NCBI GenBank assembly: GCA_030017615.1 | Contig: JASEIG010000002.1 | Location: 11,980 to 75,979, forward strand | DNA: 64,000 nt | From: Patescibacteria group bacterium | GTDB taxonomy: Bacteria > Patescibacteriota > Minisyncoccia > UBA6257 > UBA9933 | Direction of reading: 5' to 3' | Part shown: positions 1 to 64,000 of the stretch, piece by piece | Position numbering within the stretch: the stretch's first letter is position 1 | Layout: every line of letters starts with the position of its first letter | Program-made: the position numbers and the translations under genes | The notes under the pieces: model-generated | What the model saw: the letters and a program-made list of their open reading frames with translations, nothing else | The model's database searches: none | What the model was told of the DNA's origin: nothing

Positions 1-379
1 ATTAAACAAAATTAAAAACGCGCAGATGGCGGGAAAAGAAAATTTAAAAATTTTGTATTCTAAAAACGATGAGCATGTTCTGGATATTTTGGCAAATTAT
101 AAATTTATCAAGCATTTTGAAAAAAAAGGCAGAGGCGTGAAAAAATATTTAGATATCAAACTTAACTACCACGTTCACAATCATATTAAAAAAGGCGCCA
201 TTGAAGGGATAAAAATTTTAAGCAATCCCGGCCGTCATCTTTACGTTGGATATGCGAACATTAGGCCAATAAAAAGCGGGTATGGGCTTTTAGTATTGTC
301 CACACCCGAAGGTATAATGGTCGGGAAAGAAGCCAAAAGAAAAAAAATAGGAGGAGAATTAATGTTTGAAATATGGTAA
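1..379 (+). CDS. rpsH: 30S ribosomal protein S8, 5'-partial (gene starts upstream of window; frame is open back to position 2)
   Basis: C-terminus ...GGELMFEIW matches the S8 signature GGE(I/V)xCYVW. The in-frame upstream sequence LNKIKNAQ resembles S8 IRNGQ. Followed by rplF. Confidence 0.85.
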   Translation, partial: LNKIKNAQMAGKENLKILYSKNDEHVLDILANYKFIKHFEKKGRGVKKYLDIKLNYHVHNHIKKGAIEGIKILSNPGRHLYVGYANIRPIKSGYGLLVLSTPEGIMVGKEAKRKKIGGELMFEIW

Positions 380-479
380 TAAAGTAATCACCAACACACA
401 AATCAAACGCAAATACACAAATATACGAACTTCGCGTTATTAAAGTTATTAAATAAAAATTCGTATATTCGCGAATACC

Positions 480-1049
480 ATGAGTAAAATAGGAAAAAAA
501 CCGATTATAATACCAGAAGGCATAACTGTTGAAAAAAAAGACGGTGTTTTGGAAATTAAAAAAGAAAATCAGATTTTAATTGTGAACGCGCTTCCTTACA
601 TTGTTATTGAATTTACAGCCATTAAAGAAGATGATAAGTCAAAAAACGCGGTTGTTTTTAAGCCAAACAGTAATTTAAAGCAGGCAACCGCAAATTGGGG
701 CACAATAAGAGCGTTAACGCAAAACGCGATCGACGGCCTTACGAAAGGATTTATTAAAAAATTGGAAATCGAAGGAATAGGATATAGGGCAAACATAGAA
801 GGGGAAAATTTAATTTTAAATATCGGATATTCACATCCCGTAAAATATATTCCCAAAAAAGGAATTAAAATTTCCATTGAAAAAAATGTAATTATAATTT
901 CAGGAAATGAAAAGGCGTTAGTGGGACAAACCGCCGCTGAAATCAGGGCGATTAAAAAACCGGAACCCTATAAAGGAAAGGGAATTAGATATCAGGGTGA
1001 AATAATTAAAAAGAAAGCCGGGAAAAAAGCCGGAACGGCAATAAAGTAA
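480..1049 (+). CDS. rplF: 50S ribosomal protein L6
   Basis: Two L6 alpha/beta repeats. Sits in the S8-L6-L18-S5 order. Confidence 0.9.
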   Translation: MSKIGKKPIIIPEGITVEKKDGVLEIKKENQILIVNALPYIVIEFTAIKEDDKSKNAVVFKPNSNLKQATANWGTIRALTQNAIDGLTKGFIKKLEIEGIGYRANIEGENLILNIGYSHPVKYIPKKGIKISIEKNVIIISGNEKALVGQTAAEIRAIKKPEPYKGKGIRYQGEIIKKKAGKKAGTAIK

Positions 1050-1089
1050 ATTTATAAAACATAAAACCTGAAACATAAAATAAAAACTG

Positions 1090-1461
1090 ATGAAAAAAGA
1101 TAAAATAAAAAATAAAATAACAGAAAGAAGAAAAAAAAGAGTTCGCTCTAAGATTTTAGGAACTCTGATAAAACCGCGACTCTCTATTTTTAGAAGCAAT
1201 AAATTTACTTATGCTCAACTCATAGACGATATTAACGGAAAAACATTAGCAAGCGTGTCAACCAGAAAAATATCGGGAAAAAATAAAAAAGAAACAGGGA
1301 AAGGGAAACAATCAATAGCGGAACAGTTGGGAGAATTAATTTTTAAAAAGGCCGCAGAAAAAAATATAACTTCAGCGGTTTTTGACAGAGGAAGTTATAA
1401 TTATCACGGTCGCGTAAAAGCAGTGGCTGAAAGCGCCAGAAAAGCGGGGTTAAAAATATAA
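1090..1461 (+). CDS. rplR: 50S ribosomal protein L18
   Basis: Basic N-terminus; C-terminal FDRGSYNYHGRVKAVAESARKAGLKI is the L18 signature. Confidence 0.9.
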   Translation: MKKDKIKNKITERRKKRVRSKILGTLIKPRLSIFRSNKFTYAQLIDDINGKTLASVSTRKISGKNKKETGKGKQSIAEQLGELIFKKAAEKNITSAVFDRGSYNYHGRVKAVAESARKAGLKI

Positions 1462-1472
1462 AACAATAAATT

Positions 1473-1991
1473 ATGGAAAGACACATTAGAATAAAATCGG
1501 AATATAAAGAAAAAGTGCTTGATTTAAGACGCGTAACACGCGTTGTTGCCGGAGGAAAAAGAATGAGCTTTAGAGCCACCGTTGTTGTGGGTGATGAAAA
1601 AGGAAAAGTCGGATTAGGTGTTTCAAAAGGGCTTGATGTGGCTCAAGCGGTTGATAAAGCGAAAACGAAAGCGAAAAAAAATATAGTTCATATTATTTTA
1701 AAAGGAAGAACTATTCCCCACGAAGTAAGGGCGAAATATAGCGCGGCTTCGGTTTTAATTAAGCCGGCCAAACTGGGGCATGGTCTTAAAGCGGGAGGAG
1801 CCGTTCGAAATATTTTACTGTTATGCGGAATTAAGGATGCCACCGCAAAAACGCTTGGCGCGACAAAAAATAAACTTACGACAGCTATGGCCGCGCTCAA
1901 CGCGTTAAAATCAATTAAATCCACGCCTGTTATGGAAAAAACAAAGCACGAAAAAATATCCGAGAAAGAAAAGGAAAAAGAAAATCAATAA
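1473..1991 (+). CDS. rpsE: 30S ribosomal protein S5
   Basis: RVTRVVAGGKRMSFRATVVVGDEKGKVGLGVSKG... is the S5 dsRBD plus C-terminal domain. Confidence 0.92.
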   Translation: MERHIRIKSEYKEKVLDLRRVTRVVAGGKRMSFRATVVVGDEKGKVGLGVSKGLDVAQAVDKAKTKAKKNIVHIILKGRTIPHEVRAKYSAASVLIKPAKLGHGLKAGGAVRNILLLCGIKDATAKTLGATKNKLTTAMAALNALKSIKSTPVMEKTKHEKISEKEKEKENQ

Positions 1992-1992
1992 T

Positions 1993-2409
1993 ATGCAAAT
2001 ACATCAATTAAAATCAAAAAATGTCTCAAAACAAAAACGAGTGGGACGAGGGGGAAAAAGAGGGGCTTTTTCCGGACACGGGACTAAGGGACAAAAATCA
2101 AGAGCCGGACATAAAATCAGACCGGATGTCCGGGATTTGATTATCCGATTGCCGAAACTAAAGGGGTTTAAAAATAAACCTTTATTTGACAATCCGGTTG
2201 CGGTTAATCTTTTAGATATTGAAAAACGCATGAAAGAAAATTTTATTACTCTTGAATCATTGATAAAAAACGGATTAATCCGCAAATCTGAAAAAAATGT
2301 TAAAATTTTATCTAAGGGAGATATTAGCAAAGCTTTTAATTTTAAAGGATTGAAAGTTTCGCAAAAAGCAAAAGAAAAGATCGAAAAAGCCGGCGGGAAA
2401 GTAGAATAA
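1993..2409 (+). CDS. rplO: 50S ribosomal protein L15 (directly after S5; no rpmD/L30 between them)
   Basis: KRVGRGGKRGAFSGHGTKGQKSRAG glycine-rich L15 N-terminus. Confidence 0.9.
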   Translation: MQIHQLKSKNVSKQKRVGRGGKRGAFSGHGTKGQKSRAGHKIRPDVRDLIIRLPKLKGFKNKPLFDNPVAVNLLDIEKRMKENFITLESLIKNGLIRKSEKNVKILSKGDISKAFNFKGLKVSQKAKEKIEKAGGKVE

Positions 2410-2488
2410 ACGGCGCCAATACGCGAATGCGCGCGAATTTACAAATCTTATTAGCGTCATTTGAATCAATTCGTAATCAGTATTTTAA

Positions 2489-3751
2489 ATGAATAAATTT
2501 CTTCAAATTTTTAAAATTAAGGATATTAGAACTAAAGTTTTAATAGTCGCCGGTTTATTGGTGGCGACGCGCGTTTTAGCCGCAATCCCGATTCCAGGAA
2601 TTGACGCTTTAAAATTAAAACAGTTTTTTGATACAAACCAGCTTTTTAATTTTTTGGGTTTAATGGCGGGCGGCGCTATGAGCAATCTTTCAATTGTGAT
2701 GCTTGCAATCGGGCCGTATATCACGGCGACGATTATTATGCAACTTCTAACAATGATCTTTCCGAAATTGAAAGAAATTTATTATGAAGAAGGCAGCGCC
2801 GGCCGGGCAAAATTTAACAGATATTCTCGTTTGCTTACCGTGCCGCTGGCGGCTTTGCAAGCGTACACTTTTTTAAATCTTCTGGCTTCGCAAGGGGTCC
2901 TTTCATATATGAATCGGTTTGACACGATTAGGGACGTTATAATTATTACCGCGGGTTCTATGGTAATGATGTGGTTGGGTGAAATTATCACCGAACAAAA
3001 AATAGGAAACGGAATTTCTCTGATAATTTTTGCCGGTATCGTGGCGCAATTGCCCGACACAATCGGAAGGATTATCAAAACTTATAACCCGTCCGAATTG
3101 CTTACTTATATCGCATTTGCGGCTGTTTCAGTTCTTGTTATCGCGGGTGTGGTGTATATAAATGAAGGTGAAAGAAAAATTCCTGTTTCATATGCAAAAC
3201 AGGTGAGAGGAAATAAAATGTACGGCGGGGTTTTAAGCTATCTCCCAATTAAAGTAAACCAAGCTGGAGTTATTCCGATAATTTTTGCGATTTCAGTTTT
3301 GCTTTTCCCGCAGTTTTTAGCTCAGGTAAGCGCGGTAATTTCCAAAGGTTTTTCGTTAAAATTAACCGGCTTTGTAACCGCCTTTTTAAATAATCAGTAT
3401 ATTTACACCATTATTTATTTTATACTGGTGGCGTTATTCACGTATTTTTATACCGCGGTTACTTTTGACCCAAGCGAAATTTCAAAAAATCTTCAAAGAT
3501 CGGGGGGTTTTATAACAGGAATAAGGCCGGGACAATCAACTACGCAATTTTTAGGGAAAATTATAAATAGAATTACTTTTTGGGGCGCGGTATTTTTGGG
3601 ATTAATCGCGATATTGCCGAATCTTTTGCGAATCATTACCGGAATTCCGGTTTTGACTATCGGAGGGACGGCGATCTTGATTGTGGTGTCGGTGGCTTTG
3701 GAAACTTTGAGACAAATTGACTCACAACTTGTTATCAGAGCGTATGAGTAA
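2489..3751 (+). CDS. secY: preprotein translocase subunit SecY
   Basis: Ten TM helices and conserved SecY plug/hinge regions. Sits after rplO. Confidence 0.92.
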   Translation: MNKFLQIFKIKDIRTKVLIVAGLLVATRVLAAIPIPGIDALKLKQFFDTNQLFNFLGLMAGGAMSNLSIVMLAIGPYITATIIMQLLTMIFPKLKEIYYEEGSAGRAKFNRYSRLLTVPLAALQAYTFLNLLASQGVLSYMNRFDTIRDVIIITAGSMVMMWLGEIITEQKIGNGISLIIFAGIVAQLPDTIGRIIKTYNPSELLTYIAFAAVSVLVIAGVVYINEGERKIPVSYAKQVRGNKMYGGVLSYLPIKVNQAGVIPIIFAISVLLFPQFLAQVSAVISKGFSLKLTGFVTAFLNNQYIYTIIYFILVALFTYFYTAVTFDPSEISKNLQRSGGFITGIRPGQSTTQFLGKIINRITFWGAVFLGLIAILPNLLRIITGIPVLTIGGTAILIVVSVALETLRQIDSQLVIRAYE

Positions 3752-3801
3752 TTTAACTAATTAGCGAATTAGTAAATCAGAAAGAAAAGCAATTAATTAA
3801 A

Positions 3802-3838
3802 CCGGCACACTATCAAGCGTGATAGTGTGCCGGTTTTT
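3802..3838 (+). terminator. Rho-independent terminator after secY (13-bp stem CCGGCACACTATC / GATAGTGTGCCGG followed by TTTTT)
   Basis: Perfect inverted repeat followed by a T-run, read directly. Confidence 0.8.
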
Positions 3839-3872
3839 GATTTTGAACAAAGTTGGTTTATAATTAATTTTA

Positions 3873-4589
3873 ATGAAAAAATTATCTAAAATCGCGATAA
3901 TAATTTACGGAGTGCCCGGATCGGGAAAAGGAACCCAAGCAAAACTTTTGGCGGATAAATTTGGTTTATTCCAGTTTGATACGGGAGATTACTTAAGAAA
4001 AATATTTAAAGACTTAAGGTTTAAAAAAAATAAAGAGATTCAGAAAGAAAAGAAATTAAACGAATTTGGAAAATTAAATTCTCCGGAATGGGTGTTGAAA
4101 ATTGTCAGCCAAAAAACAAAAGAATTGTCCGAAAACGGAGAATCGGTTGTTTTCAGCGGTTCGCCCAGAACTTTATTTGAAACTTTTGGAAATAATAAGA
4201 AAGCGGGATTAATGAAAATTTTAGAAAAAGAATATGGAAAAAATAATATCTATATTTTTGTGCTGGATATTCTGGAAGAAGAATCAATAAAACGCAATTC
4301 AAACAGATCGGTTTGCTCGATCTGCAAAACTCCGTTAATGGGCCAACAATTCCGACGCAAGGTTGGAATCAAAAATCAACAACCAAAAATTTGCCCTTTT
4401 TGCGGCGGGAAAATAGAACACAGAATTGACGATAAAAAAAATATTATTACGGCAAGATTGAAAGAATATCAAATAAGAACCCAGCCGATTTTCACTGAAC
4501 TTAAAAAGAAAAAATACAAAATTTTCCATATTGACGGGATGCCGTCCCCGTATAAAATTCACGAAAAAATAATTTCTTATTTTAAATGA
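3873..4589 (+). CDS. adk: adenylate kinase with a zinc-binding LID (CxxC...CxxC) and an extra insertion in the NMP-binding domain
   Basis: P-loop GVPGSGKGTQA; LID cysteines CSIC...CPFC; stop overlaps the map start (ATGA). Confidence 0.88.
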   Translation: MKKLSKIAIIIYGVPGSGKGTQAKLLADKFGLFQFDTGDYLRKIFKDLRFKKNKEIQKEKKLNEFGKLNSPEWVLKIVSQKTKELSENGESVVFSGSPRTLFETFGNNKKAGLMKILEKEYGKNNIYIFVLDILEEESIKRNSNRSVCSICKTPLMGQQFRRKVGIKNQQPKICPFCGGKIEHRIDDKKNIITARLKEYQIRTQPIFTELKKKKYKIFHIDGMPSPYKIHEKIISYFK

Positions 4590-5347
4590 TAAATATTTAT
4601 TCCGAACAGGAAATAAAAGAAATCTCCAAATCGGGAAAAATATTAGCAGAGGTTTTTCAAATAATTAAAAAGGAAATAAAAACCGGGGTGAGCTTAAAAC
4701 AACTGGATGAAATCGCTTTTCAGATAACCAATGAATTAGGAGCTACATCTGCCTTTTTGGGTTATAAACCGGAGGGCGCCAGAGAACCTTATCAGGCTTC
4801 AATTTGCGCTTCGGTAAACAATGTTATAGTTCATGGGTTTCCGACAGATCGCAAGGTAAAATCAGGAGATATTTTGAAAATTGATTTTGGAGTTAATTAT
4901 AAGGGTTTTTATTCGGATGCGGCTTTTACGGCAATGGTCGGTAGAGCACCCAATGAATCGGCTAAAAACCTCGTTAAAGCCGCTCAAAAGGCATTAGAAC
5001 AGGCCATAAAGCGGATTAAGCCGGGAAATCATATAGGCGATATCGGAGCCGCCATAGAGGCTGTGGCAAAGAAATATAAAGTAAAAGTAATTAAAGGATT
5101 AACAGGACATGGAATTGGATATAAATTACACGAAGACCCGATTATTTATAATTATGGCAATAAAGGAGAAGGATTTAAGATTAAGGCAGGAATGGTTTTT
5201 GCGGTTGAACCGATGTTTGCTGAAAAATCAGAAGATATTATTCAACTAAAAGACGAAAGTTGGGCAACACGCGACGGCAGTTTATCCGCCCATTTTGAGC
5301 ACACGATAGCTGTCACAAGCGACGGAAGCAGGGTATTGACCTTGTAG
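4586..5347 (+). CDS. map: methionine aminopeptidase type I
   Basis: Metal-ligand motifs (D...D...H...E...E pattern; VHGFP, DFG, FAVEPM, EHT). Confidence 0.9.
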   Translation: MINIYSEQEIKEISKSGKILAEVFQIIKKEIKTGVSLKQLDEIAFQITNELGATSAFLGYKPEGAREPYQASICASVNNVIVHGFPTDRKVKSGDILKIDFGVNYKGFYSDAAFTAMVGRAPNESAKNLVKAAQKALEQAIKRIKPGNHIGDIGAAIEAVAKKYKVKVIKGLTGHGIGYKLHEDPIIYNYGNKGEGFKIKAGMVFAVEPMFAEKSEDIIQLKDESWATRDGSLSAHFEHTIAVTSDGSRVLTL

Positions 5348-5421
5348 TAAAATTTAGTAAGCGGTTAAATAAAAATAAGGAGGATAAATTATTTGCCTTA
5401 AATTTTAAAATTTTGTTATAA

Positions 5422-6186
5422 TTGCAAAAATCAATGAAAAATTCCGTATATTTGTCGGTTATAATACCGGCTTACAACGAAGCAAAAAGAATATCTCTCA
5501 CATTAATTGATGTTAATAAGCACTTGTCAAAGGCAAATTTCACGTACGAAATTATTGTTGTTGATAATAATTCAAAAGACGCTACTAAGGAAATTGCTGA
5601 AAGATTTTCGCATATTATAAAAAATCTGCGGGTTATAGAATGTCCTATACAAGGAAAAGCGAATGCCGTAAAAATGGGAATGTTAAGCGCGAAAGGCGAT
5701 ATTCGCTTATTTACGGACGCCGATAATTCAACCTCAATAGACCAGGTTTACAAAATGTTTCCTTATTTTGAAAAAGGGTATAATATAGTGATTGGTTCGC
5801 GTGATGTTGAGGAAGCAAAACTTATTCCTTCGCAACCGTGGTATCGTCGCTTAGGAGGAAATATCGGAAATTTGGTTATCCAAGCTTTGCTCTTGCCGGG
5901 AATCTGGGATACGCAATGCGGATTTAAAGCTTTAACTGCGGAAGTTGCGGAAAAAATATTTTCTATGGCCAAAATAAGAGGTTGGGGTTTTGACGCGGAA
6001 ATTTTAGCTTTAGCCAAAACACTCGGCTATAAAATAAAAGAAATTCCGGTTGTTTGGGTAAACAGCCCATTTTCACACGTCAAAGCTTCGGCATACCTTG
6101 AAGTTTTGTGGGAAGTCTTTAAAATTAGGTGGTGGCTGACAACTAATCGTTATAAAATTAGAAAAGCGCGCGAAACCGTAAAATAA
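5422..6186 (+). CDS. family-2 glycosyltransferase (polyprenol-phosphate sugar transferase / DPM1-GtrB-like)
   Basis: N-terminal VIIPAYNE ... VVDNNSKD ... DAD motifs of GT-A fold GT2 enzymes. Confidence 0.75.
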   Translation: MQKSMKNSVYLSVIIPAYNEAKRISLTLIDVNKHLSKANFTYEIIVVDNNSKDATKEIAERFSHIIKNLRVIECPIQGKANAVKMGMLSAKGDIRLFTDADNSTSIDQVYKMFPYFEKGYNIVIGSRDVEEAKLIPSQPWYRRLGGNIGNLVIQALLLPGIWDTQCGFKALTAEVAEKIFSMAKIRGWGFDAEILALAKTLGYKIKEIPVVWVNSPFSHVKASAYLEVLWEVFKIRWWLTTNRYKIRKARETVK

Positions 6187-6203
6187 TCGGCATCGGCGGC
6201 AAA

Positions 6204-6728
6204 ATGCCAAAATTGCAATTAATTGTCCAAACGGCTTCGGGTAGTTTTCAGTTTTGTAATTTCCGGATTGTGGCAAAACATTATTTAACAAAAGAAAAAT
6301 TTGAAGAATTTAAAAAAATTCTTGAGCAGTTAAAAACCGAGGGTAGAATGGAAATTGCCGACAGACTAAAAAAAGCGAAGGAATATGGAGACCTTTCGGA
6401 AAATGCCGAATATTCCGAAGCTAAAGAAGCTCAATCAAATATTGAAAATAAAATTATAGAGATTGAAAACATCATTAGAAACAGCGTGATTATAAAAAAA
6501 TCCGCCGGCGGTGCGACTGTTGAAATCGGCGCGACCGTCAAAGTTGAAAAAAACGGCAACGAGTTTGAATACACTATTACCGGTTCAAACGAAGCTGACC
6601 CGGAAAAAAATTTAATTTCAAACGAATCTCCTTTAGGCAGGGCGTTTTTGGGTAAAAAAGTCGGCGAAAAAATTGAAGTGGAAACCCCAAAGGGAAAACA
6701 AATCTATAAAATTTTGGAGATAAAATAG
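6204..6728 (+). CDS. greA: transcription elongation factor GreA (true start probably the internal GTG near 6270)
   Basis: Coiled-coil N-terminal domain with YGDLSENAEYSEAKEAQ, plus an FKBP-like C-terminal domain. Confidence 0.88.
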   Translation: MPKLQLIVQTASGSFQFCNFRIVAKHYLTKEKFEEFKKILEQLKTEGRMEIADRLKKAKEYGDLSENAEYSEAKEAQSNIENKIIEIENIIRNSVIIKKSAGGATVEIGATVKVEKNGNEFEYTITGSNEADPEKNLISNESPLGRAFLGKKVGEKIEVETPKGKQIYKILEIK

Positions 6729-6746
6729 CCGAAATAAAATTCAATA

Positions 6747-8354
6747 TTGCAAATTACAAAAATGTTTTGGGGAGATAAATATGTCGGGGAAATAAAAAAA
6801 ATACACGAGAAAAAATTAGCGGCAGGCGAACCTTTGATAATTCGCGACGAAAAAACCGCTTCAGGTAAAGTCCATGTGGGGTCTTTGCGCGGCGTTGTAA
6901 TACACGGATTGATTTCCGAGATATTAAACGAGCAAGGCATAAAAAATAAATTTCTTTTTGAAATTAACGACTTTGACCCGATGGACGGATTACCGGTGTA
7001 TCTTGACGAGACAAAATTCAGGCCTCATATAGGCAAACCGCTCTGTAATGTCCCATCTCCTCAGGCAGGTGAAAAAGTAAAAAATTACGCGGAATATTTC
7101 GGCGAAGAATTTGCCGAAGTAATAAATAAAACGGGATTCAAACCGGAATTTTACAAATTAAGCGACCAATATAAAGCCGGAAAATTCAACGAACTTATAA
7201 AAATCGCGTTGGAAAACGCGGATAAAATTCGCCATATTTACAAAAAAATCTCCGGGTCGGAAAAAGGAAATGAATGGATGCCATTGCAGGTGATTTGCGA
7301 AAAATGCGGGAAAATAGGAACCACAAAAGTAATTTCTTTTGACGGAGAGATGGCTGAATATATTTGCGAACCGTCTATGGTTGAATGGGCGCAAGGTTGT
7401 GGGCGCCGCGGAAAAATTTCTCCGTTTAACGGAAACGCAAAACTGCCGTGGAAAGTGGAATGGGCGGCAAAATTTGTTGTATTTGGAGTGGATATTGAAG
7501 GCGCAGGGAAAGATCATTCCGGCAAAGGAGGTTCAAGAGAGATTGCGGATACGATTTGCAAAGAAATTTTTAATGCCAATCCGCCGTTTAATATACCCTA
7601 TGAATTTGTGCATATAAGCGGGGAAAAAATGTCGTCGTCAAAAGGCAGAGGCGCTTTTTCAAAAGATATTGCGGAATTGCTTCCGTTGGAAATGATACGT
7701 CTGCTTATGATTTCAAAAGATCCAAAAAAAGTGATTGATTTTGAACCGGAAAGCGATACCATCCCTGTTTTATACGACTTGAACGACAAAATCGCGGAAG
7801 TTTATTTTAATGGAATTAAAGATGATTATTTTCGGATGTTTGTTTTGTCGCGCGCGCCTGAACAAAGAAAAGATATTCAAAAAAGATTTTTGCCGAGATT
7901 TTCTCAAATCGCTTTTTTAGTTCAAATGCCGCATATGGACATATTTGAAATGATTGAAAAAATAAAAGGCGCGCCTTTGACGCAATTAGATAGGGAAGAG
8001 ATTGAATATCGCGTAAAATACGCGAAGTTTTGGCTCAACACCTACGCGCCCGAGGATTATAAATATGAACTTCAAGAAAACATTCCGCCAGCGGCAAAAA
8101 ACTTTTCCGAAAAACAAAAAGAAGCGCTCAAACTTATTTTGGATTACATAAAATCGCGGGATAAATTGGACGGACAAGAACTGCATACAAAATTCCATGA
8201 AATAAAAGAACAAACTCAAATAGAACCAAAAGAACTTTTTAGCGCTCTGTATTTAAGTATTTTAGGGAAAGAAAGCGGACCGAAAGCCGGTTGGTTTTTA
8301 AGCGTTTTGGATAAAAATTTTTTAATTGAAAGATTGAAGGAAATTATTAAATAA
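6747..8354 (+). CDS. lysK: class-I lysyl-tRNA synthetase (LysK-type)
   Basis: HIGH-type motif SGKVHVGSLRG, KMSSSKG variant of KMSKS, Cys cluster CEKCGK...C; about 535 aa. Assignment to Lys rather than another class-I aaRS is by motif recall only. Confidence 0.55.
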   Translation: MQITKMFWGDKYVGEIKKIHEKKLAAGEPLIIRDEKTASGKVHVGSLRGVVIHGLISEILNEQGIKNKFLFEINDFDPMDGLPVYLDETKFRPHIGKPLCNVPSPQAGEKVKNYAEYFGEEFAEVINKTGFKPEFYKLSDQYKAGKFNELIKIALENADKIRHIYKKISGSEKGNEWMPLQVICEKCGKIGTTKVISFDGEMAEYICEPSMVEWAQGCGRRGKISPFNGNAKLPWKVEWAAKFVVFGVDIEGAGKDHSGKGGSREIADTICKEIFNANPPFNIPYEFVHISGEKMSSSKGRGAFSKDIAELLPLEMIRLLMISKDPKKVIDFEPESDTIPVLYDLNDKIAEVYFNGIKDDYFRMFVLSRAPEQRKDIQKRFLPRFSQIAFLVQMPHMDIFEMIEKIKGAPLTQLDREEIEYRVKYAKFWLNTYAPEDYKYELQENIPPAAKNFSEKQKEALKLILDYIKSRDKLDGQELHTKFHEIKEQTQIEPKELFSALYLSILGKESGPKAGWFLSVLDKNFLIERLKEIIK

Positions 8355-8426
8355 AATGGAACTTATTTTATAAAATCCGTTTTTATTTCAATCTGGCATT
8401 TTAAGCTACGTATTCTTGGTTTATAT

Positions 8427-8434
8427 TGTATACT
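8427..8434 (+). promoter_or_regulatory. extended -10 element TGTATACT about 14 nt upstream of the dnaG ATG (short or leaderless 5' UTR)
   Basis: TGnTATACT motif; the same motif recurs at 19816, 43285 and 61365. Confidence 0.4.
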
Positions 8435-8447
8435 AACTACTACCCCA

Positions 8448-10226
8448 ATGAATTCTCCCGTTGAAGAAATTAAAAATCGCATAGATATTGTGGATTTTCT
8501 GCGGTTTTATGTTGAACTAAAACCGGCTGGCAAAAATTTTAAAGCCCGATGTCCGTTTCATAACGAAAAAACGCCGTCTTTTATGGTGTCGCCGGAAAGA
8601 CAAACATGGCATTGTTTCGGTTCGTGTTCCGAAGGCGGCGATATCTTTAAATTTTTAATGAAATTTGAAAATATTGAATTTTACGAAGCGTTAAAAATTT
8701 TGGCGGAAAAAGCCGGCGTGGAGTTGAAAAAAATCAGTCCGTCCGACCAGAAACAGTTTGGAATTTTATACGACATAAACGAAACCGCGAAAGATTATTT
8801 TAAACAGCGGCTCGCGCAAAACGAACGGCCGCAAAAATATCTGGACGAGCGAAAATTAAAAAAAGAAACTATTGAAGAATTTGAAATCGGGTTTGCCCCG
8901 CAAGCGTATGACGAGCTCACGTTATATTTAGTGAATCTCGGGTATGACGTGAAAGATATTGAACGCGCCGGTTTGAATTTTAAAAGCGAAAGAGGAAATT
9001 ATCTGGACAGGTTCAGGGGAAGAATAATGTTTCCCATTTACAACCATTTCGGGAAAACCGTGGGGTTTAGCGGAAGAATTCTGCCGGAACTTGATAATGG
9101 AGAAATGGGCAAATATATAAACAGCCCCGAAACGCCAATTTTCAATAAATCAAAAATTCTCTATGGCTTTCATAAATCAAAAAACTTTATTCGGGAAGAA
9201 AAAAATGTTTTTTTAGTGGAGGGACAGATGGATTTTTTAATGTGCTGGCAGGACGGAATTAAAAACGCGGCGGCGACTTCAGGAACCGCCCTAACCGGCG
9301 ACCACCTTAAAGCGTTAAAACGCATTGCGGACAACCTTATTTTTTCTTTTGATAATGACGAAGCGGGATTAAAAGCCGCTGAAAGGGCGATTGACTTGGC
9401 AAATAATATGGATTTCAATGTGAAAGTTTTACCGCTGAAAGAATTTAAAGACCCGGCGGAAGCGGTAATGAAAAAACCCAGTTTTTTGAAAAGCATTATA
9501 AAAGAAGCAAAGCTCGCGATGGAATTTTATTTTGACGCGTATTTAAAGAAAAATGAAAGTGGCGATTTTTCTGATGACAAAAAAAACATCAGGGCGGTTT
9601 TGGCAAAAGTGAAAAATATTTCCAGTCCTATAGAGCGAGCGCACTGGCTCTCGGAACTTGGCCATAAAGTAAACATTGATGAAAAAATTCTTGCGGAAGA
9701 AATGAACCAGATAAAACTTGCGCCGGAAGGACAAACACTAAACGAAGAAAATTTTAAAAAAATAAATATTCAAACCGTTGCGGGAAAAAATAGAGTGGAT
9801 ATGATTGCCAAAAGATTGATTATCTTAACTTTGGCAATCGGGCAAAAACTGTCTGATGAAAAAAAGTGTCGTCTTTTCGGTAATTTAAAAGAATCTATTC
9901 AATATCTGCCCGAAAAATATAAAGAGATATTTGAATTGACGGCAAACGAAAAAACATCGGATAAGCCCGAAATTTTAAACCTGATGGAATCTCTTTCGCT
10001 TCAATCCAGTATGGAAATTGAAAAGCTGAAATCGGACGATAAAGCGGAACGTGAATTTTTAGAACTTTTAAAACAGTTGGAATTTGAATATTTAAAAAAC
10101 GAATCGGAAAAAACCGCAAAAAAAATAAAAGAGGCGGAAAAAAAGGATGATAAAGAAAATCTTGAAATTGCCCTTAAACAATTTGACAAGATATCAAAAC
10201 TGCTACACAATAAACAAGAAAGTTAA
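8448..10226 (+). CDS. dnaG: DNA primase
   Basis: Zinc ribbon CPFHNEKTPSF...HCFGSC; Toprim EGQMD...DND. Confidence 0.9.
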   Translation: MNSPVEEIKNRIDIVDFLRFYVELKPAGKNFKARCPFHNEKTPSFMVSPERQTWHCFGSCSEGGDIFKFLMKFENIEFYEALKILAEKAGVELKKISPSDQKQFGILYDINETAKDYFKQRLAQNERPQKYLDERKLKKETIEEFEIGFAPQAYDELTLYLVNLGYDVKDIERAGLNFKSERGNYLDRFRGRIMFPIYNHFGKTVGFSGRILPELDNGEMGKYINSPETPIFNKSKILYGFHKSKNFIREEKNVFLVEGQMDFLMCWQDGIKNAAATSGTALTGDHLKALKRIADNLIFSFDNDEAGLKAAERAIDLANNMDFNVKVLPLKEFKDPAEAVMKKPSFLKSIIKEAKLAMEFYFDAYLKKNESGDFSDDKKNIRAVLAKVKNISSPIERAHWLSELGHKVNIDEKILAEEMNQIKLAPEGQTLNEENFKKINIQTVAGKNRVDMIAKRLIILTLAIGQKLSDEKKCRLFGNLKESIQYLPEKYKEIFELTANEKTSDKPEILNLMESLSLQSSMEIEKLKSDDKAEREFLELLKQLEFEYLKNESEKTAKKIKEAEKKDDKENLEIALKQFDKISKLLHNKQES

Positions 10227-10293
10227 GTTTTATTAACACTCGCAAAACCCCGATAAAAGGGGGTTGTGTTTTGTTTAAAAAACACCTATTTAA

Positions 10294-11592
10294 ATGAAAA
10301 AAAATAAAAAAAGAAAAAAGAAAAAGAAAATATTCGCGAAAAAAACCGCCGCAAAAAAAAGAAAAATCGCGAAACCGAAAAGGAAAATTACCAAAAAAGT
10401 AAAAAAGAAAATAAGAAAACCGACGAAAATCGCGAAAAAATGGCGCAAAAAAACCAAAAAAACCGGTAGAAAACCAAGATCCGCGGCTAAGTTAAAAACT
10501 AAGGCAAAAAGCGCGGCAAAAATTTTATTTAATAAAGAAAAAGTAGAAGAACTTATTCATCGGGGAAGAAATAAGGGTTTTGTGACCGACACGGAAATTA
10601 TTTACTATTTCCCCAATATTGAGGACGACATTTCCCAGCTTGAAGAGTTATATGATGTTTTGGACAAAAATAACATTAAAGTCATTGAAACGGTGGCTTT
10701 AATTGACTTGCCGAAAGAGGATGGAGCTAAAAAGAAAAAAGATGAAAAACGCTATGAAGCTGACTTGCCAGATTCAGTCCAGCTTTATTTGAAAGAAATC
10801 GGCAGATACCCTCTTTTAACTTTTGCCGAAGAAAAAGATTTGGCGAAAAGAGCTGAAAATAATGATGAGGAAGCAAGGCAGAAACTTATTCAATCCAACT
10901 TAAGATTGGTTGTTTCCATCGCAAAAAGATACGCGCACAGAACGACTCAAATGAATATCTTGGATTTGATTCAGGAAGGAAACATCGGATTGTCAAAAGC
11001 CGTGGATAAATTTGATTACAGACGAGGATTTAAATTTTCCACTTACGCGACTTGGTGGATAAAACAGGCGATTGCCAGAGCGTTGGCGGACCAATCCAGA
11101 ACCGTCAGAATTCCGGTGCATATGATTGAAAATATTTCCAAATATACGCAGGTAAAAAGAAGATTAATGCAGGAACTGGGACGCGACCCTTTGGCGGAAG
11201 AAATCGCGATTGAAATGGGAACTACGGAAGATAAAATTTATAATTTGCAAAAAATTTCGCAGGAAGTTATTTCACTTGAAGCTCCATTGACGGAAGACAA
11301 CGAGGAAGCGACCTTGTCTGACTTGATTAAAGACGAAAAAAATCTTTCTCCAACTCAATCGGCCGAACTGGCGCTCTTGAAAGAAAAAATAAAAGAAATT
11401 TTAATTGACCTTACGCCAAGAGAGCAGGAAATTTTATTGCTTCGCTTCGGATTGGAAGACGGAATTACGCATACTCTGGAAGAAGTGGGGAAAAAATTCG
11501 GAGTTACGCGCGAAAGAATTCGTCAAATTGAAGCAAAATCTTTGGAAAAAATCAAAGTAAATATTAAATCAAAAGAATTGGAAGGATATTAA
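10294..11592 (+). CDS. rpoD: RNA polymerase sigma-70 factor RpoD with a roughly 75-aa lysine-rich N-terminal extension
   Basis: Regions 1.2-4 conserved ([11 protein letters not shown], region 2 IAKRYAHRT...[10 protein letters not shown], region 4 [21 protein letters not shown]). First ~75 aa is K/R-rich. dnaG-rpoD synteny. Confidence 0.92.
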
Positions 11593-11626
11593 TTCAATAT
11601 ATCGGCGCTTGATATTTTAAATAATT

Positions 11627-13453
11627 ATGAATTCGCGAGAATTAAGAGAAAAATTTTTTGATTTTTTTAAAAAACGTGGGCATACGATTGTAAAATCTTC
11701 TTCTTTAATCCCTGACGATCCGTCGGTTCTTTTAACGACCGCAGGGATGCAGCAATTTAAAAAATATTACACCGGTGAACTTGACGCTATGGACAGTTTC
11801 GGTTCGCAAAGAACCGTTTCAATACAAAAAAGTTTTCGGACAAGCGATATTGAAGAAGTGGGCGACGAAACTCACCTCACTTTTTTTGAAATGTTTGGTA
11901 ATTTTTCATTTGGACCAGTCGGAACGGACAACCCGGAAGACACCGGAAAAATCGGGTATTTTAAAAGAGCGTCAATTTATTGGGCGTATGAATTTATTAC
12001 CAATATTTTAGAAATTTCCGAAAATAGAATTTACGTGTCTGTTTTTGCCGGAGATAAAGAAATTTCTTTTGACCAAGAATCTTATGATATTTGGAAAAAC
12101 GAAATAAAAATTCCTGAAAACAGAATTTTTAAAGGGTCTCGGCAGGATAATTTTTGGGGACCCACCGGAGAAGAAGGGCCATGCGGGCCGTCAACGGAAA
12201 TTTATATCACGCCTTCCGCCGCCGAAGCTGAAGCGGGCAAGGGAGTGGAAATCTGGAATATCGTTTTTAACGAATTTTACAAAAATAAAATCGGAATTTA
12301 TCAAAAAACCGAAAATCTGGGAGTGGATACGGGGATGGGTATGGAAAGACTAGCTGTAATATTACAAGGAGTTAATAATGTTTTTGAAACCGATTTATTC
12401 GTTTCTATTATGGCTAAAATCAATGAATTAACTCCGTCTGCGGACAATAGAATTAAAAGAATCTTGGCGGACCATTTAAGAGGCGCTATATTTTTAGTTG
12501 CTGACGGAGTTTTGCCTTCCAATAAAGAAGCTGGATATGTATTAAGAAGACTACTGAGAAGAATTTTAGCTTATCAGATTGTAAACGACATACATGCCGA
12601 TTTATTTGCCGAAAGCGTGGAAATAATAAAAAATAATTTCGGAGAATTTTATCCCGAATTAAATAAAACAAAAGAAATTCTGAACGTTTTAGAAGAGGAA
12701 AAAGTAAAATTTGAAGAAACAATCGGCAGGGGAATACGTGAAATTGAGAAATACAAAGAGAGCGGAAAAGAAATCAGCGGAAGCGAAGCGTTTTATTTAT
12801 ATGAAACTTTCGGACTGCCGTTTGAATTAATTAAAGAATTGGCGCCGTCCAAATTAACCGCAAATTTAAACAAAGCGGATTTTGACAGGGAATTTGAAAA
12901 ACATCAGGAAATTTCACGAGCGGGAGCCGAAAAAAAATTCGGCGGACACGGATTGATTTTTGACACCGGAGAATTAAAAGCGGCAACCGAAGAAGAAATG
13001 AAAAAAGTTATACGCCTGCATACCGCCACTCATTTATTACAATGGGCATTGCGGCAAGTTTTAGGAAACGAAGTAAAACAAATGGGTTCAGATATTACTT
13101 CTGAAAGATTGCGTTTTGATTTTTCTTTCGGAAGAAAAATAACTCCGGAAGAAATTAAACAGGTTGAAAATTTAGTAAATGAAAAAATTAATCTAAATCT
13201 TCCCGTTTACTTTGAAGAAATGAGTAAGGAAGAAGCGGAAAAATCGGGCGCGCTGGCGTTTTTCAGGCAAAAATATCCGTCTGTGGTTAAAGTTTATTTT
13301 ATCGGTTTCAAAGCGAGCGGAGAAATAATCAGCAAAGAACTTTGCGGAGGTCCGCACGTGGAATATACATCCGAGATTGGAAAGTTTAAAATAATTAAAG
13401 AAGAATCGGTGGGAATGGGTATCAGAAGAATTAAAACGATACTCAGCAATTAA
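11627..13453 (+). CDS. alaS: alanyl-tRNA synthetase, short form (catalytic, tRNA-recognition and editing domains; no C-Ala domain)
   Basis: N-terminal motif FFKKRGHTIVKSSSLIPDDPSVLLTTAGMQQFK; editing HxxxH (HTATHLL) and CGGPHV; 608 aa against about 870 typical. Confidence 0.85.
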   Translation: MNSRELREKFFDFFKKRGHTIVKSSSLIPDDPSVLLTTAGMQQFKKYYTGELDAMDSFGSQRTVSIQKSFRTSDIEEVGDETHLTFFEMFGNFSFGPVGTDNPEDTGKIGYFKRASIYWAYEFITNILEISENRIYVSVFAGDKEISFDQESYDIWKNEIKIPENRIFKGSRQDNFWGPTGEEGPCGPSTEIYITPSAAEAEAGKGVEIWNIVFNEFYKNKIGIYQKTENLGVDTGMGMERLAVILQGVNNVFETDLFVSIMAKINELTPSADNRIKRILADHLRGAIFLVADGVLPSNKEAGYVLRRLLRRILAYQIVNDIHADLFAESVEIIKNNFGEFYPELNKTKEILNVLEEEKVKFEETIGRGIREIEKYKESGKEISGSEAFYLYETFGLPFELIKELAPSKLTANLNKADFDREFEKHQEISRAGAEKKFGGHGLIFDTGELKAATEEEMKKVIRLHTATHLLQWALRQVLGNEVKQMGSDITSERLRFDFSFGRKITPEEIKQVENLVNEKINLNLPVYFEEMSKEEAEKSGALAFFRQKYPSVVKVYFIGFKASGEIISKELCGGPHVEYTSEIGKFKIIKEESVGMGIRRIKTILSN

Positions 13454-13463
13454 TAAACAAAAT

Positions 13464-13850
13464 ATGATAAAAACAATTATAAAATTTTTTGACAAATTAG
13501 AAGACAAAGTAAGAGAAAAATTAAGTCGCAAGCCGATTTTATACGCTTTAGTTGGAAGCATCGGTATAATTTTATTATGGCGTGGCGTTTGGCATCTGGC
13601 TGACGATGTCGGAATGTCCAGTTGGATATCTGTGATTTCAGGAATTTTAATACTTCTTTTGATAGGATTGTTTGTTTCATTTTTTGTCGGAGAACAAACG
13701 ATTATAAGCGGAATTAAAGCCGAACGTAAAATTGACGAAAAAACCGAAGAAGAAATTAAAAAAGAAGCCATTACACTGGAAGAATTACACGAAGACATTG
13801 AAGAAATAAAAGATAAAATAGGAATTCAAAAAAACAAAGAAAACAAATGA
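13464..13850 (+). CDS. hypothetical two-TM membrane protein with charged C-terminal tail
   Basis: ORF with two hydrophobic helices and a K/E-rich tail; no recognisable family. Confidence 0.4.
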   Translation: MIKTIIKFFDKLEDKVREKLSRKPILYALVGSIGIILLWRGVWHLADDVGMSSWISVISGILILLLIGLFVSFFVGEQTIISGIKAERKIDEKTEEEIKKEAITLEELHEDIEEIKDKIGIQKNKENK

Positions 13851-13915
13851 TTTTGCCTTGAAAATTATTCGTGTTTTGATAAACTGTAAAAGTTAAAAAA
13901 ATAAAATAAAAACAT

Positions 13916-13990
13916 TCCGCGGTAGCTCAATGGTAGAGCAACGCCCTGTTAAGGCGATGGTTGTAGGTTCGAGTCCTACCCGCGGAGCCA
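13916..13990 (+). tRNA. tRNA-Asn (anticodon GTT), CCA encoded
   Basis: Cloverleaf folded by hand: acceptor TCCGCGG/CCGCGGA, D GCTC/GAGC, anticodon stem ACGCC/GGCGA with loop CTGTTAA, T-stem GTAGG/CCTAC, T-loop TTCGAGT. Confidence 0.85.
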
Positions 13991-14009
13991 AAGAATACGA
14001 TGCGAACTT

Positions 14010-14043
14010 CCGATTTTCCGAAAAAATCGGATTTTCGTTTTTT
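14010..14043 (+). terminator. hairpin CCGATTTT/AAAATCGG plus T-run right after tRNA-Asn
   Basis: Inverted repeat and T-tract read directly. Confidence 0.6.
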
Positions 14044-14137
14044 AGGGACGATTGTTCAACCCAGCCCCGCCTTCGCCAAAGATACGGACGGATAAGGAAA
14101 TGGGGACGAAAGGGGTAATAAGTGATAAAATGGAGTT

Positions 14138-14614
14138 ATGAGAATAAATAATTTTTTCAAATTGGTTATTGCGATTGTGGTGTCGGAAGCGGCCGGAATT
14201 ATCGGGTCGTTTTTTACGATCTCGGCAATTCCAAATTAGTGATCAATACTTGTGAAGTCGGCGTTGAATCCGCCTGCTTAGGTATTCGGTCCCGCGTGAA
14301 CAACGCTTTATGCGTTGATGGGTATCGCCGCATTTTTGATATGGCGCATGGGTTGGAAACGGAAAGAGGTAAAAGCGGCGCTTGGCGTGTTCGGTATCCA
14401 GCTTTTCTTAAACGCTGTTTGGTCAATTATTTTCTTTGGTTTGCAAAATCCTGGCTGGGCACTCGTTGATATCGTGGCACTCTGGTTTGCAATCGTTTGG
14501 ACGATGGTTGTTTTTTATAAAATCTCGAAGCCAGCCACATATCTTCTCGTGCCGTATATTCTTTGGGTAAGTTTCGCCATATATTTAAACTACACGATCT
14601 GGGCTTTAAATTGA
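14138..14614 (+). pseudogene. tspO: TspO/MBR (tryptophan-rich sensory protein) pseudogene with four in-frame nonsense codons (TAG, TGA, TAG, TGA) at conserved Trp positions
   Basis: Continuous-frame translation MRINNFFKLVIAIVVSEAAGIIGSFFTISAIPN**SILVKSALNPPA*VFGPA*TTLYALMGIAAFLIWRMGW...LNYTIWALN aligns to the TspO consensus ...WY..L.KP.W.PP.WVFGPVWT.LY.LMG. About 159 codons total. GC visibly higher than the flanks. Confidence 0.75.
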
Positions 14615-14620
14615 AAAAAA

Positions 14621-15085
14621 ATGACCACATACAAACACACTCAAATTGGGTATCTGATGCTGATTGTCTTACTGGTCGTGCTGGTTCTCTTTGTATGGAT
14701 GCAAATTACAGCCCGCGCCGAGCCTCCCTCGTACTACTCCGGCACAAATTTTGCCATTACTGCCATAATGGCATTGATTCTGTTTATTCTTGCATCGTTT
14801 ACAACACTGACAACATCCATTGACGAAAACTATCTTCGGATCAAGTTTGGCTATGTCATATTTCGCAAAAAATTCTCGGCAAGTGAGATTGTGTCAACGG
14901 CACAGGTAAAAAACCATTGGTATTATGGCTGGGACATACGGCTGTGGTTTTGGCCGCGGATGTGGATTTTTAATGTTTCCGTTTTTGACGCGGTTGAAAT
15001 TCGAATGAAGAACGGAAAAATCTACCGGATCGGAACGGATGAACCGGAAAAACTTGAGACCGCGATTAAGCAAGTCATAAGTTAA
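14621..15085 (+). CDS. hypothetical membrane protein on the GC-rich island (PH/bPH-like C-terminal region possible)
   Basis: ORF with two TM helices; GC-rich; followed by a GC-rich perfect palindrome. Confidence 0.45.
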   Translation: MTTYKHTQIGYLMLIVLLVVLVLFVWMQITARAEPPSYYSGTNFAITAIMALILFILASFTTLTTSIDENYLRIKFGYVIFRKKFSASEIVSTAQVKNHWYYGWDIRLWFWPRMWIFNVSVFDAVEIRMKNGKIYRIGTDEPEKLETAIKQVIS

Positions 15086-15089
15086 GTAA

Positions 15090-15111
15090 ACCTGCCTGCC
15101 GGCAGGCAGGT
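15090..15111 (+). terminator. perfect 22-bp GC-rich palindrome ACCTGCCTGCCGGCAGGCAGGT followed by a T-rich tract
   Basis: Read directly; located 5 nt after the stop codon of the 14621..15085 ORF. Confidence 0.6.
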
Positions 15112-15426
15112 CACGCCAAGCGTTTATTTTTATTCAAACCGGTTGGTAGTAGTGGAAACCTGGTGAAACAAGCTCGTGTCTGCGGCACAAAGCTCGCCAC
15201 AGGGGCAATTAGAGGGCAACGACGGGTTGATTGTCTCTTGGCATTCGGCAAGCAGTTGGTTCATATGGGTTAAAATAACGGTGGGATATTTGTATTCTTC
15301 CGCCCAATCAAATGTTCGAAAGTCATCGAGCGGGATGAGTCAAATTGTATGTTGAAAGTTTGTTGCCTTGGCGCTTCGCGCCGTTATATCTGGATTAAAA
15401 AATAAAATTCAGAGATAATTAAATCA

Positions 15427-16008
15427 ATGGATATTTTTTCTCACGGTCTTTGGGCGGGAGCCGCGTATAAAGCTCTTCGGCAAAAGCAAATTCAATATAA
15501 AAATAAAAATCTTTTAAAACCGCTTCAAGCCGCGTTTTGGGGAATTTTCCCCGATATTTTTTCTTTCACGCCGGTTTTTATTTGGCTTTTTGGAAATTTA
15601 GTTTTAGGCACCATTGATTTTCAAAATCTTCCCAAACCTGACGGGATAGAGCCTGCCCAAAAAGATACTTTGCCGATTTTCCGTCTCACTTCAATGCTTT
15701 ATAATGCAAGTCATAGTATTATTATTTTTCTGATTGTGTTTGGTTTTGCGCTGATTATAAAACGGATATTATTTTCCGAAAATCAAATAATGACATGGGA
15801 AATGGGGGCGTGGCTTTTTCATATTTCAATAGATATCCCGACGCACTCCTACCAATTCTATCCCACACCGTTTTTATGGCCAATTTCCGACTGGAAATTT
15901 AACGGATTTTCTTGGGGAACTCCATGGTTTATGATTATTAATTATTCGGCGCTTGCGGTTGTTTATATTATTTTAAGTAAAAAAATATCTGTTAAGAATA
16001 GGCAATGA
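15427..16008 (+). CDS. membrane-bound metal-dependent hydrolase-like protein (DUF457/YdjM-like)
   Basis: N-terminal MDxFSHG and HISIDIPTH His motifs in a polytopic membrane protein; family assignment from memory. Confidence 0.4.
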   Translation: MDIFSHGLWAGAAYKALRQKQIQYKNKNLLKPLQAAFWGIFPDIFSFTPVFIWLFGNLVLGTIDFQNLPKPDGIEPAQKDTLPIFRLTSMLYNASHSIIIFLIVFGFALIIKRILFSENQIMTWEMGAWLFHISIDIPTHSYQFYPTPFLWPISDWKFNGFSWGTPWFMIINYSALAVVYIILSKKISVKNRQ

Positions 16009-17093
16009 CGATATTCCCAAAAAAAATAATATTCACGCTTGTAATTTTAACCGTTATTGTCGGATTTTTTATTTATAAAACAAATCTGATAGTAATAGAA
16101 AATCTGGATAAAAATTCCACTTTAGCCGCGCAAACAACAGCGCCCGCAATAACGCCTAAAAAAATACCTGAACAAATAAAAGCTGTTTATGTTACCGCTC
16201 CGGTCGCTTTAATTCCTTCAAGAATAAATCAATTAATAGAACTCGTAAAAACAACCGAAGTCAACGCTATGGTTATTAATGTGAAAGACGGGGATGATGT
16301 TTATTTAACCGACCAAATGGCAAACTTAGTAAAACGACTCGCGGACGAGAATATTTATACAATCGCGCGCATCGTGGTGTTTCAAGACAACGCGCTTGCC
16401 AAACATAAACCAGAAACAGCGCTTCGAGATTCATCGGGCGGAATTTGGGACGGAAACGGCTATAAATGGGTTGACCCGGCAAATAAAGAAGTGTGGAATT
16501 ACAACCTTAATATCGCTCTAAAAGCCGCAGAAATGGGTTTTGACGAGCTTAATTTTGATTACTTCAGATTTCCATCCGATGGAAAAATTTCAAAAATAAT
16601 TTATCCCTCGTATAATGAAAAAACTCCAAAAGAACAAATTATAAACAGTTTTGCCGATTTTTTGATAAGCGAAATTAAAAAAGCGCGCCCCAATATAATC
16701 GTTTCTTTGGATATTTTTGGATATACGTTTGTAACCGAAAAAGATTTGGGTATCGGACAGAGATTAATTGATTTGACAAATTATTTTGATGTAATTTCTC
16801 CTATGGTTTATCCGTCGCATTATTTAAAAGGAAATTTTGGCTTTAAAAATCCGGCCGAACATCCTTACGAAGTTGTGTTGGAATCGCTTAAAAAAGGCGA
16901 CGAGATATTGAATAAATCCGCCAAGAAACCCGTGATACGCCCGTGGTTGCAGGATTTTGATTTGGGAGCCGATTACACTCCGCAAATGGTGCGCGCGCAA
17001 ATAAAAGCCGTTGAAGACAGTAATAATAAAAAGGGATGGATGGTTTGGAATCCCAGCGTTGTTTATAATCCGGATAATTTTCTTTCGGAATAA
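16005..17093 (+). CDS. predicted TIM-barrel glycoside-hydrolase-like protein (COG1306/DUF4015-like), N-terminal TM/signal anchor
   Basis: Conserved stretch FDYFRFPSDG ... FGYTFVTEKDLGIGQ ... ISPMVYPSHY typical of this uncharacterised GH-like family; overlaps the upstream gene by 4 nt. Confidence 0.5.
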   Translation: MTIFPKKIIFTLVILTVIVGFFIYKTNLIVIENLDKNSTLAAQTTAPAITPKKIPEQIKAVYVTAPVALIPSRINQLIELVKTTEVNAMVINVKDGDDVYLTDQMANLVKRLADENIYTIARIVVFQDNALAKHKPETALRDSSGGIWDGNGYKWVDPANKEVWNYNLNIALKAAEMGFDELNFDYFRFPSDGKISKIIYPSYNEKTPKEQIINSFADFLISEIKKARPNIIVSLDIFGYTFVTEKDLGIGQRLIDLTNYFDVISPMVYPSHYLKGNFGFKNPAEHPYEVVLESLKKGDEILNKSAKKPVIRPWLQDFDLGADYTPQMVRAQIKAVEDSNNKKGWMVWNPSVVYNPDNFLSE

Positions 17094-17140
17094 AAATTAT
17101 TTTTTGACTTTCTGACATCAAGTTTTATAATATATAACTA

Positions 17141-17656
17141 ATGGATAAAAATATTTTTTTGGCGATGTTTTTAATAATTCTTGTTTTTATCGGCGGTTAT
17201 TATTTTGCCAACCGCTTTGATTTTAATATCAATATGAAAAATAATGTCGGTAATCAAGAACAACCGCAAAATTCCACAACAAGCCAAAATAATGTAAATA
17301 ATCAAATGTTGACAAATAATAATTTTGAGCAAAAGGGTCCGAAAATAGAAGTTATCAAACAAGGAGAGGGGATAGCGGCTAAAAGCGGCGATAAAGTTAC
17401 GGTGCATTATACCGGCGTATTGGAAGACGGAAAAAAGTTTGATTCAAGTATAGACAGGGAACAGCCGTTTCAATTTACTTTAGGCGCGGGACAAGTAATT
17501 AAAGGATGGGATTTGGGCGTATTGGGAATGAAAGTCGGGGAAAAAAGAAAATTAATTATTTCTCCCGATTTGGGATATGGGGCTAACGGATTTCCGGGGG
17601 CTATTCCGCCCAACGCCACTCTTATTTTTGAAGTGGAGATGTTGAAAATTAACTGA
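17141..17656 (+). CDS. FKBP-type peptidyl-prolyl cis-trans isomerase, N-terminal TM anchor and Q/N-rich linker
   Basis: C-terminal FKBP domain [18 protein letters not shown]...[10 protein letters not shown]...LIFEVEML. Confidence 0.88.
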
Positions 17657-17770
17657 TATATGTTTTTTAATTTTTGACATTGGCTTATAATTTAAGTATT
17701 ATGCAAAAGCAGGTGATTTATTGCCCAAGCGGGCTTTTTTTATTGAAACATTTAATTTGCAATTATTTAT

Positions 17771-19615
17771 ATGAATTTAAGAAATATCGCAATAATCGCG
17801 CATGTTGACCATGGCAAAACCACTTTGGTGGATGCCTTATTAAAGCAATCTGAAAATTTTAAAATGAAAAATAATACACCGTCCGATTTAATAATGGATT
17901 CCAATGATTTGGAAAGAGAAAGAGGAATTACTATTTTTTCAAAAAACGCGGCTATAAAATACAACGGCATTAAAGTGAATATTGTGGATACTCCGGGACA
18001 CGCCGACTTTGGCGGAGAAGTTGAGCGGATAATGAGAATGGTTGACGGAGTTTTGCTTTTGGTTGACGCAAAAGAAGGGCCAATGCCTCAAACTAAATTT
18101 GTTCTGCGAAAAGCCATTCAGGCGGGACATAAAGCGATTGTGGTTATAAATAAAATAGACAAACAGGACGCGCGTCCGCAATGGGCGCTTAATCAAACTT
18201 ACGACCTTTTTATAGAATTGGGAGCAACCGATGAGCAAGTTGATTTTCCGGTAATTTATACTTCCGCGATTCAAGGTAAGGCCGGCCTAGAACCGAACTT
18301 AAACAGAATGGTTGATATTCAGCCTCTTTTTGAAACCATTATTAATCATATTCCCTTTCCTAAAATTGACGAAAATAAGCCGCTGCAAATGCTTACTGTA
18401 AATTTGTCTTATGATAATTATAAGGGAAAAATCGCGATTGGAAGATTATATTCGGGAAATTTAAAAAAGGGGGATTGGGTTATGCACATTAACCGCAACG
18501 GCGAAATGAAAAAAGTACAATTAAATTCAGTAATGATTTTTGAAGGTTTGAATAAAATTAACGCTGAAAAAGCGCAAGCCGGAGAAGTTGTCGCTATCGC
18601 CGGAATCCCCGATATATCCATTGGAGAAACAATTACTTCAATTGACAATCCGATGCCGTTGCCGACTATTGCCATAGATGAACCCACCATTAAAATGACT
18701 TTTGGCGTAAATACTTCTCCTTTTTCCGGAAAAGAAGGGCAATATACAACTTCAAGAAATATCAAAGAAAGGCTGGAAAAAAAATTGGAAACAGATGTCG
18801 CTTTAAAAATAAATCAGCCGTCGCCTGATAAATGGATTGTTGCCGGAAGAGGAGAACTGCATTTGGCAATTTTAATTGAAAAGATGCGAAGAGAAGGTTT
18901 TGAACTTGAAGTTTCAAAACCGCAGGTAATTTTTAAAGAATGTCCCGATGAAAAAACAGGGAAAATTAAAAAACTGGAGCCTGTTGAATTGGTTTCAATT
19001 GAAACGCCGGAAAACTTTTCCGGAATCGTGATAGAAATTATGGGAAAAAGATTGGGAATAATAAAAGATATGAAAGTTGATAACGGACACGCTTTTATGG
19101 ATTTCACAATTCCCACAAGAGGACTCATCGGAATTAAAAATGAATTTCTTGCGGCGACAAAAGGATTGGGAATAATGAACAGTATTTTTTTGGGATATGA
19201 AGAATATAAGGGCGAATATGCCGCCAATTCGCGCGGTTCTCTTGTCGCTTCGGAATCGGGAATATCAAACGCTTATGGAATGATTACCGCGCAAGGACGA
19301 GGACAATTATTCATAGAACCCGCAATAAATGTTTATGAAGGAATGGTTGTGGGACAAAACGCCAAAGCGGGGGATATTATGGTAAATATCTGTAAAACGA
19401 AAGAACTTTCCAATATGCGGTCCAAAAATATGGGAGTCCAAGAACAATTAGAGGTCCCGAAAAAAATGGATTTGGAAGACGCGCTGGATTATATCGGAGA
19501 TGACGAACTTGTGGAAGTTACTCCGCAAAATATAAGAATAAGAAAATCTATGCTGTTGGAAATTGACAGAAAAAAAGCGAAAAGAACCGGCAATCTTGAA
19601 AAAAAGTTAGTTTAA
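17771..19615 (+). CDS. typA: translational GTPase TypA/BipA
   Basis: G-domain AHVDHGKTTL, DTPGHADF, NKID; EF-G-like domains; about 614 aa. Confidence 0.9.
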   Translation: MNLRNIAIIAHVDHGKTTLVDALLKQSENFKMKNNTPSDLIMDSNDLERERGITIFSKNAAIKYNGIKVNIVDTPGHADFGGEVERIMRMVDGVLLLVDAKEGPMPQTKFVLRKAIQAGHKAIVVINKIDKQDARPQWALNQTYDLFIELGATDEQVDFPVIYTSAIQGKAGLEPNLNRMVDIQPLFETIINHIPFPKIDENKPLQMLTVNLSYDNYKGKIAIGRLYSGNLKKGDWVMHINRNGEMKKVQLNSVMIFEGLNKINAEKAQAGEVVAIAGIPDISIGETITSIDNPMPLPTIAIDEPTIKMTFGVNTSPFSGKEGQYTTSRNIKERLEKKLETDVALKINQPSPDKWIVAGRGELHLAILIEKMRREGFELEVSKPQVIFKECPDEKTGKIKKLEPVELVSIETPENFSGIVIEIMGKRLGIIKDMKVDNGHAFMDFTIPTRGLIGIKNEFLAATKGLGIMNSIFLGYEEYKGEYAANSRGSLVASESGISNAYGMITAQGRGQLFIEPAINVYEGMVVGQNAKAGDIMVNICKTKELSNMRSKNMGVQEQLEVPKKMDLEDALDYIGDDELVEVTPQNIRIRKSMLLEIDRKKAKRTGNLEKKLV

Positions 19616-19815
19616 TAATAAGGGCAATTTCGGTTTCGTCTATTAATTTTATTTATATACATTGATTTTTATTATTTTAATTTTATAGCCGTACATTTAT
19701 ATGAATTTAGATTTCCCCGAAAATTTAAAATATAATTGGTGTATTACTTAGTTTAAAACTTTAAAATGGCTTTTCTTTTTTCAAATACAAAAAATTTGCA
19801 TTTTATTGGATTAGT

Positions 19816-19823
19816 TGTATACT
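19816..19823 (+). promoter_or_regulatory. extended -10 TGTATACT about 112 nt upstream of the RRM-protein ATG
   Basis: Motif match to the other three TGnTATACT sites; implies a roughly 105-nt leader. Confidence 0.35.
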
Positions 19824-19935
19824 TAATCAGGTAGGTATTTTTCTCAATTAGTTTCCTAAACAGTCCGGTGATAAACTTGAGGCTTGGGCAGCAAACTGAG
19901 CGAGCGGTCGCCCTACTTTAAAACACATTAAAAAA

Positions 19936-20262
19936 ATGGCTAAAAAGCTATATGTTGGAGGTTTATCATACGGAACCAGCGAAGATACTTTAAAAAGCAC
20001 TTTTGAGCAAGCCGGAGAAGTTACTTCCGCCGCCATTATCACCGACAAAATGACAGGCCGATCCAGAGGATTTGGTTTTGTTGAAATGGCGAATGATGAT
20101 GAAGCGGATAAAGCTGTTGAAATGTTCAACGGAAAAGAGCTTGATGGAAGAACTCTTATGGTAAATGAAGCTCGCCCCATGGAAGCAAGAGCTCCGCGAA
20201 AACCCTTTAATAGAGATAATAGAGGCGGATTCGGAGGAGGACAAAGAGGCGGATACAGATAA
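19936..20262 (+). CDS. RRM-type RNA-binding protein with Gly/Arg-rich tail
   Basis: RNP-2 LYVGGL and RNP-1 RGFGFVEM; RGG tail. Confidence 0.9.
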   Translation: MAKKLYVGGLSYGTSEDTLKSTFEQAGEVTSAAIITDKMTGRSRGFGFVEMANDDEADKAVEMFNGKELDGRTLMVNEARPMEARAPRKPFNRDNRGGFGGGQRGGYR

Positions 20263-20278
20263 ACTCATCAATTAAAAA

Positions 20279-20300
20279 CCGCCCCGAAAGGGGCGGTTTT
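20279..20300 (+). terminator. Rho-independent terminator CCGCCCC-GAAA-GGGGCGG-TTTT
   Basis: Read directly. Confidence 0.85.
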
Positions 20301-20332
20301 GCGATTAAACAAAGATGAGTTATAATTAAATT

Positions 20333-20558
20333 ATGAAAAAATTATACAGAAACAGCAATAATAAAAACCATTGCGGGGATATTCAGCGGACTGGGAGAAT
20401 ATTTTAATATTGACCCGATACTGTTAAGAATAATATGGATTGTAATTACCATTTTTACGGGGTTAGCGCCGGGAATTGCAATTTATTTGATATCAATATT
20501 TATAATCCCAAAAAACAGGGTTTCGCAGACTTATTCTTCTGCGAAAGTGGATAAATAA
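20333..20558 (+). pseudogene. PspC-domain membrane protein, +1 frameshift in an A5 run (ATG at 20333 in one frame; PspC body in the next frame, ending at the TAA at 20556-20558)
   Basis: Frame A gives MKKLYRNSNNK, the typical PspC N-terminus MKKLYRS..DK. Frame B continues TIAGIFSGLGEYFNIDPILLRIIWIVITIFTGLAPGIAIYLISIFIIP, the PspC core. Removing one A from aataataaaaacc restores a single ORF. Confidence 0.6.
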
Positions 20559-20596
20559 AAGGGCGTTAAAATTTAAAAATATATCAAACAAAACAA

Positions 20597-21376
20597 ATGA
20601 ATGTAAAATTAAAAAATAGCGCAGTCGTCATAATTATAATTGCGGCGGTGGTCTTGGCTTATTCGGCTTTTGTTTACGCAAACTCTTTTTCAAGGTCTAT
20701 CTCGCCGTCGTCTTTTAGGAGTTTTTCAGTAAGCGGAGAAGGGAAATCTGTTTCTATTCCCGATATCGCGCAATTTAGTTTTGGATTAACAACTCAAGGA
20801 GGAAAAAATATAAACGTTCTGCAAAAAGAAAATTCAGACAAAATAAATAAAGTTTTAGATTTTTTAAAAGAAAATAATATTGACCCAAAAGATATTAAGA
20901 CGCAAAATTATAATTTGGAGCCGCGATATCAATATTATAATTGTTCACATCCTGAGAGTAGTATTACGCCTTGTCCGCCGGCGGAAATTGTCGGTTACAC
21001 GATAAGCCAAAATATCTCGGTTAAAATAAGAGATTTCGGTAAAATAGGCGATATTCTTTCGGGTATAGTTAAAAATGGCGCGAATTCTGTTTCTCAATTA
21101 AGTTTTGATATTGACAATAAAGATAAAGTTGAAAGCGAAGCTAGAACGGAAGCCGTTAAAAAAGCGCAAATTAAAGCCGAAGAAACGGCAAAAGCGGGAG
21201 GGTTTAAGCTCGGGAAACTTTTGTCTATAGAAGAAAGCTATTCCGCTATTCCGCGATATTATGCGATGAAAGGACTTGGAATGGGCGGAACAATATCCGA
21301 ATCAACGACACCAAACATTGAACCCGGATCGCAAGAAACAACCGTAAACGTAGTTCTAAAATACGAAATAAGATAA
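20597..21376 (+). CDS. SIMPL-domain periplasmic protein (DUF541 / BP26-OMP28 family)
   Basis: Signal anchor; VSGEGKSVSIPDIAQFSFGL ... AKAGGFKLGKLLSIEE family signature. Confidence 0.7.
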   Translation: MNVKLKNSAVVIIIIAAVVLAYSAFVYANSFSRSISPSSFRSFSVSGEGKSVSIPDIAQFSFGLTTQGGKNINVLQKENSDKINKVLDFLKENNIDPKDIKTQNYNLEPRYQYYNCSHPESSITPCPPAEIVGYTISQNISVKIRDFGKIGDILSGIVKNGANSVSQLSFDIDNKDKVESEARTEAVKKAQIKAEETAKAGGFKLGKLLSIEESYSAIPRYYAMKGLGMGGTISESTTPNIEPGSQETTVNVVLKYEIR

Positions 21377-21471
21377 TAATTAAAATACGCCGAAAACGAT
21401 ATTAATTTAACGATTATTTCTCGTATTGTTTTTTTTGCTTAAATTGATAAAATTGGAAAATATTTAATCAG

Positions 21472-22707
21472 ATGAAAAAGATTGTTTTAATAACGATTTT
21501 AACAGCCGTTGCCGCTTCCGGTTTGTCTTTTTATTTTGGATACCAGCAAGGAATTAAACACCCTCAAATCATATTAGTCAAAGGATTATCCAATATTGAA
21601 AACGGAAAAGAAGAGAGTGTTGATTTTAATTTGTTTTGGGAAGCTTGGCAAGCTCTGAAAAAAAATTACGCGGATGCGGATAAGCTTGATAATCAAAATC
21701 TGGTTTACGGGGCAATATCAGGACTTTTTAGAGCCACAAAAGATCCATATTCGGTTTTTATGCCTCCGTCCGAAGCTAAAAATTTTAACGAAGAAATTAG
21801 CGGAGAGTTTGGCGGAATCGGCGCGGAAATCGGCATCAGAAATGAAGAACTTACCGTCATAACGCCTATTAAAGGAACACCCGCGGAAAAAGCGGGACTG
21901 ACAGCGGGCGACAAAATTTTAAAAATAAATGATACAATCACCGCGGGATTAACCGTAGATGAAGCGGTAAGTAAAATAAAGGGACAAAAAGGAACAAAAG
22001 TCGTTTTAACAATGTTCAGAAAAGAATGGAGCGAGCCAAAAGAAATTTCCATTACCAGAGACACAATACAAATTCCCACCTTAGACAGTAAAAATTTAAA
22101 TTATGAAGGCAAAGAAGACCCGAAGGGAAAGATAATGTATTTGCAATTATATAATTTCTACGAAAAGTCGCCGTTGCTGTTTTATAATACGATTGTAAAA
22201 TCTCTTTTTAATAACAATCCTAAAGGAATTATTATTGATTTAAGAAATAACCCGGGAGGATATTTGGAAGCGGCCGTTAATATCGCCGGATGGTTTATGG
22301 ATAGGGGACAGCTTGTGGTTTCGGAAAAATTTAATTTTGGAAACAACAAAGAATTTAGAACTGACGGCACCGAATTATTTAAAAACACTCCGGTTGTTGT
22401 TCTTATAAATCAAGGGTCGGCATCGGCGTCCGAAATTTTAGCCGGAACGTTGAGAGATAATAGAGGTATAAAATTAGTGGGAAATAAAAGTTTCGGGAAA
22501 GGAAGTGTTCAGCAAATGATACCTCTTGGCAATAATTCAGAAGCAAAAATAACAATTGCGCGCTGGCTGACTCCCAAAGGAAATTTAATAGATAAAGAAG
22601 GGTTAAAGCCCGATATTGAAGTTAATATTACCCAGCAAGATGTTGAAAGCGGGAAAGACCCTCAGCTGGAAAAAGCGGTTGAAATTCTTAATTCAGAAAT
22701 AAAATGA
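21472..22707 (+). CDS. ctpA: carboxy-terminal processing protease (S41 family, PDZ domain)
   Basis: FGGIGAEIG, PDZ GDKILKIND, catalytic Ser region GSASASEILAG and Lys downstream. Confidence 0.88.
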   Translation: MKKIVLITILTAVAASGLSFYFGYQQGIKHPQIILVKGLSNIENGKEESVDFNLFWEAWQALKKNYADADKLDNQNLVYGAISGLFRATKDPYSVFMPPSEAKNFNEEISGEFGGIGAEIGIRNEELTVITPIKGTPAEKAGLTAGDKILKINDTITAGLTVDEAVSKIKGQKGTKVVLTMFRKEWSEPKEISITRDTIQIPTLDSKNLNYEGKEDPKGKIMYLQLYNFYEKSPLLFYNTIVKSLFNNNPKGIIIDLRNNPGGYLEAAVNIAGWFMDRGQLVVSEKFNFGNNKEFRTDGTELFKNTPVVVLINQGSASASEILAGTLRDNRGIKLVGNKSFGKGSVQQMIPLGNNSEAKITIARWLTPKGNLIDKEGLKPDIEVNITQQDVESGKDPQLEKAVEILNSEIK

Positions 22708-23162
22708 AAATTATTTTTCTTAAAGATATAAAAGGCGGCGGCAAACAGTTTGAAGTAAAAGAAGTCAAGGAAGGATACGCAAGGAATTTTTTATTGCCTA
22801 AAAAATTGGCAAAAATCGCGACAGACGAAGAAATAAAATCTCTTAATGATAAAAAAGCGACGCTTGAAAAAAAACAAGCGGAGTTAAAAATCCAGTTTGA
22901 AAAAATAACCAAAGACATTTCCGGAATGGAATTTTATTTCTATCCAAAAATCGGGAAAAAACAGGAAGTTTTCGGCTCGGTGAATAAATCGGATATAGAA
23001 GAAGCGGTTATTAAAAAAATTCCTCTTAATTTGCGGGATGAAATAAATATAAGCGCGAACGTCAGGACAATCAAAGATTTGGGAGAACATACGGTTAAAA
23101 TAAATTTCGGACACGGGTTGCAAACGTCTATTAAAGTAATATTAAATCAAGAAAAAATATAA
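22704..23162 (+). CDS. rplI: 50S ribosomal protein L9
   Basis: MKIIFLKDIKGGGKQFEVKEVKEGYARNFLLP N-domain; overlaps the ctpA stop. Confidence 0.9.
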   Translation: MKIIFLKDIKGGGKQFEVKEVKEGYARNFLLPKKLAKIATDEEIKSLNDKKATLEKKQAELKIQFEKITKDISGMEFYFYPKIGKKQEVFGSVNKSDIEEAVIKKIPLNLRDEINISANVRTIKDLGEHTVKINFGHGLQTSIKVILNQEKI

Positions 23163-23225
23163 GCGTTATCACGGCGCATAATCATAACAACGCTCAATCC
23201 TACAATCCTAAGTAAAGCCAAAAGT

Positions 23226-23257
23226 AAAAAATACCGCAAAATTTGCGGTATTTTTTA
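23226..23257. terminator. bidirectional terminator, perfect palindrome AAAAATACCGCAAAATTTGCGGTATTTTTT between rplI (+) and rpmA (-)
   Basis: Read directly. Confidence 0.8.
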
Positions 23258-23539
23258 TGCTTTTGAAGCTTCAATTTTAACAACCTTAATGTATCTTGTG
23301 TTTCCGTCAAATTTTGTTTTCTTTCGCGATAGAAACTTGACGACTCCGTTAATCGCGGCGTATAACGTGTCGTCTCCGGCACGCCTTACATTAAGTCCGG
23401 GCAAGTATTTGGTTCCCCGCTGACGGACAATAACTTCGCCGGATTTTACCGCTTCTCCATGCTGTTTTTTAATTCCTAATCGTTTTGCAATGGAATCTCT
23501 GCCTAATTTTGTTGACCCTATTGCCTTGGTATGCGCCAT
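23255..23539 (-). CDS. rpmA: 50S ribosomal protein L27 (no rplU/L21 upstream)
   Basis: [42 protein letters not shown]. Confidence 0.9.
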
Positions 23540-23656
23540 ATAAAAAAGTTAAAAGTCAAAAGTTAAAACTGATAATTTTTGATACTTACTTTTGATTTTG
23601 ACTTACAAATAATACAGATTTTAACTCGCTTTATTATTGGATAATATTAATTTATA

Positions 23657-24385
23657 ATGGACAATATGTCAAACGCCGGAAAACTTATTTTTGATATTGA
23701 AACAATAGGGGATAATTTTGACGATTTAGACGCCACGACGCAGGATATTCTAACCCGCTGGATTAAAAAAGATTCGGATAATGATACTGAATATGAGCAA
23801 GCTCTTGAAAATTTAAAGAGTGGTATGGGATTTTCTCCGCTTACGGGAGAAATTGTCGTTATCGGCGTCTATGATTATATTATGAATCAGGGAGTGGTTT
23901 ATTTTCAGGCTCCGGGACAAAATATCGGAGAATTTACCGAAAACGGCATTAAATTCAAGCAAATGACCGAAAAAGAAATGCTTGAAAATTTTTGGCAGGG
24001 AGCAGATAAATATAATGAATTTATAACTTTTAACGGCAGAACTTTTGACGCGCCGTTTTTAATGATAAGATCGGCAATACACGGCGTAAGACCAACCAAA
24101 AATCTTATGGAGGGCAGGTATTTTTACCAGCAAAAAAATTGTAAACATATTGACCTTTACGACCAATTAAGTTTTTTGGGCGCTTTATCAAGAAAGGGAA
24201 ATTTACATTTATGGAGCAAAGCGTTCGGAATAAAAAGTCCGAAATCAGACGGAGTAACCGGCGATGACGTGGGCAGATTATTTAAAGAAGGAAAGTTTGT
24301 GGAAATAGCAAAATATAACGTCGGCGATTTGAAAGCCACAAAAGAACTTTACGAAAAATGGAATGCTTATCTAAATTTCCAATAA
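23657..24385 (+). CDS. DEDDy-type 3'-5' exonuclease of the RNase H-like fold (YprB/COG3359-like)
   Basis: Exo I FDIET, Exo II FNGRTFDAPFL, Exo III YNVGD (Y-x3-D). Confidence 0.65.
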   Translation: MDNMSNAGKLIFDIETIGDNFDDLDATTQDILTRWIKKDSDNDTEYEQALENLKSGMGFSPLTGEIVVIGVYDYIMNQGVVYFQAPGQNIGEFTENGIKFKQMTEKEMLENFWQGADKYNEFITFNGRTFDAPFLMIRSAIHGVRPTKNLMEGRYFYQQKNCKHIDLYDQLSFLGALSRKGNLHLWSKAFGIKSPKSDGVTGDDVGRLFKEGKFVEIAKYNVGDLKATKELYEKWNAYLNFQ

Positions 24386-24418
24386 AATAAATAAAAATAA
24401 AAAAGCAAAAAAGAAATA

Positions 24419-24616
24419 ATGCTAAAGGAAAAAATTTTAGATATTAAAAATAATATCAAAGAATACCGGCGCGAGCATCGCCAAAAAATAAATATTGTTA
24501 TTTTGTTGTTTTTAGTCAGTTTTTTGAGTTTCGGTTTGGGATGTTTAATCAACCGCGAATTTAATCACGCGCCGATTATTATTGAAAAATGCGCCGATTT
24601 TATTTCTAAATCATAA
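24419..24616 (+). CDS. small hypothetical membrane protein between the two nuclease genes
   Basis: 65-aa ORF with one TM helix; no other support. Confidence 0.25.
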   Translation: MLKEKILDIKNNIKEYRREHRQKINIVILLFLVSFLSFGLGCLINREFNHAPIIIEKCADFISKS

Positions 24617-24621
24617 TTTTA

Positions 24622-25443
24622 TTAAAGATAGCCGGCTTCTTTCAGCCAATAATCATTTTCCCATTCCCATAATTTTTTTGCGCCTTGAAACGCTTTATAA
24701 TCTTCCTGCCAATAAGGAAATTCTTTTAGTTCAATTTCTCCTTGAAGCTCCGACCATTTATGATGGTCGTCCAAACATACCGGAAGCGCGCGGTTTTTTT
24801 CGTTTCTTAACGGACGTAATTTATCGCGCCCGCCCTTGCTTCTTAAACTTGCCCCGCATTTCAAACATTTTTTAATCTGATCTATTCTTAAAATCCATCT
24901 GCTTTGCAAATTTTTAAATTCTTTTTCCAAAGCGGCCATATAAGCGGAGGTTTGAAGATTATAGTCGCGATAAATCGCCTGCGAAGTTTTAATATCCAAA
25001 ACGCCGAATTTGCCGTTAATCAGCGCCAGGGCGTCCAAAGTGCCGGCATATCTTTCATCAAAATTAACAATTCGTTTCTCAACCCATTCAGGATTGACTT
25101 GGATATTGTTTTTTTCCACAAATTCCACATAGGCCTGCACGGAAGGGGCTATGGAAGGGTCTATAACAGGGGATTCGCCAATCATTATCTTTTCTACCGT
25201 CTCGTGTATAAGAGTACCTTCGGAAGTGGAATTTTTCTTAATCTCTTCGCCCGCGCCAAAACTGCCAAGTTCCGCATAGAACTTGTATAGAGCAGGTTTG
25301 GATTTTATTTCAACGATTTTCGTAACACGGGGAAACCATAGTCCGCCAATATCATAACCGGCCAACCCTTTAAAATGTTCAAGATTTTGGTAGTACATAT
25401 TTTTTAATTCAAAATTAATAAATGAAATAAAATAAAAATTCAA
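24622..25443 (-). CDS. PD-(D/E)xK nuclease of the RecB/Cas4-like superfamily with an inserted CxxC...C..HH zinc-ribbon-like segment (start probably Met16, 25398)
   Basis: Motif II GTLDAL, motif III VLDIKTS (D-x-K), QxxxY as QTSAY; insertion CLKCGASL...PVCLDDHHKW. Confidence 0.55.
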   Translation of the reverse strand: MNFYFISFINFELKNMYYQNLEHFKGLAGYDIGGLWFPRVTKIVEIKSKPALYKFYAELGSFGAGEEIKKNSTSEGTLIHETVEKIMIGESPVIDPSIAPSVQAYVEFVEKNNIQVNPEWVEKRIVNFDERYAGTLDALALINGKFGVLDIKTSQAIYRDYNLQTSAYMAALEKEFKNLQSRWILRIDQIKKCLKCGASLRSKGGRDKLRPLRNEKNRALPVCLDDHHKWSELQGEIELKEFPYWQEDYKAFQGAKKLWEWENDYWLKEAGYL

Positions 25444-25704
25444 GACGACAATACTCGGGAGAATGCCGCTTTTCCCATTTTTATACCTGTCGCGAAATGA
25501 CTGTTTTACGACGGATACAATATTAAAAACTTAAATACGGTTAATCAACCATTTAATAGCCGTTACAAAAAATCCCAGTATCTTTATCATTATCTGTCCA
25601 GTCTCTTTTATGGCAATTACCAAAGCCGGAATGATGTTTTTTATTATATCAGAAATTAAAATTAAAATTTTTTGAATTAATTCCGTCATATTTTGTTTTT
25701 ATTA

Positions 25705-26958
25705 TTATAAATAATTAAACGGGTTTAAGTCTCCGCCATACGGCATTTTAGGACCGCAGGTTTTAGCCGGAGATATTCTAAGTGTCGGTCCCGCATAAAC
25801 GGTAAAATGCAGGTGCGGCCCGGTTGAATATCCGGTATTACCGACATATCCTATCAAATCGCCGCGGTTCACTTTTTGCCCCTCTTTAACGATTTGCAGT
25901 GAAAAATGGCTGTATAGCGTTGCCAGATTATTATTATGCCGAATCACGATAAATTTTCCATACGCGCCCTTATAACAATAGCGGTCTTGATTCCCGACAG
26001 CAAGAACTTCGCCGGCTTCCGCCGCGTACACGGGAGTTCCTATTGGAGCGGAAATATCAATTCCATTATGCCACTTGCCGCGATATCCGCCATGTCTGGC
26101 AAAATCAGTGGCTCCATAATCCTGCGAAATTTTTCCCTGAATCGGCATAGCCAATACCCCCGGATGAGATGTCGGTAAAACATTTAAATCAATTTTACCG
26201 CGCATTTGGGCGTCCAATTCTTCAATTTCAGCCGCAATTTGTTCCTGTCTTTTTTGCAATTCAGAAAGAGATTGCTGATAGTTTGCTTCTTTGTTTTTTG
26301 TCTGCTCCAACACGGTTTGCCTGTATTTTTTTAGTTCTTCCGCTATTATTTTTTTATTCTCAAAATTTTTGTTTTCTATTTCTTTTTGTTTCTTATGGTC
26401 TGAAGCAATGTCAAGATTTTTTTGCAAATCATCTTTAAGATTTTTTAATTCCAGCACTTCGTAACTAAGGTTGTCTTGGAAATTAACCATTCTCTGCACT
26501 TCGGATAATCCTTCGGCAATGCTTTTATTGTTTAAAATAACCAATAAAGGATTGTTTAATGAGTCTTTTTTTTGAATCTGCCGCAAAAGTTCCGTGATAA
26601 CCGCCTCTTTTTCGTTTATTTTGCTTTCAGAATTCTGAATTTTGTATTGCGTGTCTTCTACTTGTAAACTTAATTTTTCAACGGCAACTTTACTGGATTT
26701 TATGCTTAAATTAATTTGGTTAATATTGCCGTTTATTTGTTTTAATTCTTTTTGCAAACTTTGTTTTTGTGAACGGGTTTCGTCCAGTTGATTTTGAATA
26801 TTTTGTATTTGCGTGTTGACTTCGTTAAGTTCTTGACTTTTTTTATCAATTGACGATTTTAAATCAGGGGAAACCGCAACGGCACCCGCAAAATTTACGG
26901 CTGAAATTAAAGCTATCGCAATCAAAAAAAACAAATTTGATTTTTTATCAACAGTCAT
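25705..26958 (-). CDS. EnvC-like murein hydrolase activator / M23 peptidase (signal peptide, long coiled coil, C-terminal LytM domain)
   Basis: HNGIDISAPIGTPVYAAEAGEV and GNTGYSTGPHLHFTVY M23 motifs; Q/E/K-rich heptad region. Confidence 0.85.
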   Translation of the reverse strand: MTVDKKSNLFFLIAIALISAVNFAGAVAVSPDLKSSIDKKSQELNEVNTQIQNIQNQLDETRSQKQSLQKELKQINGNINQINLSIKSSKVAVEKLSLQVEDTQYKIQNSESKINEKEAVITELLRQIQKKDSLNNPLLVILNNKSIAEGLSEVQRMVNFQDNLSYEVLELKNLKDDLQKNLDIASDHKKQKEIENKNFENKKIIAEELKKYRQTVLEQTKNKEANYQQSLSELQKRQEQIAAEIEELDAQMRGKIDLNVLPTSHPGVLAMPIQGKISQDYGATDFARHGGYRGKWHNGIDISAPIGTPVYAAEAGEVLAVGNQDRYCYKGAYGKFIVIRHNNNLATLYSHFSLQIVKEGQKVNRGDLIGYVGNTGYSTGPHLHFTVYAGPTLRISPAKTCGPKMPYGGDLNPFNYL

Positions 26959-26967
26959 GCCAAATAA

Positions 26968-28413
26968 TTAAGATATTTTATTAATCGCAATTTTAACGCG
27001 CGCCAAAGACTTTTCTTTGCCGAGAATTTCAATAATTTCAAACGGTCCCGGAGAAGTTTCTTTGCCGCTTAACGCCACGCGCAACGGCCATAAAACCTCT
27101 CCCCTGCCCCACGCTTCGGCAATCGGCATAATAATTTCTTTAAGTCCGGCATAATCGGATTCCGCCATTTTTTTAATTTCATTGTATAAATTTTCCAAAA
27201 TTATTTTTGTTTTTTCTTTATTGGATGTTTTCCAAATTAACATATCTTTATCATAATTCGGCAACTCAAAAAAGAACTCCGCAATTTCCTTAAAATCGGA
27301 AAGTTTTTTTATCCTTTCTTTTTCAAATTTTATTATTTTCCCGATTAATTCTTTTTCCAATCTCCATTTTTCAGGAATAAAATTTTTCAATCTTTCAGTC
27401 AGATCATTATCGCTTAATTTGCGAATATGTTGCGCGTTTAGCCATTCTAATTTTTCAAGGTTAAACACCGCTCCGGCTTTTTGTATTCGCTTTAAATCAA
27501 ATTCTTTTATAATTTCTTTCATTGTTATTATTTCGCGGTCATCTTTGGGATGCCATCCCAGAAAGGCCATAAAATTATTCATGGCTTCCGGCAAATATCC
27601 CTGCGATTGAAAATCATTAAGCGAGGCATCAATATAACGTTTTGAAAGTTTACTTCTGTCGGGAGATAAAATCAGCGGCAAATGTGCGTATTGCGGTTCA
27701 GGAAAACCAAGCGCCCTCTGAAGCATAATTTGTTTCGGCGTGTTTGAAATATGGTCTTCGCCGCGAATAACATGAGAAATTTTCATCGCGTAATCATCAA
27801 CGACACCGGCAAAATAAAACAACGGCGATTTTAAATTTCTTGCAATCACAATATCGCCTATTAAACCCATATCTGCGGAAATTTTATCCCTAATAAGGTC
27901 GGAAAATTCCAATCTTACGGCAGGCATTTTAAATCTTATGACCGCTTTTTCACCTTTTCGCAAACGCTCGTTAACTTTTTCTTCGGATAAATTTTGGCAC
28001 CTGCCGCCATATTTTGGAGATAATCCCTGACTTATCATGGCCTGACGGTCAGCTTCTATTTCTTCCTTAGAGCAAAAACAATGGAAAGCTTTTTTTTCTT
28101 CAATGAGTTGTTTTAAATATTTCTCGTAAATATCAAGACGTTCAGATTGCCTATAAGGGCCATACGATCCGTCTATATCCGGTCCTTCTTCCCAATTCAA
28201 ACCAAGCCATTTAAGGCCGTTTATAATATCTTCTTCATACTTTTTTTCGGAACGCTCAAAATCGGTATCTTCTACGCGCAAAATAAACTTCCCTCCCTGA
28301 TTTTTCGCAAAAATCCAGTTAAAAAGAGCTGTTCGCGCAGTGCCAAAATGAAACAGGCCTGTGGGAGAAGGAGCTAATCTAACCCGAATCTCGGTTTTGA
28401 AGATGTCGGCCAT
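26968..28413 (-). CDS. gltX: glutamyl-tRNA synthetase (start set to the Met giving MADIFKTEIRVRLAPSPTG; the longer ORF runs to 28464)
   Basis: HIGH-region PSPTGLFHFGTART, KMSKS as KLSKR; anticodon-binding domain. Confidence 0.88.
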   Translation of the reverse strand: MADIFKTEIRVRLAPSPTGLFHFGTARTALFNWIFAKNQGGKFILRVEDTDFERSEKKYEEDIINGLKWLGLNWEEGPDIDGSYGPYRQSERLDIYEKYLKQLIEEKKAFHCFCSKEEIEADRQAMISQGLSPKYGGRCQNLSEEKVNERLRKGEKAVIRFKMPAVRLEFSDLIRDKISADMGLIGDIVIARNLKSPLFYFAGVVDDYAMKISHVIRGEDHISNTPKQIMLQRALGFPEPQYAHLPLILSPDRSKLSKRYIDASLNDFQSQGYLPEAMNNFMAFLGWHPKDDREIITMKEIIKEFDLKRIQKAGAVFNLEKLEWLNAQHIRKLSDNDLTERLKNFIPEKWRLEKELIGKIIKFEKERIKKLSDFKEIAEFFFELPNYDKDMLIWKTSNKEKTKIILENLYNEIKKMAESDYAGLKEIIMPIAEAWGRGEVLWPLRVALSGKETSPGPFEIIEILGKEKSLARVKIAINKIS

Positions 28414-28511
28414 ATTTAAGCTATAATTATAGCTTAAAAAAGTCATTTTAGCCAGTTTCAACACACCTTGTCCGCAGTAGCAACCAGACCCCCGCCGCTA
28501 TACTTAGAACT

Positions 28512-30269
28512 TTATTTTCTTCCAAAAATGGAATTAAAGACATTTAATATAAAAGCGGTAATTGAAGATTTGGAATTTGAACTTTGCGGCTGAGCTTGTC
28601 CCTCTGTAGAAGGAGGTTGTGGTGGCTGTTGTCCTGCCTGTGGTTGTTGTTCTCTTAATGGCGGCATTTTTTGACCATCCGGTGGCCGTTGATATTGCTG
28701 AATTTGCTCTTCACTCGGCTGAAAATTTGGCATTTGTTCGTTGCGTTCTTGAGGCGGCGCGTTCACTTCCTGTGTTTCAGAACTTCCGGGACCTTCAATA
28801 TTTTGTCTCTGTTCCTGTTGATTAATCTGGTTTGTTGGTAATTGTCCGCCGCACCCGCTTACTATTTGGTCTATTATTTCTTTTGGATTGCCTTGAAAAT
28901 CTTTTAATTTTTGAGTAAGCGCCGGGGCAACGCAACCTCTTATTTCCGGCGGAAATGAATTAATCATTTTTCCGATATCCAATCCCCTGTTTTCATCTCT
29001 CGGCATCATCCTCTGTTCCTCTCTCATACCAGATTCTCCCGGCTCAAATTCCTGTTTCTCGCCGCGCGGACCTATCTGACCGCCAAGTTTTTCAAAACAT
29101 TCTTGCATCGCTTGACCGATTTGTTGCGAAGGCATACCGGTTTCGCTTTTCATTTTTTCAACCGCGTCATCTCCGGCTATTTGCTTAATACAATCCAAAA
29201 CTTCTTGAGGAGCTTCATTAACGGCTTTTATCATTTGCTGTTTTCCTTCTTTCATTTTTTGAAGGTCTTCAGCCGGAATCATTCCGTGTTCTATTCCAAA
29301 TTGCATACAAGCTTCTTGGTTATCTTTGCAATACGCCTCGCATTCGTTTTTACTTTTACATCCGCCGGGACCTTTACCGCCGGTTTTTTTAGCCATTTTA
29401 GCTTCTTCAGGCGTCATCATTCCATTTTGCACGCCAAAATCAACGCAAACTTGGAAATTTTCTTCTTTATTGCAAAATGCATCGCATTCTTCTCTGCCTT
29501 TACATCCGCCCGGCCCCTTCCCTTTTGTTTTTCGCGCCATTTGAGCTTCATCGGCTTTCATAAATCCGGCCTTCTCGGCAAAAGCGATACATTCTTCAAA
29601 ATGGTTTTCCTCGGAACAATAAGCGTCGCATTCTTTTTTGCCGCCGCATGGAGGCGGAATTGCGCCGTTTTTAACAGCCTGTAAAACTTTTTGCGCTTCG
29701 TCTTTTTCGTCTTCATCCATTAGCCCGGCTTGCAAAGCAAAATTCATACATTCTTCCATATGATCGGGACTGGAACAATACATTTCGCATCTGTCTTTCC
29801 CTCCGCATGGAGGCGGCTTAATTCCTTTATCTATCGCGGCTTGAACTTTTCTGGCTTCTTCTAATTCTTTCTGGTCCATCAATCCGTTTTTTTCCGCAAA
29901 AGATATGCATTCTTTTATATGACTCACGTCATCGCAATACGCCTCGCATTCCTCTTTGTTTTTACATCCGCCGGGACCTTTTTCTTTTATAATTATTCTG
30001 GCCATCTGCATTTCCCTTTTATCCATTAATTTATTTTTCTCGGCGAAATTTAAGCAGATATCCATACGCGACGGTTCATCGCAATATTTCTTACAATCCG
30101 TTTTATCTTTGCAATTTCCAAGTTCGGCGACAGGAAATTGAATATTGGCAATTTCTCCACCCTGTTGATTTTGCTGTTCCTGCGCAAAAATTTTATTGCC
30201 GGAAACAATAAATAAAGAAATTACGATTGCCGAAATTAATATCCCGGCGCTTAAAATTTTTTGTTTCAT
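28512..30269 (-). CDS. secreted cysteine-rich tandem-repeat protein: signal peptide, six ~48-aa repeats each with four Cys (C-x5-C-x3-C-x8/9-C), Q/P-rich C-terminal region, hydrophobic C-terminus
   Basis: Repeats of the form GGCKNKEECEAYCDDVSHIKECISFAEKNGLMDQKELEEARK read directly; no family recognised. Confidence 0.6.
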   Translation of the reverse strand: MKQKILSAGILISAIVISLFIVSGNKIFAQEQQNQQGGEIANIQFPVAELGNCKDKTDCKKYCDEPSRMDICLNFAEKNKLMDKREMQMARIIIKEKGPGGCKNKEECEAYCDDVSHIKECISFAEKNGLMDQKELEEARKVQAAIDKGIKPPPCGGKDRCEMYCSSPDHMEECMNFALQAGLMDEDEKDEAQKVLQAVKNGAIPPPCGGKKECDAYCSEENHFEECIAFAEKAGFMKADEAQMARKTKGKGPGGCKGREECDAFCNKEENFQVCVDFGVQNGMMTPEEAKMAKKTGGKGPGGCKSKNECEAYCKDNQEACMQFGIEHGMIPAEDLQKMKEGKQQMIKAVNEAPQEVLDCIKQIAGDDAVEKMKSETGMPSQQIGQAMQECFEKLGGQIGPRGEKQEFEPGESGMREEQRMMPRDENRGLDIGKMINSFPPEIRGCVAPALTQKLKDFQGNPKEIIDQIVSGCGGQLPTNQINQQEQRQNIEGPGSSETQEVNAPPQERNEQMPNFQPSEEQIQQYQRPPDGQKMPPLREQQPQAGQQPPQPPSTEGQAQPQSSNSKSSITAFILNVFNSIFGRK

Positions 30270-30353
30270 AATTAATAACTAAGTTTATAAAGTTTCTAAA
30301 ATAAAAAGTTTACCAAAAAGATTTTAAATTTCACAACTTTATAAATATTTATT

Positions 30354-30596
30354 TTATTCAAATGGATTAGTCTTGGTCGTTTTATAAGGGTTGGTTTTTG
30401 TCGCGGGATTTACATCCGGCATTTTTTGCAATGGCTCCGTTTGTGTACCGTAGTCCGGCAACGCGCTCTGAGTAACATTTTCTATCGCCTTTTGCTCCGG
30501 AGTCTGAGCCGACTTTTTCCAATAAAAATATCCTCCCAACCCAAGAGCGATTATTATAACCGCAATCGCTATTAAAATTATGGTGTTTTTATTCAT
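30354..30596 (-). CDS. small membrane-anchored protein
   Basis: 80-aa ORF, N-terminal TM helix; weak support. Confidence 0.3.
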   Translation of the reverse strand: MNKNTIILIAIAVIIIALGLGGYFYWKKSAQTPEQKAIENVTQSALPDYGTQTEPLQKMPDVNPATKTNPYKTTKTNPFE

Positions 30597-30725
30597 TTTT
30601 GTTTGTTTTGAAAATTTTTAAGTTTTTCGACCATTTCTGGTTTTTTTTATTATACAATATTTTTATTTTACTAAAAAGTGGATAAGTTCTATTGGTTATG
30701 GATAAAAAAATTTTGGCGGGGATTG

Positions 30726-31883
30726 TTACCGGATAGTTAATTTTAATACCTCATCGGCAATAATTTGAGAAGATTGCGGCTTAAATAAGGTTGCGGCGGA
30801 TTGAGACATTGATTCAGAAATTCCCGGATTGGAAAATATTTTTTGAATCTGCGACATAAAAAGATTCGGTTTAAGATTGCTTTCCTCAATCACAATAGCC
30901 GCTCCCGCTTTAGAATATTCAAATGCATTTTTAACCTGATGATTTCCGGCGGCCTCCGCCAAAGGCAGTAAAATTGACGGCTTTCCCATAGCCGCGATTT
31001 CAAATATAGAGCCGCTTCCCGCTCTGGAAACAACCAAATCCGCGGCGATATAAGCATCCTTTATATTTTCGTCAAAATACGCGATTGACTTGTATTGATT
31101 TTTTTGCGTCTGTGAAAAATGTTCAAAAAGAGAAGTTATTTCTTTATTAAATCCCGTGAAGTTATTAATTCCTGTTTGGTGCAATATTTGATAATTATTT
31201 ACGATTAACTCTTTGGCGATATCAAGAAAAAAATCATTTATTCTTACAGCTCCCTGAGAACCTCCTAAAACCAAAATTACCGGTCTGTTCGGGTCAAAAC
31301 TGAAAATTTTTTTGGCGGCTTCGCGCGTTAAATTATTTTCTCTTAATAAAAAATCGCGAATCGGATTGCCGGTTAAAGCCATTTTCGCGGATATTTTCCG
31401 CTTATCTTTTTCTTTTTTAAATTTTTCTAAAAAAGATTCTTGAGACGCGATAAAAGAAACGGCAATTCTGTCCGCGTATTTTGCGGAAATTAAATTTGTC
31501 AAACCCGCAACAGCGTCGGATTCATGAATTATTATCGGAATGCGATAAAAATAACAAGCTAAAACCACGGGTAAAGCGCCCGGCCCGCCTTTAGAAAATA
31601 AAACGTCAGGCATAATCCAAAAAATTTTCCAAAACGCCTGAATTACGCTGATTATAAATTTCGGAAAATCAATGATATTTCTAAAATCAAAATATCGCCT
31701 TAATTTTGAAGAAGCGATTTTGTAAACCTTAATTTTATTTTGCGCCAAAAAATAACCGTAATTTTCAGGACACCCGACATAATAAAGCTCCGCTTCCGGA
31801 TTTTTCTCCTTAATTTTTTGAGCCACAGCTATTATCGGGTAAATATGCCCCCCCGTTTCTCCGCCGGTAAATAAAATTCTCAA
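30726..31883 (-). CDS. murG: undecaprenyldiphospho-muramoylpentapeptide beta-N-acetylglucosaminyltransferase
   Basis: MRILFTGGETGGHIYP N-terminus; GT28 C-terminal domain; adjacent to ftsW. Confidence 0.9.
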   Translation of the reverse strand: MRILFTGGETGGHIYPIIAVAQKIKEKNPEAELYYVGCPENYGYFLAQNKIKVYKIASSKLRRYFDFRNIIDFPKFIISVIQAFWKIFWIMPDVLFSKGGPGALPVVLACYFYRIPIIIHESDAVAGLTNLISAKYADRIAVSFIASQESFLEKFKKEKDKRKISAKMALTGNPIRDFLLRENNLTREAAKKIFSFDPNRPVILVLGGSQGAVRINDFFLDIAKELIVNNYQILHQTGINNFTGFNKEITSLFEHFSQTQKNQYKSIAYFDENIKDAYIAADLVVSRAGSGSIFEIAAMGKPSILLPLAEAAGNHQVKNAFEYSKAGAAIVIEESNLKPNLFMSQIQKIFSNPGISESMSQSAATLFKPQSSQIIADEVLKLTIR

Positions 31884-31975
31884 TTTATAGGTATCAGGTG
31901 TTAGATGTTAGGTGTTAAGTAAAATAATAAAAACTGAATACATAACAAAACTAAAAACTAAAACCTAAAAGCTAT

Positions 31976-33088
31976 TCAACTATATTTAGAAATATTAACA
32001 ATAATACCGCCCATGGTCAAAAAAATCGCCAACGCGGTTCCCCCGTAACTGATAAACGGCAAAGGAACTCCGGTGAGCGGCAAAAGCCCGGAAATAGCCC
32101 CTATATTCACAAAAGTCTGAATGGCAATAATTGAAATAAAACCAACTGTCATCAACCGTCCAAATTGGTCGCGGCAATTTTTTGCAACAATAAATCCCCT
32201 GACCACAAGCAAAATAAATGTGGAAATTAAAATTATTGAACCGATAAACCCAAATTCCTCGGCGATAACGGCGAATATGGAATCGCCTATCGGTTCGGGC
32301 AAAAATTTGTATTTTGTCGTTGATTGTCCGAAGCCGACTCCAAACGCGCCCCCGGAACCAATGGCCATTAACGCCTGATTGCGATGATAACCGCTTGACT
32401 GCGTATCAACGCTTTTATTATTTATGTAATTCATAACGCGTTGCGTTCTGTATGGAGTATTAAGAACTATTACTGCCAAACCAAATATCCCTAAAAAAAC
32501 AATGCCGGCGATATAACGCAATCTTGTTCCGCTCACAAAATAAACAATAAGACTTGCGGTCATAATTATAAATATAGTGGTTGTGGCCGGCTGAAGCGCG
32601 ATAAGAACAGCTATCACCCCGGCCATAATAATAAGCGGAATAAAACCTTCGTCAAAACTGACGGAACGTGATTTCTTTTTGCTTAGCCATGCGGCTAAAT
32701 AAATTATAAACGTTAACTTTAAAAGCTCCGCGGGTTGGATTGATATTTGCCCGATATTTATCCATCTGACAGCTCCGCCCGAGTGCATGCCTATCGGAGT
32801 AAATACCAGAATAAGTCCGGCAATACTGACTAACAGCAGATAAATCGCCGCCGATTGCCATTTTTTATACGGCACAAAATATCCGATTAAAAATCCGATA
32901 ATACCCAAGCTTAATCCGTAATAAATCTGATGTTTTAAATAATAAAAAGTATTGTTAAATTTAATTTTCCCCAAATCGGACGACGCACTTGAAAGCATAA
33001 TCAGTCCGAAAACAGTCAGTAAAATTATTGTTGTCAATAAAATATAGTCCGGCGGGTTTCCTTTTTTTATTTTTAATCCTCTTATCAT
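31976..33088 (-). CDS. ftsW: SEDS-family peptidoglycan glycosyltransferase FtsW/RodA
   Basis: Ten-TM SEDS protein; ftsW-murG synteny. Confidence 0.85.
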   Translation of the reverse strand: MIRGLKIKKGNPPDYILLTTIILLTVFGLIMLSSASSDLGKIKFNNTFYYLKHQIYYGLSLGIIGFLIGYFVPYKKWQSAAIYLLLVSIAGLILVFTPIGMHSGGAVRWINIGQISIQPAELLKLTFIIYLAAWLSKKKSRSVSFDEGFIPLIIMAGVIAVLIALQPATTTIFIIMTASLIVYFVSGTRLRYIAGIVFLGIFGLAVIVLNTPYRTQRVMNYINNKSVDTQSSGYHRNQALMAIGSGGAFGVGFGQSTTKYKFLPEPIGDSIFAVIAEEFGFIGSIILISTFILLVVRGFIVAKNCRDQFGRLMTVGFISIIAIQTFVNIGAISGLLPLTGVPLPFISYGGTALAIFLTMGGIIVNISKYS

Positions 33089-33092
33089 TTTT

Positions 33093-34619
33093 TTACTTTT
33101 CCGCTTTTCTTAAAATTTTCCCGTTCAAAGATTCAATCAGCTGGCCGTCTTTCATTGCGAACTTCCCGTTTACCATCACCATTTCTATTTTTGAATTTCT
33201 TATTAACACGAGGTCAGCCGCCATATTTTCAGCGATAATTCCTCTATCTTTAATTCCCAATTGTCTTGCCGGAAGACTGGTGAATTTCTGAATAATTTTT
33301 TCAATCGGAATGCCGTTTTTTGCCGCAAATTCCAAAGTTTTCGGAAATGTTTTTGAATGTTCCATATCTGTTATTTGATTATCTTCGTGAAAACTCGCGG
33401 AAGACGACGAAACTATGGATTTTCCGCTAATAAGAGCGTTAAATAAAGGTTTAACGGATAAATTTTTAAACATTAAAACTCCCCGCAATTTTGTCAGTTT
33501 CATTAATTCCAGTAAACCCTCTTTTGGATTAATTCCTCTGTCAAGACAAAAACTTTTTAATGTTTTTCCCGTTAAATATTCATGCTCCGGCGCCCGAAAT
33601 ATCTTAATTTCTTCCATTTTTAAAAGAGGCAAATCCTTTTTTATTTTTATAAGAGATTCCAATGAATTAAAATTGTTTTGAATTTCCTTGAAACTGCCGC
33701 GTTGCGCCCAAATAGGAAGAAACGCAAAAAGCGGAATCGCGGAAATTTCAAACGGATGGAGATTGAAATAAACATCCGACACAGCTGAATTATCCTCTAT
33801 TATTTTTATGCCTTCCTTGTATTCTTTTTCAAATCCTTTCGGACATGAAAAATTATTAATTTCCGCTTTAACGGCGGTTTCTTTGGCAAGGTTCACAATT
33901 TCATTCACCGATGGAATAAAATTATCTTTATTGTTTTTTAAAAATACGGAAGAATCGGAGCCGTTTCTGATTTTAACGCTGAATAATCCCCTGTTTGCTT
34001 CCACAATTTCCGCTAAAGATTTTAATTCCTTATATGAAACTAAAGAAGTAAGCGGAAAGTTCAAATCAACTGAAAAACCAAATGCCCCTTGCTTTAATGA
34101 TGCGTCCACAATATCCTTGAAAACATCAATTTCTTTTTGCGTAAGGTCTCTGAATTCTTCACCCGCTAAAAATTCCCTTAAAGTGGAGTGCCCCGCCAAA
34201 ATTCCAAAATTTACTCCGAGCGGACGTTTTTCAACGGTATTTAAAAACTCTTTAACTGTGTGCCAGTTAACATTTAATTTTGAAACATTTGTCCAAAATT
34301 TTTGAAGTTCAAGCGAACCGTAAAAAAGAGGCGCGAGAGAAATTCCCGACTGTCCGCCGATTATGGTGGTAACTCCTTGTTTGATAAAATCGGTTTGCGC
34401 GGGTTCGGTAAATAAAGACAAATACAAATCCGAAGCGGTATTTATATCAATAAAACCCGGCGCAAGATAAGCGCCCATTCCTTCCACCGCGCTGTCCGCT
34501 TTATAATTTGGAAAATATCCGATTGCGGTAATTTTTTCTCCTTTCACTAAAACATCGGCTTTCGCCGGAGGACGATTAGCCCCATTTACTAAAAAAATAT
34601 TTTTAATAAGAGTGGTCAT
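33093..34619 (-). CDS. amidohydrolase-superfamily protein (D-aminoacylase-like) with degenerate metal-binding HxH (GFIDINTA instead of GFIDxHxH)
   Basis: Small beta-sandwich N-terminus KNIFLVNGAN...VLVKGEKI and TIM-barrel body typical of amidohydrolase 3; loss of the His pair read directly. Confidence 0.55.
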   Translation of the reverse strand: MTTLIKNIFLVNGANRPPAKADVLVKGEKITAIGYFPNYKADSAVEGMGAYLAPGFIDINTASDLYLSLFTEPAQTDFIKQGVTTIIGGQSGISLAPLFYGSLELQKFWTNVSKLNVNWHTVKEFLNTVEKRPLGVNFGILAGHSTLREFLAGEEFRDLTQKEIDVFKDIVDASLKQGAFGFSVDLNFPLTSLVSYKELKSLAEIVEANRGLFSVKIRNGSDSSVFLKNNKDNFIPSVNEIVNLAKETAVKAEINNFSCPKGFEKEYKEGIKIIEDNSAVSDVYFNLHPFEISAIPLFAFLPIWAQRGSFKEIQNNFNSLESLIKIKKDLPLLKMEEIKIFRAPEHEYLTGKTLKSFCLDRGINPKEGLLELMKLTKLRGVLMFKNLSVKPLFNALISGKSIVSSSSASFHEDNQITDMEHSKTFPKTLEFAAKNGIPIEKIIQKFTSLPARQLGIKDRGIIAENMAADLVLIRNSKIEMVMVNGKFAMKDGQLIESLNGKILRKAEK

Positions 34620-34725
34620 ATTCCCGATAAAGCCGCCAATAAACTGTCAGTGAACAGCATTTATGTAATTCTAATATATTTCCAAAAAAAATTCTATTTA
34701 AATCGGCAAATCCGCGTTTTGCCCG

Positions 34726-34989
34726 TTAAAAAGGCGCGGATTTTATTTTTTGCCTTTGTTTTTTCAATTCTTCCGTTCTGTTCCGATATTTTTCTTTTAT
34801 TTCTTTTTCCGCGCCTGACAAGAAAAAATCCGGGAATTGCCGACTTCTGATATTTTGTAATTCTTTCATTTTACTTTTTTCCAGTGTTTTTATTGCCATA
34901 AAAATCACAAAAAGGCGAATTTTTCTTATGGCAATGATGAGAAATACTCCGCAAAACACACCGATTAAAATAACCAAAAAATTGTTCAT
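34726..34989 (-). CDS. small hypothetical membrane protein
   Basis: ORF only, one TM helix. Confidence 0.25.
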   Translation of the reverse strand: MNNFLVILIGVFCGVFLIIAIRKIRLFVIFMAIKTLEKSKMKELQNIRSRQFPDFFLSGAEKEIKEKYRNRTEELKKQRQKIKSAPF

Positions 34990-35016
34990 GCCTGTGTCGC
35001 CGTTAAATTATTTTAA

Positions 35017-35628
35017 TTATTTTATTAATTCTTTAAGTGTTTGAAAATCTTTAAGCATTTCAGTTTTTAGTTCCCTCCTGTATAACGCGACTGCGGGATG
35101 ATATAAAGGAATAATTTTTATTTTTCCGCGCGCGGTTTGCGTTCCAAAAACATTCCCATGAACATTGCTAATCCCTTTTAAATGCTGGTCAAGACCGAAT
35201 TTTTCCATAATATAAGCCATTGAATATCGTCCCAATGTGGCTATAATTTCGGGCTGGATAATTTCAATTTGGCGGTCTAAAAAAGGAGCGTAAATGTTTA
35301 TTTCATCCGGAAAAGGGTCGCGATTATTCGGCGGCCTGTCTTTTACGATATTGGTTATATAAACATCTTTTCTTAAAAGCCCGATTGATTCAACTAATTC
35401 GGTTAAAATTTTCCCCGCCGCCCCGGCAAACGGCCGGCTGGTTTCCGCTTCCGTCTTCCCCGGCGCTTCTCCGATAAACATTATTTTCGCGTAATGATTC
35501 CCTTCCCCGATAACCGGATAAACATTGTCTTGAATTCTGTATTGATATAAGGGTGATTCTTTTAAATTCCAAATCTCGTCTCTGATTTGTTTTAATAACT
35601 CTGTGCGATTGTCGTTAGAGTTTTCCAT
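35017..35628 (-). CDS. uracil-DNA glycosylase superfamily protein (family 4/5-like; no Fe-S cysteines)
   Basis: GEAPG..E...RPFAGAAGKIL motif and downstream HPA(V/A) region. Confidence 0.7.
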   Translation of the reverse strand: MENSNDNRTELLKQIRDEIWNLKESPLYQYRIQDNVYPVIGEGNHYAKIMFIGEAPGKTEAETSRPFAGAAGKILTELVESIGLLRKDVYITNIVKDRPPNNRDPFPDEINIYAPFLDRQIEIIQPEIIATLGRYSMAYIMEKFGLDQHLKGISNVHGNVFGTQTARGKIKIIPLYHPAVALYRRELKTEMLKDFQTLKELIK

Positions 35629-35895
35629 TTATTCAAGTGAGATAATTTGAATGCCTTTATTTAAAATTTCTTCTTTGGGCCAAAATAGCTGGTCAATTTT
35701 GTACTTGCCCGCATAAGTAACTTTCTTTTCAATTTTTCTGCCGGTATATTCTTTTATTTTTGGGTCCCATTCTTCAAGAACCAAGGTGTCGCCTTCATTT
35801 ATTTCAAAATCGTTGAGACGCAATTCATATTTCTTTTTTCCCAAAATTACAGCGCCAAAATACTCCGGCCAAATTTTCTTTTTTATAACTGCCAT
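35629..35895 (-). CDS. ASCH-like / DUF3850 small protein
   Basis: IWPEYFGAVILGKKKYELR...GDTLVLEEWDP...YTGR pattern recalled for DUF3850. Confidence 0.45.
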   Translation of the reverse strand: MAVIKKKIWPEYFGAVILGKKKYELRLNDFEINEGDTLVLEEWDPKIKEYTGRKIEKKVTYAGKYKIDQLFWPKEEILNKGIQIISLE

Positions 35896-35951
35896 TTTTT
35901 AAAATTTTTAACTAAATTTGTAAATAAAATAAATTCATTATTTTTTTTATA

Positions 35952-38522
35952 TTATCCATGACACTTTTTATATTTCTTCCCACTGCCACAAGGGCATGGC
36001 TCGTTGCGACCGACGGATTTGCGCTGAACAAACGCGGAATTGCGCGGGATAATTTCCGCATTATTCTGTATTCGTCCAGTATTGGTCTGTGATAATAACT
36101 TCCAGATATTAAAAAATATCCAATCTTCAAAATTAACAAAAAGACTTTTAAACATTATAAAACTTTCTCTTCTATATTCCACCAAAGGGTCGTGCTGGCC
36201 GTATGCTCTGATATTTACCGATTCCCGAAGAGCTTCCAAATTATCCAAATGGTTCATCCATAAACTGTCCAGTGTCGCCAACACTCTGACGCGCGTTTCC
36301 AGCTCGTTTTCCGGCGTAATCGCTTTTCTGATTTTCTCTTTAAGAATTTCTTTTAAATCTTTTTCTGATGTCATCTCGTCTTTTTCAAGCACGCCGGAAT
36401 TAATAAGTGTTTTTTCTAAATTTTCTAAATTCTCCGGCTCCGCGTTTTGAGCGGATATTCTGTCAAAAGAATTTAAAATTATTTCTTCCAATGATTCGGA
36501 TAAATTATTTTCCAAAATCTTCTGCCTTTTGTCATAAACGGCAACCCTTTGTTTATTAAGAATATCGTCGTAATCAAGAAGGTGTTTTCTGGAATCAAAA
36601 TTTATGCCCTCCACTTTTTTCTGCGCTTCAACAACAACCCGGGAAACCATTTTTGATTCAATCGGCTGGTCTTCGGGCAAATTAAAAGATTCCATTATGC
36701 TTTTTATTTTTTCGCCTCCAAAAATTCTCATTAAATCGTCTTCAAGAGAAAGAAAAAATTGAGTCGCGCCGGGATCGCCCTGCCTTCCCGCGCGTCCCTG
36801 AAGCTGATTGTCTATGCGCCGCGCTTCGTGCCGTTCCGTCCCGATAACATACAGTCCTCCCAAATCCCTTACTTTCCGCGCTTTCATCGGGCTGGGCGGA
36901 TTACCGCCAAGAATAATATCAACGCCTCTTCCCGCCATATTGGTGGCGACAGTCACAGCGCCCGGTTTTCCGGCCTGCGCGATTATTTCTCCTTCACGCT
37001 CGTGATTTTTAGCGTTTAAAACCTCGTGTTTCACGCCGGCTTTATTTAACAATCCCGAAATAATCTCATTATTGTTTATGGAAGCGGTGCCGACTAAAAC
37101 CGGCTGTCCCATTTCACAACGTCTTTTTATTTCCGCCACAGCCGCATTGTATCTTGATTTCTTATTCTTATAAATTAAGTCCGGCAAATCTTCTCTTGCC
37201 GATGGTTTGTTCGTGGGGATAGTTATAACTTCCAATTTATAAACTTTATGAAATTCTTCCGCAGAAGTCTGCGCGGTTCCGGTCATACCCGCAATTTTTT
37301 TATAAAGGCGAAAATAATTTTGAATAGTCACTTGCGCGTAAGTTTTTGATTCCTGCTGAATTTGCGTTCCTTCTTTTGCCTCAATTGCCTGGTGCAATCC
37401 CCCCGAATATCTTCTTCCGGGCATAAGTCTGCCGGTAAATTCATCTACAATAATTATTTCGCCGTTTCTGTTGACATAATGTTTATCACGATGAAAAAGC
37501 GCGCGAGCGCGAAGCGATTCTTCCAAGAAATGAACGAGACGAAAATTTTCCGGACCGTAAAGATTTTTAATATTTAAAAACTTTTCAATTTTAGTTATGC
37601 CGTCATCGGTAATAGTTGCCGATTTTGTTTTTTCATCCACCAGATAATCTTCTTCTTTTTTTAAATATTCAACCGCCTTGGAAAATATTTTATAATACTC
37701 GCTGGATTCGGCATCCGGCGCGGCAATAATCAAAGGAGTTCTTGCCTCATCAATTAAAATACTGTCCACTTCGTCAATAATGGCGAAATAATGTCCGCGC
37801 TGGACTTGATCGTCCGTTCTGTATGATAAATTATCCCGAAGATAATCAAATCCGAATTCGTGGTTTGTTCCGTAAAGAATATCCAATTTATAAGCTTCTT
37901 TTCTGGATATCGGACGCAAATATTCCTGAAATACTTTAAAACTGCCCAATATATCCCGTTCTTTGTCTAATTTATCCTGATTGTTTTCCGTCTCTTGTTC
38001 CCCGTCTCTTGACATTTGTCCATTATCACGCGCCGTATAGGTTGGATCATAAAAATAAGCCGTGTTATGAGTTAGACAACCAACAGTCATCCCAAGTAAA
38101 TTGTATATCTGCCCCATCCACACTGTATCGCGTCTGGCAAGATAATCGTTGACAGTGATAATATGGACTCCTCTCCCCGTCAGCGCGTTCAAATAAGCCG
38201 GCGCGGTTGCGGCTAAAGTTTTTCCTTCGCCGGTTTTCATTTCAGCGATTTTCCCCTGATGAAGTGCGATGCCGCCTATAAGTTGAACATCAAAATGACG
38301 TTGATTTAAAACGCGTTTTGAAGCTTCCCTTACAAACGTAAAAGCTTCCGGAAGAAACTTATCTATATTATTTTCATTTCGTATTTTTTCTTTTAATTCA
38401 AAACTGTTTTTTTTCAATTCCTCGGATGAAAGTTTTACAATTTCCGGCTCCCTGGAATTTATTTCAGAAATCAGCAAATCAAAATCATATTTCCCAAACA
38501 GGTTTTTTAAAAAACTGAACAT
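35952..38522 (-). CDS. secA: preprotein translocase ATPase SecA (C-terminal zinc finger CPCGSGKKYKKCHG)
   Basis: DEAD-like NBD1/NBD2, PPXD, HSD/HWD and the canonical C-terminal CxCxSGx8CH. Confidence 0.93.
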   Translation of the reverse strand: MFSFLKNLFGKYDFDLLISEINSREPEIVKLSSEELKKNSFELKEKIRNENNIDKFLPEAFTFVREASKRVLNQRHFDVQLIGGIALHQGKIAEMKTGEGKTLAATAPAYLNALTGRGVHIITVNDYLARRDTVWMGQIYNLLGMTVGCLTHNTAYFYDPTYTARDNGQMSRDGEQETENNQDKLDKERDILGSFKVFQEYLRPISRKEAYKLDILYGTNHEFGFDYLRDNLSYRTDDQVQRGHYFAIIDEVDSILIDEARTPLIIAAPDAESSEYYKIFSKAVEYLKKEEDYLVDEKTKSATITDDGITKIEKFLNIKNLYGPENFRLVHFLEESLRARALFHRDKHYVNRNGEIIIVDEFTGRLMPGRRYSGGLHQAIEAKEGTQIQQESKTYAQVTIQNYFRLYKKIAGMTGTAQTSAEEFHKVYKLEVITIPTNKPSAREDLPDLIYKNKKSRYNAAVAEIKRRCEMGQPVLVGTASINNNEIISGLLNKAGVKHEVLNAKNHEREGEIIAQAGKPGAVTVATNMAGRGVDIILGGNPPSPMKARKVRDLGGLYVIGTERHEARRIDNQLQGRAGRQGDPGATQFFLSLEDDLMRIFGGEKIKSIMESFNLPEDQPIESKMVSRVVVEAQKKVEGINFDSRKHLLDYDDILNKQRVAVYDKRQKILENNLSESLEEIILNSFDRISAQNAEPENLENLEKTLINSGVLEKDEMTSEKDLKEILKEKIRKAITPENELETRVRVLATLDSLWMNHLDNLEALRESVNIRAYGQHDPLVEYRRESFIMFKSLFVNFEDWIFFNIWKLLSQTNTGRIQNNAEIIPRNSAFVQRKSVGRNEPCPCGSGKKYKKCHG

Positions 38523-38556
38523 AAAAAATGCGCAAATTAAGTTAAATCGTTAAAAA

Positions 38557-38904
38557 TTAAATTTTATCGCCGCGAGTATGTCTGTCGTCTTCAATATTAA
38601 CTTCTTTAAATTTTTGAAATTCAATTTTAAGCTTATCCTTTACTTTATCAATTATTGCTCTCACATCGTCTCCGTCATGCTCAACGCGGATAAGTTTTCC
38701 GTTTAAATACACATTCGCCTTAGCATGATAAACATTTCCGTGCCGATGATGTCTGGTAGTTCTTGTAATTTCAAAATTAATTTCAGCTTCCTGACTTTTT
38801 TCAAATCCCGTGATAATTTTTCCCGCTGATTTAATTTTATTTTCTACGTATTCATTAATGGCAGGAGTCAAATCCAAACCGCTGGCTTTTATATTTAATT
38901 TCAT
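38557..38904 (-). CDS. hpf: ribosome hibernation promoting factor (short HPF/RaiA form)
   Basis: MKLNIKASGLDLTPAINEYVENKI ... HHRHGNVYHAKANVYLNG. Confidence 0.85.
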   Translation of the reverse strand: MKLNIKASGLDLTPAINEYVENKIKSAGKIITGFEKSQEAEINFEITRTTRHHRHGNVYHAKANVYLNGKLIRVEHDGDDVRAIIDKVKDKLKIEFQKFKEVNIEDDRHTRGDKI

Positions 38905-39173
38905 ATTTAAATAACAAAACTACAACGCAAAACTTAAAATGTTTTTTGTTTTAAATCCGCTGATTAAAGTTTGAGTAATTATACCACGTTTTTTTCTTTT
39001 TTCCAATATATATCCGAATATAAAAATTTTAAATTGCGCCTGTCTGCTATCTGAATGATCGTCCAGATAGCAGATAAAATTCAAAAAAATAACTGATATT
39101 TTTAAAGATTAAATTACTAAATTAATACTCTAAAATTTGCATCCAATAAACATACATGAAAAGATATAAAATA

Positions 39174-39206
39174 AAAACCGCCCCGCTAAGCGGGACAGTT
39201 TTTTAA
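39174..39206. terminator. bidirectional hairpin CCCGC-TAA-GCGGG flanked by A-run and T-run
   Basis: Read directly. Confidence 0.55.
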
Positions 39207-39216
39207 AAGACCTGGT

Positions 39217-39279
39217 TTACTTTCTCTTTTTTGTAGCCTTCTTTTTCGCGGTCTTTTTTGCTTTTTTCTTTGCTGCCAT
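39217..39279 (-). CDS. tiny highly basic ORF, 20 aa MAAKKKAKKTAKKKATKKRK (very speculative)
   Basis: ATG...TAA read directly; terminator immediately downstream; sits in a 590-bp AT-rich intergenic region. Confidence 0.2.
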   Translation of the reverse strand: MAAKKKAKKTAKKKATKKRK

Positions 39280-39493
39280 TGTGGCTTTATCGTGCTTAAT
39301 TTTATTAAACTAAACACAAATTATTTTTCAATTTAAAAAATGGATTGCCGACCATTCAATTCATACTTTAAATTTTATTTCCAAGAAAAAATTTTATTTT
39401 TTCTCTTGCATTAATTTTGAACTAAATAAAAATAAAATACAATGTGGATAACTCAAGTCGGTGAAATTTTCGCCTAAAAAAATTATTTACCCG

Positions 39494-40123
39494 CTATTTC
39501 GTTTTAATCTCATTGGATTTTTTAAAAACAATAAATTTATATCCAATAAAATTCCAAACAAGCGAAACCGCAACCGCGGCTAAAGCTCCGATATTTGCCA
39601 ATTGTCCCGCGGAAACCCCGGTAAAACGCGCCTTGCTTACTATTAAAGCCGCTGTTCCAATATTAAGGACAAACCCTATCACGCTTACTGTTAAAAATTG
39701 GCTGAATTCCTTTATGCTCGCCTCTTTATCATTCCCGAATGTCCAATATTTGTTCCAAAAATAAGCATTGATATTGGCAATAATAAACGAAGTTCCTTTA
39801 AAAATGGAAAACCAGATTCCCGAAGCGTGATTAAAAATATAAATCATCAAATTCAAAATTCCTAAATCAATAAGAGTATTAAGTGCTCCCACTGCCGCAA
39901 ATTTCACAAACTGTAAAACAACAGGAACCCGTTTGGCAACAAGAGAAGCGATCCACAAAGCGATAACGGCAAAAACCGCAAACCCAAAAACCATTAAAAT
40001 TACATTTATAAAAGTCAGAGAAAAAATCCGCGCATGTAAATTTTTTATTACCGGTAAAAGCAAAAGTCCGAACAGCACTCCTATTAAACTAACCAATAAA
40101 AAATCTTTTTTTTTCATTTCCAT
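39494..40123 (-). CDS. GtrA-family membrane protein with N-terminal extension
   Basis: QFVKFAAVGALNTLIDLGI ... NKYWTF. Confidence 0.7.
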   Translation of the reverse strand: MEMKKKDFLLVSLIGVLFGLLLLPVIKNLHARIFSLTFINVILMVFGFAVFAVIALWIASLVAKRVPVVLQFVKFAAVGALNTLIDLGILNLMIYIFNHASGIWFSIFKGTSFIIANINAYFWNKYWTFGNDKEASIKEFSQFLTVSVIGFVLNIGTAALIVSKARFTGVSAGQLANIGALAAVAVSLVWNFIGYKFIVFKKSNEIKTK

Positions 40124-40926
40124 TTATTTATAAAATTTATTATTACGTTTTTTAAATCCGGCTGGCCGGTTAAAATATCAGTTCCATGCCCGCCGGTCTT
40201 GTATATTTTTAATTCTTTTTGCACATTCTCGGGAATACTTTCAAAAATCTTTTTTGCTTCATTATCATTTCCTTCGTCATCTTCACTGGAAATAATCAGC
40301 GCTTTTTGATTAAGCCTTAATTTCCTTGCCGGCGCTTCCGCTTTGATTCCTCTGTAATTAATTCCCGGTGAAAGCAAAACAACTATTTTCGCGTCTTCAT
40401 TTTCGCTCACATATTGTAATGAAAGATTGGCGCCAATAGAAGCTCCTATGAAAAATATCTTTTCGGGTTCCGCTCCATTATCTTTTAAAAACGAAATTGC
40501 GGCTTTTAAATCATTTATACTATTCCGATGTTCTTTATCTGAAAAATTTACAAAACCGTCGGAACCTTCCGCCGATTCCCCATGTCCGCGCAAATCAATT
40601 GCCAGGCTTTCATATTCTTCGACCTGCAATTCATTTGCCAAATCTTCCCAGGATTCTTTCACAGCGGGCATCATATGCGTCAAAACCAACCATCCTTTCG
40701 GATTGGTATACTTATTTTTATCCACAATATAATAATCGGCGTTTATTTTTTTATCATCCGCGGTTACAAAAGAAACTTTTTTCATAATTGGATATTTCGA
40801 TTTTATGAGATTGCCTTGGTGTTCACTGCGAAATAAAAAACTTATGTCGGCCAGTCCCACTATTACGACTATGGACATCGTAATAATTATAGCGGCTGAA
40901 ATCTTTTTTTTAAATTTTATTTTCAC
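40114..40926 (-). CDS. alpha/beta-hydrolase (signal anchor; GxSxG as GASIG)
   Basis: Nucleophile elbow FFIGASIGANLSLQY; His near the C-terminus (GGHGTD). Confidence 0.7.
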   Translation of the reverse strand: MKIKFKKKISAAIIITMSIVVIVGLADISFLFRSEHQGNLIKSKYPIMKKVSFVTADDKKINADYYIVDKNKYTNPKGWLVLTHMMPAVKESWEDLANELQVEEYESLAIDLRGHGESAEGSDGFVNFSDKEHRNSINDLKAAISFLKDNGAEPEKIFFIGASIGANLSLQYVSENEDAKIVVLLSPGINYRGIKAEAPARKLRLNQKALIISSEDDEGNDNEAKKIFESIPENVQKELKIYKTGGHGTDILTGQPDLKNVIINFINKWK

Positions 40927-40953
40927 TTTACATCAAAATACTCTTAAAAGTCG

Positions 40954-41511
40954 TTAAAATTTAACTTTTACAGATTCGCGTTCCTGAGAATTTTCTATGC
41001 CAAAAAATTCTTCTTTATTAAAACCAAAAATTCCCGAAATGAGATTTGCCGGGAATGTTTCTGTTTTAGTGTTGTAATCCATAACATTGCCGTTATAAAA
41101 CCGGCGCGCTGACTGAATTTTATTTTCAGTATCCGCAAGCTCTCTTTGTAAATCCAGAAAATTGACGTTTGACTTTAAATCGGGATAATTTTCCGAAACC
41201 GCAAATAAAGTTTTTAAAGTGTTGCTTAAAGCATTTTCGGCCTCAGCTTTTTCTTTTTTGCCGTTGACCCCCAAAGCCGCCGATCTCGCTTCACTGACAT
41301 TTTCAAAAACTCCTTTTTCGTGAGCCATATATCCTTTTACAGTCTCCACTAAATTAGGAATTAAATCGTATCTTCTTTTTAACTGGACTTCTATATCCGA
41401 CCAGGCTTCTTTTACTCTATATCTTCTTCTTACCAATCCGTTAAAAATCAAAATAATCCACAAAACTAAAACGGCCGTTATGATTAAAATAATATTCGTT
41501 AATGTAAGCAT
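40954..41511 (-). CDS. lemA: LemA-family protein
   Basis: N-terminal TM; GLVRRRYRVKEAWSDIEVQLKRRYDLIPNLVETVKGY. Confidence 0.85.
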   Translation of the reverse strand: MLTLTNIILIITAVLVLWIILIFNGLVRRRYRVKEAWSDIEVQLKRRYDLIPNLVETVKGYMAHEKGVFENVSEARSAALGVNGKKEKAEAENALSNTLKTLFAVSENYPDLKSNVNFLDLQRELADTENKIQSARRFYNGNVMDYNTKTETFPANLISGIFGFNKEEFFGIENSQERESVKVKF

Positions 41512-41517
41512 ATTTTT

Positions 41518-42336
41518 TTATTTATTATAATTTTTAATTAATTCTTTTAATTTAAATATTGCTTTTTGTGTCGCCCTTTCGCCTTTTTTAATGGCTGTTT
41601 TCCCGTGTAAAAAATTCTTCCACCCGATTACATTTACATCGGTTATATTCGGCTCAATGATTATATCGGCGTCTTTTACTGAAATTATACCCAAATTATA
41701 CCGCAAAGCGCTGATAGTATAAAGAATCGCGTCATGAAGACCCAATCTGTTGTCAGTATCACGATAAAGAGAATGCGCGCCTAAATTAACCCCGATAACG
41801 ATATCCGCTCCCATTTTCTTCACGATATCAACTGGAACCGGATGCGATAACCCCCCGTCCGCCAAAACTTTAGTTCCAAATTGCATCGGTTCAAATATCA
41901 AGGGGAAAGAAATGCTGGCGCGAATAGCATCGGCCACGCTTCCTTTTTTTAATAAAATTCCCTTTCCGGTTGTAAGTTCAGTCGCAACAGAAATAAAGGG
42001 AATTTTCAGCTTTGAAAACTGCGTGTCGTTTATACGCTCTTTGATAAATTTTTCTATTTTATTGCCTGTTATAAACCCTCCGTGAATAGACGGGTCCATT
42101 AAAAAATTAATAATTTGAAGCTTATCTTTAAATAAAGCTGTTTCTTCCACTTTTTTTATATCTTTGGAAAATGCGTACAGTCCCCCAATAAGAGAACCAA
42201 TACTTGTGCCGGCGATAAAATCAATCGGAATGTTGTTTTTCTCAAGAACTTTTATAACTCCGATATGCGCCAATCCTTTCGCGCCTCCTCCGCCCAACGC
42301 CAGCCCGATTTTAGGTCTCTCTTTTTTTGCTTTCAT
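41518..42336 (-). CDS. patatin-like phospholipase
   Basis: GGGAKG oxyanion motif, GTSIG nucleophile, DGG(L) catalytic Asp. Confidence 0.88.
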   Translation of the reverse strand: MKAKKERPKIGLALGGGGAKGLAHIGVIKVLEKNNIPIDFIAGTSIGSLIGGLYAFSKDIKKVEETALFKDKLQIINFLMDPSIHGGFITGNKIEKFIKERINDTQFSKLKIPFISVATELTTGKGILLKKGSVADAIRASISFPLIFEPMQFGTKVLADGGLSHPVPVDIVKKMGADIVIGVNLGAHSLYRDTDNRLGLHDAILYTISALRYNLGIISVKDADIIIEPNITDVNVIGWKNFLHGKTAIKKGERATQKAIFKLKELIKNYNK

Positions 42337-42694
42337 AATTATAAAATTTTACCACAAAAAACATATAATTTCACAATCTCACTTAAATAAATTTTATTTA
42401 TTTAACTATGGCGCTTTGTGTGCGATCGTGTATAAAGTGCTATGGCTAAATAAAAATTTTAAATTTGATTTGATATCGGTCTAATTAATCAGACTGTATA
42501 AATTAAAACCATTTAATATCATTAATATCAGCCAAAACAGCAACCAAACCCGACAGATCGCTGTTTTGGATATTCTATATCTATAAACATATATTTTTTA
42601 TTAAGTATTTAACGACCGCATTTTGCTTAAGTAAAATTTAAAAAAAGCTCTTTTGAAATTATCGCCGGAGCTTTAATATAATATTTCCTTTCTG

Positions 42695-42985
42695 TCAGGG
42701 AAACGAGTCTAACCCCGTGAAAATTGGGTATTCCAATTTCAACGACCCGTTATCTTCATTTTCAAATAAAATGATATTGGTGCGGCCGCCTGTTTCTTTA
42801 ATTTCCACCACCTCAAACACTCCAATTTTATCATCCAGTATCGGGGAAATATTATTAATAAATTCGCTTTCTCGTAAAAGTTCCAGTACTTCCGGGCTTT
42901 TATAAATCAACGCCTTGATTCTTTTCCTTTTTCCGTTCAGCGTAAAAATCATCACTAAAAAAATATTTTCTACCATTGCTCCCAT
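42695..42985 (-). CDS. hypothetical small protein (possible PRC-barrel-like)
   Basis: ORF only. Confidence 0.3.
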   Translation of the reverse strand: MGAMVENIFLVMIFTLNGKRKRIKALIYKSPEVLELLRESEFINNISPILDDKIGVFEVVEIKETGGRTNIILFENEDNGSLKLEYPIFTGLDSFP

Positions 42986-43256
42986 ATTTACCCCCTATTA
43001 AATTTAATTTAATTTGAACTGTTAAAAGATTATGAAGAAAATAAATGACTGTCAATTACCCGTAACATTATTCCGAAAAAGTGAAAATCATCAAATTAAT
43101 AAACATTCAAATTTAACCACTATAGGGAAATTGGATAATGACGATAAAATTATAAATTATTTTAGAAAGGTTATCTCATAATATCGCTTGGAATAGGCGA
43201 GTTTATAATTTGCCTGAAAATCATAAATTTTCAGACACCAAAGTGATATTACAGGG

Positions 43257-43265
43257 TTATCCACA
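43257..43265 (+). promoter_or_regulatory. perfect DnaA-box consensus TTATCCACA just upstream of an extended -10 (TGATATACT, 43285-43293)
   Basis: Exact 9-mer match to TTATNCACA. Confidence 0.3.
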
Positions 43266-43330
43266 TGTAAAATAAAATTTTATATGATATACTCTATTTA
43301 GCATTATAAAAAATCTTTACAAAGGGGTGT

Positions 43331-43717
43331 GTGATGACAGGAAAAGAAAACGACCCGGCAAAAACAGTATTCGGTTTAGGTCTTCTAACAGGTGTCTTGT
43401 TTGAAAAATTAAATATGGAAAGGAGCGATAATGACGTTTTTGTTCCTTCTGTTGACGAATTTGCTTTGATAGTGCACGGTTTAAAACGGCTTAATGAAAA
43501 CGATAAAATTTTTAAAGTAAATGCCGTTAAAATTGAAGAAGAAAACGCGACTCTCATCCCATGGCACCATCCGCTGTCGGAAACATCAAAAGTATTTGTT
43601 CAAAAAACTCGCAATTTTTTGGGAATTCCGGAAAATCATTCTGACTGTTCCATAAAAGAAATTGAGATGCTTATCCAACACGCTGAATCTTATTTAAACG
43701 AAATGGGACTCGCGTAA
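43331..43717 (+). CDS. hypothetical protein
   Basis: ORF with GGGG RBS; followed by a terminator. Confidence 0.4.
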   Translation: MMTGKENDPAKTVFGLGLLTGVLFEKLNMERSDNDVFVPSVDEFALIVHGLKRLNENDKIFKVNAVKIEEENATLIPWHHPLSETSKVFVQKTRNFLGIPENHSDCSIKEIEMLIQHAESYLNEMGLA

Positions 43718-43730
43718 AACAACCCCTGAG

Positions 43731-43754
43731 GGGACCTTAGATGGTCCCCTTTTA
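43731..43754 (+). terminator. GGGGACC-TTAGAT-GGTCCCC-TTTT hairpin
   Basis: Read directly. Confidence 0.8.
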
Positions 43755-44914
43755 TATTTTTCCTCTTTTAATATCTCTCCGAATTTTTTCAACATAAGAA
43801 TTAAAAAAATAAAGATTGTGTTCGGTCAACAACCTAAGCGCGGTAATTTCCTGCGATTTATATAAATGAGAAATATAACTGCGAGTGTAATTTTGGCAAA
43901 CTTGGCAAGAACATTTTTTATCCAAAGAATTATTGTCTTTTAAAAACCTTCCGCGAAAAACATCAATTTTCCCTTTTGAAGTAAACGCAATCCCGCGCCT
44001 GGCATAATTAGTGGGAACAGTGCAATCAAAAGTGTCCACTCCTTGGGCGATAATTTTAGGGATATCTTCAAGAAATCCGATGCCAAGCAAATGTCTCGGC
44101 TTGTTTTCGGGAAGTTCGTTAAAAATCCATTTCAATATTTTCAACATCATTTTTTTATCGCCGCCAAATTCGCCGCCCACGGCAAAACCGTCAAACGGCA
44201 ACGACCCGATAAACTTCGCGCTTTTTACTCTCAAATCTTTAAACTTCCCCCCCTGAACAATCCCGAACAAAGCTTGTTTTGATTTTTTAACATCCAAACA
44301 AATTTGAGCCCATCTATGAGTTCTTTCCATTGATTGTTTATTATAATCATAATTCGCATTGGGTGGCGGACATTCATCAAACGCCAAAATAATATCGGCT
44401 CCGATTTTTTCCTGAATTTGAAGGATTCCTTCGGCCCAAGAAAAACCCTGCTGTTATCCACATACGACCGAAACCAAACGCCCTTTTTGGTTATTTTAAT
44501 ATCCTCCGGTTGGCTCCCGGGCAAAACTATATTGTTTGTTTGCAATTTATTATTTTGTTTTTGCCGTTTATCGTCGGATAAAATTTTCCCCACTCCAAAA
44601 TCTTTTCCAAATCCCAAACTAAACACCTGAAAACCGCCGGAATCCGTCATAAGCGGATGCTTCCAATTCATAAATTCATGAAGACCTTTGTGCGATTTCA
44701 GCACATCTCCTCCCGGCCTTAAATGAAGATGATAAGTGTTGGCGATAAGAATTTGGCTCTTTGTTCTTTCCACTTCCTCGCTAGTCAAAGTTTTAATAGT
44801 TCCCCTTGTGGCAACCGGCACAAAACACGGAGTCTCAACGACTCCGTGTTTTGTTTTCAACAATCCGAGACGCGCCCGGCTCTTTTTTGATTTTTTCAAA
44901 ATTTCAAATCCCAT
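43752..44914 (-). pseudogene. tgt: queuine tRNA-ribosyltransferase split by a 1-nt frameshift (N-part 44231..44914, C-part 43752..44387)
   Basis: N-part ...LTDSGGFQVFSL...FLGPKES; C-part in the next frame LQIQEKIGADIILAFDECPPP ... zinc site CSCQVCQNY..H. Frames join within ...gaatccttcaa... (consistent with a missing C). Confidence 0.8.
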
Positions 44915-44940
44915 TTAAACACTCGGTTGATAACTTGCAT

Positions 44941-45858
44941 TTATTGTTCTGACGCAACCGGCTTATAATCTCCGGGGTTTACAGACCGTTCAAAACAAAC
45001 TATTCCTTGTTCGTGATTCCAATTATATGTTTCGTAATAAAACGCGGGCGCAACTCTTTTTTGTATTTTATTGTCCTTGTTTGAAGTTTGAAAGTTGGCG
45101 CAGATTTCATATTTCAAATTTGATAATTTTTTATATCCGTATGGCGCGCCTGTTTGAGGGTCTGCGGGAATATTCAAACCCCCGTCTTTTAAGTCGTCAA
45201 AAACATCGGGAAGTTTTTCATTTTTTCTCCAATATTCACTCAGCTGGCTTTGAATAAAAGAAAGGTCGCTGATTCTCTTTTCATCAAACCGAATTAACCG
45301 CTGGCTTTTAGGCAAACCCGCGACAAACAATCCGGCGACTACCCCGATAAAAATAATCACAGCAGTAATTTTAGGCAAAACAGAAGTTGTAAAATTTTTA
45401 ATTTCAGGGCTTCTTAAAATTTTCAGATAATAAATAAAAATAACGATTGCGATTATAAATATAACGATAACTTTCATAAAAAAGTTTAAAATCAGCTCTC
45501 CGCGAAGAAAATTGTAAATCAACCCAATGACATCGCCGACAATAACAATCGCGGAAATAAACAAAGTAAAATTAAGAAGCCATCTTCTTATTTTGAGATT
45601 TTTTTTCTCCGGAATTATTTCTGTGTCTTTTCGCAAAAAATTCATTATCCAGATATAAACCGGGAAAACAATCAATAATACGGCAATTGACCAGCGAATT
45701 GCGTCATAAGAAGCCGAAACCGGCGCATAACTTAAAACATCCGGCAAATAAATATTGATTATTTGGAATATCAAACTGCCGAAAGAAACCGCAATAAACG
45801 CTAATGCTATAACTGAAAGCAGGTATAAAAAAACGTCCCGAGATAAATTGTTTTCCAT
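44941..45858 (-). CDS. hypothetical polytopic membrane protein with C-terminal extracytoplasmic domain
   Basis: ORF with six or more TM helices. Confidence 0.45.
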   Translation of the reverse strand: MENNLSRDVFLYLLSVIALAFIAVSFGSLIFQIINIYLPDVLSYAPVSASYDAIRWSIAVLLIVFPVYIWIMNFLRKDTEIIPEKKNLKIRRWLLNFTLFISAIVIVGDVIGLIYNFLRGELILNFFMKVIVIFIIAIVIFIYYLKILRSPEIKNFTTSVLPKITAVIIFIGVVAGLFVAGLPKSQRLIRFDEKRISDLSFIQSQLSEYWRKNEKLPDVFDDLKDGGLNIPADPQTGAPYGYKKLSNLKYEICANFQTSNKDNKIQKRVAPAFYYETYNWNHEQGIVCFERSVNPGDYKPVASEQ

Positions 45859-45895
45859 ATATTTATTATAAACCCGAATTATAAATACGCAAACT

Positions 45896-45919
45896 AAAAA
45901 CTCCTATATAGGAGTTTTT
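45896..45919. terminator. perfect palindrome AAAAACTCCTATATAGGAGTTTTT (bidirectional terminator)
   Basis: Read directly; lies between convergent or tandem minus-strand genes. Confidence 0.75.
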
Positions 45920-45934
45920 AGTTTTTAGTTTTAT

Positions 45935-48103
45935 TTAAACCAAGTCCGTTTCTTTGCTTTTAATAAAAAAATGATAAATCCCATAGCCAATTATTAATCC
46001 GAGCAATAAGTCAAAAGCCCAATTGCTAAAAAGCGATTTTAAAATATTCTCCAGCGAAGCGGTAAGAGAATTTCCGCTGATTATCGCTGTTATAAAAGCG
46101 CTGATTGACTGGAATGTTCCTTTATAATTATTGTATTCAAGCAAAGCGTTAAATATAAGAACGTTATTTTTTTCAGCCGCGTCTTTTATTTTTATCTTAA
46201 TATTTATAGCCGCCTGACTTTCAGTGTCTATGGTTCCCAAGTTGAAAACCAAATTATTATCCGCAGTTATTAAAGCGGGTTGAATAGTAGAGCCTAAATA
46301 TTGAGTTTCTGAGGGTAAGGCAATTTTCAACACCACATTGGAAATAGAATGAGACGATTTATTCTTGTAAATAATTGAATAATTGACTCCTTCGCCCGGA
46401 TCCGGATTATCATCGCTGATAGACGGTTCAAGAATAATGTTTTTGTCGGCGGAGATTTCGGATTTTTTTATGAATGTGATTTGGGTTTCTTTTGAAACGG
46501 GAACATAAGAGTTTGCGCGCGTTGTAAAGTTCAAAATATTTCCGTAATTGGTTCCGAGAGAATTACGCGCAACCGCCCTATAATGATAAATAGTGTCGGC
46601 TTGCAATCCTGAAGCCGCGAAAGAAAATTCATGCGAAACAGCGTCCTGCCCCATCGGCTGTTCAGCGGTTTTATTTCCTAAAGAATTTGTCGTTCCCCAT
46701 TCAAACCAAGCTGTAGTCAAAGAATTATTCGGGTTGACTGATCCGCTAAACAAAGCCGAGTTCTGATACACATAAGAAACATTGTTAGTGGTAACATACG
46801 GATAATTTCCGCTCGCGCCGTAATAATTATATCCGGAACCGTATCCGGGAGTCGTAAAACTTACTATATTGCCATAACTGGTGCCGGTATAATTTTGCGT
46901 CGCCGCGCGGTAATAATAAGTGGTATTGGATTGAAGATTGGACAAACTGGCGGTTAAATTAACTCCGGTCCCCGTTCCTATGTTTTGATAACCGGTTGTA
47001 TACCCAAGCGAAGTGTTTGTCCCATATTCAAACCAAACTGTTGTGCCGGAATAATTGGAGCTAACCGACGCGTTGAGAGTCGCAAAATTAGAGCCGATTG
47101 AAGTCGCGTTATAAGTTGTAACCGTCGCGCCGCCTCCATAACCGGAACTGTAATAATTATAATTATACCCCGTTCCCGTCATAAAATTCATAATTGAACC
47201 GTAGGAAGTTCCATAACTGTTTTGAGCCGCAATTCTGTAATAAAAATTCAGATTCGGCTGAATATTTGAAAGATAAGCTGAAATGTTTGTGGTAAAGTTT
47301 GAAATACCGATATTTTGATAACCTGCGGTGCTTCCAAGCGAAGTTGTCGGACCATATTCAAACCAAACTGTGGTATTTGAGTTGTTTGAATTAACCGTGC
47401 CGTTTAATGTCGCGTAATTCTGGCCGATGGAAGTCGCGGGGTTAGTGGCAACAATCGGAGCGTTGGCGGAACTCCCGCTTCCTCCCGCTCCCACCAAAAC
47501 GCTAAAAATCACATATCCTTGAGAACTCCAGCCTGAAACGATGTCTCCGATATTTAATCCTTCGGAAACTATTTCATTCCCGCTTTGTCCGTATAAAAGA
47601 GGTTGAGCGGCTGAATTTCTGCTCGGGAACCACTTAACCGAATTGGAAACAAAAGTAAGCGATTGATTGGAAGGCGCCGAAATGCCGACGCTTCCATTTA
47701 TAGTCCCCGAATTTTGAGAAACTATGGAAACCGAAACCGTCTGAGATGAATAACTCCCCGACGGAACATTGGCAATAATTTTTGTCTGATTAGCCGTTTC
47801 GTTTGAAGTGTTATGATAATAAACCAAAAAGCTTAGATACTCGCCGCCATTCGCGGAGCCGGAAGTTTTCCAACAGCTGGCGCAACCGGGACTGGTGGTT
47901 AAGTTCCCGACTTGAAGCGTCGGATAATCCAACGGGTCGGTGTTAAAAGACGCCGCGGCAAACGAAAAAGACGGCGCTACAAAAACTCCTATTAAAATGA
48001 TTAAAGAAAAAACGAAAATCGCCTTATAATTTGTGATGTTTTTCATATTTTCAGCTTTATCTTTTATTTTAGCAATCATATACCTTTTTATTATTTCTGT
48101 CAA
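45935..48103 (-). CDS. large cell-surface protein: signal anchor, about four tandem ~95-aa beta-rich repeats with the (T/A)WFEYG...YYR..A.N..GTSYG signature, DUF11-like region, C-terminal TM anchor
   Basis: Repeats ATNPATSIGQNYATLNGTVNSNNSNTTVWFEYGPTTSLG... read directly. Confidence 0.6.
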   Translation of the reverse strand: MTEIIKRYMIAKIKDKAENMKNITNYKAIFVFSLIILIGVFVAPSFSFAAASFNTDPLDYPTLQVGNLTTSPGCASCWKTSGSANGGEYLSFLVYYHNTSNETANQTKIIANVPSGSYSSQTVSVSIVSQNSGTINGSVGISAPSNQSLTFVSNSVKWFPSRNSAAQPLLYGQSGNEIVSEGLNIGDIVSGWSSQGYVIFSVLVGAGGSGSSANAPIVATNPATSIGQNYATLNGTVNSNNSNTTVWFEYGPTTSLGSTAGYQNIGISNFTTNISAYLSNIQPNLNFYYRIAAQNSYGTSYGSIMNFMTGTGYNYNYYSSGYGGGATVTTYNATSIGSNFATLNASVSSNYSGTTVWFEYGTNTSLGYTTGYQNIGTGTGVNLTASLSNLQSNTTYYYRAATQNYTGTSYGNIVSFTTPGYGSGYNYYGASGNYPYVTTNNVSYVYQNSALFSGSVNPNNSLTTAWFEWGTTNSLGNKTAEQPMGQDAVSHEFSFAASGLQADTIYHYRAVARNSLGTNYGNILNFTTRANSYVPVSKETQITFIKKSEISADKNIILEPSISDDNPDPGEGVNYSIIYKNKSSHSISNVVLKIALPSETQYLGSTIQPALITADNNLVFNLGTIDTESQAAINIKIKIKDAAEKNNVLIFNALLEYNNYKGTFQSISAFITAIISGNSLTASLENILKSLFSNWAFDLLLGLIIGYGIYHFFIKSKETDLV

Positions 48104-48189
48104 GTAAAACAGTTTAGTTATATTTTATGATTTTAAATCAGTCTAAAATAAAAAATTTAAATTTTTAAAAAAATAAAAAACGGGCAATC

Positions 48190-48381
48190 TTATATCGCCC
48201 GCTTGTAAAGCCATGCTAAAAGTCCGACGAGAACCGAAAACCAAATTCCCACTATAATTTTCCCCGCGATTATACTATTAAATTTGATAGTCATATTATC
48301 AATCATTTGCGGTAAAAAATAAAAAACGGCAACGGCGATAATATAATACAATATCGCAAAATACTTCCCCTTTGTTTTCAA
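48190..48381 (-). CDS. small two-TM membrane protein
   Basis: ORF only; sits within the surface-protein cluster. Confidence 0.3.
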   Translation of the reverse strand: MKTKGKYFAILYYIIAVAVFYFLPQMIDNMTIKFNSIIAGKIIVGIWFSVLVGLLAWLYKRAI

Positions 48382-48461
48382 TACTCTATCCTCCTTTAAA
48401 ATTTGCTGATACCTAAAATAAAAATTTAGGGAGCGGTTTTCACAAAACCGCTCCCGCTTTT

Positions 48462-49568
48462 TTATTGTATTCCCGGCATTGGCGCGGGTCCCACCGGTAT
48501 AGGCGGCGGCACAGCGCTCGTTCCGCCTGTGACAGTTGCGGTTGTTGTCGTCGCATTAGTAACAACGCCTGAAGTTGAGGGTGAAGATGAAATTTCTCCT
48601 CCAGAAGGTTGTGGTTGAGCTGGTTGAGAAGATGAGATTCTCGGTTTTGGTTTTGCGACCATGTATGAAATAATTCCAAATCCAATAGCTTCAGCAACTC
48701 CTTTTGCCGTTATACAACCCCCATCGATATAATCTCCGGTTAATGTTGTGCCGGCTGTGATTGCTCCGGCTAACAACTTGGGTTGTTTTAAAACAATAGC
48801 CGAAACTATTCCAACGGCTCCCCCAATCACAGCTCCCCAACCCGTCTTTTTCTGTTCGCAGGTGAGTTTAGGTTCTTGAGACATTTGTTGTTTTTGCAAC
48901 ATCACTGTTCCCGCCATAGGATATTCCAAAATCTTACCATAAGCCGTTCCGGCGCTGTTTTTTCCAACTAATCTATACCAGATTTTGCCGGAAATTTTTA
49001 TTGCCGCTTCCATTTCCATCGGATTTGTCCCGATATTAACAGAGGCGCTTGAGAATTCCATTTTATCAGGTTCGGAGAAACTCCACTCAAACCACGCCTT
49101 AGTTTCAGACCCCTGAGGGTCCACATCCCCGGATAACACTATTGTATCCGCAGAAGCAGAACGTATCGCCTGTAATGTTTTTACAATCGGAGTTTTTATT
49201 TCCTGAGCTACGGGTAAAGAAATTTTTGTCTGTTCAGATTCGTTAATAATCAAATCGCTCACGATGGGGTTCCCGCATAAATAAATTCTTTTTCCTTTTT
49301 TCTTTCCGCTGATTAAATCCTTCGCTACCACCACGTCAGTATTCTCCGGAAGAACACAGGTGTATTGTTTCCCCGATCTTCCTTCCATAGTGATAAGCGC
49401 CGGACTTTTTATTTTTACAAGTTCTTCGCTCAATGCAAGCGGCTTATAAGGATCCGCGGGATCTCTGTTTAATCGGCACATCTGTTTTTTATTTACAGAT
49501 GTTTCTCCAAAACTATCCGTCGCAAAAAACAAAAAAATCAATCCTAAAATAATATATGTCTTTTTCAC
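48462..49568 (-). CDS. secreted/membrane protein with one WFEW-type repeat related to those in the 45935..48103 protein, a glycine-zipper TM segment and a Pro/Thr-rich tail
   Basis: Signal peptide MKKTYIILGLIFLFFA; LSGDVDPQGSETKAWFEWS...GTAYGKILEY. Confidence 0.55.
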   Translation of the reverse strand: MKKTYIILGLIFLFFATDSFGETSVNKKQMCRLNRDPADPYKPLALSEELVKIKSPALITMEGRSGKQYTCVLPENTDVVVAKDLISGKKKGKRIYLCGNPIVSDLIINESEQTKISLPVAQEIKTPIVKTLQAIRSASADTIVLSGDVDPQGSETKAWFEWSFSEPDKMEFSSASVNIGTNPMEMEAAIKISGKIWYRLVGKNSAGTAYGKILEYPMAGTVMLQKQQMSQEPKLTCEQKKTGWGAVIGGAVGIVSAIVLKQPKLLAGAITAGTTLTGDYIDGGCITAKGVAEAIGFGIISYMVAKPKPRISSSQPAQPQPSGGEISSSPSTSGVVTNATTTTATVTGGTSAVPPPIPVGPAPMPGIQ

Positions 49569-49719
49569 GACAATCTCCCTCCTGTTATTTATTTTTCTTT
49601 TATTTAAATGTTAAAAATTCTTTGCTCAAAATACCATTTTTAAATAAAAAAGCAAGTCTTTAAAAAAAACCTGCTTTCCACGCTTTTTTGCAATAATTTA
49701 AAATAATTTAAACTGTATT

Positions 49720-50028
49720 TTACGATGAGATGTTTTTCATTAAATTAATGCTTTCTTCTTTGAATTTGCTGATTTCTTCGTTTGTGATTTCGTCTAAATT
49801 CGGAATTTTTGATTTTAAAAATTTAAAAATGGCTTCTTGGTCGTCCGGTTTTTCACCCAATAATTTATCAAATTCGTTTTTATCTGCTTCGCTTAATTCC
49901 TGTAAAATTTGCAATATGATATTTTGTCGGATTATATTTCCGATGCTTAAAATAAGTTCTTCCTGTTCTTTTTCAGAAAGCGTATCCATTCCCAGTTCTT
50001 TTATAATATTTTTTCCTAAATTATCCAT
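49720..50028 (-). CDS. small acidic hypothetical protein
   Basis: ORF only. Confidence 0.35.
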   Translation of the reverse strand: MDNLGKNIIKELGMDTLSEKEQEELILSIGNIIRQNIILQILQELSEADKNEFDKLLGEKPDDQEAIFKFLKSKIPNLDEITNEEISKFKEESINLMKNISS

Positions 50029-50063
50029 TGTTTTAAACGTTTTACAATCGTTACCGACCTTTT

Positions 50064-53000
50064 CTATACAGTCTTCAATCTTTGAAAAACTGTTTTTATA
50101 TTCGCAATCGCTTCCGCTTTTTTTATGGCATCGCTTCCGTTTATGTCTTTAAAATTTGTGTTAAAATTTTTTATCAGTTCAGTGTCAACTTTATTATTCC
50201 AATGACTGGCATAATAATCCGCGAATTCTTCCGTTCTTATTTTCCCGCCGTTAATTTGACTTGCCAATTCAATTATCTTGCCGTCAATATTTTTATCGTA
50301 AACAAAAGAATCAAACATCTGCTTTTTGAGAAAATCGCCGATGGGCATATTTTTAAATTTAATTCTATCGGCATCCGGATATTTTTTTAACATCTTTTCA
50401 ATCTCACTTTGGAATTTTTCTTTTTCATTTATTTCCCACCACTGCGGACTTCCATGTTCGGGTTTAACAACATAACCGACGACAGAATCTTCGTGGCCAA
50501 TAAAATCGCGAGACATTACTTTATCAACAGTGTTCTCTTTATTATTGATAAAAAAATCAATCCACGAAGATTTTTTAATATCTATTCCGGTTGAATTTTC
50601 CGCCCAATTTTTAATTCCTTCGGAAATCGACGCGGATTGATAAACGGATATATTTTGGTTTTCAACATCTTGCGGAATTATCGCGGGATTAATTTCAGCA
50701 GGTTCTTTTGTTATAACGAGTTTCGCTTCAACTTCCACAGAAGGAGCAATTTGGGGAGCAACTTTATTCGCGCCATCTCCGTCATTATCTTCGGGCAACC
50801 ACGAATATATTTTTGACTTGTCAAATTTAATTTCATCGCCGTCCAAAATAACCCGCGCGCCCGGTTCTGAAATTCTCAACTCGGTTCCCGCGTCTTGGTC
50901 TATTATTCCGTTTTTCACAAGCAGTTTGAGAGTTTCTTTGTTTAAAATCATCTTAATTTTATCCTGGTTAGCCAAATCTTCGGGCTTTATCCCTAAATTT
51001 GAAGCAAACTCGAAATTATGATGAATTTTATAATCCAGCTGACCGTAAACAGCTCGCCAAAAGCTGTTATTTTTCTCCGTTATTAACATTGCTTTCTCAA
51101 GTTCGGCGGGGATTCCAAAAGATTTTTGAAAAATAATTTCATCGGTTTTCTCAATAATTCCGGCTTTTCCAAATTGCTTCATCTGCTCTTCGGTAATGCC
51201 CATATATTTGGCAACCGGAATATACTTATCAGCGCTCATTCCCATCCCGCCGGCAATTTGACCGGATAACAGCCCAGACCCCACGCCTCCGACAGCCGCA
51301 GACACTGCCCACTTGGCTAAATTAATTTTTCTTTGACGTTTTAAATCATCTTCGTATATCCTTAAATATTCGCGGTTTAATTCTTCCAAATTTGACAGCG
51401 CGTCAAACCGCTCGCTCAATTTCCCCATTCTATAACCAAACGTTTTTTCTTTCCAAAGAGTTTTTTCCAATCCTTTTATCCCAAGAGCGGATAATCTTTC
51501 CGCGCCTAAAGTTAAAACAGTTGACAGCGCGGCGCGGCCAAAACGATATCCGCCAAACAACAAAGCGGCGGTTCCTCCCGCAACATATCCCCCGCCGACA
51601 GCCACTCCCGTCGCTATGGAAGCGGAAACAGCCCATCTCGCCGCTTTGGGCAAGCGAGCCCATCCGGATAAAAATTTCTGAAAAATATTTTTTTCTTTCG
51701 GAGGAAATTCCTCAATTTTTGCCTTGTTTAATATTTCGTTCTCTTCTATAACAAGTTTTTTAAAAATCTCGGAAGCGGAATATTTTTTCAGTTCGCTTTC
51801 CAATTCATTTCCGTTTTTGCCCTGAGATTGGAATTCCGACTTCTTGTTTCCATAAAGACTTTTCCCGTATTCCTTTTTTGATTTTTCATACGCGAATTTG
51901 GCAAATTCAGTTTCAAAAATTTTATCCGCCCTTATAATATCTTCACTTGTGAAAAATATGCCCCTTTCCGTTATATTTTTTATAAATTGTTCCTTTAGCC
52001 GTTTTTTATTGTCTTCGGATCCAAACCCGGCTTCAAATCCATTGCTTTCTTTTACAAAAAATTCTTTTAAGTTTTTTACGGCTGTTTTATGAGTTAAATT
52101 TTTTTCCTTTTTTGTTCCGCCAAAAGCTTTTAAATAATCTTTATAGGCGCCGGCATAAGCGGTTCGCGAAGCTTCAAGATTTTTTACGGATTCTTCAATG
52201 GAAATAAAGGCGTTTTTTTCGGTTTCTCCGGTTTTCGCCCGCATTTTTTCCAATTCCGATTTTACTTCTTTTCTTTCTTCATCGGAAAATATTTTTTCCG
52301 CTCCGCCAACCGGTGAAAGAATAATTTCAATTTTAACTTCTTTTTCCGGAACAGCCGAAATAATATGTTCTGTTACGGCATCTTTTCCCGTTTTCACGGG
52401 TTCTCCTTTAAGGGTTCTTCGTTCCTCATCGGTAAAAACCGCGCCCTTTAACCCTACGGGAGAAACTACTTCAATCAGCGGTTTTTCTTCGATTTGCGTT
52501 TCTTTTTTAATAATTTCTTTTTCAACTCGCGCATTATTAATACTTTTATATTCTTTAATGGTCTCTGTTTCTTCTATCGGTTTTGCCTCTTCAAATTTTT
52601 GAACTTTTTTTGTTTTCATTCTGTCGCGCGCCGATTTCGCTTTTTCCAATTCTTCCCTGAAAAAATTTTCCTTTTTTTGAAGTTCCAGTTTTTCAGTTTC
52701 AGTTTTCGCCGCTCTTAACACTTTTTTCGCGGCTATCAATTCTTTTCCTAAACGGTCTATTTCTTTTGAAATAAAAGAATGTCCACGTTCCTTGCTGTGT
52801 TTTTTATGAAACGGTTTTTCTAAATTTTGCGTTTGTTCTTTATTTTTTCCCGCCCCTGAAATATCTTGCGGTTTTTCCGCAAATGCGCCTTCTTTTTCAA
52901 CATTTTTTAAAACTTCTCCGATATGCGCAAACTTATCTTTTTTAGATTCTGTTTTTTTGGTCTTTTTAGGTTCTGTTTTTTCGCTTTTTTCAGATTTTGT

Positions 53001-53231
53001 TTTTTTATCTTTTTTAGATTTTTCTTTTTTTATTGTTTTAAAATCTTCGGGAGCGGCGGCGCCCAGACTTTTTGGTTTTGTATCTTTTTTTTCTCCCAGT
53101 TCCTTTGAAAATTCCTCTTCTGTTTTCTTCTTCTCATCAAGCGCTTTTTTCAACGCCTCAAACATAATACCCCCGGCGCGCGGTTCTTTTTTTTCTTCCT
53201 CTCCGGATTGATGAGGTGTTAATTTTTCCAT
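50064..53231 (-). CDS. giant (1055 aa) protein: K/E-rich low-complexity N-terminal half, two Gly-zipper TM segments, globular C-terminal domain
   Basis: Single long ORF; internal repeats SPVG..F(T/S)DEER; TM segments ARWAVSASIATGVAVGGGYVAGG and KWAVSAAVGGVGSGLLSGQIAGG. Confidence 0.55.
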   Translation of the reverse strand: MEKLTPHQSGEEEKKEPRAGGIMFEALKKALDEKKKTEEEFSKELGEKKDTKPKSLGAAAPEDFKTIKKEKSKKDKKTKSEKSEKTEPKKTKKTESKKDKFAHIGEVLKNVEKEGAFAEKPQDISGAGKNKEQTQNLEKPFHKKHSKERGHSFISKEIDRLGKELIAAKKVLRAAKTETEKLELQKKENFFREELEKAKSARDRMKTKKVQKFEEAKPIEETETIKEYKSINNARVEKEIIKKETQIEEKPLIEVVSPVGLKGAVFTDEERRTLKGEPVKTGKDAVTEHIISAVPEKEVKIEIILSPVGGAEKIFSDEERKEVKSELEKMRAKTGETEKNAFISIEESVKNLEASRTAYAGAYKDYLKAFGGTKKEKNLTHKTAVKNLKEFFVKESNGFEAGFGSEDNKKRLKEQFIKNITERGIFFTSEDIIRADKIFETEFAKFAYEKSKKEYGKSLYGNKKSEFQSQGKNGNELESELKKYSASEIFKKLVIEENEILNKAKIEEFPPKEKNIFQKFLSGWARLPKAARWAVSASIATGVAVGGGYVAGGTAALLFGGYRFGRAALSTVLTLGAERLSALGIKGLEKTLWKEKTFGYRMGKLSERFDALSNLEELNREYLRIYEDDLKRQRKINLAKWAVSAAVGGVGSGLLSGQIAGGMGMSADKYIPVAKYMGITEEQMKQFGKAGIIEKTDEIIFQKSFGIPAELEKAMLITEKNNSFWRAVYGQLDYKIHHNFEFASNLGIKPEDLANQDKIKMILNKETLKLLVKNGIIDQDAGTELRISEPGARVILDGDEIKFDKSKIYSWLPEDNDGDGANKVAPQIAPSVEVEAKLVITKEPAEINPAIIPQDVENQNISVYQSASISEGIKNWAENSTGIDIKKSSWIDFFINNKENTVDKVMSRDFIGHEDSVVGYVVKPEHGSPQWWEINEKEKFQSEIEKMLKKYPDADRIKFKNMPIGDFLKKQMFDSFVYDKNIDGKIIELASQINGGKIRTEEFADYYASHWNNKVDTELIKNFNTNFKDINGSDAIKKAEAIANIKTVFQRLKTV

Positions 53232-53241
53232 AATTTATAAT

Positions 53242-53916
53242 TTATTGAACTACCAGCGGCACAAAATTAAAGCCGAAATATTCTTTTTTATTATACTTAT
53301 TTTTTGATATTTTATCAATAACAACAATATTATTGCCCACCGGCGCCACAATACGCCCGCCGATTTTCAGCTGGCTTTTCCAAGTCTTGGGAATTTCGTT
53401 TTCCGCCGCGGCTCCCGCCAGAATTTTGTCAAACGGAGCTCCTTTTTTATATCCTTTTGCTCCGTCTCCTAAAATACTTTGAGCAACCCCGCTTTCAATA
53501 AACCCGTATTTGGAAATATTTTTTTCTCCCGTTTCCTTAAGTTCGGGAAGTCGTTCCATTCCTATTACTTTGGTATTTTGCGCAATCAAATCATTTTTTA
53601 AAATTTCTTGGGAATTATTGCGGCTGATTACGTGCGACAACAAAGCGGTGGTCCAACCGGAACCGGAACCGACATCTAAAATTTTTTCTCCCGCCTTCGG
53701 CTGAAGCAATTCCAGCATAAATGCTACCGTCAGCGGCTGTGAAATAGTCTGCCCCGAATCAATCGGCAAAGGCGCGTTAATATAAGCGTTTGCTTTAAAT
53801 TTTTCGGGGACAAAATCAGCCCTGTCTATATTTTTAAAAGCTTCTATTATTTCAGGCGTTTTAAGATACCCGTCGTTTACCAAAGAATCTGTCAAAATAT
53901 CATTTTGTGGGTTCAT
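53242..53916 (-). CDS. pcm: protein-L-isoaspartate O-methyltransferase
   Basis: TISQP pre-motif, SAM motif I ILDVGSGSGW, motifs II/III. Confidence 0.85.
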   Translation of the reverse strand: MNPQNDILTDSLVNDGYLKTPEIIEAFKNIDRADFVPEKFKANAYINAPLPIDSGQTISQPLTVAFMLELLQPKAGEKILDVGSGSGWTTALLSHVISRNNSQEILKNDLIAQNTKVIGMERLPELKETGEKNISKYGFIESGVAQSILGDGAKGYKKGAPFDKILAGAAAENEIPKTWKSQLKIGGRIVAPVGNNIVVIDKISKNKYNKKEYFGFNFVPLVVQ

Positions 53917-54000
53917 ATATGCTAATCTTGATTTTTTTAAATTACCGTAATATTATAAGCGAAAATACGCAAATTTAAAACTGAATAATAGGGAGGTTGT

Positions 54001-54147
54001 ATGAAAAAAACAATGTTGTGCTTATCAACAAAAACAAAAAAAATCAAAGTTTCTGCGGCTTTTTTAAAAAACTTTGCGAAAATAACTGCCGATAATAAAA
54101 ATAATATTGAAAGGCAGTTAAGATTGTTAAAACAACAAAAAATTTAA
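54001..54147 (+). CDS. small 48-aa ORF with strong SD (GGGAGG-N6-ATG) and a long downstream terminator hairpin (speculative)
   Basis: RBS and ORF read directly; lysine-rich, no homology recognised. Confidence 0.3.
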   Translation: MKKTMLCLSTKTKKIKVSAAFLKNFAKITADNKNNIERQLRLLKQQKI

Positions 54148-54156
54148 ACAAACGGA

Positions 54157-54230
54157 CCCCGCAGTAAATTTCGGCATTTCGCAAAGCGAATAAAATTTTG
54201 CCGAAATCTACTGCGGGGTTATTTTTTTTT
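54157..54230 (+). terminator. long imperfect hairpin (about 19-bp stem CCCCGCAGTAAATTTCGGCA / TGCCGAAATCTACTGCGGGG) followed by T9
   Basis: Read directly. Confidence 0.7.
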
Positions 54231-54665
54231 AAAATTCAAATGGTTTAATATTAAAAATAAAACAGTCCCCAAAATCAGATTATAAACAAGCTCTTTGGCA
54301 AAAACCAACGACCAAATTGCAAAAGGATATGACACGGCGTAATAAATAAGGGTTGAGCATGCCAAAATAATTACATTTCCCACCAAAGGACGCCACGGCA
54401 AATACTTATTTATCGCCGAAAATACCATCCCTATGACAAATACCGCAAAAATTTCTTTTTGCGGTTCCGAAGAAAATTTAAGCAAAAACGCTCCCATAGC
54501 GGATAAAAAAAATCCCTCCCAAAAATCGCTTATAAAAAAAGAAAACACAACCAAAGCCGTTAAAACAAAATTCGGCTTCACGCCGAAAATTGATATATTT
54601 AAAAACTGAACAATGCCAAAAAAAATCGTTAAAAAGACAAATGTTGGCAATCGAAATTTGCGCAT
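54219..54665 (-). CDS. hypothetical polytopic membrane protein (MreD-like size and topology, unconfirmed)
   Basis: ORF only. Confidence 0.3.
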   Translation of the reverse strand: MRKFRLPTFVFLTIFFGIVQFLNISIFGVKPNFVLTALVVFSFFISDFWEGFFLSAMGAFLLKFSSEPQKEIFAVFVIGMVFSAINKYLPWRPLVGNVIILACSTLIYYAVSYPFAIWSLVFAKELVYNLILGTVLFLILNHLNFKKK

Positions 54666-54685
54666 AATTATTTAATCTCGCTATT

Positions 54686-55819
54686 TTAGTTTTCTAATTC
54701 GCTTTTTAAATCTTCTAATATCTTTTTGGCTTTATGGCTGATTTTCTTGGGAGATTTTATTTTAAATTCCACATATAAATTGCCCCTGCCGGAACGGTTG
54801 AAATGCGGCATTCCTTCGCCAAAAATAACCAGCGCTTTACTGATATCAAAATCTGACGGGATTTTAATTCTTACTTTTTTGCCGGAAATATGGAGGATTT
54901 CTATTTTTTCATCTCCGTCAATTAAGCCGTTTATCAAATCTAAAACGGTTATTTCTTTTTGAACAATAAGATTGTCGCCGCTTCTCTGAAAAACAGGATG
55001 TGATTTTACATTGATTCTCACATAAAGATCCCCTTCTTCAGCTCCGCGTTCTCCGGCTTCGCCCGCTCCCTTAACTTTTAAAATTTGACCATCATTAACC
55101 CCCGGAAGAATTTTAATCGCTATTTCTCTTTTCCCTCTGATTTTTCCCAATCCTTCGCAAGCTTCGCATTTCTTATCCGGCGTTTCTCCCGCGCCGCGAC
55201 AATTGGAGCAAGTTTTCACCTGTGAAAACGCGCCGAAAAAAGTTTTCTTTGTTTCTTTTATTTCTCCTTTGCCGGCGCAAACAGCGCAAATTGAAAATTT
55301 AACTTTAGCGTCATGCCCGCGGCCATCGCATTTATCGCACTTAATTTCAACGTTGAATTTCAAAATTTTATCAATTCCCGAATACGCCTCTTCAAGAGAA
55401 ACTTCTTGGATAATTTCAATATCGGACCCGTGTTGATAAGTTCTTCTTTGTTGTCCCATTCCGGCTCCGAAGAACATTTCAAAAATGTCTTCCATATCGC
55501 CCAAATCTCCCATATTAAAATTAAATCCTTGTCCGAAATCCCAGCCGGAAGTCCCGCCAAACGGTCCGCTTTGAAAACCTTCAAACCCCTGCTGGCCGCT
55601 TCCGCCTCCGGCGGAAAAAACCCGCCCAAATTTGTCATATTGCGCTCTTTTTTCCTTACTGGAAAGAGTCTGATACGCTTCGTTTATTTCTTTAAATTTT
55701 TTTTCGTCTCCGTCCGATTTATCCGGATGATATTTATGCGCCAATTTTCTATACGCTTTCTTGATTTCCTCATCGGAAGCGTTTTTTGAGACTCCTAAAA
55801 TTTCGTAATAGTTTTCCAT
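54686..55819 (-). CDS. dnaJ: chaperone DnaJ
   Basis: J-domain with HPD, G/F region, four CxxCxGxG repeats. Confidence 0.92.
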
Positions 55820-55874
55820 ATGGCTTGTAACTTGTAACTTGTAACTTTTTAAATTACAAATTATAAATTACGCA

Positions 55875-56882
55875 TTATACGATTAATACTTCTTTGCTTT
55901 TATCTTCCAGTTGCACTTTTACAAATCCTAAAGCCAGCATAATCTCGTAAAGTATAAACGCAAAAAAAGAAATAACAAGCCTAATCGGTAAAGACAATGT
56001 TTCTATAAAAATAAAAATTAAAGCGCCGATTAAAAGAAAGACAAAATTTTTAGACTGGCCCGACAAATTTAAAAATTTTTCCTTTATAATATCGTAAATC
56101 CATTTTGATATTGTTGACTTTTCGTTAATAGACATTCCGAAATAATCGGAAAATTGCTTATAAAATCCCAATGCCGCCTGATTTACAATAACTTGTTTTT
56201 CGCGAGCGGATAAAAACCGCGCTTCCGGCAACTCGTTTATTTTTGCTTCGGCGGCTTTGCGCGCGGCTTCTTCAAATGTCATTGACGGACTAACACCCGG
56301 AAAAAAATTTTGTATGATTATTTCACCGGATTTAACGATATTTTCAAATATTGAAAACGGCAAAGGAAAATCCTGTTTAGAACCGTTTAAAAAAGACGGA
56401 ATAGTAATACTTATCGCTAATGATATAGCTAACACTCCTTTTGGCAATACCGCTTTTGAAACATTCCAAAAACTGATTTTAAGATTATTATCAATTATTT
56501 TGCGGCCCGCCGAATATCCGAAATAAAGGCATAAAAAAAGAAACGCGAAGAAAAACAGGAAATACATTAAAATATCGGCAATAAAAGAAATAATAGCCAT
56601 GCTTTCCAAAAAAATCACAAAAGCGGCTTTCTTATTTTCTTTGGTAAAAAAAACCTGAAACAAAAAAACGATAAGAAAAAAAATACCGGACAACGCGCCG
56701 TATAAAGCAAAATTCCAATCTCCCGATTTTAAAGACTGATTCAAAAACCAGCTGAATAATCCTGCCGATAGAATCCCAAAAAACCAAAGCGAAATAATTT
56801 TTAACGCCGAAGAATTGCTCCCGTTCCCTCCAAAAACATTTTTGTGGCTAATCAAATCAGTTTCCATAAAACGGATAATCAA
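55875..56882 (-). CDS. hypothetical polytopic membrane protein inserted between dnaK and dnaJ
   Basis: ORF only. Confidence 0.4.
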   Translation of the reverse strand: MIIRFMETDLISHKNVFGGNGSNSSALKIISLWFFGILSAGLFSWFLNQSLKSGDWNFALYGALSGIFFLIVFLFQVFFTKENKKAAFVIFLESMAIISFIADILMYFLFFFAFLFLCLYFGYSAGRKIIDNNLKISFWNVSKAVLPKGVLAISLAISITIPSFLNGSKQDFPLPFSIFENIVKSGEIIIQNFFPGVSPSMTFEEAARKAAEAKINELPEARFLSAREKQVIVNQAALGFYKQFSDYFGMSINEKSTISKWIYDIIKEKFLNLSGQSKNFVFLLIGALIFIFIETLSLPIRLVISFFAFILYEIMLALGFVKVQLEDKSKEVLIV

Positions 56883-56952
56883 AAATTAGAAAACAAAAAA
56901 CAATTTGGAGTAATTTTCCAGCCAATTACTTAACACACTGACAAATTATCAA

Positions 56953-58776
56953 TTATTCTTTTTTGTCTTCCCCTTGCTGTTGATTATACATCGACTGGCC
57001 GATTTTTTGAAGTTCTTGCGACAATTCCTCGGTCCTTGACTTCATCAGGCCGATATCCTCTCCGTCTTTTGCGGATTTAAGGTCGGAAATTTTTTGATTT
57101 ACCGCGTCTTTGATTTCTTGCGCAACTTTGTCGCCGGCATCGCGTAAAGATTTTTCGGCGACATAAATTAATTGTTCGGCTTGGTTTTTAGTTTCCGCCA
57201 ATTCTTTTTTCTTTTTGTCTTCTTCCGCATGAACTACCGCTTCCTGTTTTAATTTTTCAATTTCGTCTTTTGAAAGCTGTGTTGACGCTTGTATTTTCAC
57301 GGATTGGATTTTCCCGGAAGCTTTGTCTTTGGCGGACACGCTTAATATCCCGTTTGCGTCTATATCAAAAGAAACCTCAACTTGCGGAATTCCGCGCGGA
57401 GCGGGCGGAATTCCGTCAAGAATAAATTTTCCCAAAGTTTTATTGTCCACAGCCATAGGTCGTTCCCCTTGTAAAATATGAATTTCAACGGAAGTCTGGT
57501 TATCGGCGGCAGTGGAAAAAATTTGCGATTTTGAAGTGGGAATGGTTGTGTTTTTTTCAATTAAAGGAGTATAAACTCCGCCAAAAGTTTCAATTCCAAA
57601 TGAAAGCGGAATAACGTCTAAAAGCAAAACATCTTTTACGTCGCCTTGAAAAATTCCCGCCTGAACAGCGGCGCCGATTGAAACAACCTCGTCGGGATTA
57701 ATTCCCTTGTGCGGCTCTTTCCCAAAAAGATTTTTCACCGATTCCTGTACTTTCGGCATTCTGGTTTGTCCTCCGACCAAAACAACTTCATTAATGTCGG
57801 AAATTTGCAGTCCCGCGTCTTTAACTATTTTTTCGGTAATTTCAACCGACTTCTTAATGTATTCTTCCACCAACTCTTCCAATTTGGCTCTCGTTATTTT
57901 CATAATAAAATGTTTCGGGCCGCTGGCGTCGGAAGTTATATAAGGAAGATTGATTTCAGTTTCAAAAGTCGTGGAAAGTTCGTGTTTTGCCCTTTCGGCG
58001 GTTTCCTTTAATCTTTGTAAGGCAAGCGGGTCTTTTGAAAGGTCTATGCCTTCCGTTTTTTTGTATTCTGAAACAAGAAATTCAATTATTTTTTTGTCAA
58101 AGTCGTCTCCGCCTAAATGAGTGTCGCCGCCGGTTGATTTTACTTCAACAACATCGTCTCCAATTTCCAAAACGGAAACGTCAAAAGTCCCTCCTCCAAG
58201 GTCGTAAACGACTATTTTTTCGTTTTTCTGTTTATTAAGTCCGTAAGCCAGCGCGGCGGCAGTCGGCTCGTTGATTATTCTTTTGACTTTAAACCCGGCA
58301 ATTTCGCCCGCGTTCTTGGTCGCCTGCCTCTGCGAATCGTCAAAATAAGCCGGCACCGTAATAACCGCTTCTTCAATGGTTTCTCCCAATTTTGCTTCGG
58401 CATCGGCTTTCAGTTTGGCTAAAATCATAGCTGAAATTTCTTCGGGCGTATACCATTTTTCGCCCATTTCTATCTCAACTCCGCCGTTTGAAGCTGATCT
58501 TATTTCATACGGAAGCCAATTCTTGTCCTGTTGGATTTCAGAATCGCTGAATTTTCTTCCAATTAATCTTTTGGCCGAGAATATTGTGTTTTTCGGGTTT
58601 ACAACCGCTTGTCTTTTGGCAAGAAGCCCCACGAGTCTTTCATTGGCTTTGCTGATTGCGACAATGGAAGGAGTGGTTCTCGCTCCCTCGTGGTTTTCCA
58701 AAACTTTCGGTTCTCCGCCTTCGTTAACCGCCATAGCGGAGTTGGTTGTTCCTAAATCTATTCCTAAAATTTTCAT
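56953..58776 (-). CDS. dnaK: chaperone DnaK (Hsp70)
   Basis: [18 protein letters not shown] and full Hsp70 architecture. Confidence 0.95.
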
Positions 58777-58869
58777 AAAATTATTTGTAATTAGGTAATT
58801 GCGTAATTGGGTAATTAATTGCGCTTCCGACTTGTTTGCTTAATTACTTAAATTACTAAAATTACTAAA

Positions 58870-59406
58870 TTATTTTGCTATTTTTACGCGGCTCGGTCTG
58901 ATAACCTTGCCGTTTAATATATAACCTTTCTCTATTTCTTCAACTATGATTCCGGAAGGATAATCTGATTCAACTTCCGCAACCGCTTCATGGATAGAAG
59001 GGTCAAAATTTTGCCCTTCCGACACGGATAATTTTTCCAATCCGCAATTTTTCAAAATATCTTCAAGCTGGGATTTTATAAGATACACGCCTTTCAAATC
59101 TGAACTAAATTGTTTTTTATGCGCGTCATCCCGCGCTTGCTCCGTGTTATCTCGCGGTTGACTCTCTAAAGCCAAAATAGCAAAACTAAAACTGTCAAGA
59201 ACCGTTATTAAATCCCTGATTAACGATTCATTTGAAAACTTGGCAATCAACTCAAATCTTTTCATTTCATCTTTTTTGTAATTAATCAGTTCGGCTCTGG
59301 CTCTTTGCCACCCATCCAAGTATTCGTCTCTTTCTTTTTTTATTTTTAAAAACTCACCGTCGGACTGGGAGTTATTGTTTTCATTTAAGTCGTCGTTATT
59401 CGGCAT
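58870..59406 (-). CDS. grpE: nucleotide exchange factor GrpE
   Basis: Coiled-coil plus C-terminal beta domain (GKVIRPSRVKI). Confidence 0.8.
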   Translation of the reverse strand: MPNNDDLNENNNSQSDGEFLKIKKERDEYLDGWQRARAELINYKKDEMKRFELIAKFSNESLIRDLITVLDSFSFAILALESQPRDNTEQARDDAHKKQFSSDLKGVYLIKSQLEDILKNCGLEKLSVSEGQNFDPSIHEAVAEVESDYPSGIIVEEIEKGYILNGKVIRPSRVKIAK

Positions 59407-59607
59407 TTTAAAATATACCCGCTCGCGTCCGCTTATTTTAAAAACTCGCTGGATACGCGAGAAAAGTAAACAAACGCAAAGTGAAAATTAAATTAAGTGT
59501 TGTTTTATTCATTCTTATTATAAAAAATAGCTTGTTTATGTCAAGCGCGGTTTCCATGTATTACTATCGCGCTAAATATTATAACGCTTTATTGTTATAA
59601 TTAGAAT

Positions 59608-61005
59608 ATGAAATTAGCGATTATTTCAGGCATTTTGGGAATTTTAGCTTTCTTGCCTTTTCAATATCTGTTTATATTCGGATTTTTTTATTTGGTTCCC
59701 TTTTTTGTTTTTCTCGTTAAAGAAGAAAAATTACGGCGGCTTATCGCTGGTTCTTTAATTTTTAAAATAATATTTTGTCTCGGCGCGGTATATTATACGC
59801 TTGAGCCGATTACATGGGTTTGTTCTGTAATTATTTTTTTAGGGTTACCGCTGTCTGTTTTCGCGCTCAAAAAAGTAAGGTTTTTTCGCGAAAATTATAT
59901 TGCTGTTCTCGCGTTCATTCCCGTCTTATGGACATTTTGGGATTTAACGGAAGCGAGTTTTTCTCCGATGCCCGCTTACATAATCACATTGGGAAACGTT
60001 TTCGGACACTCCCCTTTTCTCGGACTTGCGGGATTTCACGGATTTGTCGGATTAACTTTTTTTGGAGCGGCGGTTAATACCCTGTTCGCGCTTTACTTTT
60101 TTATACCCCGCAAAAAATATCTTCAAAATTCCGCTATTATTATAATAATTATTATTTTTGCGCTGGCGTTTTCGCAATGGCGCCTCCATAAAAACCGTTT
60201 AGATTACAATAGTGGGAAAAACACTTTAAACATCGCTTCAATTTCAGTAAATGAAAAATTCAGTCCGCCTGATTTTGAAAAATTAAGAAAAGAACTGCAA
60301 TCAAACAACGCGGATTTAATAATTCTCCCCGAGGACATTTTAAACGCCGCCGGAACCGATTATACAAATAAAAATTTTTTCGTTATGCGCGATTTGGCTA
60401 AAAACACCCGAATCAATTTGCTTGCTAATTTTGATATTTTTGAAAATCCCGATTTAGAAAACCGAAAAATATTTAACTCAACTTTTTTATTTGACAAAGA
60501 CGGAACGGTTTCCGATATGCGAAATAAAAAGCGGCTGACTTTCATCGGAGAATATTGGCCTTTCGGAAACTGGCGCCCCTTTTTCTTTGACTGGACGCTG
60601 ACAACCAATCCTGAATATAAAAATTACGCCGTTTTCAGCCATATAAATTATTCACAGGGAAAAGAAAAAAATCTGACCTTAAAAACAAACGATAAAACAA
60701 TTAATTTCTCATCTTTAATATGTTTGGAAATACATTATCCGCAAGACGTGAAAAAACGAAAAAAAGACGGCGCGTCTTTTATCGTCAATTCATCCAGTAA
60801 TAGGTGGATTGATATCGGAACAAAACATTTCCTTTATCTATCCGAGGGATTGAAAAAAATAGAATCCGTGTGGCTTAATATCCCCGTCATATCAAGCGGA
60901 GTGAATGATTACGCCGGAATAATAACCCCCGACGGGGAAAATTATTCTTATGATTTTAATTCTGAAAATAATTTTACAATTTTTTATGGAAAAATTAATT
61001 ACTGA
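59608..61005 (+). CDS. lnt: apolipoprotein N-acyltransferase-like protein (membrane domain plus CN-hydrolase domain)
   Basis: N-terminal TM helices; nitrilase-fold triad candidates E (LIILPED), K (NKKRLTFIGEYWPF), C (SLICLEIHYP). Confidence 0.6.
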   Translation: MKLAIISGILGILAFLPFQYLFIFGFFYLVPFFVFLVKEEKLRRLIAGSLIFKIIFCLGAVYYTLEPITWVCSVIIFLGLPLSVFALKKVRFFRENYIAVLAFIPVLWTFWDLTEASFSPMPAYIITLGNVFGHSPFLGLAGFHGFVGLTFFGAAVNTLFALYFFIPRKKYLQNSAIIIIIIIFALAFSQWRLHKNRLDYNSGKNTLNIASISVNEKFSPPDFEKLRKELQSNNADLIILPEDILNAAGTDYTNKNFFVMRDLAKNTRINLLANFDIFENPDLENRKIFNSTFLFDKDGTVSDMRNKKRLTFIGEYWPFGNWRPFFFDWTLTTNPEYKNYAVFSHINYSQGKEKNLTLKTNDKTINFSSLICLEIHYPQDVKKRKKDGASFIVNSSSNRWIDIGTKHFLYLSEGLKKIESVWLNIPVISSGVNDYAGIITPDGENYSYDFNSENNFTIFYGKINY

Positions 61006-61069
61006 TAACTGATAAAATGTTGCAAAAACTGTCTTTGACGTGTTATTTTTATGAAAGGAAAATTTTAAA

Positions 61070-61140
61070 GGGCCTGTAGTATAACGGTAACACGTATCCA
61101 TGGCATGGATAAGTTAGGGGTTCGATTCCCCTCAGGTCCA
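61070..61140 (+). tRNA. tRNA-Ala (anticodon GGC), G3:U70 present, discriminator A73, CCA not encoded
   Basis: Hand-folded cloverleaf: acceptor GGGCCTG/CAGGTCC, anticodon stem TATCC/GGATA, loop ATGGCAT, T-arm AGGGG-TTCGATT-CCCCT. Confidence 0.8.
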
Positions 61141-61154
61141 CTAACTAATTTTAG

Positions 61155-61228
61155 GGGCCTATAGTTAAGTGGTATAACACCTCATTTGCAATGAGGAGGC
61201 GGCAGTCCGATTCTGCCTAGGTCCACCA
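61155..61228 (+). tRNA. tRNA-Ala (anticodon TGC), G3:U70, CCA encoded
   Basis: Acceptor GGGCCTA/TAGGTCC, D GTTA/TAAC, anticodon stem CCTCA/TGAGG, loop TTTGCAA, T-arm GGCAG-TCCGATT-CTGCC. Confidence 0.85.
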
Positions 61229-61297
61229 AAAAAATTTAGTTATTGTTATAATTATAATTACTTTATAGTTAATGATCAGTTATAAGTTAGTTTTATT

Positions 61298-61324
61298 GGA
61301 GGAGTGCCTGAGTGGTTATGGAAT
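61298..61324 (+). other. truncated 5' fragment of a class-II (Ser/Leu-like) tRNA: GGAGGAG-TG-CCT-GAGTGGTTAT-GGAAT
   Basis: Resembles acceptor 5' strand plus D-arm of tRNA-Ser; no 3' half follows. Confidence 0.4.
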
Positions 61325-61364
61325 TATAATAGAGATGTTTTTAAATGTATTTTCCCGAAATTTT

Positions 61365-61373
61365 ATGGTATAC
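61365..61373 (+). promoter_or_regulatory. extended -10 TGGTATACT immediately upstream of the second tRNA-Ser-like fragment and the HNH GTG start
   Basis: Motif read directly; one nucleotide separates it from the tRNA-like +1. Confidence 0.45.
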
Positions 61374-61374
61374 T

Positions 61375-61391
61375 GGATGAGTGGCCGAGAG
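61375..61391 (+). other. second truncated tRNA-Ser-like 5' fragment GGATGAG-TG-GCC-GAGAG (matches the 5' end of a bacterial tRNA-Ser as recalled from memory); the HNH GTG start codon lies inside it
   Basis: Strong match to the acceptor 5' strand + U8 G9 + D-stem GCC + GAGAG D-loop start; diverges after about position 17. Confidence 0.45.
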
Positions 61392-61857
61392 ATATAAAAG
61401 AAATCCAAATACTAAATGTGTAGTTTGTAATAATCCTATATATAGAAGACCTTATGAAATAAAAAGGAACAACGGGCGAGTTTTTTGCGGTATGACTTGC
61501 TATGGAGTTGCTTGCAGAAAAGAAATTTCTTGTGTTGTTTGTTCCACACCAATTTTATCTAGATTAAATAAAAAAACTTGCAGTAAAAGTTGCGCAAATA
61601 AATTTAGGGATGGTATCCGATATAAAATTAATAGCCCGCGAGATAAAGTTAAAAGCCAGAGAAGTTTGAAAATAAGGTTGTTAAATCAACGAGGTAAAAA
61701 CTGCGAAAGATGCGGATATGGTAAATTTGAAATTCTACAAGTGCATCACAAAAATAGAAACAGAGAAAATAATAAACTAGACAATTTAGAATTAATCTGC
61801 CCGAATTGTCATGCGGAAAAGCACTATCTAGAAAATAGTTGGCTCAATAACAAATAA
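61381..61857 (+). CDS. HNH endonuclease with N-terminal CxxC zinc-finger repeats
   Basis: Four CxxC pairs, then an HNH core containing the His pair HH and the C-terminal motif CPNCHAEKH. Confidence 0.8.
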   Translation: MAERYKRNPNTKCVVCNNPIYRRPYEIKRNNGRVFCGMTCYGVACRKEISCVVCSTPILSRLNKKTCSKSCANKFRDGIRYKINSPRDKVKSQRSLKIRLLNQRGKNCERCGYGKFEILQVHHKNRNRENNKLDNLELICPNCHAEKHYLENSWLNNK

Positions 61858-61885
61858 CAAATAAATTAACTATTTGTGGAGTTAT

Positions 61886-61973
61886 GGAGGGTTGCGCCGA
61901 ATGGTAAGGCACCAGTCTTGAAAACTGGGGCTCCGAAAGGGGCTTAGAGGTTCGAGTCCTCTACCCTCCGCCA
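61886..61973 (+). tRNA. tRNA-Ser (anticodon TGA), long variable arm, CCA encoded
   Basis: Acceptor GGAGGGT/ACCCTCC, anticodon stem CCAGT/ACTGG, loop CTTGAAA, T-arm AGAGG-TTCGAGT-CCTCT, discriminator G. Confidence 0.85.
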
Positions 61974-62006
61974 GTCAGGAAATGAAATTATTAACAATAA
62001 TAGTTG

Positions 62007-62079
62007 CGGCCCCAAGGGGAATTGAACCCCTGTTTTCAGGATGAGAACCTGATGTCCTGGTCCACTAGACGATAGGGCC
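62007..62079 (-). tRNA. tRNA-Glu (anticodon CTC), no encoded CCA
   Basis: Reverse complement GGCCCTATCGTCTAGTGGACCAGGACATCAGGTTCTCATCCTGAAAACAGGGGTTCAATTCCCCTTGGGGCCG closely parallels the tRNA-Glu architecture (TCGTCTAG...AGGAC D-arm); anticodon loop TTCTCAT. Confidence 0.8.
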
Positions 62080-62235
62080 ATTCCTCACCTTAGGTGGCAT
62101 TTTAACGCCTGCCTCAGGTGCGGAACTTAGCCACTCTGGTCGGAGTAATGGCTAATTCCTGTTATTTATCATATTTTACTTTCTCAATCAATTCTTCTGT
62201 TGTAAGCCGTTAGTTATTGGTTGTAGGTTTATTAA

Positions 62236-63627
62236 TCACATCTTCCGTATCTCCTCAACAACCTTATCCAATCCAATCGCGCGCGAAGCTTTAACCAAAA
62301 TCAAATCTCCCGGCCTTGATAAATCTTGTATTGTTTTTAATGATTCATTTACGGTATCAAAAGAAAACACGCTACTGTATGACATTCCGTTCAATTTTGC
62401 TTTTTCAGCGATAAATTTTCCTCTCGGTCCGACAGTTATCAAAATATCGGCAACTTCGCGAACCATTTTCCCCGCATCTTCGTGCGCTTCAATTGAATAT
62501 TTCCCAAGTTCAAGCATATCGCCCAGAACCGCAATTTTCCTTTCCGATTCTAAATCGCCTAAAGTCATCAACGCTTCTTTTATTGAAAGCGGCGACGCGT
62601 TATAACTGTCGTCTATTATCCAAGTTTCTTTTATCCCTTCAATCAAATTCATTCGTTGTTTCGCGGGAATATAATGCCTTTCAATAAGTTCCGCAATTTC
62701 CACTAAATTCAGTCCATAAATCGTCCCTATGGCAAAAGCCGAGGCAACACTGTACGCCTGCGCCTTCCCAAAAACATTTTTCAAATTCACCGGCACAAAA
62801 CTTCCTTTATATTCTATTTTAAAAGAAATCCCTCCCGGCCTGACCTGCCTTGAGCTTGCTCGCCCCGCCATGGCGATGACCGAAGAGACTTGTTCTGAAT
62901 TTACCGAAGGAGCTTGTCCTAAGCTTGTTAAAGGAACGGAATAATTTTCAAAATTGGAAATTTTCATATCAGCCTCTTCGTTAAATCCGAAAGTTATCGC
63001 TTGCGCTCCGGTTTTATCTTTCATTTTCATAACCATTTCATCGTCGCAATTCAAAACCGCAAAACCGCTTGACGGCAAAGCTTCCACTATTTTTAACTTT
63101 TCCTTAACCACATCTTCCACATCGTCATAAAATTCCACATGGACTGGAATGTCCCCGATTGCGGTAATTATACCCAATTTCGGTTTCGCTATTTTAAGCA
63201 GATATTTTATATCGCCGGGCCTGTCGGCTCCGAATTCCAAAATTATAATTCGCGGGTATTTTCTATTTCTGAAAATAATTTCAAAAATTCCGGTTAAAAT
63301 AACTTTCAGCCAAAAAAATGTTTTTTGGATTTTTTTTGTGTTTTTCGGCTGTCCACGGCTTACTAATTTTAAATCGCTTTCCGCCCAATCTCCGATTATC
63401 GTCAAAGGTACTCCTAATTCATTGTTAAAATTCCCTTCTGAACTTCTCACGCACAACTCCATTTTATCAATCAGGGTCAAATGATTCATATTGGACAAAA
63501 CTGAAAAAATAGTTCTTTTAGCCGAAGTTTTTCCCACACTTCCCGTAACAGCAATAATTTCCGGCCGATATTTTCGTATAATTGCTTTTGATAATACTTT
63601 TAAAATTTTCTGTAAAATAATAATCAT
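62236..63627 (-). CDS. murF: UDP-N-acetylmuramoyl-tripeptide--D-alanyl-D-alanine ligase
   Basis: Mur-ligase P-loop TGSVGKTS, central and C-terminal Mur ligase domains; directly downstream of ftsI. Confidence 0.85.
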   Translation of the reverse strand: MIIILQKILKVLSKAIIRKYRPEIIAVTGSVGKTSAKRTIFSVLSNMNHLTLIDKMELCVRSSEGNFNNELGVPLTIIGDWAESDLKLVSRGQPKNTKKIQKTFFWLKVILTGIFEIIFRNRKYPRIIILEFGADRPGDIKYLLKIAKPKLGIITAIGDIPVHVEFYDDVEDVVKEKLKIVEALPSSGFAVLNCDDEMVMKMKDKTGAQAITFGFNEEADMKISNFENYSVPLTSLGQAPSVNSEQVSSVIAMAGRASSRQVRPGGISFKIEYKGSFVPVNLKNVFGKAQAYSVASAFAIGTIYGLNLVEIAELIERHYIPAKQRMNLIEGIKETWIIDDSYNASPLSIKEALMTLGDLESERKIAVLGDMLELGKYSIEAHEDAGKMVREVADILITVGPRGKFIAEKAKLNGMSYSSVFSFDTVNESLKTIQDLSRPGDLILVKASRAIGLDKVVEEIRKM

Positions 63628-63648
63628 TTTGTTATTTGTTATTAGTTA

Positions 63649-64000
63649 TTAGTTACTCATTCTATCCGGCGATATATTGTAATAATTCAACAAAAATTGG
63701 GCAAGCTCGCGAAAAGCGGGAACAACAGTTTGACCCGCAAGCGGTGTTCCTTTCGGCTTTTCCAGTTTTATAAGAATTGAAAATTTCGGATTGTATGCGG
63801 GCGCGAATCCAACATAAGTATTTATAACTCTATCCGTATAACCGCCGGTTTGAAAATTGGGTATAAAAGCCGTGCCGGTTTTACCGGCAATATTATAGTT
63901 GGGAATATCCGCCAACACGTTTTTTTTCACCGCCGAAACCATCATTTGCGTTACTTTGCGCGCCGTGTCTTCCGAAATAACTCTTCTTATCATTTCAGAT
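63649..64000 (-). CDS. ftsI: penicillin-binding protein (FtsI/PBP2-like transpeptidase), 3' portion only; gene continues beyond the window end
   Basis: KTGTA motif (AGKTGTA) and C-terminal transpeptidase region; frame open to the window edge. Confidence 0.75.
   Translation of the reverse strand, partial: SEMIRRVISEDTARKVTQMMVSAVKKNVLADIPNYNIAGKTGTAFIPNFQTGGYTDRVINTYVGFAPAYNPKFSILIKLEKPKGTPLAGQTVVPAFRELAQFLLNYYNISPDRMSN

Follow-up and report, generated by a model that had tools for sequence, protein, structure and literature searches.

The primary sigma factor encoded in the window, the 64-kb stretch of DNA from a Patescibacteria group bacterium that was analysed as a whole, begins with a polycationic tail (Table 1). 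With confidence poised about evenly between acceptance and doubt, we read this tail as a translated, disordered extension that lies before an intact region 1.1, is selected for its charge and acts as an electrostatic arm for the non-specific binding of nucleic acids.

The Pfam domains PF00140, PF04542, PF04539 and PF04545 were detected in this order, each above its curated cut-off, and region 2 contained the invariant YATWWIKQ motif (invariant columns, alignment A1). The presence of region 1.1 is what sets group 1 apart from sigma groups 2–4, and the score of 39.7 bits for PF03979, against a cut-off of 22.5, places the protein in group 1. The best NCBIfam matches were RpoD models, in agreement with the original prediction of a primary-type sigma factor with canonical regions 1.2–4, although their scores did not reach the cut-offs of the RpoD equivalog (NF006666 RpoD, 410.7 bits vs 572) and of TIGR02393 RpoD_Cterm (322.5 vs 354). 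This shortfall fits a divergent phylum and is not read as indicating a different sigma group. No second sigma-70 homologue was detected by tblastn in the 64-kb window, and a Patescibacteria MAG carries an annotated protein (P0001) that is 100% identical to the window sigma.

Table 1. Features of the dnaG–rpoD locus, in window positions
Feature	Position	Strand	Basis or remark
dnaG (DNA primase), directly upstream	8448..10226	+	Pfam Zn_ribbon_DnaG, DNAG_N, Toprim
Candidate rpoD promoter TTGACA-17-CACAAT, in dnaG 3' end	10183..10211	+	Consensus match only
Two adjacent hairpins in the 67-nt dnaG–rpoD spacer	10246..10285	+	MFE −19.7 kcal/mol, z −2.87
Primary (group 1) sigma factor, complete ORF	10294..11592	+	432 aa plus stop
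Polycationic N-terminal tail, residues 1–79	10294..10530	+	Composition, predicted disorder
Region 1.1, residues 80–152	10531..10749	+	Pfam PF03979 E 4.7e-10, PDB matches, AlphaFold
Region 1.2, residues 160–193	10771..10872	+	Pfam PF00140 E 3e-15
Region 2, residues 198–270	10885..11103	+	Pfam PF04542 E 7.3e-21
Region 3, residues 279–355	11128..11358	+	Pfam PF04539 E 6.5e-17
Region 4, residues 372–421	11407..11556	+	Pfam PF04545 E 6.1e-15

The tail had been proposed to stand in place of acidic region 1.1. This was wrong, as the Sigma70_r1_1 domain was located directly behind the tail, and this stretch matched the solved region 1.1 structures 2k6x, 5mww and 7l7b. Residues 81–136 were predicted by AlphaFold to be folded and helical (pLDDT 93–96), and residues 80–140, with a net charge of −7 and a pI of 4.4, are still acidic. 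The tail is hence an addition in front of region 1.1. Residues 80–152 resemble canonical region 1.1 (E. coli sigma-70, T. maritima sigma A 2k6x and B. subtilis SigA 5mww) in sequence, predicted fold and acidity; the canonical sigmas, however, have region 1.1 at their very start or only a few residues from it, whereas the window sigma has a tail of +43 first. The proposal was partly rescued by comparison of the net charge of region 1.1 plus linker, which was strongly acidic in tail-less sigmas (median −16) and clearly less so in tail-bearing ones (median −5). The median net charge of the whole protein was about +28 with the tail and about −18 without it. For the window sigma, the net charge was +35 and the pI 9.83, while the pI of the core was 5.44.

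The translation of 10294–10530 (+) exactly matched the peptide that had been quoted as extremely basic. The tail contains 36 K and 7 R, with a net charge of +43 and a pI of 12.0 (46% K, 13% A, 0% D/E; K+R 54%), and was predicted by AlphaFold to be disordered coil (pLDDT 40–55). A makes up 59% of its DNA, in runs no longer than 8 nt; the minus-strand F-rich ORF of 55 aa at 10290–10457 is the mere complement of this A-rich coding strand. Among the 63 putative ORFs of the window, the tail held the 30-residue stretch of highest K/R density (20/30; the next were 15 and 14), and no comparable K-rich tract was found in the other 62. A general habit of K-rich tails was thus not seen in the window, the adjoining GreA likewise being without one.

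The further description of the tail as histone-H1-like held for its composition but not for an H1 domain or a repeat unit. Pfam searches up to an E-value of 0.1 returned nothing besides the sigma regions, and no linker-histone globular domain; TRF detected no peptide repeat unit in the tail, only short A-rich imperfect DNA repeats. Bacterial H1-like proteins include Hc1/Hc2 of Chlamydia, AlgP of Pseudomonas and BpH1 of Bordetella. These proteins and the C-terminal domain of histone H1 share with the tail the combination of K with A, P, T and S, the disorder and a presumed electrostatic binding to DNA, but the tail has neither the H1 globular domain nor AKP or KAAKK tandem repeats. In addition, H1-like proteins stand alone on the nucleoid, whereas the tail is an appendage of an enzyme subunit. 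Short motifs were also sought. The [ST]PKK motif was absent from the window tail and mildly enriched in homologue tails (13/106 vs 4.9 expected); the AT-hook core R-G-R-P was not present in the window tail, which has only 'GRKPR', and the GRP core occurred in 4/106 distinct homologue tails. The only conserved motif was a hydrophobic-x-hydrophobic element at the boundary between tail and region 1.1, in the form of KFKF in 29/106 tails and of ILF in the window.

To judge from the reading frame and its homologues, the K-rich tail is a translated part of the sigma factor. We consider it exceedingly improbable that the start is wrong, in which case the A-rich stretch would be an untranslated leader or spacer, the tail a gene-calling artefact and the true start near residue 80 or later. 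Some public annotations do begin downstream; RpoD of candidate division Kazan RBG_13_50_9 (P0410, 374 aa) is annotated without the tail, from an ATC just before region 1.1. In the window, however, an in-frame TAA (10291–10293) lies directly upstream of the ATG at 10294, and no ATG, GTG or TTG follows codon 1 until GTG codon 97, the use of which would truncate the well-folded region 1.1. The downstream start that the original prediction had named as a possible refutation was thus not found before region 1.1, nor was there a conserved Met near residue 80, and in 96/119 homologues the entire stretch before region 1.1 was free of internal Met. The tail frame is free of stops for 79 codons, compared with 4 stops in each of the other two plus-strand frames. 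T-poor DNA gives an open frame more easily by chance, but only 0.96% of mononucleotide shuffles kept the frame open; moreover, in several hundred divergent homologues the frame is likewise uninterrupted and basic, also at loci of 47–49% GC, where composition cannot explain it. At one of these loci (L081), a K/R-rich ORF with an ATG at its head spans the entire 365-nt gap back to the dnaG stop. The ATG at 10294 is not preceded by a Shine-Dalgarno motif, which could also speak for a wrong start; however, such motifs are missing from the genome generally, none being found within −20..−6 of ~28 window genes, one of which has only AAGG at −5. As window genes generally are without the motif, its lack is normal for the rpoD start.

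The operon of dnaG and rpoD that had been predicted was confirmed in adjacency and order, which recur at two other loci (L081 and L082), and no rpsU was seen upstream. Co-transcription is uncertain because of a terminator-like hairpin between the genes, the first of the two spacer hairpins (10246–10265), which is followed by a T-rich run. Promoter-like sites in the region were no more frequent than in shuffles, and no structured RNA was detected there at Rfam gathering thresholds. From the start codon onward, the RNA was predicted to be entirely unpaired. This, together with the absence of Shine-Dalgarno motifs from the genome, would suit selection on the mRNA, in which an A-rich, unstructured 5' coding region aids initiation without Shine-Dalgarno. 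We regard such an explanation as very unlikely, as an unstructured start needs ~10–15 codons and not 79–270, other highly expressed window genes, such as those for ribosomal proteins, are without such a tract, and GC-richer relatives use arginine, alanine and proline codons for the tail.

Comparison of homologues, as had been proposed, showed the basic tail to be conserved in 119/120 and 118/120 members of two Parcubacteria-type sets, and it was present at all nine named Patescibacteria loci (9/9). Tail length ranged from 21 to 113 aa in the closest set, a five-fold spread, and from 110 to 270 aa in the Kazan-type group, whose proteins also have a short acidic patch between tail and region 1.1. 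The pooled homologue tails contained 41% K, 7.5% R and 2.6% D+E. Their identity to the window tail (0.37) equalled that of shuffled tails (0.34), indicating that the composition of the tail is conserved but not its sequence. In loci of 47–49% GC (L001, L005 and L081), lysine gives way to arginine; the GC content of the window genome is 37%. A by-product of AT-rich DNA was ruled out, since arginine-enriched tails persist at 47–49% GC.

The tail was absent from sampled sigma factors of ~370 aa, one of them annotated as Saccharimonadales, which have a neutral N-terminus of ~16 residues; in L082, the single Saccharimonadales locus inspected, dnaG and the start of rpoD overlap. Phylum-wide universality of the tail is ruled out by these proteins, and together with the homologue sets they bear out its description as a lineage-specific feature. 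A further locus labelled 'Saccharibacteria' (L006) gave Staskawicz-, Taylor- and Parcubacteria-type matches and does not sample true Saccharimonadia. The literature searched, outside which most subscription journals fell, held no description of this tail in Patescibacteria/CPR, an absence that is not proof.

The five-fold range of length and the lack of a conserved motif would also fit a low-complexity expansion that is neutral or under weak selection. In the neutral case, slippage in A-rich DNA would make and resize a harmless lysine tract that is tolerated without specific function. The high variability in length, the absence of sequence conservation and the short A-rich imperfect repeats in the DNA are all to be expected of such a process, and both the tail-less Saccharimonadales and the dispensability, in the assays used, of residues 1–132 of the M. 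tuberculosis sigma A extension (PMC10011835) are in line with it. We consider it unlikely nonetheless. The tail is kept in ~99% of sampled homologues from several class-level lineages, D/E are almost excluded, charge is preserved via the switch from K to R at higher GC, no comparable tract occurs in the 62 other window ORFs, and the acidity of region 1.1 plus linker is lost in step with the presence of the tail. These observations point to selection on charge. On our preferred reading, selection would keep the charge and composition of the tail, but not its sequence, in most Patescibacteria lineages besides Saccharimonadales.

By analogy with other lysine-rich segments, the most likely role of the tail is probably non-specific electrostatic binding to DNA, with the tail serving as a nucleic-acid-binding arm; the affinity for DNA or RNA or the tethering to the nucleoid proposed at the outset is accordingly plausible. 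In sigma-70 and sigma A, region 1.1 lies within the downstream-DNA channel of the holoenzyme, which is positively charged. As the +43 tail is joined to the N-terminus of the channel-seated region 1.1, it should project out of the channel. The projecting tail could hold free sigma or the holoenzyme on DNA, leading to nucleoid retention and a faster promoter search, and could also touch flanking DNA, stabilizing initiation complexes. One counterweight to a DNA-binding arm is that the tail-less Saccharimonadales manage without one.

Among the closest precedents is the N-terminal extension of M. tuberculosis sigma A. We take its first ~100 residues to be rich in K, R, A, T and P, and presume that a deletion of 132 residues covers its basic part. 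This extension is disordered and about 205–225 aa long (PMC10011835, PMC11888270). Removal of the first 132 residues left promoter binding, in vitro transcription and complementation unchanged, and only the acidic 132–179 segment mattered (PMC10011835). As a whole, the extension strongly affects transcription output, with a ~100-fold change in Vmax and an unchanged EC50, from which the authors propose that holoenzyme recycling may be affected (PMC11888270). The two systems are alike in that a lineage-specific, disordered N-terminal extension is carried by the essential primary sigma. The mycobacterial extension, however, has been reported to lack homology with region 1.1 and contains the essential acidic segment 132–179, whereas the window sigma has a folded region 1.1 and no acidic disordered segment, and is thus not of the mycobacterial type. 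The Patescibacteria tail is also shorter, far denser in charge (54% K+R, no acidic residues) and encoded in an AT-rich genome, and no sequence homology can be claimed between such low-complexity tails.

The mycobacterial effect on Vmax at unchanged EC50 (PMC11888270) would also suit an intramolecular or intra-holoenzyme regulator, in which the tail, instead of mainly contacting DNA, folds onto acidic surfaces such as region 1.1, the sigma core or acidic patches of RNAP and tunes the insertion and ejection of region 1.1, core binding or sigma recycling. We find this doubtful. Region 1.1 (pI 4.4) does adjoin the tail, the sigma core has a pI of 5.4, and the Kazan-type proteins have their acidic patch between tail and region 1.1; the charge of +43, however, far exceeds the −5 in region 1.1 plus linker, and the two charges were only weakly correlated (r = −0.16) among 338 tail-bearing proteins. 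In addition, AlphaFold gave no confident tail contact, although this is weak evidence for a disordered region.

Lysine-rich low-complexity segments on DNA-transacting proteins are likewise a feature of Streptomyces HrdB, Bordetella pertussis RpoD and actinobacterial TopA/HupS; those of HrdB presumably lie between regions 1.1 and 1.2 and not at the N-terminus. The actinobacterial segments are built from A/P/K repeat units, whereas the window tail is without a repeat unit. In actinobacterial TopA, the lysine repeats stabilize the enzyme–DNA complex (Strzalka et al. 2017, PMC5714199). DNA-binding proteins, HrdB and B. pertussis RpoD among them, contain such repeats more often than expected, and the repeats have been proposed as a trait of GC-rich genomes (PMC5714199), whereas the window genome has 37% GC. 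Alongside the basic N-terminal extension of mycobacterial sigma A, the lysine repeats of HrdB and Bordetella RpoD serve as precedents for the proposed role of the tail.

RNA, polyphosphate and acidic lipids are ligands just as open to a polycation as DNA. The tail might accordingly bind a polyanion other than DNA (nascent or rRNA, polyphosphate or an anionic membrane) or drive a phase separation by which very small cells would gather their transcription machinery in one place, which the generic chemistry of lysine-rich disordered regions would allow. One paper reportedly links lysine-rich segments to polyphosphate binding, which counts for this explanation, and another reports a link between phase separation and the disordered regions that bacterial RNA helicases carry. 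We nevertheless think it quite improbable, as the data offer no observation particular to this explanation, the substrate of sigma is DNA, and DNA-binding proteins show an enrichment of lysine repeats (PMC5714199).

A DNA-binding arm thus remains our preferred reading, and its consequences reach beyond a single protein. In a large and poorly studied bacterial radiation, a tail of +30 to +80 stands before region 1.1, and the acidity behind it is reduced; together, these changes make the essential sigma factor basic overall (pI about 9.8). Sigma region 1.1 is the textbook case of an acidic domain that imitates DNA and thereby prevents free sigma from binding it. That tail-bearing sigmas are net-positive and less acidic in region 1.1 plus linker suggests that this autoinhibition is weakened in them. 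Should the tail bind DNA, models of promoter search, sigma partitioning and initiation would have to be revised for these organisms. A bolder version, which we put forward as unlikely but worth stating, is that the housekeeping sigma of most Patescibacteria, once acidic and auto-inhibited, has become a net-positive protein associated with the nucleoid. The tail would let free sigma and the holoenzyme coat or slide on DNA, replacing the DNA-mimic logic of region 1.1, and might substitute for accessory initiation factors or nucleoid proteins that these reduced genomes have lost. If true, an entire clade would search for promoters and stabilize open complexes in an alternative way.

For probing basic disordered sigma extensions, tail-bearing sigmas are a less complicated model than the sigma A of mycobacteria, and the Parcubacteria and Kazan types with the tail, set against Saccharimonadales without it, provide a ready comparative design. 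Comparative studies built on annotations that cut the tail, such as that of Kazan RBG_13_50_9 RpoD, miss it. Names for other tail-bearing lineages were few among the matches, namely, one Caldisericia MAG and one Clostridia/Bacilli MAG.

The protein product of the primary sigma factor gene starts with 79 residues ahead of the first conserved domain, comprising 36 lysines, 7 arginines and neither aspartate nor glutamate (net charge +43, pI 12.0); the peptide quoted in the original prediction is an exact match to residues 1–76. Of the 63 putative ORFs of the window, the one with this tail showed the highest density of lysine and arginine (20 of 30 residues; runners-up, 15 and 14), indicating that it is real and unusual for this genome. 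As predicted, sigma regions 1.2–4 are canonical, and all are present with Pfam scores above the curated cut-offs. In contrast, the tail does not stand in place of the acidic region 1.1, as had been claimed, because this domain was detected directly behind it. Region 1.1 matched the solved structures of Thermotoga maritima sigma A (2k6x), Bacillus subtilis SigA (5mww) and Clostridioides difficile SigA (7l7b), and was confidently folded in an AlphaFold model built on a 74-sequence alignment: residues 1–79 were modelled as coil with pLDDT of 40–55, followed by a sharp climb to 93–96 across the helical region 1.1. The best NCBIfam matches were RpoD equivalogs with scores under their strict cut-offs, and this strict score was the only test for a group 1 sigma factor that the protein did not pass. 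A Patescibacteria MAG carries an annotated protein identical to this one.

Features of the sigma factor locus and of the remainder of the window
Feature	Position	Strand	Remark
Primary sigma factor ORF	10294–11592	+	432 aa
Tail	10294–10530	+	residues 1–79
Tail/region 1.1 junction motif	10522–10533	+	ILF
Region 1.1	residues 80–152		Pfam, above curated cut-off, E 4.7e-10
Region 1.2	residues 160–193		Pfam, above curated cut-off
Region 2	residues 198–270		Pfam, above curated cut-off
Region 3	residues 279–355		Pfam, above curated cut-off
Region 4	residues 372–421		Pfam, above curated cut-off
Linker 1.1–1.2	10714–10770		
Promoter-like site	10183–10211		TTGACA-17-CACAAT; candidate start for rpoD transcript
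Two adjacent hairpins	10246–10285		in dnaG–rpoD spacer (67 nt)
dnaG	8448–10226		directly upstream of rpoD
alaS			downstream neighbour of rpoD
Class I lysyl-tRNA synthetase	6747–8354	+	farther upstream of dnaG; Pfam tRNA-synt_1f
greA	6204–6728	+	farther upstream of dnaG
ORF, 1055 aa	50064–53231	-	no Pfam match
tRNA genes	61070–62079		four, clustered
tRNA gene	13916–13987		one

A mis-called start, with the tail lying outside the protein, is essentially excluded. An in-frame TAA (10291–10293) lies directly 5′ of the ATG at 10294, and no further in-frame ATG, GTG or TTG occurs before codon 97, where initiation would cut region 1.1 inside the domain modelled at pLDDT >93. Over the 79 tail codons, the coding frame has no stops and each of the two other forward frames has four; this frame stayed open in only 0.96% of mononucleotide shuffles. 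Although rpoD has no Shine–Dalgarno sequence, this is uninformative, since the motif was absent within −20 to −6 of the start codon in all of approximately 28 well-supported window genes, of which a single one has AAGG at −5 and whose upstream regions resemble that of rpoD. This pattern suggests initiation independent of Shine–Dalgarno pairing, possibly on short leaders or leaderless transcripts. The sequences 5′ of these genes are rich in A/T, some having TATAAT-like hexamers near the ATG (e.g. 59608 and 3873). The strongest evidence for translation of the tail is comparative: a basic tail recurs in the homologue sets described below, and methionine was absent between residue 6 and region 1.1 in 96 of 119 homologues, so that a conserved internal start is lacking, and the downstream start near residue 80 that the original prediction had named as its own refutation was not found in them.

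A basic tail ahead of region 1.1 was found in 119 of the 120 closest homologues (core 59–83% identical; names include Wolfebacteria, Harrisonbacteria and Paceibacterota), with lengths of 21–113 residues (median 60) and a median net charge of +29. Likewise, it was present in 118 of 120 members of a second set (Staskawicz-, Taylor- and Parcubacteria types), in a third, Kazan-type set (approximately 110–270 residues with 35–87 K+R), and at each of the nine named Patescibacteria loci taken from GTDB genomes. As judged from these comparisons, the tail occurs widely in Patescibacteria but is not universal. Approximately 35 sigma factors of about 370 aa (among P0471–P0510), one of which bears the annotation Candidatus Saccharimonadales, have an N-terminus that is neutral and only approximately 16 residues long. 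At the sole Saccharimonadales locus examined (L082, 2423–2600), the dnaG stop and the rpoD start overlap, leaving no room for a tail; these sigma factors of about 370 aa offer a natural tail-less contrast inside the same phylum. Some seemingly tail-less database entries are annotation artefacts. For candidate division Kazan bacterium RBG_13_50_9, the deposited RpoD (P0410, 374 aa) begins with ATC, but at its locus (L081, META01000003.1, 2132–2500) no stop interrupts the frame over the 365 nt that reach back to the end of dnaG, and an ATG at 2141 heads this stretch, which encodes a K/R/A-rich tail of approximately 120 residues that the annotation truncates; P0403, P0406 and P0433 seem to be affected in the same way. 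Outside Patescibacteria, the sampled sigma factors of Firmicutes and most Chloroflexi have short or acidic N-termini, those of Propionibacteriaceae have K/A/T-rich N-terminal regions, and scattered basic or mixed K/E extensions, including one in Caldisericia, were seen among 50%-identity representatives.

The proposed alignment of orthologues confirmed that the tail is kept in charge and composition, though it is not alignable (identity to the window tail, 0.37 versus 0.34 for shuffled tails). A neutral low-complexity expansion is one rival explanation for such sequences; their amino-acid make-up, however, is closely maintained (41% K, 10% A and 7.5% R, with D+E at only 2.6%). Loci at 47–49% GC (L001, L005 and L081) keep the positive charge via arginine, which rules out a side effect of A-rich DNA. 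As another rival, selection could act on an unstructured mRNA 5′ region, and structure prediction leaves the RNA around and after the rpoD start codon fully unpaired. Where the tail joins region 1.1 lies its sole feature conserved in position, a hydrophobic-x-hydrophobic motif (KFKF in 29 of 106 tails, uncorrected for relatedness), which may be an anchor packing onto region 1.1.

The expected loss of the acidic module was borne out in part, as a shift in charge with the fold retained. Region 1.1 is still acidic (residues 80–140, net −7, pI 4.4; homologue median −9.5 over 73 residues), but between 338 tail-bearing and 78 tail-less proteins, compared across mixed phyla with no phylogenetic correction, the median net charge of the stretch that begins with region 1.1 and runs up to region 1.2 was −5 versus −16, and that of the whole protein +28 versus −18. 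With the window protein itself at +35 (pI 9.83), the tail goes with a real shift from the usual acidic N-terminal module. The linker between regions 1.1 and 1.2 is short and nearly neutral (K/E/D) in tail-bearing sigma factors and strongly acidic in tail-less ones.

The predicted likeness to histone H1 holds for composition alone, since the tail has neither the globular domain nor the repeat unit of H1-like proteins; no peptide repeat unit was found in it. Its resemblance to actinobacterial lysine repeats is likewise compositional. The AT-hook core is absent from the window tail, and only four of the 106 distinct tails from homologues contain GRP; [ST]PKK shows a mild enrichment in these tails (13 versus 4.9 expected), both counts being uncorrected for relatedness. 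The mycobacterial-type extension differs in lacking the region 1.1 fold and in having an essential acidic segment. Primary sigma factors of Actinobacteria and Bordetella are already known to bear basic disordered appendages, and our literature search found no description of the Patescibacteria tail, which is robustly real and clade-wide. Lysine repeats have been suggested as a trait of GC-rich genomes (PMC5714199), a suggestion that the lysine-rich tail in this 37%-GC genome contradicts.

The tail is translated, disordered, polycationic and charge-conserved, and is placed ahead of an intact region 1.1. We infer that it serves as a non-specific electrostatic nucleic-acid-binding arm. In sigma-70/sigma A holoenzymes, region 1.1 fills the basic downstream-DNA channel and is expelled on DNA loading (PMC11888270). 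Repulsion by this channel would make a +43 tail attached to the N-terminus of region 1.1 protrude. Outside, the tail could keep free sigma or holoenzyme on DNA, help promoter search, touch flanking DNA and stabilize initiation complexes. Lysine repeats of actinobacterial TopA stabilize the enzyme–DNA complex, and such repeats are enriched among DNA-binding proteins, two of which are the sigma factors HrdB and Bordetella pertussis RpoD (PMC5714199); furthermore, Mycobacterium tuberculosis sigma A without its 205-residue N-terminal extension has an approximately 100-fold lower steady-state Vmax (PMC11888270). By analogy, the TopA repeats and the M. tuberculosis extension would support a DNA-arm role. 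The first 132 residues of M. tuberculosis sigma A presumably include the basic part of the extension. Their deletion, however, had no detectable effect, only the acidic segment 132–179 being critical (PMC10011835), which calls for caution with this analogy. As rivals to the DNA arm, the tail could be an intramolecular or RNAP-directed regulator, or could bind RNA, polyphosphate or membrane, or form condensates.

The predicted adjacency of dnaG and rpoD was confirmed. In the spacer, the first hairpin is terminator-like and is followed by a T-run, whose pairing with the next A-run can create the second (z −2.87); possible roles for these hairpins are termination of dnaG, attenuation, or 5′ stabilization of an rpoD transcript from the candidate promoter. 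The lysyl-tRNA synthetase is of class I, the usual bacterial type being class II. The GreA ORF has approximately 25 extra N-terminal residues (MPKLQLIVQTASGSFQFCNFRIVAK...) ahead of the Pfam GreA_N match, which probably means that the ORF was called too long and that the protein has no true extension. Rfam detected no family other than tRNA at gathering score. The window's only other notably lysine-rich segment is in the 1055-aa ORF. The N-terminal region of its product is of low complexity and rich in K/E/S/T, with 15 K/R among 30 residues around residue 64; the protein also contains long charged stretches that look helical, as well as hydrophobic segments rich in glycine and alanine.

Follow-up and report, generated by a model that had tools for sequence, protein, structure and literature searches.

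A TspO pseudogene with clustered lesions on a small, probably horizontally acquired islet of a Patescibacteria genome

Introduction

Why should a full-length gene of the TspO family, lying close to a tRNA gene in a Patescibacteria genome, carry four in-frame stop codons that appear to sit at tryptophan positions? A preliminary description of this locus offered three possible answers: targeted inactivation of an acquired membrane protein, a strand-biased deamination signature, or a dependence on read-through. We compared the gene with 120 homologues and searched its surroundings in the window, by which we mean the whole 64,000-nucleotide stretch of contig JASEIG010000002.1 that was analysed. 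Our data indicate that the gene is probably an ordinary TspO pseudogene on a small, decaying, horizontally acquired islet.

Results

Islet borders and composition

The islet is flanked by host DNA on both sides and begins with a conserved leader:

13916..13990, + strand: tRNA-Asn(GTT), intact, CCA encoded (ARAGORN; Rfam tRNA, 71.7 bits), left neighbour of the islet
14009..14044, + strand: terminator-like hairpin and T-run 3' of tRNA-Asn, host DNA (terminator scan)
14066..14137, + strand: leader of the TspO unit, 72 nt, conserved (blastn)
15427..16008, + strand: YdjM-like membrane protein, host DNA, right neighbour of the islet, identical to MDI6717535.1 (QMD86_00575, Patescibacteria group bacterium MAG)

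The islet extends from about 14045 to 15405 (1.36 kb) and starts approximately 55 nt 3' of tRNA-Asn. Its left border falls at about 14045-14065, just past the hairpin. In blastn comparisons, homology to other TspO loci starts at 14066, and the leader is 87.5% identical to the sequence immediately 5' of TspO at locus L013, with further matches at L023 and L077. The islet DNA is foreign in composition: its GC content is 43.6%, the window averages 36.8% (sd 2.5%), and no other 1430-nt segment of the 64 kb is as rich in GC. Its two genes have a GC3 of 0.48 and 0.50, and that of the other genes, 0.342 +/- 0.038 with a maximum of 0.434, lies about 4 sd below. The region is therefore richer in GC than its flanks, as first described, but by a smaller margin than the 45-50% against 33% estimated by eye. 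The suggestion of horizontally acquired DNA agrees with this deviant GC and GC3 and with the scattering of the closest TspO and ORF154 relatives over CPR lineages (see below); horizontal transfer is also the mode of arrival that we infer.

With its location 3' of a tRNA gene and its deviant composition, the islet shares two traits of tRNA-targeted islands; the integrase and the attL/attR repeat of such islands are missing. The ORF list holds no integrase or recombinase between 13991 and 15426, and a repeat search (seed 7, 13850-15500) returned no direct repeat of the tRNA-Asn 3' end. The string at about 15313 that had been taken for a degraded attR belongs to a conserved, decayed coding fragment (see below) and reads D-D-F-R-T-F on the minus strand. 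Rfam matched nothing but the tRNA in 13800-15600. No empty site was found: a YdjM scan of the genome collection gave a best identity of 54%, without tRNA-Asn synteny, and the next YdjM homologue after the identical GenBank entry is 62% identical. Exact-protein look-ups with ORF154, YdjM, the 99-aa and 98-aa TspO fragments and P0241 yielded no contigs, and neither reads nor a sister genome or second assembly of the lineage were found.

The TspO frame and the genetic code

The first gene of the islet contains a shorter open frame in its distal part:

14138..14614, + strand: TspO/MBR pseudogene, 158 codons and a terminal stop, four in-frame stops, no indel (translation, Pfam, homologue alignment)
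14315..14614, + strand: frame still open in the distal part, 99 codons (TTG 14315, ATG 14318), half of TM2 and TM3-5 (ORF list)

The gene is a full-length TspO homologue without frameshift, as previously proposed. With its stops masked it gives a match to TspO_MBR (Pfam PF03073) that covers profile positions 1-144 of 145 (E = 1.8e-45), and the frame is colinear with its homologues, reaching 88% identity to CPR TspO proteins. This reading frame is interrupted by the four premature stops of the original account, TAG, TGA, TAG and TGA, at codons 34, 35, 48 and 54; the eight TGG codons further downstream (69, 73, 95, 107, 116, 121, 143 and 155) are indeed intact. Sequence inspection 5' of the 14315 frame revealed no recognisable Shine-Dalgarno motif.

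The genetic code of the host is the standard one. Among 63 ORFs of the window, 46 end in TAA, 13 in TGA and four in TAG. TGA and TAG close adk, map, greA, an ftsW-like gene and others exactly at the profile ends, in keeping with the earlier remark that adk stops with TGA and map with TAG. No other interrupted gene was found in the 64 kb and no suppressor tRNA among the five tRNAs of the window, so that stop-codon reassignment and programmed read-through are in effect excluded, and the supposed need for read-through falls away. Since both TGA and TAG serve the host as terminators, the TspO copy is a pseudogene of its family and not a functional member: translation ends after 33 codons.

Codons 55-158 have a dN/dS of 0.04-0.06, as among functional relatives, a ratio of limited value for recent history because the closest relative sampled for the distal part is at a dS of about 1. 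Both codons 1-33 and codons 55-158 are conserved, which would fit continued selection on those parts as well.

The damaged patch

The four stops and two replacements lie together in a short patch:

14237..14299, + strand: damaged patch in loop 1 and the start of TM2, codons 34-54 (comparison with 120 homologues)
14237-14239, + strand: W34 to TAG, Trp column
14240-14242, + strand: Y35 to TGA, Tyr column
14246-14248, + strand: residue 37 to Ile, unique among 120 homologues
14258-14260, + strand: P41 to Ser, unique among 120 homologues
14279-14281, + strand: W48 to TAG, Trp column
14297-14299, + strand: W54 to TGA, Trp column

Written with degenerate stops, the patch reads AATTRGTRATCAATACTTGTGAAGYCG. 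The claim that all four stops occupy tryptophan columns holds for codons 34, 48 and 54, where 119-120 of the 120 homologues have Trp, and fails for codon 35, which is Tyr in every one of them (TAT or TAC). From either Tyr codon, TGA is two substitutions away. Not every stop is hence a single G-to-A step from TGG, and the idea of four independent G-to-A events founders on this two-step change and on the mixed spectrum of the patch, in which G>A (three times) and C>T (once or twice) are joined by A>G, T>A and perhaps G>T, and both strands are affected. The sequence contexts (TTGG twice, GGA once, GCC once) share no motif. An APOBEC- or DddA-like deaminase would leave C>T (or G>A) changes that are coordinated by strand and set in a single preferred dinucleotide context; this pattern is not seen, and the postulated strand-biased deamination signature is not borne out.

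What survives as non-random is the restriction of the stops to the first third of the gene. All six residues in which this TspO differs from every homologue lie in codons 34-54 and none in the remaining 137 codons; of the constrained columns, 5 of 16 are altered inside this interval and 0 of 94 elsewhere (P = 3.6e-5, Fisher test), and a span scan of the lesions gives P of about 1e-4 to 8e-4. The six damaged codons fall within 62 nt, with four to seven changes inside 11 nt and an adjacent double substitution at codon 35. A local multi-hit event or the import of a short patch is the most likely cause of this clustering; no donor or second TspO copy was found in the 64-kb window. The same stretch holds no template copy for a diversity-generating retroelement, and the ancestral bases are mostly G/C, unlike those of such a target.

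Some other candidates were rejected. In intact relatives the patch region can form a hairpin, ATGCCGG-A-CTT/AAGCCGGCGT (-18.3 kcal/mol, z = -2.5), which the changes in the window abolish. It shows no covariation, and synonymous constraint there is slightly lower than elsewhere (0.40 vs 0.50). Avoidance of CCGG restriction sites is contradicted by the GCCGGC retained in the palindrome (15098-15103), and a methylation-motif or deaminase context by the lack of a motif common to the changed sites.

Stops fall on tryptophan codons because the gene has 11 TGG codons, which account for 22 of its 69 single-step routes to a stop. If all routes are weighted equally, this share of the nonsense target amounts to 32%; a transition and GC>AT bias raises it to 62-74%. 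The tryptophan bias on which the targeted-inactivation idea was founded is thus the chance expectation for such a gene, and it arose independently on an unrelated contig (L085), where TGG became TGA at a Trp column also hit in the window.

ORF154 and the right-hand part of the islet

Downstream of TspO, the islet comprises the following features:

14621..15085, + strand: ORF154, open, two TM helices and a PH-like domain; CPR family without a Pfam model
14933-14935, + strand: G105D in ORF154, invariant glycine, unique among 120 homologues
14981-14983, + strand: G121V in ORF154, invariant glycine, unique among 120 homologues
15090..15111, + strand: perfect 22-nt GC-rich palindrome, with a T-rich stretch (15123-15134) about 12 nt downstream
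15133..15405, - strand: decayed 3' coding fragment, '...ILFFNPDITARSAKATNFQHTI*LIPLDDFRTFDWAEEYKYPTVILTHMNQLLAECQE..CPCGELC..', internal TGA at 15340-15342, no start codon

ORF154 is an open second gene of the islet that had not been mentioned before. Although open, it has lost two invariant glycines, and the whole TspO-ORF154 unit thus appears to be under relaxed selection. A scan of viral contigs revealed no relatives of ORF154.

The palindrome and a second hairpin, GGCGCTTCGCGCC (15369-15383), are both present as described. A sequence of 18-23 nt from the palindrome recurs once at locus L012, 5' of the TspO there. We read the palindrome as a putative terminator-like hairpin for TspO and ORF154; it is missing from the terminator-scan list. 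The right-hand part is not gene-less, as had been stated, but holds the minus-strand fragment of about 90 codons, whose homologues, likewise fragments, adjoin TspO or ORF154 at L008, L027, L064/65 and L013. With a presumed likeness to recombinase tails, the fragment may possibly have formed the end of a large recombinase gene; a related ORF has a PHROG match at E = 3e-3. Pfam and NCBIfam gave no match for the fragment or its relatives, a tblastn comparison of the L033 ORF with phages and plasmids none either, and a scan of viral contigs no relatives of the recombinase-tail protein P0364. Conservation of 15128-15345 as an RNA was dismissed, as most differences between the copies in the window and at L008 fall on third positions of the codons read on the minus strand.

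Relatives of the islet genes

The closest relatives of TspO and ORF154 (88-90% amino-acid identity) come from many different CPR lineages with unrelated gene neighbourhoods. Within TspO, dS relative to L013 rises from 0.19 (codons 1-33) to 1.6 (codons 55-158). These comparisons show that the ancestry of the islet is mosaic and mobile. A tRNA gene near TspO is absent at 57 of 60 loci scanned; tRNA-Asn also lies 5' of ORF155 at L007 and 5' of a TspO at L063. Other TspO pseudogenes arose independently, by TGG to TGA at L085 and by a common frameshift at L046-48. In the literature we found nothing directly relevant on TspO in Patescibacteria or on clustered Trp nonsense codons in bacteria.

Discussion

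The TspO copy is probably an ordinary pseudogene on a small, horizontally acquired islet that is itself decaying. The stretch from about 14045 to 15405 would then be the remnant of an acquired cassette between tRNA-Asn and the YdjM-like gene. Its leader and TspO would be followed by ORF154, with its membrane anchor and PH-like domain, then by the terminator-like palindrome and by what is left of a gene that once lay alongside. The damaged patch probably stems from a single local event that introduced several substitutions, either through error-prone repair or through recombination over a short tract with an allele already in decay. The adjacent double substitution at codon 35 and the four to seven changes inside 11 nt fit a complex single event, and four independent hits would explain the clustering less well.

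A different view of the same pattern is that the gene has been split, with a 33-codon TM1 peptide (14138-14239) and a 99-codon product (14315-14614) both made and selected, while linker codons 34-59 evolve neutrally. The absence of unique residues outside the patch, the low distal dN/dS and the candidate TTG and ATG starts directly after the last stop would suit this, and the density of changes in the patch, some 12%, is comparable in size to the dS of 0.19-0.34 to the nearest 5' relative, making hypermutation unnecessary. We nevertheless regard a split gene as improbable: initiation at codon 60 or 61 would halve TM2 and lose the conserved ligand-binding loop, the 99-codon frame lacks a Shine-Dalgarno-like sequence upstream, none of the 88 other TspO loci examined has this architecture, and the likely partner ORF154 has lost invariant glycines of its own. 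To our knowledge, no split TspO has been reported. We give slightly less credence still to an artefact, in which the stops would exist on no real molecule, for instance in a mis-polished or chimeric low-coverage MAG consensus. The sequence does come from a single MAG contig of a lineage with no second assembly found, but such an error would have to introduce eight substitutions and no indel into 62 nt, no such flaw appears elsewhere in the 64 kb, where ORFs run uninterrupted for up to 1055 aa, and ORF154 is damaged as well. The GenBank numbering, moreover, has space for just one protein between tRNA-Asn and YdjM, which would agree with a broken TspO in the depositors' annotation too.

Enzyme-driven mutagenesis, in which a DNA cytosine deaminase from a toxin, a defence system or the host turned TGG into TAG or TGA in newly arrived DNA, would account for three of the stops, for one or two C>T changes in the same 62 nt and for the non-random clustering. 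It is very unlikely in view of G>A and C>T on one strand without strand coordination, the A>G and T>A changes, the differing contexts and the unaltered state of both the eight other TGG codons and the GC-rich rest of the islet; three stops among five GC>AT transitions are not significant given the GC>AT bias (P about 0.04-0.09). The related notion of a scar, left when a DNA-modifying or deaminating activity of the host or a competitor silenced new DNA, is likewise very doubtful: the clustering is compatible with it, whereas the mixed spectrum and the missing strand coordination speak against it. Least credible is recoding or programmed read-through of TAG and TGA in TspO, as Trp or otherwise. 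Three stops in Trp columns of an otherwise intact frame might invite this reading, yet TGA and TAG terminate conserved genes here, all 63 ORFs end normally and uninterrupted, none of the window's tRNAs is a suppressor, one stop stands for Tyr, and leakage through a tandem TAG-TGA and two further stops would be negligible. Reassigned codes read UGA as, for example, Trp (code 4) or Gly (code 25); we know of none in which both TAG and TGA mean Trp.

The observation of stops only at tryptophan thus comes down to codon arithmetic in a Trp-rich gene, a clean negative that implies neither recoding, read-through nor deaminase action. Our comparisons further suggest that TspO, the PH-like ORF154 and a short conserved gene tail move between CPR genomes as small mosaic cassettes, which appear to be lost repeatedly. 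Should such clustering of lesions be found in many CPR pseudogenes, it would suggest that genes in these small genomes often die through local multi-hit mutation or micro-recombination.

Compared with intact CPR TspO proteins such as that of Candidatus Kuenenbacteria RIFCSPLOWO2_12_FULL_42_13 (P0006), the window copy has the same length of 158 aa, 83-88% amino-acid identity, a full-length profile match and a Trp-rich first loop, but four stops and two radical replacements in loop 1/TM2 leave no protein possible. In Rhodobacter TspO, tryptophan makes up 22% of the first loop (review, PMC4237140). The islet resembles tRNA-linked genomic islands in its position 3' of a tRNA, its GC and GC3, the scattered relatives of its cargo and a possible recombinase tail at the far end, and differs from them in lacking an integrase gene and attL/attR repeats and in measuring just 1.36 kb. 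G-to-A hypermutation and mutation showers offer a second parallel, with Trp codons turned into stops and substitutions close together; APOBEC3G turns TGG into TAG in retroviruses. In contrast to these, the changes in the window show neither strand coordination nor a motif, include transversions and A>G, and span 62 nt only. A further parallel is with the nonsense pseudogenes of small or reduced bacterial genomes, which likewise carry point substitutions without indels and reflect repeated loss in separate lineages, as in the window, L085 and L046-48. For the arginine decarboxylase genes of Chlamydia trachomatis, independent inactivation by nonsense and missense changes is reported (PMC2720952). 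Such pseudogenes usually bear one lesion or scattered decay, whereas the lesions in the window are packed into 21 codons. This packing is the one odd feature of the locus.

A small decaying islet beside tRNA-Asn

A small two-gene islet of foreign origin, now decaying, lies next to tRNA-Asn and has the following layout:

13916-13990: tRNA-Asn(GTT)
14009-14044: terminator-like hairpin and T-run, after tRNA-Asn
14138-14614: TspO frame, colinear with TspO, four in-frame stops
14621-15085 (+): ORF154, an intact 154-codon gene starting 6 bases after the terminal TGA of TspO
15090-15111: perfect 22-nt palindrome
15133-15405 (-): coding fragment
15369-15383: hairpin

Four flanking proteins have exact matches in GenBank, all from a Patescibacteria group bacterium MAG: AlaRS (MDI6717532), a 128-aa protein (MDI6717533, QMD86_00555), a YdjM-like protein (MDI6717535, QMD86_00575) and a DUF4015 protein (MDI6717536). 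The first of these, named alanine--tRNA ligase (MDI6717532.1; window 11627-13453), has just 608 aa against the ~870 aa typical of bacteria, and a C-terminal part is thus apparently missing.

The GC-rich island that the preliminary description placed after tRNA-Asn is real but milder than its 45-50% against 33%: positions 13991-15420 have 43.6% GC, the top-ranking 1430-nt stretch of the window (36.8% overall; sd 2.5% in 1430-nt windows). TspO has a GC3 of 0.48 and ORF154 one of 0.50, compared with 0.342 +/- 0.038 (maximum 0.434) for the remaining window genes. The palindrome and the second hairpin were found as described, while ORF154 had been passed over and the supposedly gene-less right part carries a once-coding fragment.

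The minus-strand translation of this fragment reads ...ILFFNPDITARSAKATNFQHTI, a stop, LIPLDDFRTFDWAEEYKYPTVILTHMNQLLAECQE...CPCGELC... Positions 15128-15324 share 72.6% identity with the DNA directly after the ORF154 homologue in contig L008, and also match DNA immediately upstream of TspO in contigs L027 and L013; as these copies differ mostly synonymously in the minus-strand frame, the stretch was formerly coding. The motif occurs in just 36 cluster representatives of 1.8 billion, always C-terminal and preceded by unrelated N-terminal parts, one of which (protein P0364) shares 63% identity with the end of an L033 ORF that matches PHROG 95 'integrase' (E = 3e-3). These matches hint that the fragment may be what remains of a gene that formerly bordered the cassette or made it mobile, perhaps a large recombinase. 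Copies of the rare conserved coding tail (LALLNDFRTFDWAEEYKYPTV...) are:

window 15133-15405 (-)
L008:5531-5842
L027:2815-2946
L064:577-819

This tail always ends otherwise unrelated short ORFs, follows apparent recombinase gene ends in some contigs, and could be the signature of a recombination junction in a CPR mobile element. The string earlier read as attR-like lies within the coding fragment, and no repeat of the tRNA-Asn end was found near the islet. In L007, tRNA-Asn is the left neighbour of ORF155, a relative of ORF154, with small GIY-YIG-type ORFs on either side of the pair (L007:3150-3470 and 4152-4403); in L063, it lies 860 nt before a TspO. Most TspO loci are without a nearby tRNA.

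ORF154, a possible partner of TspO

The large ORF154 family, restricted to CPR, counts over 2300 homologues and lacks a Pfam model; its predicted architecture is two TM helices and a PH-like domain. The members located here are:

window 14621-15085
L006:2085-2552
L007:3583-4050
L008:5001-5465

A TspO-domain gene lies within 3.5 kb of the homologue in all three loci fetched (L006, L007, L008) and, with the window included, adjoins or lies within this distance of a family member at 4/4 loci, which suggests a functional partnership. ORF154 was found at 0/80 TspO loci within up to 3 kb of flank. Near the homologues in L007 and L008 lie genes for long proteins (L007:7132-8082, 316 aa; L008:3393-4415, 340 aa) in which the TspO_MBR domain is fused to extra sequence. 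The window ORF154 carries G105D and G121V, unique among 120 homologues, in columns that are Gly in 119/120 and 120/120; decay seems to affect the whole TspO-ORF154 unit.

The TspO pseudogene and its clustered lesions

The TspO of the window is a real pseudogene. As first described, its frame is full-length with four premature stops (codon 34 TAG, 35 TGA, 48 TAG, 54 TGA) and no frameshift in 14138-14614; with stops masked, the colinear translation matches Pfam TspO_MBR over 144/145 profile positions (E = 1.8e-45). The view that all four stops are G->A changes at Trp holds for three: positions 34, 48 and 54 are Trp in 120/120, 119/120 and 120/120 homologues, so that each stop is a single G>A change of TGG, but position 35 is Tyr in 120/120 (TAT or TAC in each relative checked as DNA), which makes the fourth a two-step change. 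Read-through or recoding, also considered earlier, is contradicted by a standard genetic code: all three stop codons end normal genes (TAA 46, TGA 13, TAG 4 of 63 ORFs), and adk (TGA), map (TAG), greA (TAG) and an FtsW-like gene (TGA) terminate where their Pfam profiles end. The window is densely coding, with unbroken ORFs up to 1055 aa, and TspO is its sole broken gene.

The one surprising feature of the pseudogene is the tight clustering of its lesions. Among 110 constrained columns, damage affects 5/16 within codons 34-54 and 0/94 elsewhere (Fisher P = 3.6e-5); five random constrained columns fall within at most 21 codons with P = 8e-4, and six random codons span at most 21 codons with P = 1e-4. 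Codons 1-33 keep all constrained residues, and dN/dS of codons 55-158 is 0.04-0.06, similar to that of functional-relative pairs (median 0.077). Uniform neutral decay is therefore rejected, and outside codons 34-54 the gene still looks selected.

Base-level comparison with 16 DNA relatives revealed 14 window-only TspO bases. Eight lie in nt 101-162, and each of them is damaging; the remaining six comprise one Ser/Thr swap and five changes at third positions. Residues unique among 120 homologues are solely the four stops, I37 and S41. With ancestral states taken from the closest allele types, the patch contains three G>A, one or two C>T, one A>G and one T>A change, plus two G>T changes if the common Ala-Gly allele is ancestral. 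This mixture affects both strands and has no shared sequence context, which speaks against the strand-biased deamination signature proposed before. Most close TspO relatives contain a stable in-gene hairpin, ATGCCGG-A-CTT GTG AAG CCGGCGT (L009:1731-1754, equivalent to window 14241-14264), of which the window has lost both arms; no covariation supporting a function was detected.

One candidate origin of the clustering is a single localised multi-substitution event, consistent with the two neighbouring substitutions in codon 35 and with 4-7 changes inside 11 nt. Short-patch recombination with a decayed allele is another candidate, given that TspO is clearly mosaic (dS to L013 is 0.19 for codons 1-33 vs 1.6 for codons 55-158). 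Continued selection on separate 33-aa and 99-aa products is unlikely: the restart would cut TM2 in two and has no ribosome-binding site, the layout is seen at no other locus, and the partner gene ORF154 is damaged as well.

Repeated loss of TspO

The Trp pattern of the stops is accounted for by codon arithmetic. The 11 TGG codons of the restored gene supply 22/69 single-step routes to a stop, a share of 32% unweighted and 62-74% under transition and GC>AT bias, so that stops at Trp are unsurprising. Two further dead lineages occur among 89 TspO loci. In the unrelated metagenome contig FWPV01074767.1 (L085:460-930), a TspO 54% identical to the restored window protein has one in-frame TGA (TGG->TGA) in the column of window codon 48, its other six TGG codons being intact; it is an independent pseudogene reached by the same route as the window copy. 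The second lineage shares a 1-nt frameshift: L046:1774-2246, L047:3001-3473 and L048:1357-1829, from three different samples, carry one allele that lacks a single nucleotide near codon 124 and that has apparently become fixed in a population as a frameshift pseudogene. TspO has thus been lost repeatedly, and nonsense mutation at Trp is a normal route to this loss.

Follow-up and report, generated by a model that had tools for sequence, protein, structure and literature searches.

The cysteine-repeat gene and the small gene directly upstream of it are best read, with a probability of about one half, as a two-gene cassette specific to Parcubacteria-type Patescibacteria. Its larger product would be a Sec-exported rod, stapled by disulfides and held at the cell surface by the tail of the smaller product, by its own C-terminal helix, or by both, in a structural role. 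The repeated module (about 50 residues, four invariant cysteines, confidently predicted) is a new small domain. Parcubacteria (Paceibacteria) are among the most abundant uncultured bacteria, and to our knowledge both the make-up of their cell surface and their way of attaching to partner cells are almost entirely undescribed. A conserved and probably exported protein, with a small membrane protein as its constant companion, could be pursued with structural methods, antibodies, labelling in cryo-ET, and metaproteomics.

The locus and its neighbours

The window, i.e., the whole stretch of 64,000 nucleotides that was analysed, contains the following elements of the cassette.

28512..30269, minus strand: gene of the 585-aa cysteine-repeat protein (stop codon included; from the list of open reading frames)
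30354..30596, minus strand: gene of the partner, an 80-aa single-pass membrane protein with an NPF tail (open reading frame directly upstream of the cysteine-repeat gene)
30649..30656, minus strand: candidate extended -10 promoter element TGTATAAT, 53 nt upstream of the partner ATG (read from the sequence)

The larger product is identical to database protein P0001 (hypothetical protein QMD86_00655, Patescibacteria group bacterium); annotation pipelines give the family only the label "hypothetical protein". The first-pass annotation placed the gene downstream of gltX and upstream of murG-ftsW, but transcription of the minus strand runs the other way, from ftsW through murG, the 80-aa gene, and the cysteine-repeat gene to gltX, followed by an M23 peptidase with a coiled coil. 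The same annotation regarded the neighbourhood as uninformative. This holds for gltX and murG, which are not conserved neighbours, but not for the adjacent 80-aa open reading frame. With a profile built from five partners, it is found directly upstream and in the same orientation in 84 of 86 loci, the two misses being cut by a contig end, and the median gap between the two genes is 6 nt. A single-sequence search with the partner returns 10 matches, the method being too insensitive for so short a protein, and among curated families there are only sub-threshold matches to its transmembrane segment. None of the 21 cysteine-repeat proteins with long N-terminal extensions carries the partner and the rod in one chain; these extensions hold other domains.

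The position of the cassette in the window, between ftsW-murG and gltX with its M23 peptidase, could point to an accessory factor of cell-wall synthesis or division, as could prfB-ftsE-ftsX found 3′ of the cassette in loci L001 and L006 and DivIC found 5′ in L006. The high conservation of the protein would also fit a housekeeping role in the envelope. Such a function is nevertheless improbable, since, apart from the partner, each neighbouring gene recurs in at most 6 of 80 species loci, the cassette appears to carry its own candidate -10 element, and no peptidoglycan-binding or enzyme domain is detected. The candidate element goes unreported in a consensus promoter scan because it has no -35 match.

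Modules of the cysteine-repeat protein

The protein is divided as follows, from its N-terminus to its C-terminus.

30183..30269, minus strand: putative Sec signal peptide MKQKILSAGILISAIVISLFIVSGNKIFA, residues 1-29 (read from the sequence)
29979..30143, minus strand: N-terminal cap IQFPVAELGN and tetra-Cys module 1, residues 43-97 (Cys 53, 59, 63, 72; pLDDT >90)
29820..29978, minus strand: tetra-Cys module 2, residues 98-150 (Cys 102, 108, 112, 121)
29661..29819, minus strand: tetra-Cys module 3, residues 151-203 (Cys 155, 161, 165, 174)
29517..29660, minus strand: tetra-Cys module 4, residues 204-251 (Cys 208, 214, 218, 227)
29373..29516, minus strand: tetra-Cys module 5, residues 252-299 (Cys 256, 262, 266, 275)
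29214..29372, minus strand: tetra-Cys module 6, residues 300-352 (Cys 304, 310, 314, 321; spacing 5-3-6; long third helix)
29079..29213, minus strand: di-Cys helical module 1, residues 353-397 (C360...C391)
28980..29078, minus strand: charged disordered linker, residues 398-430 (pLDDT <50 over 400-430)
28842..28979, minus strand: di-Cys helical module 2, residues 431-476 (C446...C473)
28569..28841, minus strand: Q/P-rich low-complexity spacer, residues 477-567 (composition; pLDDT <50)
28515..28568, minus strand: C-terminal hydrophobic/amphipathic helix SSITAFILNVFNSIFGRK, residues 568-585 (predicted helix 569-582)

In line with the signal peptide proposed by the first-pass annotation, the N-terminus resembles a Sec signal: residues 1-29 comprise a basic start, a hydrophobic core, and a likely cleavage site between IFA and Q, with no twin-arginine and no lipobox Cys. 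The family consensus has a matching layout (...AQ, then IQYPVxELGNC). Export by Sec and removal of the signal peptide are thus probable from the sequence.

The original description of six C-x5-C-x3-C-x8/9-C repeats is correct as to the six units and the x5, x3, and x8 intervals, but x9 occurs in none of them. The spacing is 5-3-8 in units 1-5 and 5-3-6 in unit 6. First cysteines of successive units lie 48-53 residues apart, and the units are joined by GPGG or PPP, in agreement with the glycine/proline or PPP linkers first noted. Over 20000 shuffled versions of the protein the motif averages 0.007 copies and never exceeds one, so that its six copies here exclude chance; it is found in no other open reading frame of the 64-kb window. 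There is no tandem repeat at the DNA level in the gene, hence the repeats are old and kept at the protein level only.

AlphaFold2 predicts three helices per tetra-Cys unit, whether the full protein or a single unit is modelled (pLDDT >90 in either case), which supports the earlier suggestion of small helical modules. Module 2 modelled alone has a pLDDT of 90.1, with helices at 105-112, 115-127, and 133-147. In the model of the full protein (pTM 0.56, 28% of residues disordered), pLDDT is >90 over residues 41-400 and >80 over 431-477, and every structured part is helical.

The repeats had been thought to run directly into a Q/P-rich tail of about 120 residues. Instead, about 125 residues (353-476) lie between the two, holding the di-Cys modules and the disordered linker, and the disordered Q/P stretch itself is about 91 residues long. 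Di-Cys module 1 has predicted helices at 355-365, 367-374, and 382-396 (pLDDT about 90) and is conserved in the family (consensus APxEVxxCL...MPxxEIGDKMxxCFEKMG). The second one has helices at 432-438, 441-457, and 462-473 (pLDDT 80-91), and in most relatives its place is taken by one to three short tetra-Cys modules.

Far from being an orphan, as first supposed, the protein belongs to a large family, with 2259 clusters counted at 90% identity (a minimum of about 1800-2250 sequence clusters) and a presence in 372 species genomes. Every source with an informative name is assigned to Patescibacteria or Parcubacteria, and the family is confined to Parcubacteria-type Patescibacteria. Identity across named Parcubacteria lineages is about 45%, with 24 invariant columns, which fits a constrained structural role. 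Family proteins have 5-10 modules (mode 8), the window protein having six. Of 900 family units, 893 have the spacing 5-3-8 or 5-3-6, and 149 are of the 5-3-6 variant, about one per protein. Among 1456 detected units, 1443 retain all four cysteines, the rest (13) being truncated alignments, and some relatives contain short 25-residue modules without the third helix. Other constant features are a [YF] directly ahead of Cys3 and an F at the third position past Cys4, both found in the window protein, and, among 120 homologues, the near invariance of P46, E49, and L50. The window protein has IQFPVAELGNC at residues 43-53, and it accordingly combines the features that define the family: the cap IQ[YF]PVxELGNC, at least five modules, and an upstream NPF-tailed membrane protein. 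No relatives were found on IMG/VR viral contigs, which speaks against a phage origin.

Searches of Pfam, NCBIfam, PHROGs, and PADLOC with the protein, the consensus unit, two units, the C-terminal modules, and the partner gave no match above threshold. The lack of a family match noted at first is thus upheld for Pfam, where the protein, the consensus unit, and two units have no curated match. The PDB contains no meaningful match by sequence, in either single-sequence or repeat-profile searches, and no solved structure alike in fold was found. The literature search likewise returned no description of the family. The spacing had also been judged unlike CHCH, Kazal, and ShK patterns. This is borne out by the 5-3-8 or 5-3-6 spacing throughout and by the absence of any Kazal, ShK, or defensin-like profile above its curated cut-off on the window protein.

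By its probable build, the nearest known kind is that of HcpA, HcpB, and HcpC of Helicobacter, which belong to the Sel1-like repeat family. These are exported proteins in which tandem helical repeats, stapled by cysteines, stack into an elongated all-helical array. Their repeats of about 36-44 residues have two helices and two cysteines, whereas the ones described here have 48-53 residues, three helices, and four cysteines; Hcp proteins also lack a counterpart of the small conserved partner, of the Q/P spacer, and of the C-terminal motif. No Sel1 match appeared in Pfam at E <= 10 with the protein, the consensus unit, or two units. With the CHCH (twin Cx9C) and small-Tim (twin Cx3C) proteins the modules share a helix-turn-helix presumably locked by cysteines from two antiparallel helices, and helix 1 here bears one Cx3C pair. 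They differ in having only that one Cx3C and no Cx9C (spacing 5-3-8), a third helix, and a further Cys that precedes helix 1. There is no sequence or fold match to them, and they reside in the mitochondrial intermembrane space, whereas the cysteine-repeat protein is bacterial and predicted to be extracellular. The SCREPs of animals, in the part of their description available (PMC6262176), also string small Cys-stabilised domains in tandem along a single secreted chain. Their domains, as given there, are of the knottin/toxin type found in venoms, with no relation in sequence or fold to the helical bundles of these bacteria. In conclusion, we regard the module as a new family of domains, though one of a familiar general type.

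Disulfides or metal in the modules

Disulfides rather than metal are favoured as the role of the cysteines. From the first repeat onward, the number of cysteines is even in 250 of 256 family proteins, hence the additional cysteines also come in pairs. A di-Cys module, with only two of them, could hold one disulfide but no four-ligand site. The conserved position four residues before Cys4 is occupied by Asn (50%) or His (47%), and this alternation makes it unfit as a metal ligand. No Cys-loss variants occur among complete units; as every one of these keeps all four cysteines, their pairing is not inferable from natural variants.

Many of these organisms live without oxygen and without quinone synthesis. 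According to published work, MdbA-like thiol-disulfide oxidoreductases and VKOR are over-represented in CPR genomes (PMC6744442), and on the strength of these published homologues we assume that such organisms can form disulfides outside the cell. The 64-kb window has no thioredoxin-like CxxC gene, although a piece that small is uninformative on this point.

Alternatively, each module's four cysteines might serve as ligands of a metal ion (structural Zn, or Cu/Fe) or of an iron-sulfur cluster, making the protein a surface metal store, a buffer, or, at the extreme, a chain of redox centres. The invariance of the cysteines in each complete unit, with no module having lost a pair, is what one would expect of a four-ligand site. 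In the models, three cysteines are carried by one short helix or immediately precede it, and the fourth is on the adjacent helix, so that they could converge. The 25-residue modules of some relatives are typical of micro-domains held by metal or disulfides, the C-x5-C-x3-C spacing occurs in the available portions of the Fe-S literature, and such organisms are often anaerobes. This explanation is still unlikely. The putative signal is of Sec type without a twin-arginine, which argues against export of a folded protein with its cofactor, and a cluster made in the cytoplasm could not travel along. None of the ligand patterns sought in the protein (CxxC knuckle, Cx2Cx2Cx3C, C-x8-C-x5-C-x3-H) was found, the sequence has no RR motif, and Pfam and NCBIfam contain no iron-sulfur or zinc-finger family matching it. 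The sole conserved His position alternates with Asn, the two di-Cys modules and the even counts fit pairwise bonding, and Kazal domains, which depend on disulfides, are fused to relatives. That the tetra-Cys modules hold metal centres forming an extracellular redox or metal chain, in organisms without a respiratory chain, is far more doubtful still.

Surface retention and possible roles

The C-terminus is hydrophobic and short, as first described, and it follows a family motif: P[ST]S, 6-8 residues, and [LF]LG[SA][IL][LI]xxF[LF]x[LF][FL][RK]. A comparable tail is found in 50 of 69 complete locus proteins and in 181 of 264 database proteins, so that roughly 30% of relatives lack it. Across the family, P and Q together make up a median fraction of 0.39 in the stretch that corresponds to the spacer. 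This succession of signal peptide, repeats, Pro-rich spacer, and C-terminal hydrophobic stretch ending in Arg/Lys is shared with LPXTG sortase substrates. Unlike these, the cysteine-repeat protein has no LPXTG before the hydrophobic tail, with P[ST]S...[LF]LG in its place, and its hydrophobic stretch is partly polar and only about 12-14 residues long. The NCBIfam profile LPXTG_anchor matches neither this protein nor three relatives. For a classical transmembrane anchor, the C-terminal helix would need to be longer and less polar.

The partner offers a second possible means of retention.

30519..30584, minus strand: predicted transmembrane helix of the partner TIILIAIAVIIIALGLGGYFYW, residues 5-26, preceded by MNKN (hydropathy and flank charges, 80 partners)
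30357..30464, minus strand: partner tail motif ALPDYGTQTEPLQKMPDVNPATKTNPYKTTKTNPFE, residues 45-80 (family consensus)

The flank charges of 80 partners (+1.6 on the N-terminal side versus +1.25 on the C-terminal side) leave the orientation ambiguous by charge; an N-in/C-out arrangement seems the probable one. The consensus of the tail is GVLPSIxTNPLExKPDxNPxxKxNPFKxIKTNPF. NPF lies within the final six residues in 84 of 84 partners, and the window partner's ending, ...KTNPF, may represent a new kind of C-terminal peptide motif. NPx motifs are no more numerous where the cysteine-repeat protein has more repeats (rho 0.10, p 0.42), hence there is no sign of one NPx motif per module; an arrangement with one NPF motif per repeat is not borne out by these values.

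An NPF-containing peptide of the partner reads PDVNPATKTNPYKTTKTNPFE.

In the favoured reading, the cysteine-repeat protein would leave the cell through Sec as an unfolded chain and fold outside the membrane into three-helix modules, six with four cysteines and two with two. Disulfides would then lock the modules, two in each tetra-Cys and one in each di-Cys module (14 in total), and the short conserved Pro/Gly junctions would link them into a fairly stiff rod. The spacer of about 90 residues would join this rod to the terminal amphipathic helix, placed at or in the membrane. The partner would cross the membrane once and expose a tail of about 55 residues, with four NPx motifs and the ending ...KTNPF, which may bind the rod as a short linear motif and keep it on the cell. 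The whole could serve as an envelope scaffold, a spacer, or a display stalk, and in some relatives the rod carries lectin-like or other binding domains.

Such domains are one reason to consider that the protein is chiefly a host-attachment adhesin or fibre of an episymbiont, in which the rod would be the stalk presenting a binding surface to the host cell and not a scaffold inside the envelope. Some relatives have Laminin_G_3 (N- or C-terminal), a NosD-type beta-helix, Kazal, or an additional N-terminal domain of about 110 residues; Laminin_G_3, NosD, and Kazal also support the extracellular setting. An exported repetitive protein with a Pro-rich spacer and an anchor-like C-terminus has much the order of parts of Gram-positive surface proteins, and CPR-enriched families have been linked to cell-cell interaction (PMC6744442). 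However, adhesins as a rule change quickly in evolution, occur in varying copy number, and are lineage-specific. Here, identity is about 45%, the repeats have position-specific features, and each fetched locus has one copy, with duplication into a variable gene family in none of them. The window protein also has no added binding domain, and relatives are absent from viral contigs. An adhesin is therefore unlikely.

A freely secreted effector is a very improbable alternative. It would be made of defensin- or inhibitor-like units, acting as an antimicrobial or protease inhibitor, with the upstream small protein as immunity or export helper. A small membrane protein beside a secreted one does resemble toxin-immunity pairs, two relatives have Kazal inhibitor domains (in P0118 as an additional C-terminal domain), and there are weak matches to defensin-like families of Pfam (AtDEF-like, E = 0.05, 14.3 bits). 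All defensin-like matches are nonetheless below curated thresholds, that of AtDEF-like being 25 bits, and the modules are modelled as helical bundles with a hydrophobic core, not as defensin or Kazal folds. The Pro-rich spacer and the hydrophobic motif at the C-terminus point to a protein that stays on the cell, the strong uniform conservation and single copy per fetched locus are unlike effector families, and neither PADLOC nor PHROGs has a match above threshold.

A wider version of the favoured structural reading is possible, if tentative. The new Cys-locked three-helix rod and its NPF membrane anchor may be a lineage-defining envelope apparatus of Parcubacteria (Paceibacteria), forming a surface layer or fibres that space these ultra-small cells from, or connect them to, their surroundings or hosts.

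The cysteine-module protein and its predicted fold

The 585-residue Cys protein contains 28 cysteines, 24 of which fall within six tetra-Cys units (modules with four Cys) that recur with a period of 48–53 residues, with GPGG or PPP linkers between them. The first-pass annotation, which had proposed this array and its linkers from the sequence, was right on both: the motif occurs six times in the protein, against a mean of 0.007 and a maximum of 1 in 20,000 shuffles, and in no other ORF of the 64-kb window. The spacing is C-x5-C-x3-C-x8-C in five units but x6 at the last interval of unit six, where x8/9 had been described throughout. Because the gene has no tandem repeat at the DNA level and its units share only 41–50% pairwise identity, the array is old. 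The Q/P-rich tail and hydrophobic end annotated after the array are present, but the former spans ~91 residues, and two helical modules with two Cys each (di-Cys modules) had been overlooked.

Features of the Cys protein and its gene
28512–30269, − strand: Cys-repeat gene, ORF of 585 residues
Residues 353–476, − strand: two di-Cys helical modules (C360/C391 and C446/C473) with a disordered linker between them (sequence and AlphaFold2)
After the di-Cys modules, − strand: Q/P-rich stretch, ~91 residues (sequence)
C-terminus, − strand: hydrophobic end, SSITAFILNVFNSIFGRK, 18 residues (sequence)

Immediately after the last module, at residues 477–481 (about 28827–28841), stands LPTNQ, which superficially resembles a sortase motif; it lies ~90 residues ahead of the hydrophobic end, and the likeness is probably coincidental. 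The antisense ORFs within the gene (29103–29684, 29326–29544, and 28619–28825, all +, up to 193 aa) are artefacts: equivalents are present in 24–34 of 80 loci, recurring because the sense strand is conserved.

An AlphaFold2 model built with a 120-sequence alignment has pLDDT >90 at residues 41–400 and >80 at 431–477, is disordered in the signal region, at residues 400–430, and in the Q/P tail, and includes a predicted helix at 569–582. In keeping with the small helical modules suggested earlier, each tetra-Cys unit is modeled as three helices (pLDDT >90). Cys1 lies 2–3 residues N-terminal to the short first helix, Cys2 and Cys3 lie on that helix one turn apart, the second helix bears Cys4, and the third has no Cys. 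A lone module, predicted with only six window-derived sequences as input, still reaches a pLDDT of 90.1. The pTM of 0.56, with 28% of the chain disordered, hints that the modules may pack in a fixed mutual arrangement. As the annotation had supposed, no known family accounts for these modules. Searches of Pfam, NCBIfam, PHROGs, and PADLOC with the Cys protein, the consensus unit, two units together, or the C-terminal modules yielded no match above threshold; PDB sequence searches gave no meaningful match, and the best Foldseek E-value against PDB was 1.2.

A family restricted to Parcubacteria-type bacteria

The Cys protein belongs to a large undescribed domain family restricted to Parcubacteria-type bacteria. 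It matches 2259 clusters at E ≤ 0.001 among 5.8 billion proteins; the best 120 of these are 500–730 residues long, are 40–58% identical over the best local alignment, and are all named "hypothetical protein," with Patescibacteria, Parcubacteria, or Paceibacterota lineages as their sources. When the six window repeats were built into a profile and run against 1.84 billion representatives, 1783 proteins matched at E ≤ 0.001. Every one of the best 150 has 6–14 repeats, so that among the matches listed the tetra-Cys domain does not occur outside the family. Scanning one genome per GTDB species yielded 372 loci that encode family members; among the named lineages are Jorgensen- (placed by NCBI in the Parcubacteria group), Wolfe-, Yanofsky-, Staskawicz-, Harrison-, Taylor-, Nealson-, Nomura-, Gribaldo-, Wildermuth-, and Magasanikbacteria; relatives are absent from viral contigs. 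The full cassette is also found in MAGs labeled Gammaproteobacteria (L012), Methylomirabilis (L031), and Aenigmatarchaeota (L079), and about two dozen further loci are in TPA bins labeled "uncultured Candidatus Saccharibacteria"; these are most likely mis-binned contigs or generic labels. The GC content of L012 (59%) is the maximum over all loci.

Family members have 5–10 units (mode 8), with consensus [GK]P[GP]GC-KGKEE-C-[DE]A[YF]-C-xxPx[NH]xEE-C-xxFAExxG[FL][MI]-xxEE..AKK. Of 1456 detected units, 1443 have all four Cys, and the remaining 13 are truncated alignments. About 70% of members end, after a Pro-rich stretch, in P[ST]S, 6–8 residues, and [LF]LG[SA][IL][LI]xxF[LF]x[LF][FL], usually followed by Arg/Lys. 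The literature searched contains no description of the tetra-Cys family; helical repeat proteins that are exported and stabilised by cysteines are, as a general kind, already known.

Some relatives carry additional domains: Laminin_G_3 at the N- or C-terminus (P0216, P0140), a NosD-type β-helix (P0262), or Kazal (P0118), all typical of extracellular proteins. At least 15 representatives (e.g., P0013, P0103, P0140, P0158, P0160, P0167, P0176, P0180) have, between signal peptide and first repeat, a domain of ~110 residues with two Cys and no Pfam match (..LKKDxxGLFTLTIxDPxGIxEFSLxPxGxxxYGGxxxxCP...DFTPxMxAxIxDCxGN..PPPxDG), which is C-terminal in P0199 and P0232. The C-terminal ~850 residues of P0150 (1431 aa) are Cys/Ser/Thr-rich; CPSGQYW..PPSGG.GYC units recur in them, alongside a Kazal-like stretch, CPQVFEPVCGVNNVTYGNRCEAG, and the extension matches no Pfam family.

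A small membrane protein encoded upstream

The neighborhood had been called uninformative, which holds for gltX and murG-ftsW, as these are not conserved, but not for the gene directly upstream. Four relatives have differing neighbors, yet each has an 88–95-aa gene just upstream, with an 80-aa equivalent, the partner, in the window.

Features upstream of the Cys-repeat gene
30354–30596, − strand: partner gene, 80 aa
53 nt upstream of the partner start: TGTATAAT element, read from the sequence

These small proteins align well, with a short basic start, a single transmembrane helix ending GGYFYW, and a tail of consensus GVLPSIxTNPLExKPDxNPxxKxNPFKxIKTNPF followed by 0–3 residues. By a profile of five partners, 84 of 86 loci have such an ORF immediately upstream in the same orientation; both exceptions are loci cut by contig ends. 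No other neighbor recurs in >6 of 80 species loci. Hence, the conserved unit is the gene pair, not the gltX and murG-ftsW surroundings, and the two proteins form a fixed pair. The median gap between the genes is 6 nt; it is 84 nt in the window, with no terminator-like site on the coding strand.

Cysteine chemistry and possible role

The Cys of the modules probably form disulfides (we put this near 70%), on indirect evidence. The leader is Sec-type without a twin-arginine, the two-Cys modules can only pair, the Cys count is even in 250 of 256 family proteins, the sole conserved His position of the unit is occupied by either Asn or His, and there are no CxxC knuckles. The Kazal domains fused to relatives count in the same direction, as does the enrichment of CPR genomes in MdbA-like oxidoreductases, often adjoining VKOR (Méheust et al. 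2019, PMC6744442). Metal binding by the tetra-Cys modules, for which the strict retention of all four Cys, the existence of short 25-residue versions, and the anoxic life of many of these organisms speak, seems quite unlikely beside disulfide formation. The Sec route is present in the genome: ~6 kb upstream, the strand that carries the Cys-repeat gene also encodes a complete SecA (35952–38522, −), whose C-terminus bears a SEC-C zinc motif.

We propose that the Cys protein would be exported through Sec and that oxidative folding would turn it into a rod made up of eight small helical modules, which the Q/P spacer and terminal helix would link to the membrane. The partner, probably N-in/C-out (an orientation weakly supported by flank charges of +1.6 versus +1.25), would display its NPF tail outside, where the tail would bind the rod. 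The partner may thus be a tether, an idea suggested by the strict gene pairing, the tight gene spacing, and the universality of the partner as opposed to the non-universal C-terminal helix of the rod. Longer repeat arrays are not accompanied by more NPx motifs. Since conservation is high and even, a structural role in the envelope is favored over that of a fast-evolving adhesin. The lectin-like additions in some relatives indicate that the rod can act as a stalk for binding domains. That the pair constitutes a new, lineage-defining envelope apparatus is a tentative and somewhat doubtful proposition.

Just downstream of gltX, 25705–26958 (−) encodes a 417-aa Peptidase_M23 protein whose N-terminal region resembles a coiled coil and weakly matches Laminin_I. 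It is probably a wall hydrolase or activator of the EnvC type, which would make this stretch of the window rich in envelope genes. Upstream of ftsW, in a position that would suit a mur ligase, a 508-aa ORF (33093–34619, −) matches amidohydrolases just weakly, in its C-terminal part (Amidohydro_1, 28 bits).

Follow-up and report, generated by a model that had tools for sequence, protein, structure and literature searches.

The window, a 64,000-nt stretch of a Patescibacteria MAG, carries five minus-strand ORFs between positions 45,935 and 53,231 (NCBI tags QMD86_00750 to 00770), whose coordinates and common direction agree with a preliminary description of the sequence (Table 1). Read in the direction of transcription, they are g1055, g102, g368, g63 and g722, separated by gaps of 35, 151, 80 and 86 nt, respectively. 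This co-directionality carries little weight, since all ORFs of at least 150 aa between 24.6 and 59.4 kb lie on the minus strand, with a few shorter plus-strand ORFs inside or beside them.

Table 1. Coordinates of genes, domains and predicted transcription signals in the window
Feature	Position	Strand	Details
Long hairpin	54160..54221	-	21-bp stem, -41 kcal/mol, z = -8.6 against shuffles; after g148, upstream of pcm
Promoter-like site, pcm	53979-53952	-	TTTAAA-16-TATAAT; promoter scan
pcm	53242..53916	-	protein-L-isoaspartate O-methyltransferase; Pfam PCMT, E=1.2e-53
g1055 (QMD86_00770)	50064..53231	-	1055 aa; member of an unnamed Patescibacteria membrane-protein family
g1055 residues 1-340	52212..53231	-	K/E-rich, basic, non-conserved N-terminal region; aligns in only 2/153 family proteins
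SPVG..F(T/S)DEER copies in g1055	52419-52463 and 52272-52316	-	within residues 1-340
g1055 residues 480-690	51162..51794	-	family-defining core; found by phmmer in 126/153 family proteins (alignment A2)
g1055 residues 700-1055	50067..51134	-	three C-terminal modules (700-850, 850-975, 975-1055); pLDDT 83-95 in modules
g102 (MDI6717572.1)	49720..50028	-	102 aa; DUF5663 protein, Pfam PF18908 at 25.3 bits, cutoff 23.7
Hairpin and U-run, 3' of g102	49647..49679	-	z = -3.2; 0/200 shuffles fold equally well
g368 (QMD86_00760)	48462..49568	-	368 aa; ORF and domain search
g368 FN3	48909-49190	-	residues 127-220
g368 predicted terminator	48429..48455	-	perfect 12-bp GC-rich hairpin and U-run, -20.6 kcal/mol
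g63 (QMD86_00755)	48190..48381	-	63 aa; AGGAGG ribosome-binding site; own predicted terminator
g63 predicted terminator	48178-48204	-	hairpin and U-run
Sigma-70-like promoter site, predicted, g722	48075..48103	-	TTGACA-17-TATGAT; 11/12 matches; upstream of the real g722 start
g722 (MDI6717569.1)	45935..48079	-	714 aa from M9; ORF calling, Pfam, AF2, NCBI
g722 signal-peptide methionine	48046	-	
g722 FN3 domains	47171-47458, 46844-47128, 46514-46801	-	three copies
g722 DUF11	46160-46426	-	PF01345, residues 560-648
g722 C-terminal TM anchor	45962-46018	-	
g722 predicted terminator	45891..45924	-	34-nt perfect palindrome, 15-bp stem, -18.4 kcal/mol, z = -7.1

The block had been described as bounded by terminators, which does not hold for its upstream end: there the stop codon of pcm lies 10 nt from the ATG of g1055, and the nearest hairpin is the long one before pcm. 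The unit from which g1055 is transcribed likely has its true upstream limit at this hairpin. A sequence and folding scan further located a hairpin followed by a U-run 3' of g102, g368, g63 and g722, the first of them probably an intrinsic terminator that closes a pcm-g1055-g102 unit. A single five-gene operon, which would have neither terminators nor promoters inside it, is disfavoured because predicted terminators are internal to the block (after g102, g368 and g63), where a promoter-like site also precedes g722. The likely transcription units are pcm-g1055-g102, g368, g63 and g722; these are predictions, and the terminator-like hairpins are compatible with read-through transcription.

The shared repeat and its carriers

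The repeat said to be common to g722 and g368 was indeed detected in both, well above chance expectation, with domain E values of 1e-40 to 3e-46 in g722 and 2e-39 in g368, though g722 holds three copies (residues 216-311, 326-420 and 435-530) and not about four. We took an FN3 domain to be a seven-strand beta-sandwich of ~90-100 aa with FN3 topology and the motif L-x-P/x-T-x-Y-x-[FY]-R-[VL]-x-A-x-N-x-x-G. The AF2 model of the third g722 repeat was all-beta (mean pLDDT 97.6), and Foldseek returned 19 PDB matches for it at E<=1e-3, the best being the RsgI4 sensor domain and the rest FNIII domains or FN3 scaffolds (Centyrin); a Foldseek probability of 1.00 was reached by the RsgI4 FN3-like domain, Ihog, BOC, fibronectin, titin and integrin beta4 FNIII, the highest TM-score being 0.76. 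A profile built from the four copies of the two proteins matched titin (E=1.9e-5), MuSK, DCC, contactin and FNDC3A, and the only non-self homologues of g368 bear PF00041, PF16655 and PF16656. The repeat does not reach the gathering score of Pfam fn3 (PF00041); its sole Pfam matches are to the related, FN3-like models Pur_ac_phosph_N (25.9 bits against 30) and PhoD_N (23.7 against 30), and both stay below threshold. It is a divergent FN3 subfamily. FN3 is a common and well-characterised domain, and together with the non-conserved synteny of the five genes (see below) this tells largely against the proposal of a dedicated attachment module.

The g722 product consists of a signal peptide, a beta-rich N-terminal domain of ~165 aa, the three FN3 domains, a DUF11 domain and a C-terminal TM anchor. 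The last two had been recognised earlier within a 722-aa call, the start of which has to be abandoned: it begins at TTG 48103, overlapping the -35 box of the promoter-like site, and NCBI places the start at M9. DUF11 scored 28.2 bits in the whole protein and 32.0 bits as a fragment, against a cutoff of 24.6; the N-terminal beta-rich domain gave no DUF11 score and resembles DUF11 by eye only. NCBI names g722 an FN3 domain-containing protein. With these two domains, and with DUF5663 in g102, the earlier statement that no product matches a nameable family is wrong for g722 and g102. No LPXTG, PEP-CTERM or GlyGly-CTERM sorting signal was found in the g722 C-terminus (...SLFSNWAFDLLLGLIIGYGIYHFFIKSKETDLV), and NCBIfam gave nothing at E<=1. 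A search of PHROGs yielded one marginal match only, on the g722 TM segment (E=0.0065), and PADLOC yielded none.

The g368 product, described as secreted with one repeat copy, does show an N-terminal signal-like segment and a single FN3, and is ordered as signal peptide, Cys-containing N-domain of ~85 aa, FN3, Gly-rich membrane segments (~242-305) and a P/S/T-rich tail. Both hydrophobic segments of g63, reported as a two-TM protein, were likewise seen. Both g722 and g368 join a signal peptide to beta-sandwich domains (FN3, DUF11 or both) and to membrane anchors, predicted features that support placing them in the envelope.

FN3-bearing surface proteins have been discussed as candidate host-adhesion factors in Patescibacteria (PMC13059738), and the candidate adhesins treated in papers on Patescibacteria and other bacteria are giant, at more than 1,500 aa (PMC13059738, PMC11809585). 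g722 resembles them in its signal peptide, tandem FN3, Ig-like DUF11 and membrane anchor, but is only ~700 aa long, has no recognised ligand-binding head and is anchored by a plain C-terminal TM helix. Similarly, it resembles DUF11 "conserved repeat domain" proteins (PF01345) in that DUF11 stands just before the membrane anchor, but has a single recognised DUF11 rather than a tandem array. Orthologues of g368 and g722 were found in one sister lineage only (loci L023/L028), in which the g722 orthologue has five FN3 domains against three in the window, the kind of copy-number variation usual for stalk or spacer domains, and the g368 orthologue (L023) lacks FN3, although its N-domain, membrane segments and tail are retained. 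The two proteins are one more example of a known, expected kind of FN3 surface protein in Patescibacteria, to which they add a clean case of FN3 copy-number change combined with FN3 gain by a neighbouring gene.

A membrane-protein family adjoining DUF5663

The g1055 product carries the ~190-aa core that defines its family, together with significant similarity to other members. A phmmer search of 1.84e9 cluster representatives gave 159 matches at E<=1e-3, 54 of them at E<=1e-10 and the best non-self match at 6.6e-58; the family therefore comprises at least 159 clusters at 50% identity. It is without a Pfam model and has so far been observed in Patescibacteria only, its named members coming from Jorgensenbacteria and Portnoybacteria MAGs.

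Several traits noted previously were borne out. The protein is lysine/glutamate-rich (K 15%, E 12%), contains two copies of the SPVG..F(T/S)DEER repeat (residues 257-271 and 306-320), and has Gly/Ala-rich membrane segments followed by C-terminal globular modules, which AF2 models confidently (residues 714-814, 869-909 and 924-1054). The core consists of an amphipathic helix, a (W/F)PPKEK motif (FPPKEK in g1055), a Gly/Ala-rich helical hairpin (533-567), a basic charged loop (pI 9.6) and a Gly/Ala-rich TM helix (647-670); AF2 helices within it are H50-66 and H74-92. The glycine-zipper Pfam families Gly-zipper_Omp, YMGG and Rick_17kDa_Anti gave no match at E<=1 for g1055, g368 or 30 family cores. 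The C-terminal modules occur in differing combinations across other family members, that is, they are shuffled, and our search for their fold relatives found none.

g1055 is a membrane protein. Its hydrophobic segments are weak (no 19-residue window reaches a Kyte-Doolittle value of 1.5) and its core is poorly resolved by AF2 (pLDDT 31-69 in 10-residue blocks), so its topology was read from charge bias. Among 120 family members, the mean number of K+R residues was 4.8 before the hairpin, 0 in its turn and 2.1 at its end, and 4.5 before the TM helix as compared to 1.1 after it. Residues 1-480 have a pI of 9.3, the C-terminal part is acidic (pI 5.3), and in g1055 homologues Pro-rich linkers follow the TM helix. 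This asymmetry suggests that the N-terminus, which is long, K/E-rich, basic and fast-evolving, and the basic, coiled loop of the core would lie in the cytoplasm, and that the last TM helix would send the acidic part outside, so that the C-terminal modules are probably extracytoplasmic.

The g102 product, which NCBI already names a DUF5663 protein, is a bona fide member of this family (PF18908), covering profile positions 1-83 of 84 and passing the gathering threshold. It is small, helical and without a signal peptide (alignment A7), and is acidic as first described (pI 4.5; 22 D+E against 13 K+R). A DUF5663 gene adjoins the g1055 homologue in 16/16 independent loci with enough flanking sequence, Jorgensenbacteria and Portnoybacteria MAGs among them, a sample drawn from pattern-limited scans and a few look-ups rather than a census. 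The two genes share a strand in the window and in L002-L005, the L008 group, L014/15, L017-L019, L020, L021 (with two copies) and L023-L027, PF18908 being a precomputed annotation on the g102 homologues of related loci; pcm adjoins the pair in ~7 loci (L002, L003, L015, L019, L023/L028 and L027). g102 is much better conserved, at ~63% identity versus 29-37% for g1055.

A literature search found no paper mentioning DUF5663, and no function or partner of the family is described; its constant adjacency to the g1055 family, added here, is the first contextual clue for it. Judging from gene neighbourhood, g102 would be an obligatory cytoplasmic partner of g1055, and the two proteins may interact physically. 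In the simplest option, g102 would bind the basic juxtamembrane loop or the N-terminus of g1055.

A probable conserved unit beside a variable slot

When all five genes were followed through the 16 independent loci, only g1055 and g102 recurred throughout; g368 and g722 were confined to the one lineage, and g63 had no counterpart in any related locus. In that lineage (L023/L028) the order is pcm-big-DUF5663-g368-like-g722-like, which leaves four of the five genes collinear with the window. The collinearity of L023 spans the whole grpE-dnaK-dnaJ region, however, and therefore reflects relatedness and not functional linkage. L027, related to the window as closely as L023, has the order pcm-big-DUF5663-unrelated gene-DUF5671 and is devoid of g368, g63 and g722. 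What we call the variable slot lies between DUF5663 and DUF5671. FN3 ORFs were found neither in loci L001-L019 nor elsewhere in the window.

We consider it probable that the interval combines two unrelated kinds of gene, an old, conserved pcm-g1055-g102 unit and a variable slot. The slot would here hold three envelope genes, each with its own terminator: g722, coding for a type-I surface protein that has an FN3 stalk; g368, for a small secreted, membrane-anchored protein that gained one FN3 copy; and g63, for an orphan mini membrane protein. The pair and the FN3 genes may still have a functional link that is clade-specific.

A possible, if rather unlikely, alternative for the slot is that g368 and g722, perhaps with g63, form a clade-specific surface complex of their own, independent of the pair, in which g368 might, for example, sit in the membrane as the anchor or partner of the FN3 stalk protein. 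In both lineages in which they occur, the two genes are neighbours; the g368 FN3 shares its AWFEW signature with the membrane-proximal FN3 of g722, to which it is closest (33% identity); and when the two g722 orthologues are set side by side, conservation of the C-terminal TM and tail appears much higher than that of the remainder. Yet these are two lineages only, collinear in any case, with the genes separated by predicted terminators and, in the window, by g63 as well; moreover, sequence change in g368 is very rapid (26% identity over 81 aa) and its FN3 domain is not conserved.

The preliminary description took all five genes to build one dedicated structure of the envelope, be it an adhesin, a fibril or an apparatus for host attachment, in which g1055 would form the base and the FN3 proteins the external part. 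This is improbable. While each of the five products either is a membrane or surface protein or is encoded next to one, and the gene order is kept in L023/L028, that order extends over the neighbouring chaperone genes, L027 lacks g368, g63 and g722, a terminator-like hairpin lies 3' of every gene from g102 to g722, no FN3 gene lies near the pair in 15 other independent loci, and the g368 orthologue does not carry the repeat by which the genes had been connected.

Equally low odds attach to the idea that g1055 and DUF5663 are part of a DNA-transfer or type-IV-secretion-like system, in which they would be a membrane component operating alongside a VirD4/TrwB-like coupling ATPase. A DUF8128/TrwB_AAD_bind/DUF87 ATPase gene does lie within ~5 kb of the pair in L001, the L011 group, L017, L021/22 and L025, but no such ATPase was found by phmmer among the window ORFs, none adjoins the pair in L002, L003, L020, L023, L024, L026 or L027, no other T4SS component was seen, and the other neighbours are housekeeping genes (rplJ/rplL, uvrB, tRNA synthetases). 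Finally, it is very improbable that g1055 is cytoplasmic except for a short loop and tethers DNA or ribosomes to the membrane through nucleic-acid binding by its C-terminal modules and lysine-rich N-terminus: the winged-helix-like signals of these modules are weak and all statistically insignificant, and the histone-tail-like lysine content of the N-terminus and the rplJ/rplL neighbours in L002, L003 and L026 are set against the charge bias, which puts the C-terminus outside, and against Pro-rich linkers and module shuffling, typical of exposed regions.

Returning to the conserved unit, our working model for the pair is that g1055 would be an anchor or display protein spanning the membrane, its external head variable and its internal adaptor conserved. 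It is conceivable, though we regard it as unlikely, that the pair constitutes a Patescibacteria-wide envelope-spanning system, with a cytoplasmic adaptor and interchangeable extracellular heads that contact hosts or substrates, next to which the slot gathers lineage-specific FN3 adhesins; if true, this would give genetic access to the way in which uncultured episymbionts recognise their hosts. As it stands, a large membrane-protein family without a Pfam model, which DUF5663 accompanies in all Patescibacteria loci of the sample, forms with it an unstudied and modestly interesting two-gene unit, a more useful outcome than the FN3 proteins, and one that is testable in the few cultivable Patescibacteria, or by co-folding or proteomics.

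TolA, MapZ and RodZ are scaffold proteins, bitopic or polytopic, that span the envelope and contain charged helical regions, and g1055 may be likened to them by analogy in its long charged region, membrane anchor and globular domain across the membrane. In contrast to them, the charged region of g1055 is N-terminal and would be cytoplasmic, its anchor combines a Gly-rich hairpin with one TM helix, and its small, acidic partner appears to be obligatory; neither in sequence nor in fold was a relationship to the three found. Families enriched in Parcubacteria have been reported to number 20, mostly of hypothetical proteins and 12 with a predicted membrane localisation (Meheust et al. 2019, PMC6744442), and the g1055 family, likened to these by description only, fits that account.

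Gene content and predicted transcription units

The five minus-strand genes at 45935-53231, which we name by the length of their products in amino acids (g1055, g102, g368, g63 and g722), were all found where the preliminary description had placed them, and each matches an NCBI protein of "Patescibacteria group bacterium" (g1055 being QMD86_00770, g368 QMD86_00760 and g63 QMD86_00755). Their shared orientation carries little weight, since every ORF of at least 150 aa between 24.6 and 59.4 kb lies on the minus strand; the plus-strand ORFs of this interval are few, shorter, and located inside or beside minus-strand ones. The block is preceded by grpE, dnaK, a 335-aa gene, dnaJ, a gene for a 148-aa membrane protein and pcm (protein-L-isoaspartate O-methyltransferase), and followed by a gene for a DUF5671 membrane protein, directly downstream of g722, a split tgt (queuine tRNA-ribosyltransferase), a patatin-like gene and LemA. 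The two overlapping ORFs of tgt cover positions 2-90 (227 aa) and 131-343 (211 aa) of the TGT profile, indicating a frameshift, so that tgt is a pseudogene unless the assembly is in error here.

Terminators were searched for by RNA folding and consensus scans, and each hairpin was compared with 200 shuffles, all of which were outfolded by each of the five hairpins listed in the table. The hairpin upstream of pcm is unusually long and stable, far stronger than the other terminators of the region. Only 10 nt, with no hairpin, separate the pcm stop codon from the g1055 ATG, and g1055 and g102 are spaced by 35 nt. Taken together, the hairpin and U-run sites and these spacings therefore predict four transcription units, pcm-g1055-g102, g368, g63 and g722, rather than a single operon bounded by terminators, as the predicted sites after g102, g368 and g63 are internal to the block. 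A mechanical ORF call begins g722 at a TTG that belongs to the -35 box of a TTGACA-17-TATGAT site. In the NCBI annotation the protein begins at M9, and its signal peptide begins at M20.

Coordinates of features in the window and in related loci (L numbers)
Feature	Sequence	Coordinates	Details
Hairpin between 148-aa membrane-protein gene and pcm	window	54160-54221	21-bp stem, small internal hairpin, -41 kcal/mol, z = -8.6
Hairpin and U-run after g102	window	49647-49679	
FN3 domain of g368	window	48909-49190	
Hairpin and U-run after g368	window	48429-48455	
Hairpin and U-run after g63	window	48178-48204	
C-terminal TM helix of g722 with its short tail	window	45935-46060	
Hairpin and U-run after g722	window	45891-45924	
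DUF5671 membrane-protein gene	window	44941-45858	
Split tgt	window	43752-44914	minus strand
Indicated tgt frameshift	window	near 44231-44400	
Orthologue of g368	L023	9528-10391	
Big gene as consecutive ORFs	L023	8653-8952	
Big gene as consecutive ORFs	L011	9464-11445	
Big gene as consecutive ORFs	L004	8015-11224	
g1055-family gene between DUF5663 paralogues	L021/L022	5630-8959	
uvrB with intein	L011	11820-15485	
uvrB with intein	L025	7983-11627	

FN3 repeats of g368 and g722

The beta-rich repeat shared by g368 and g722, previously read as part of a dedicated envelope structure, is a common domain, FN3. BLASTP and an HMM built from the copies located one copy in g368 (residues 127-220) and three in g722 (216-311, 326-420 and 435-530), at domain E-values between 1e-39 and 1e-46, and detected no fourth copy in g722, for which about four had been counted. 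Among PDB entries, the repeat profile matched titin, MuSK, DCC and contactin at their FN3 domains; the Pfam matches (the FN3-like Pur_ac_phosph_N and PhoD_N) were both sub-threshold, and the only relatives of g368 other than itself carry PF00041, PF16655 and PF16656. An AF2 model of g722 repeat 3 (pLDDT 97.6) retrieved FNIII domains in Foldseek with probability 1.00. The literature already treats FN3-bearing surface proteins of Patescibacteria as candidate adhesins (PMC13059738; PMC11809585). This part of the block is of a known kind, already annotated as such, and the two proteins may plausibly act as adhesins or stalks.

Outside the repeats, g722 contains a DUF11 domain scoring above the gathering threshold. 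Its N-terminal beta-rich domain had no significant match in Pfam and none in the PDB, and neither the N-terminal domain nor the membrane/tail region of g368 had a significant Pfam match. The C-terminal TM helix of g722 carries no known sorting motif, and no NCBIfam model matches the helix and its tail; this segment is nearly identical to that of the L023 orthologue (shared sequence SLFSNWxFDLLLGLIxGxGIYHFFIxSKETDL), the two proteins being ~50% identical overall, and could constitute an unrecognized sorting or interaction signal. The GC content of g722 is locally higher and its GC skew flat. We found no evidence for its horizontal acquisition, because its GC3 does not stand out from that of the genes around it and the GC excess lies in codon position 2, in keeping with a Ser/Thr/Gly-rich product. 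A PADLOC search returned nothing, and PHROGs nothing beyond one marginal match to the g722 TM segment (E=0.0065).

Conservation of the g1055/DUF5663 pair

Searching 1.84e9 cluster representatives with g1055 residues 500-1055 (HMMER) yielded 159 proteins at E<=1e-3, 54 of them at E<=1e-10. The core of this unnamed family, g1055 residues 480-690, is present in 126 of 153 proteins and is followed by C-terminal modules in varying combinations (43 proteins carry residues 700-850, 14 carry 850-975 and 12 carry 975-1055), a further 277-aa C-terminal module, missing from g1055, occurring in more than 40 members. The K/E-rich N-terminus of g1055 aligned to almost nothing (2 matches). Those members that are named belong to MAGs of Jorgensenbacteria, Portnoybacteria and unclassified Patescibacteria, and every one is annotated "hypothetical". 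No Pfam domain was found in g1055 or in nine other full-length members, and profiles of the core (alignment A2), C-module 1 and DUF5663, the family of g102, matched nothing significant in PDB or Pfam. In a word-indexed search full-length g1055 retrieved only itself, probably since K/E-rich words swamp the candidates, and A2 had no matches. A LysM-like reading of the motif KGEGxWHAVYRQL was dropped for want of Pfam support, and the literature search returned no paper mentioning DUF5663 or DUF5671. The pair formed by the g1055-family gene and the DUF5663 gene represents an uncharacterized, clade-restricted family.

We compared 28 related loci. Some came from scanning GTDB genomes and JGI metagenomes for patterns, others from exact look-ups of family members; pattern-limited scans with a narrower alignment (A3) gave 5 and 14 loci. 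In every locus with room for it, the DUF5663 gene lies directly beside the g1055-family gene on the same strand, in either order, across 16 independent lineages, and pcm adjoins the pair in about 7 of them. Compared with L023 and L027, two close relatives, g102 is well conserved, at ~63% identity to the DUF5663 proteins, and g1055 only 29-37% identical to its counterparts. In Portnoybacteria (L021/L022) the g1055-family gene has a DUF5663 paralogue on each side. In several relatives the big gene is represented by two or three consecutive ORFs, which could be real gene fission or MAG frameshift errors; in L023 a 99-aa ORF of its own encodes the last module (g1055 residues 972-1052).

The remaining genes of the block behave differently. 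No FN3-repeat ORF was found in L001-L019, and no FN3 gene in L020-L022 and L024-L027 by Pfam annotation. L023 and L028, a sister lineage (DnaK 82% identical), are collinear with the window from grpE to the FN3 gene, with a g722 orthologue of 50-52% identity bearing five FN3 copies and a g368 orthologue in which the Cys-containing N-domain, Gly-rich membrane segments and P/S tail are all retained; g63 has no counterpart there. A P/Q-rich linker replaces the g368 FN3 domain in the L023 orthologue. This domain shares an AWFEW signature with the last FN3 copy of g722, and the sequences suggest either that g368 obtained it as a copy from the adjacent gene or that the sister lineage has lost it. L027 is equally related (pcm 67%, DUF5663 64% and DUF5671 50% identical), and its order is pcm, big gene, DUF5663, a 316-aa gene, DUF5671; the 316-aa gene was tested as a g368 orthologue and rejected as unrelated. 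As the L027 DUF5671 orthologue lies one gene after DUF5663, these two genes bracket a variable slot, occupied in the window by g368, g63 and g722. Conserved synteny is accordingly limited to the pair, joined by pcm in some branches of the tree, and does not extend to the five-gene block.

The anatomy given in the preliminary description thus largely stands, and its synthesis into one cell-surface attachment module fails, because the repeat is common, the block is not conserved and predicted internal terminators split it. We consider it likely that the region instead combines two layers, ordinary, lineage-specific FN3 surface proteins and an unrelated, ancient two-gene unit, the conserved pair.

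Topology of g1055 and neighbours of the pair

Charges were averaged as residues per position over 120 aligned family cores. K+R and D+E were 4.8 and 0.8 before the Gly-rich hairpin, 0 and 0 in its turn, 2.1 and 0 at its end, 4.5 and 0.6 just before the last TM helix, and 1.1 and 1.8 after it. By the positive-inside rule, the N-terminus (pI 9.3) and the inter-segment loop (pI 9.6) of g1055 would lie inside the cell and the C-terminal modules (pI 5.3) outside, a placement that the Pro-rich linkers following the TM helix in homologues fit. The membrane segments are of low hydrophobicity, and so this topology is not secure. Tentatively, and with rather less confidence than for the two layers, we infer a display mechanism in which a g1055-type protein would span the membrane and show interchangeable external modules, while its acidic DUF5663 partner would serve it from the cytoplasm, probably by binding the basic loop or the N-terminus.

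In five lineages (L001, L011, L017, L021 and L025) a VirD4-like DUF8128/TrwB/DUF87 ATPase gene lies a few kb from the pair; the window and many other loci lack it, and we regard its recurrence as a lead. In L011 and L025, uvrB stands beside the pair and contains an intein with LAGLIDADG homing-endonuclease and HTH domains.
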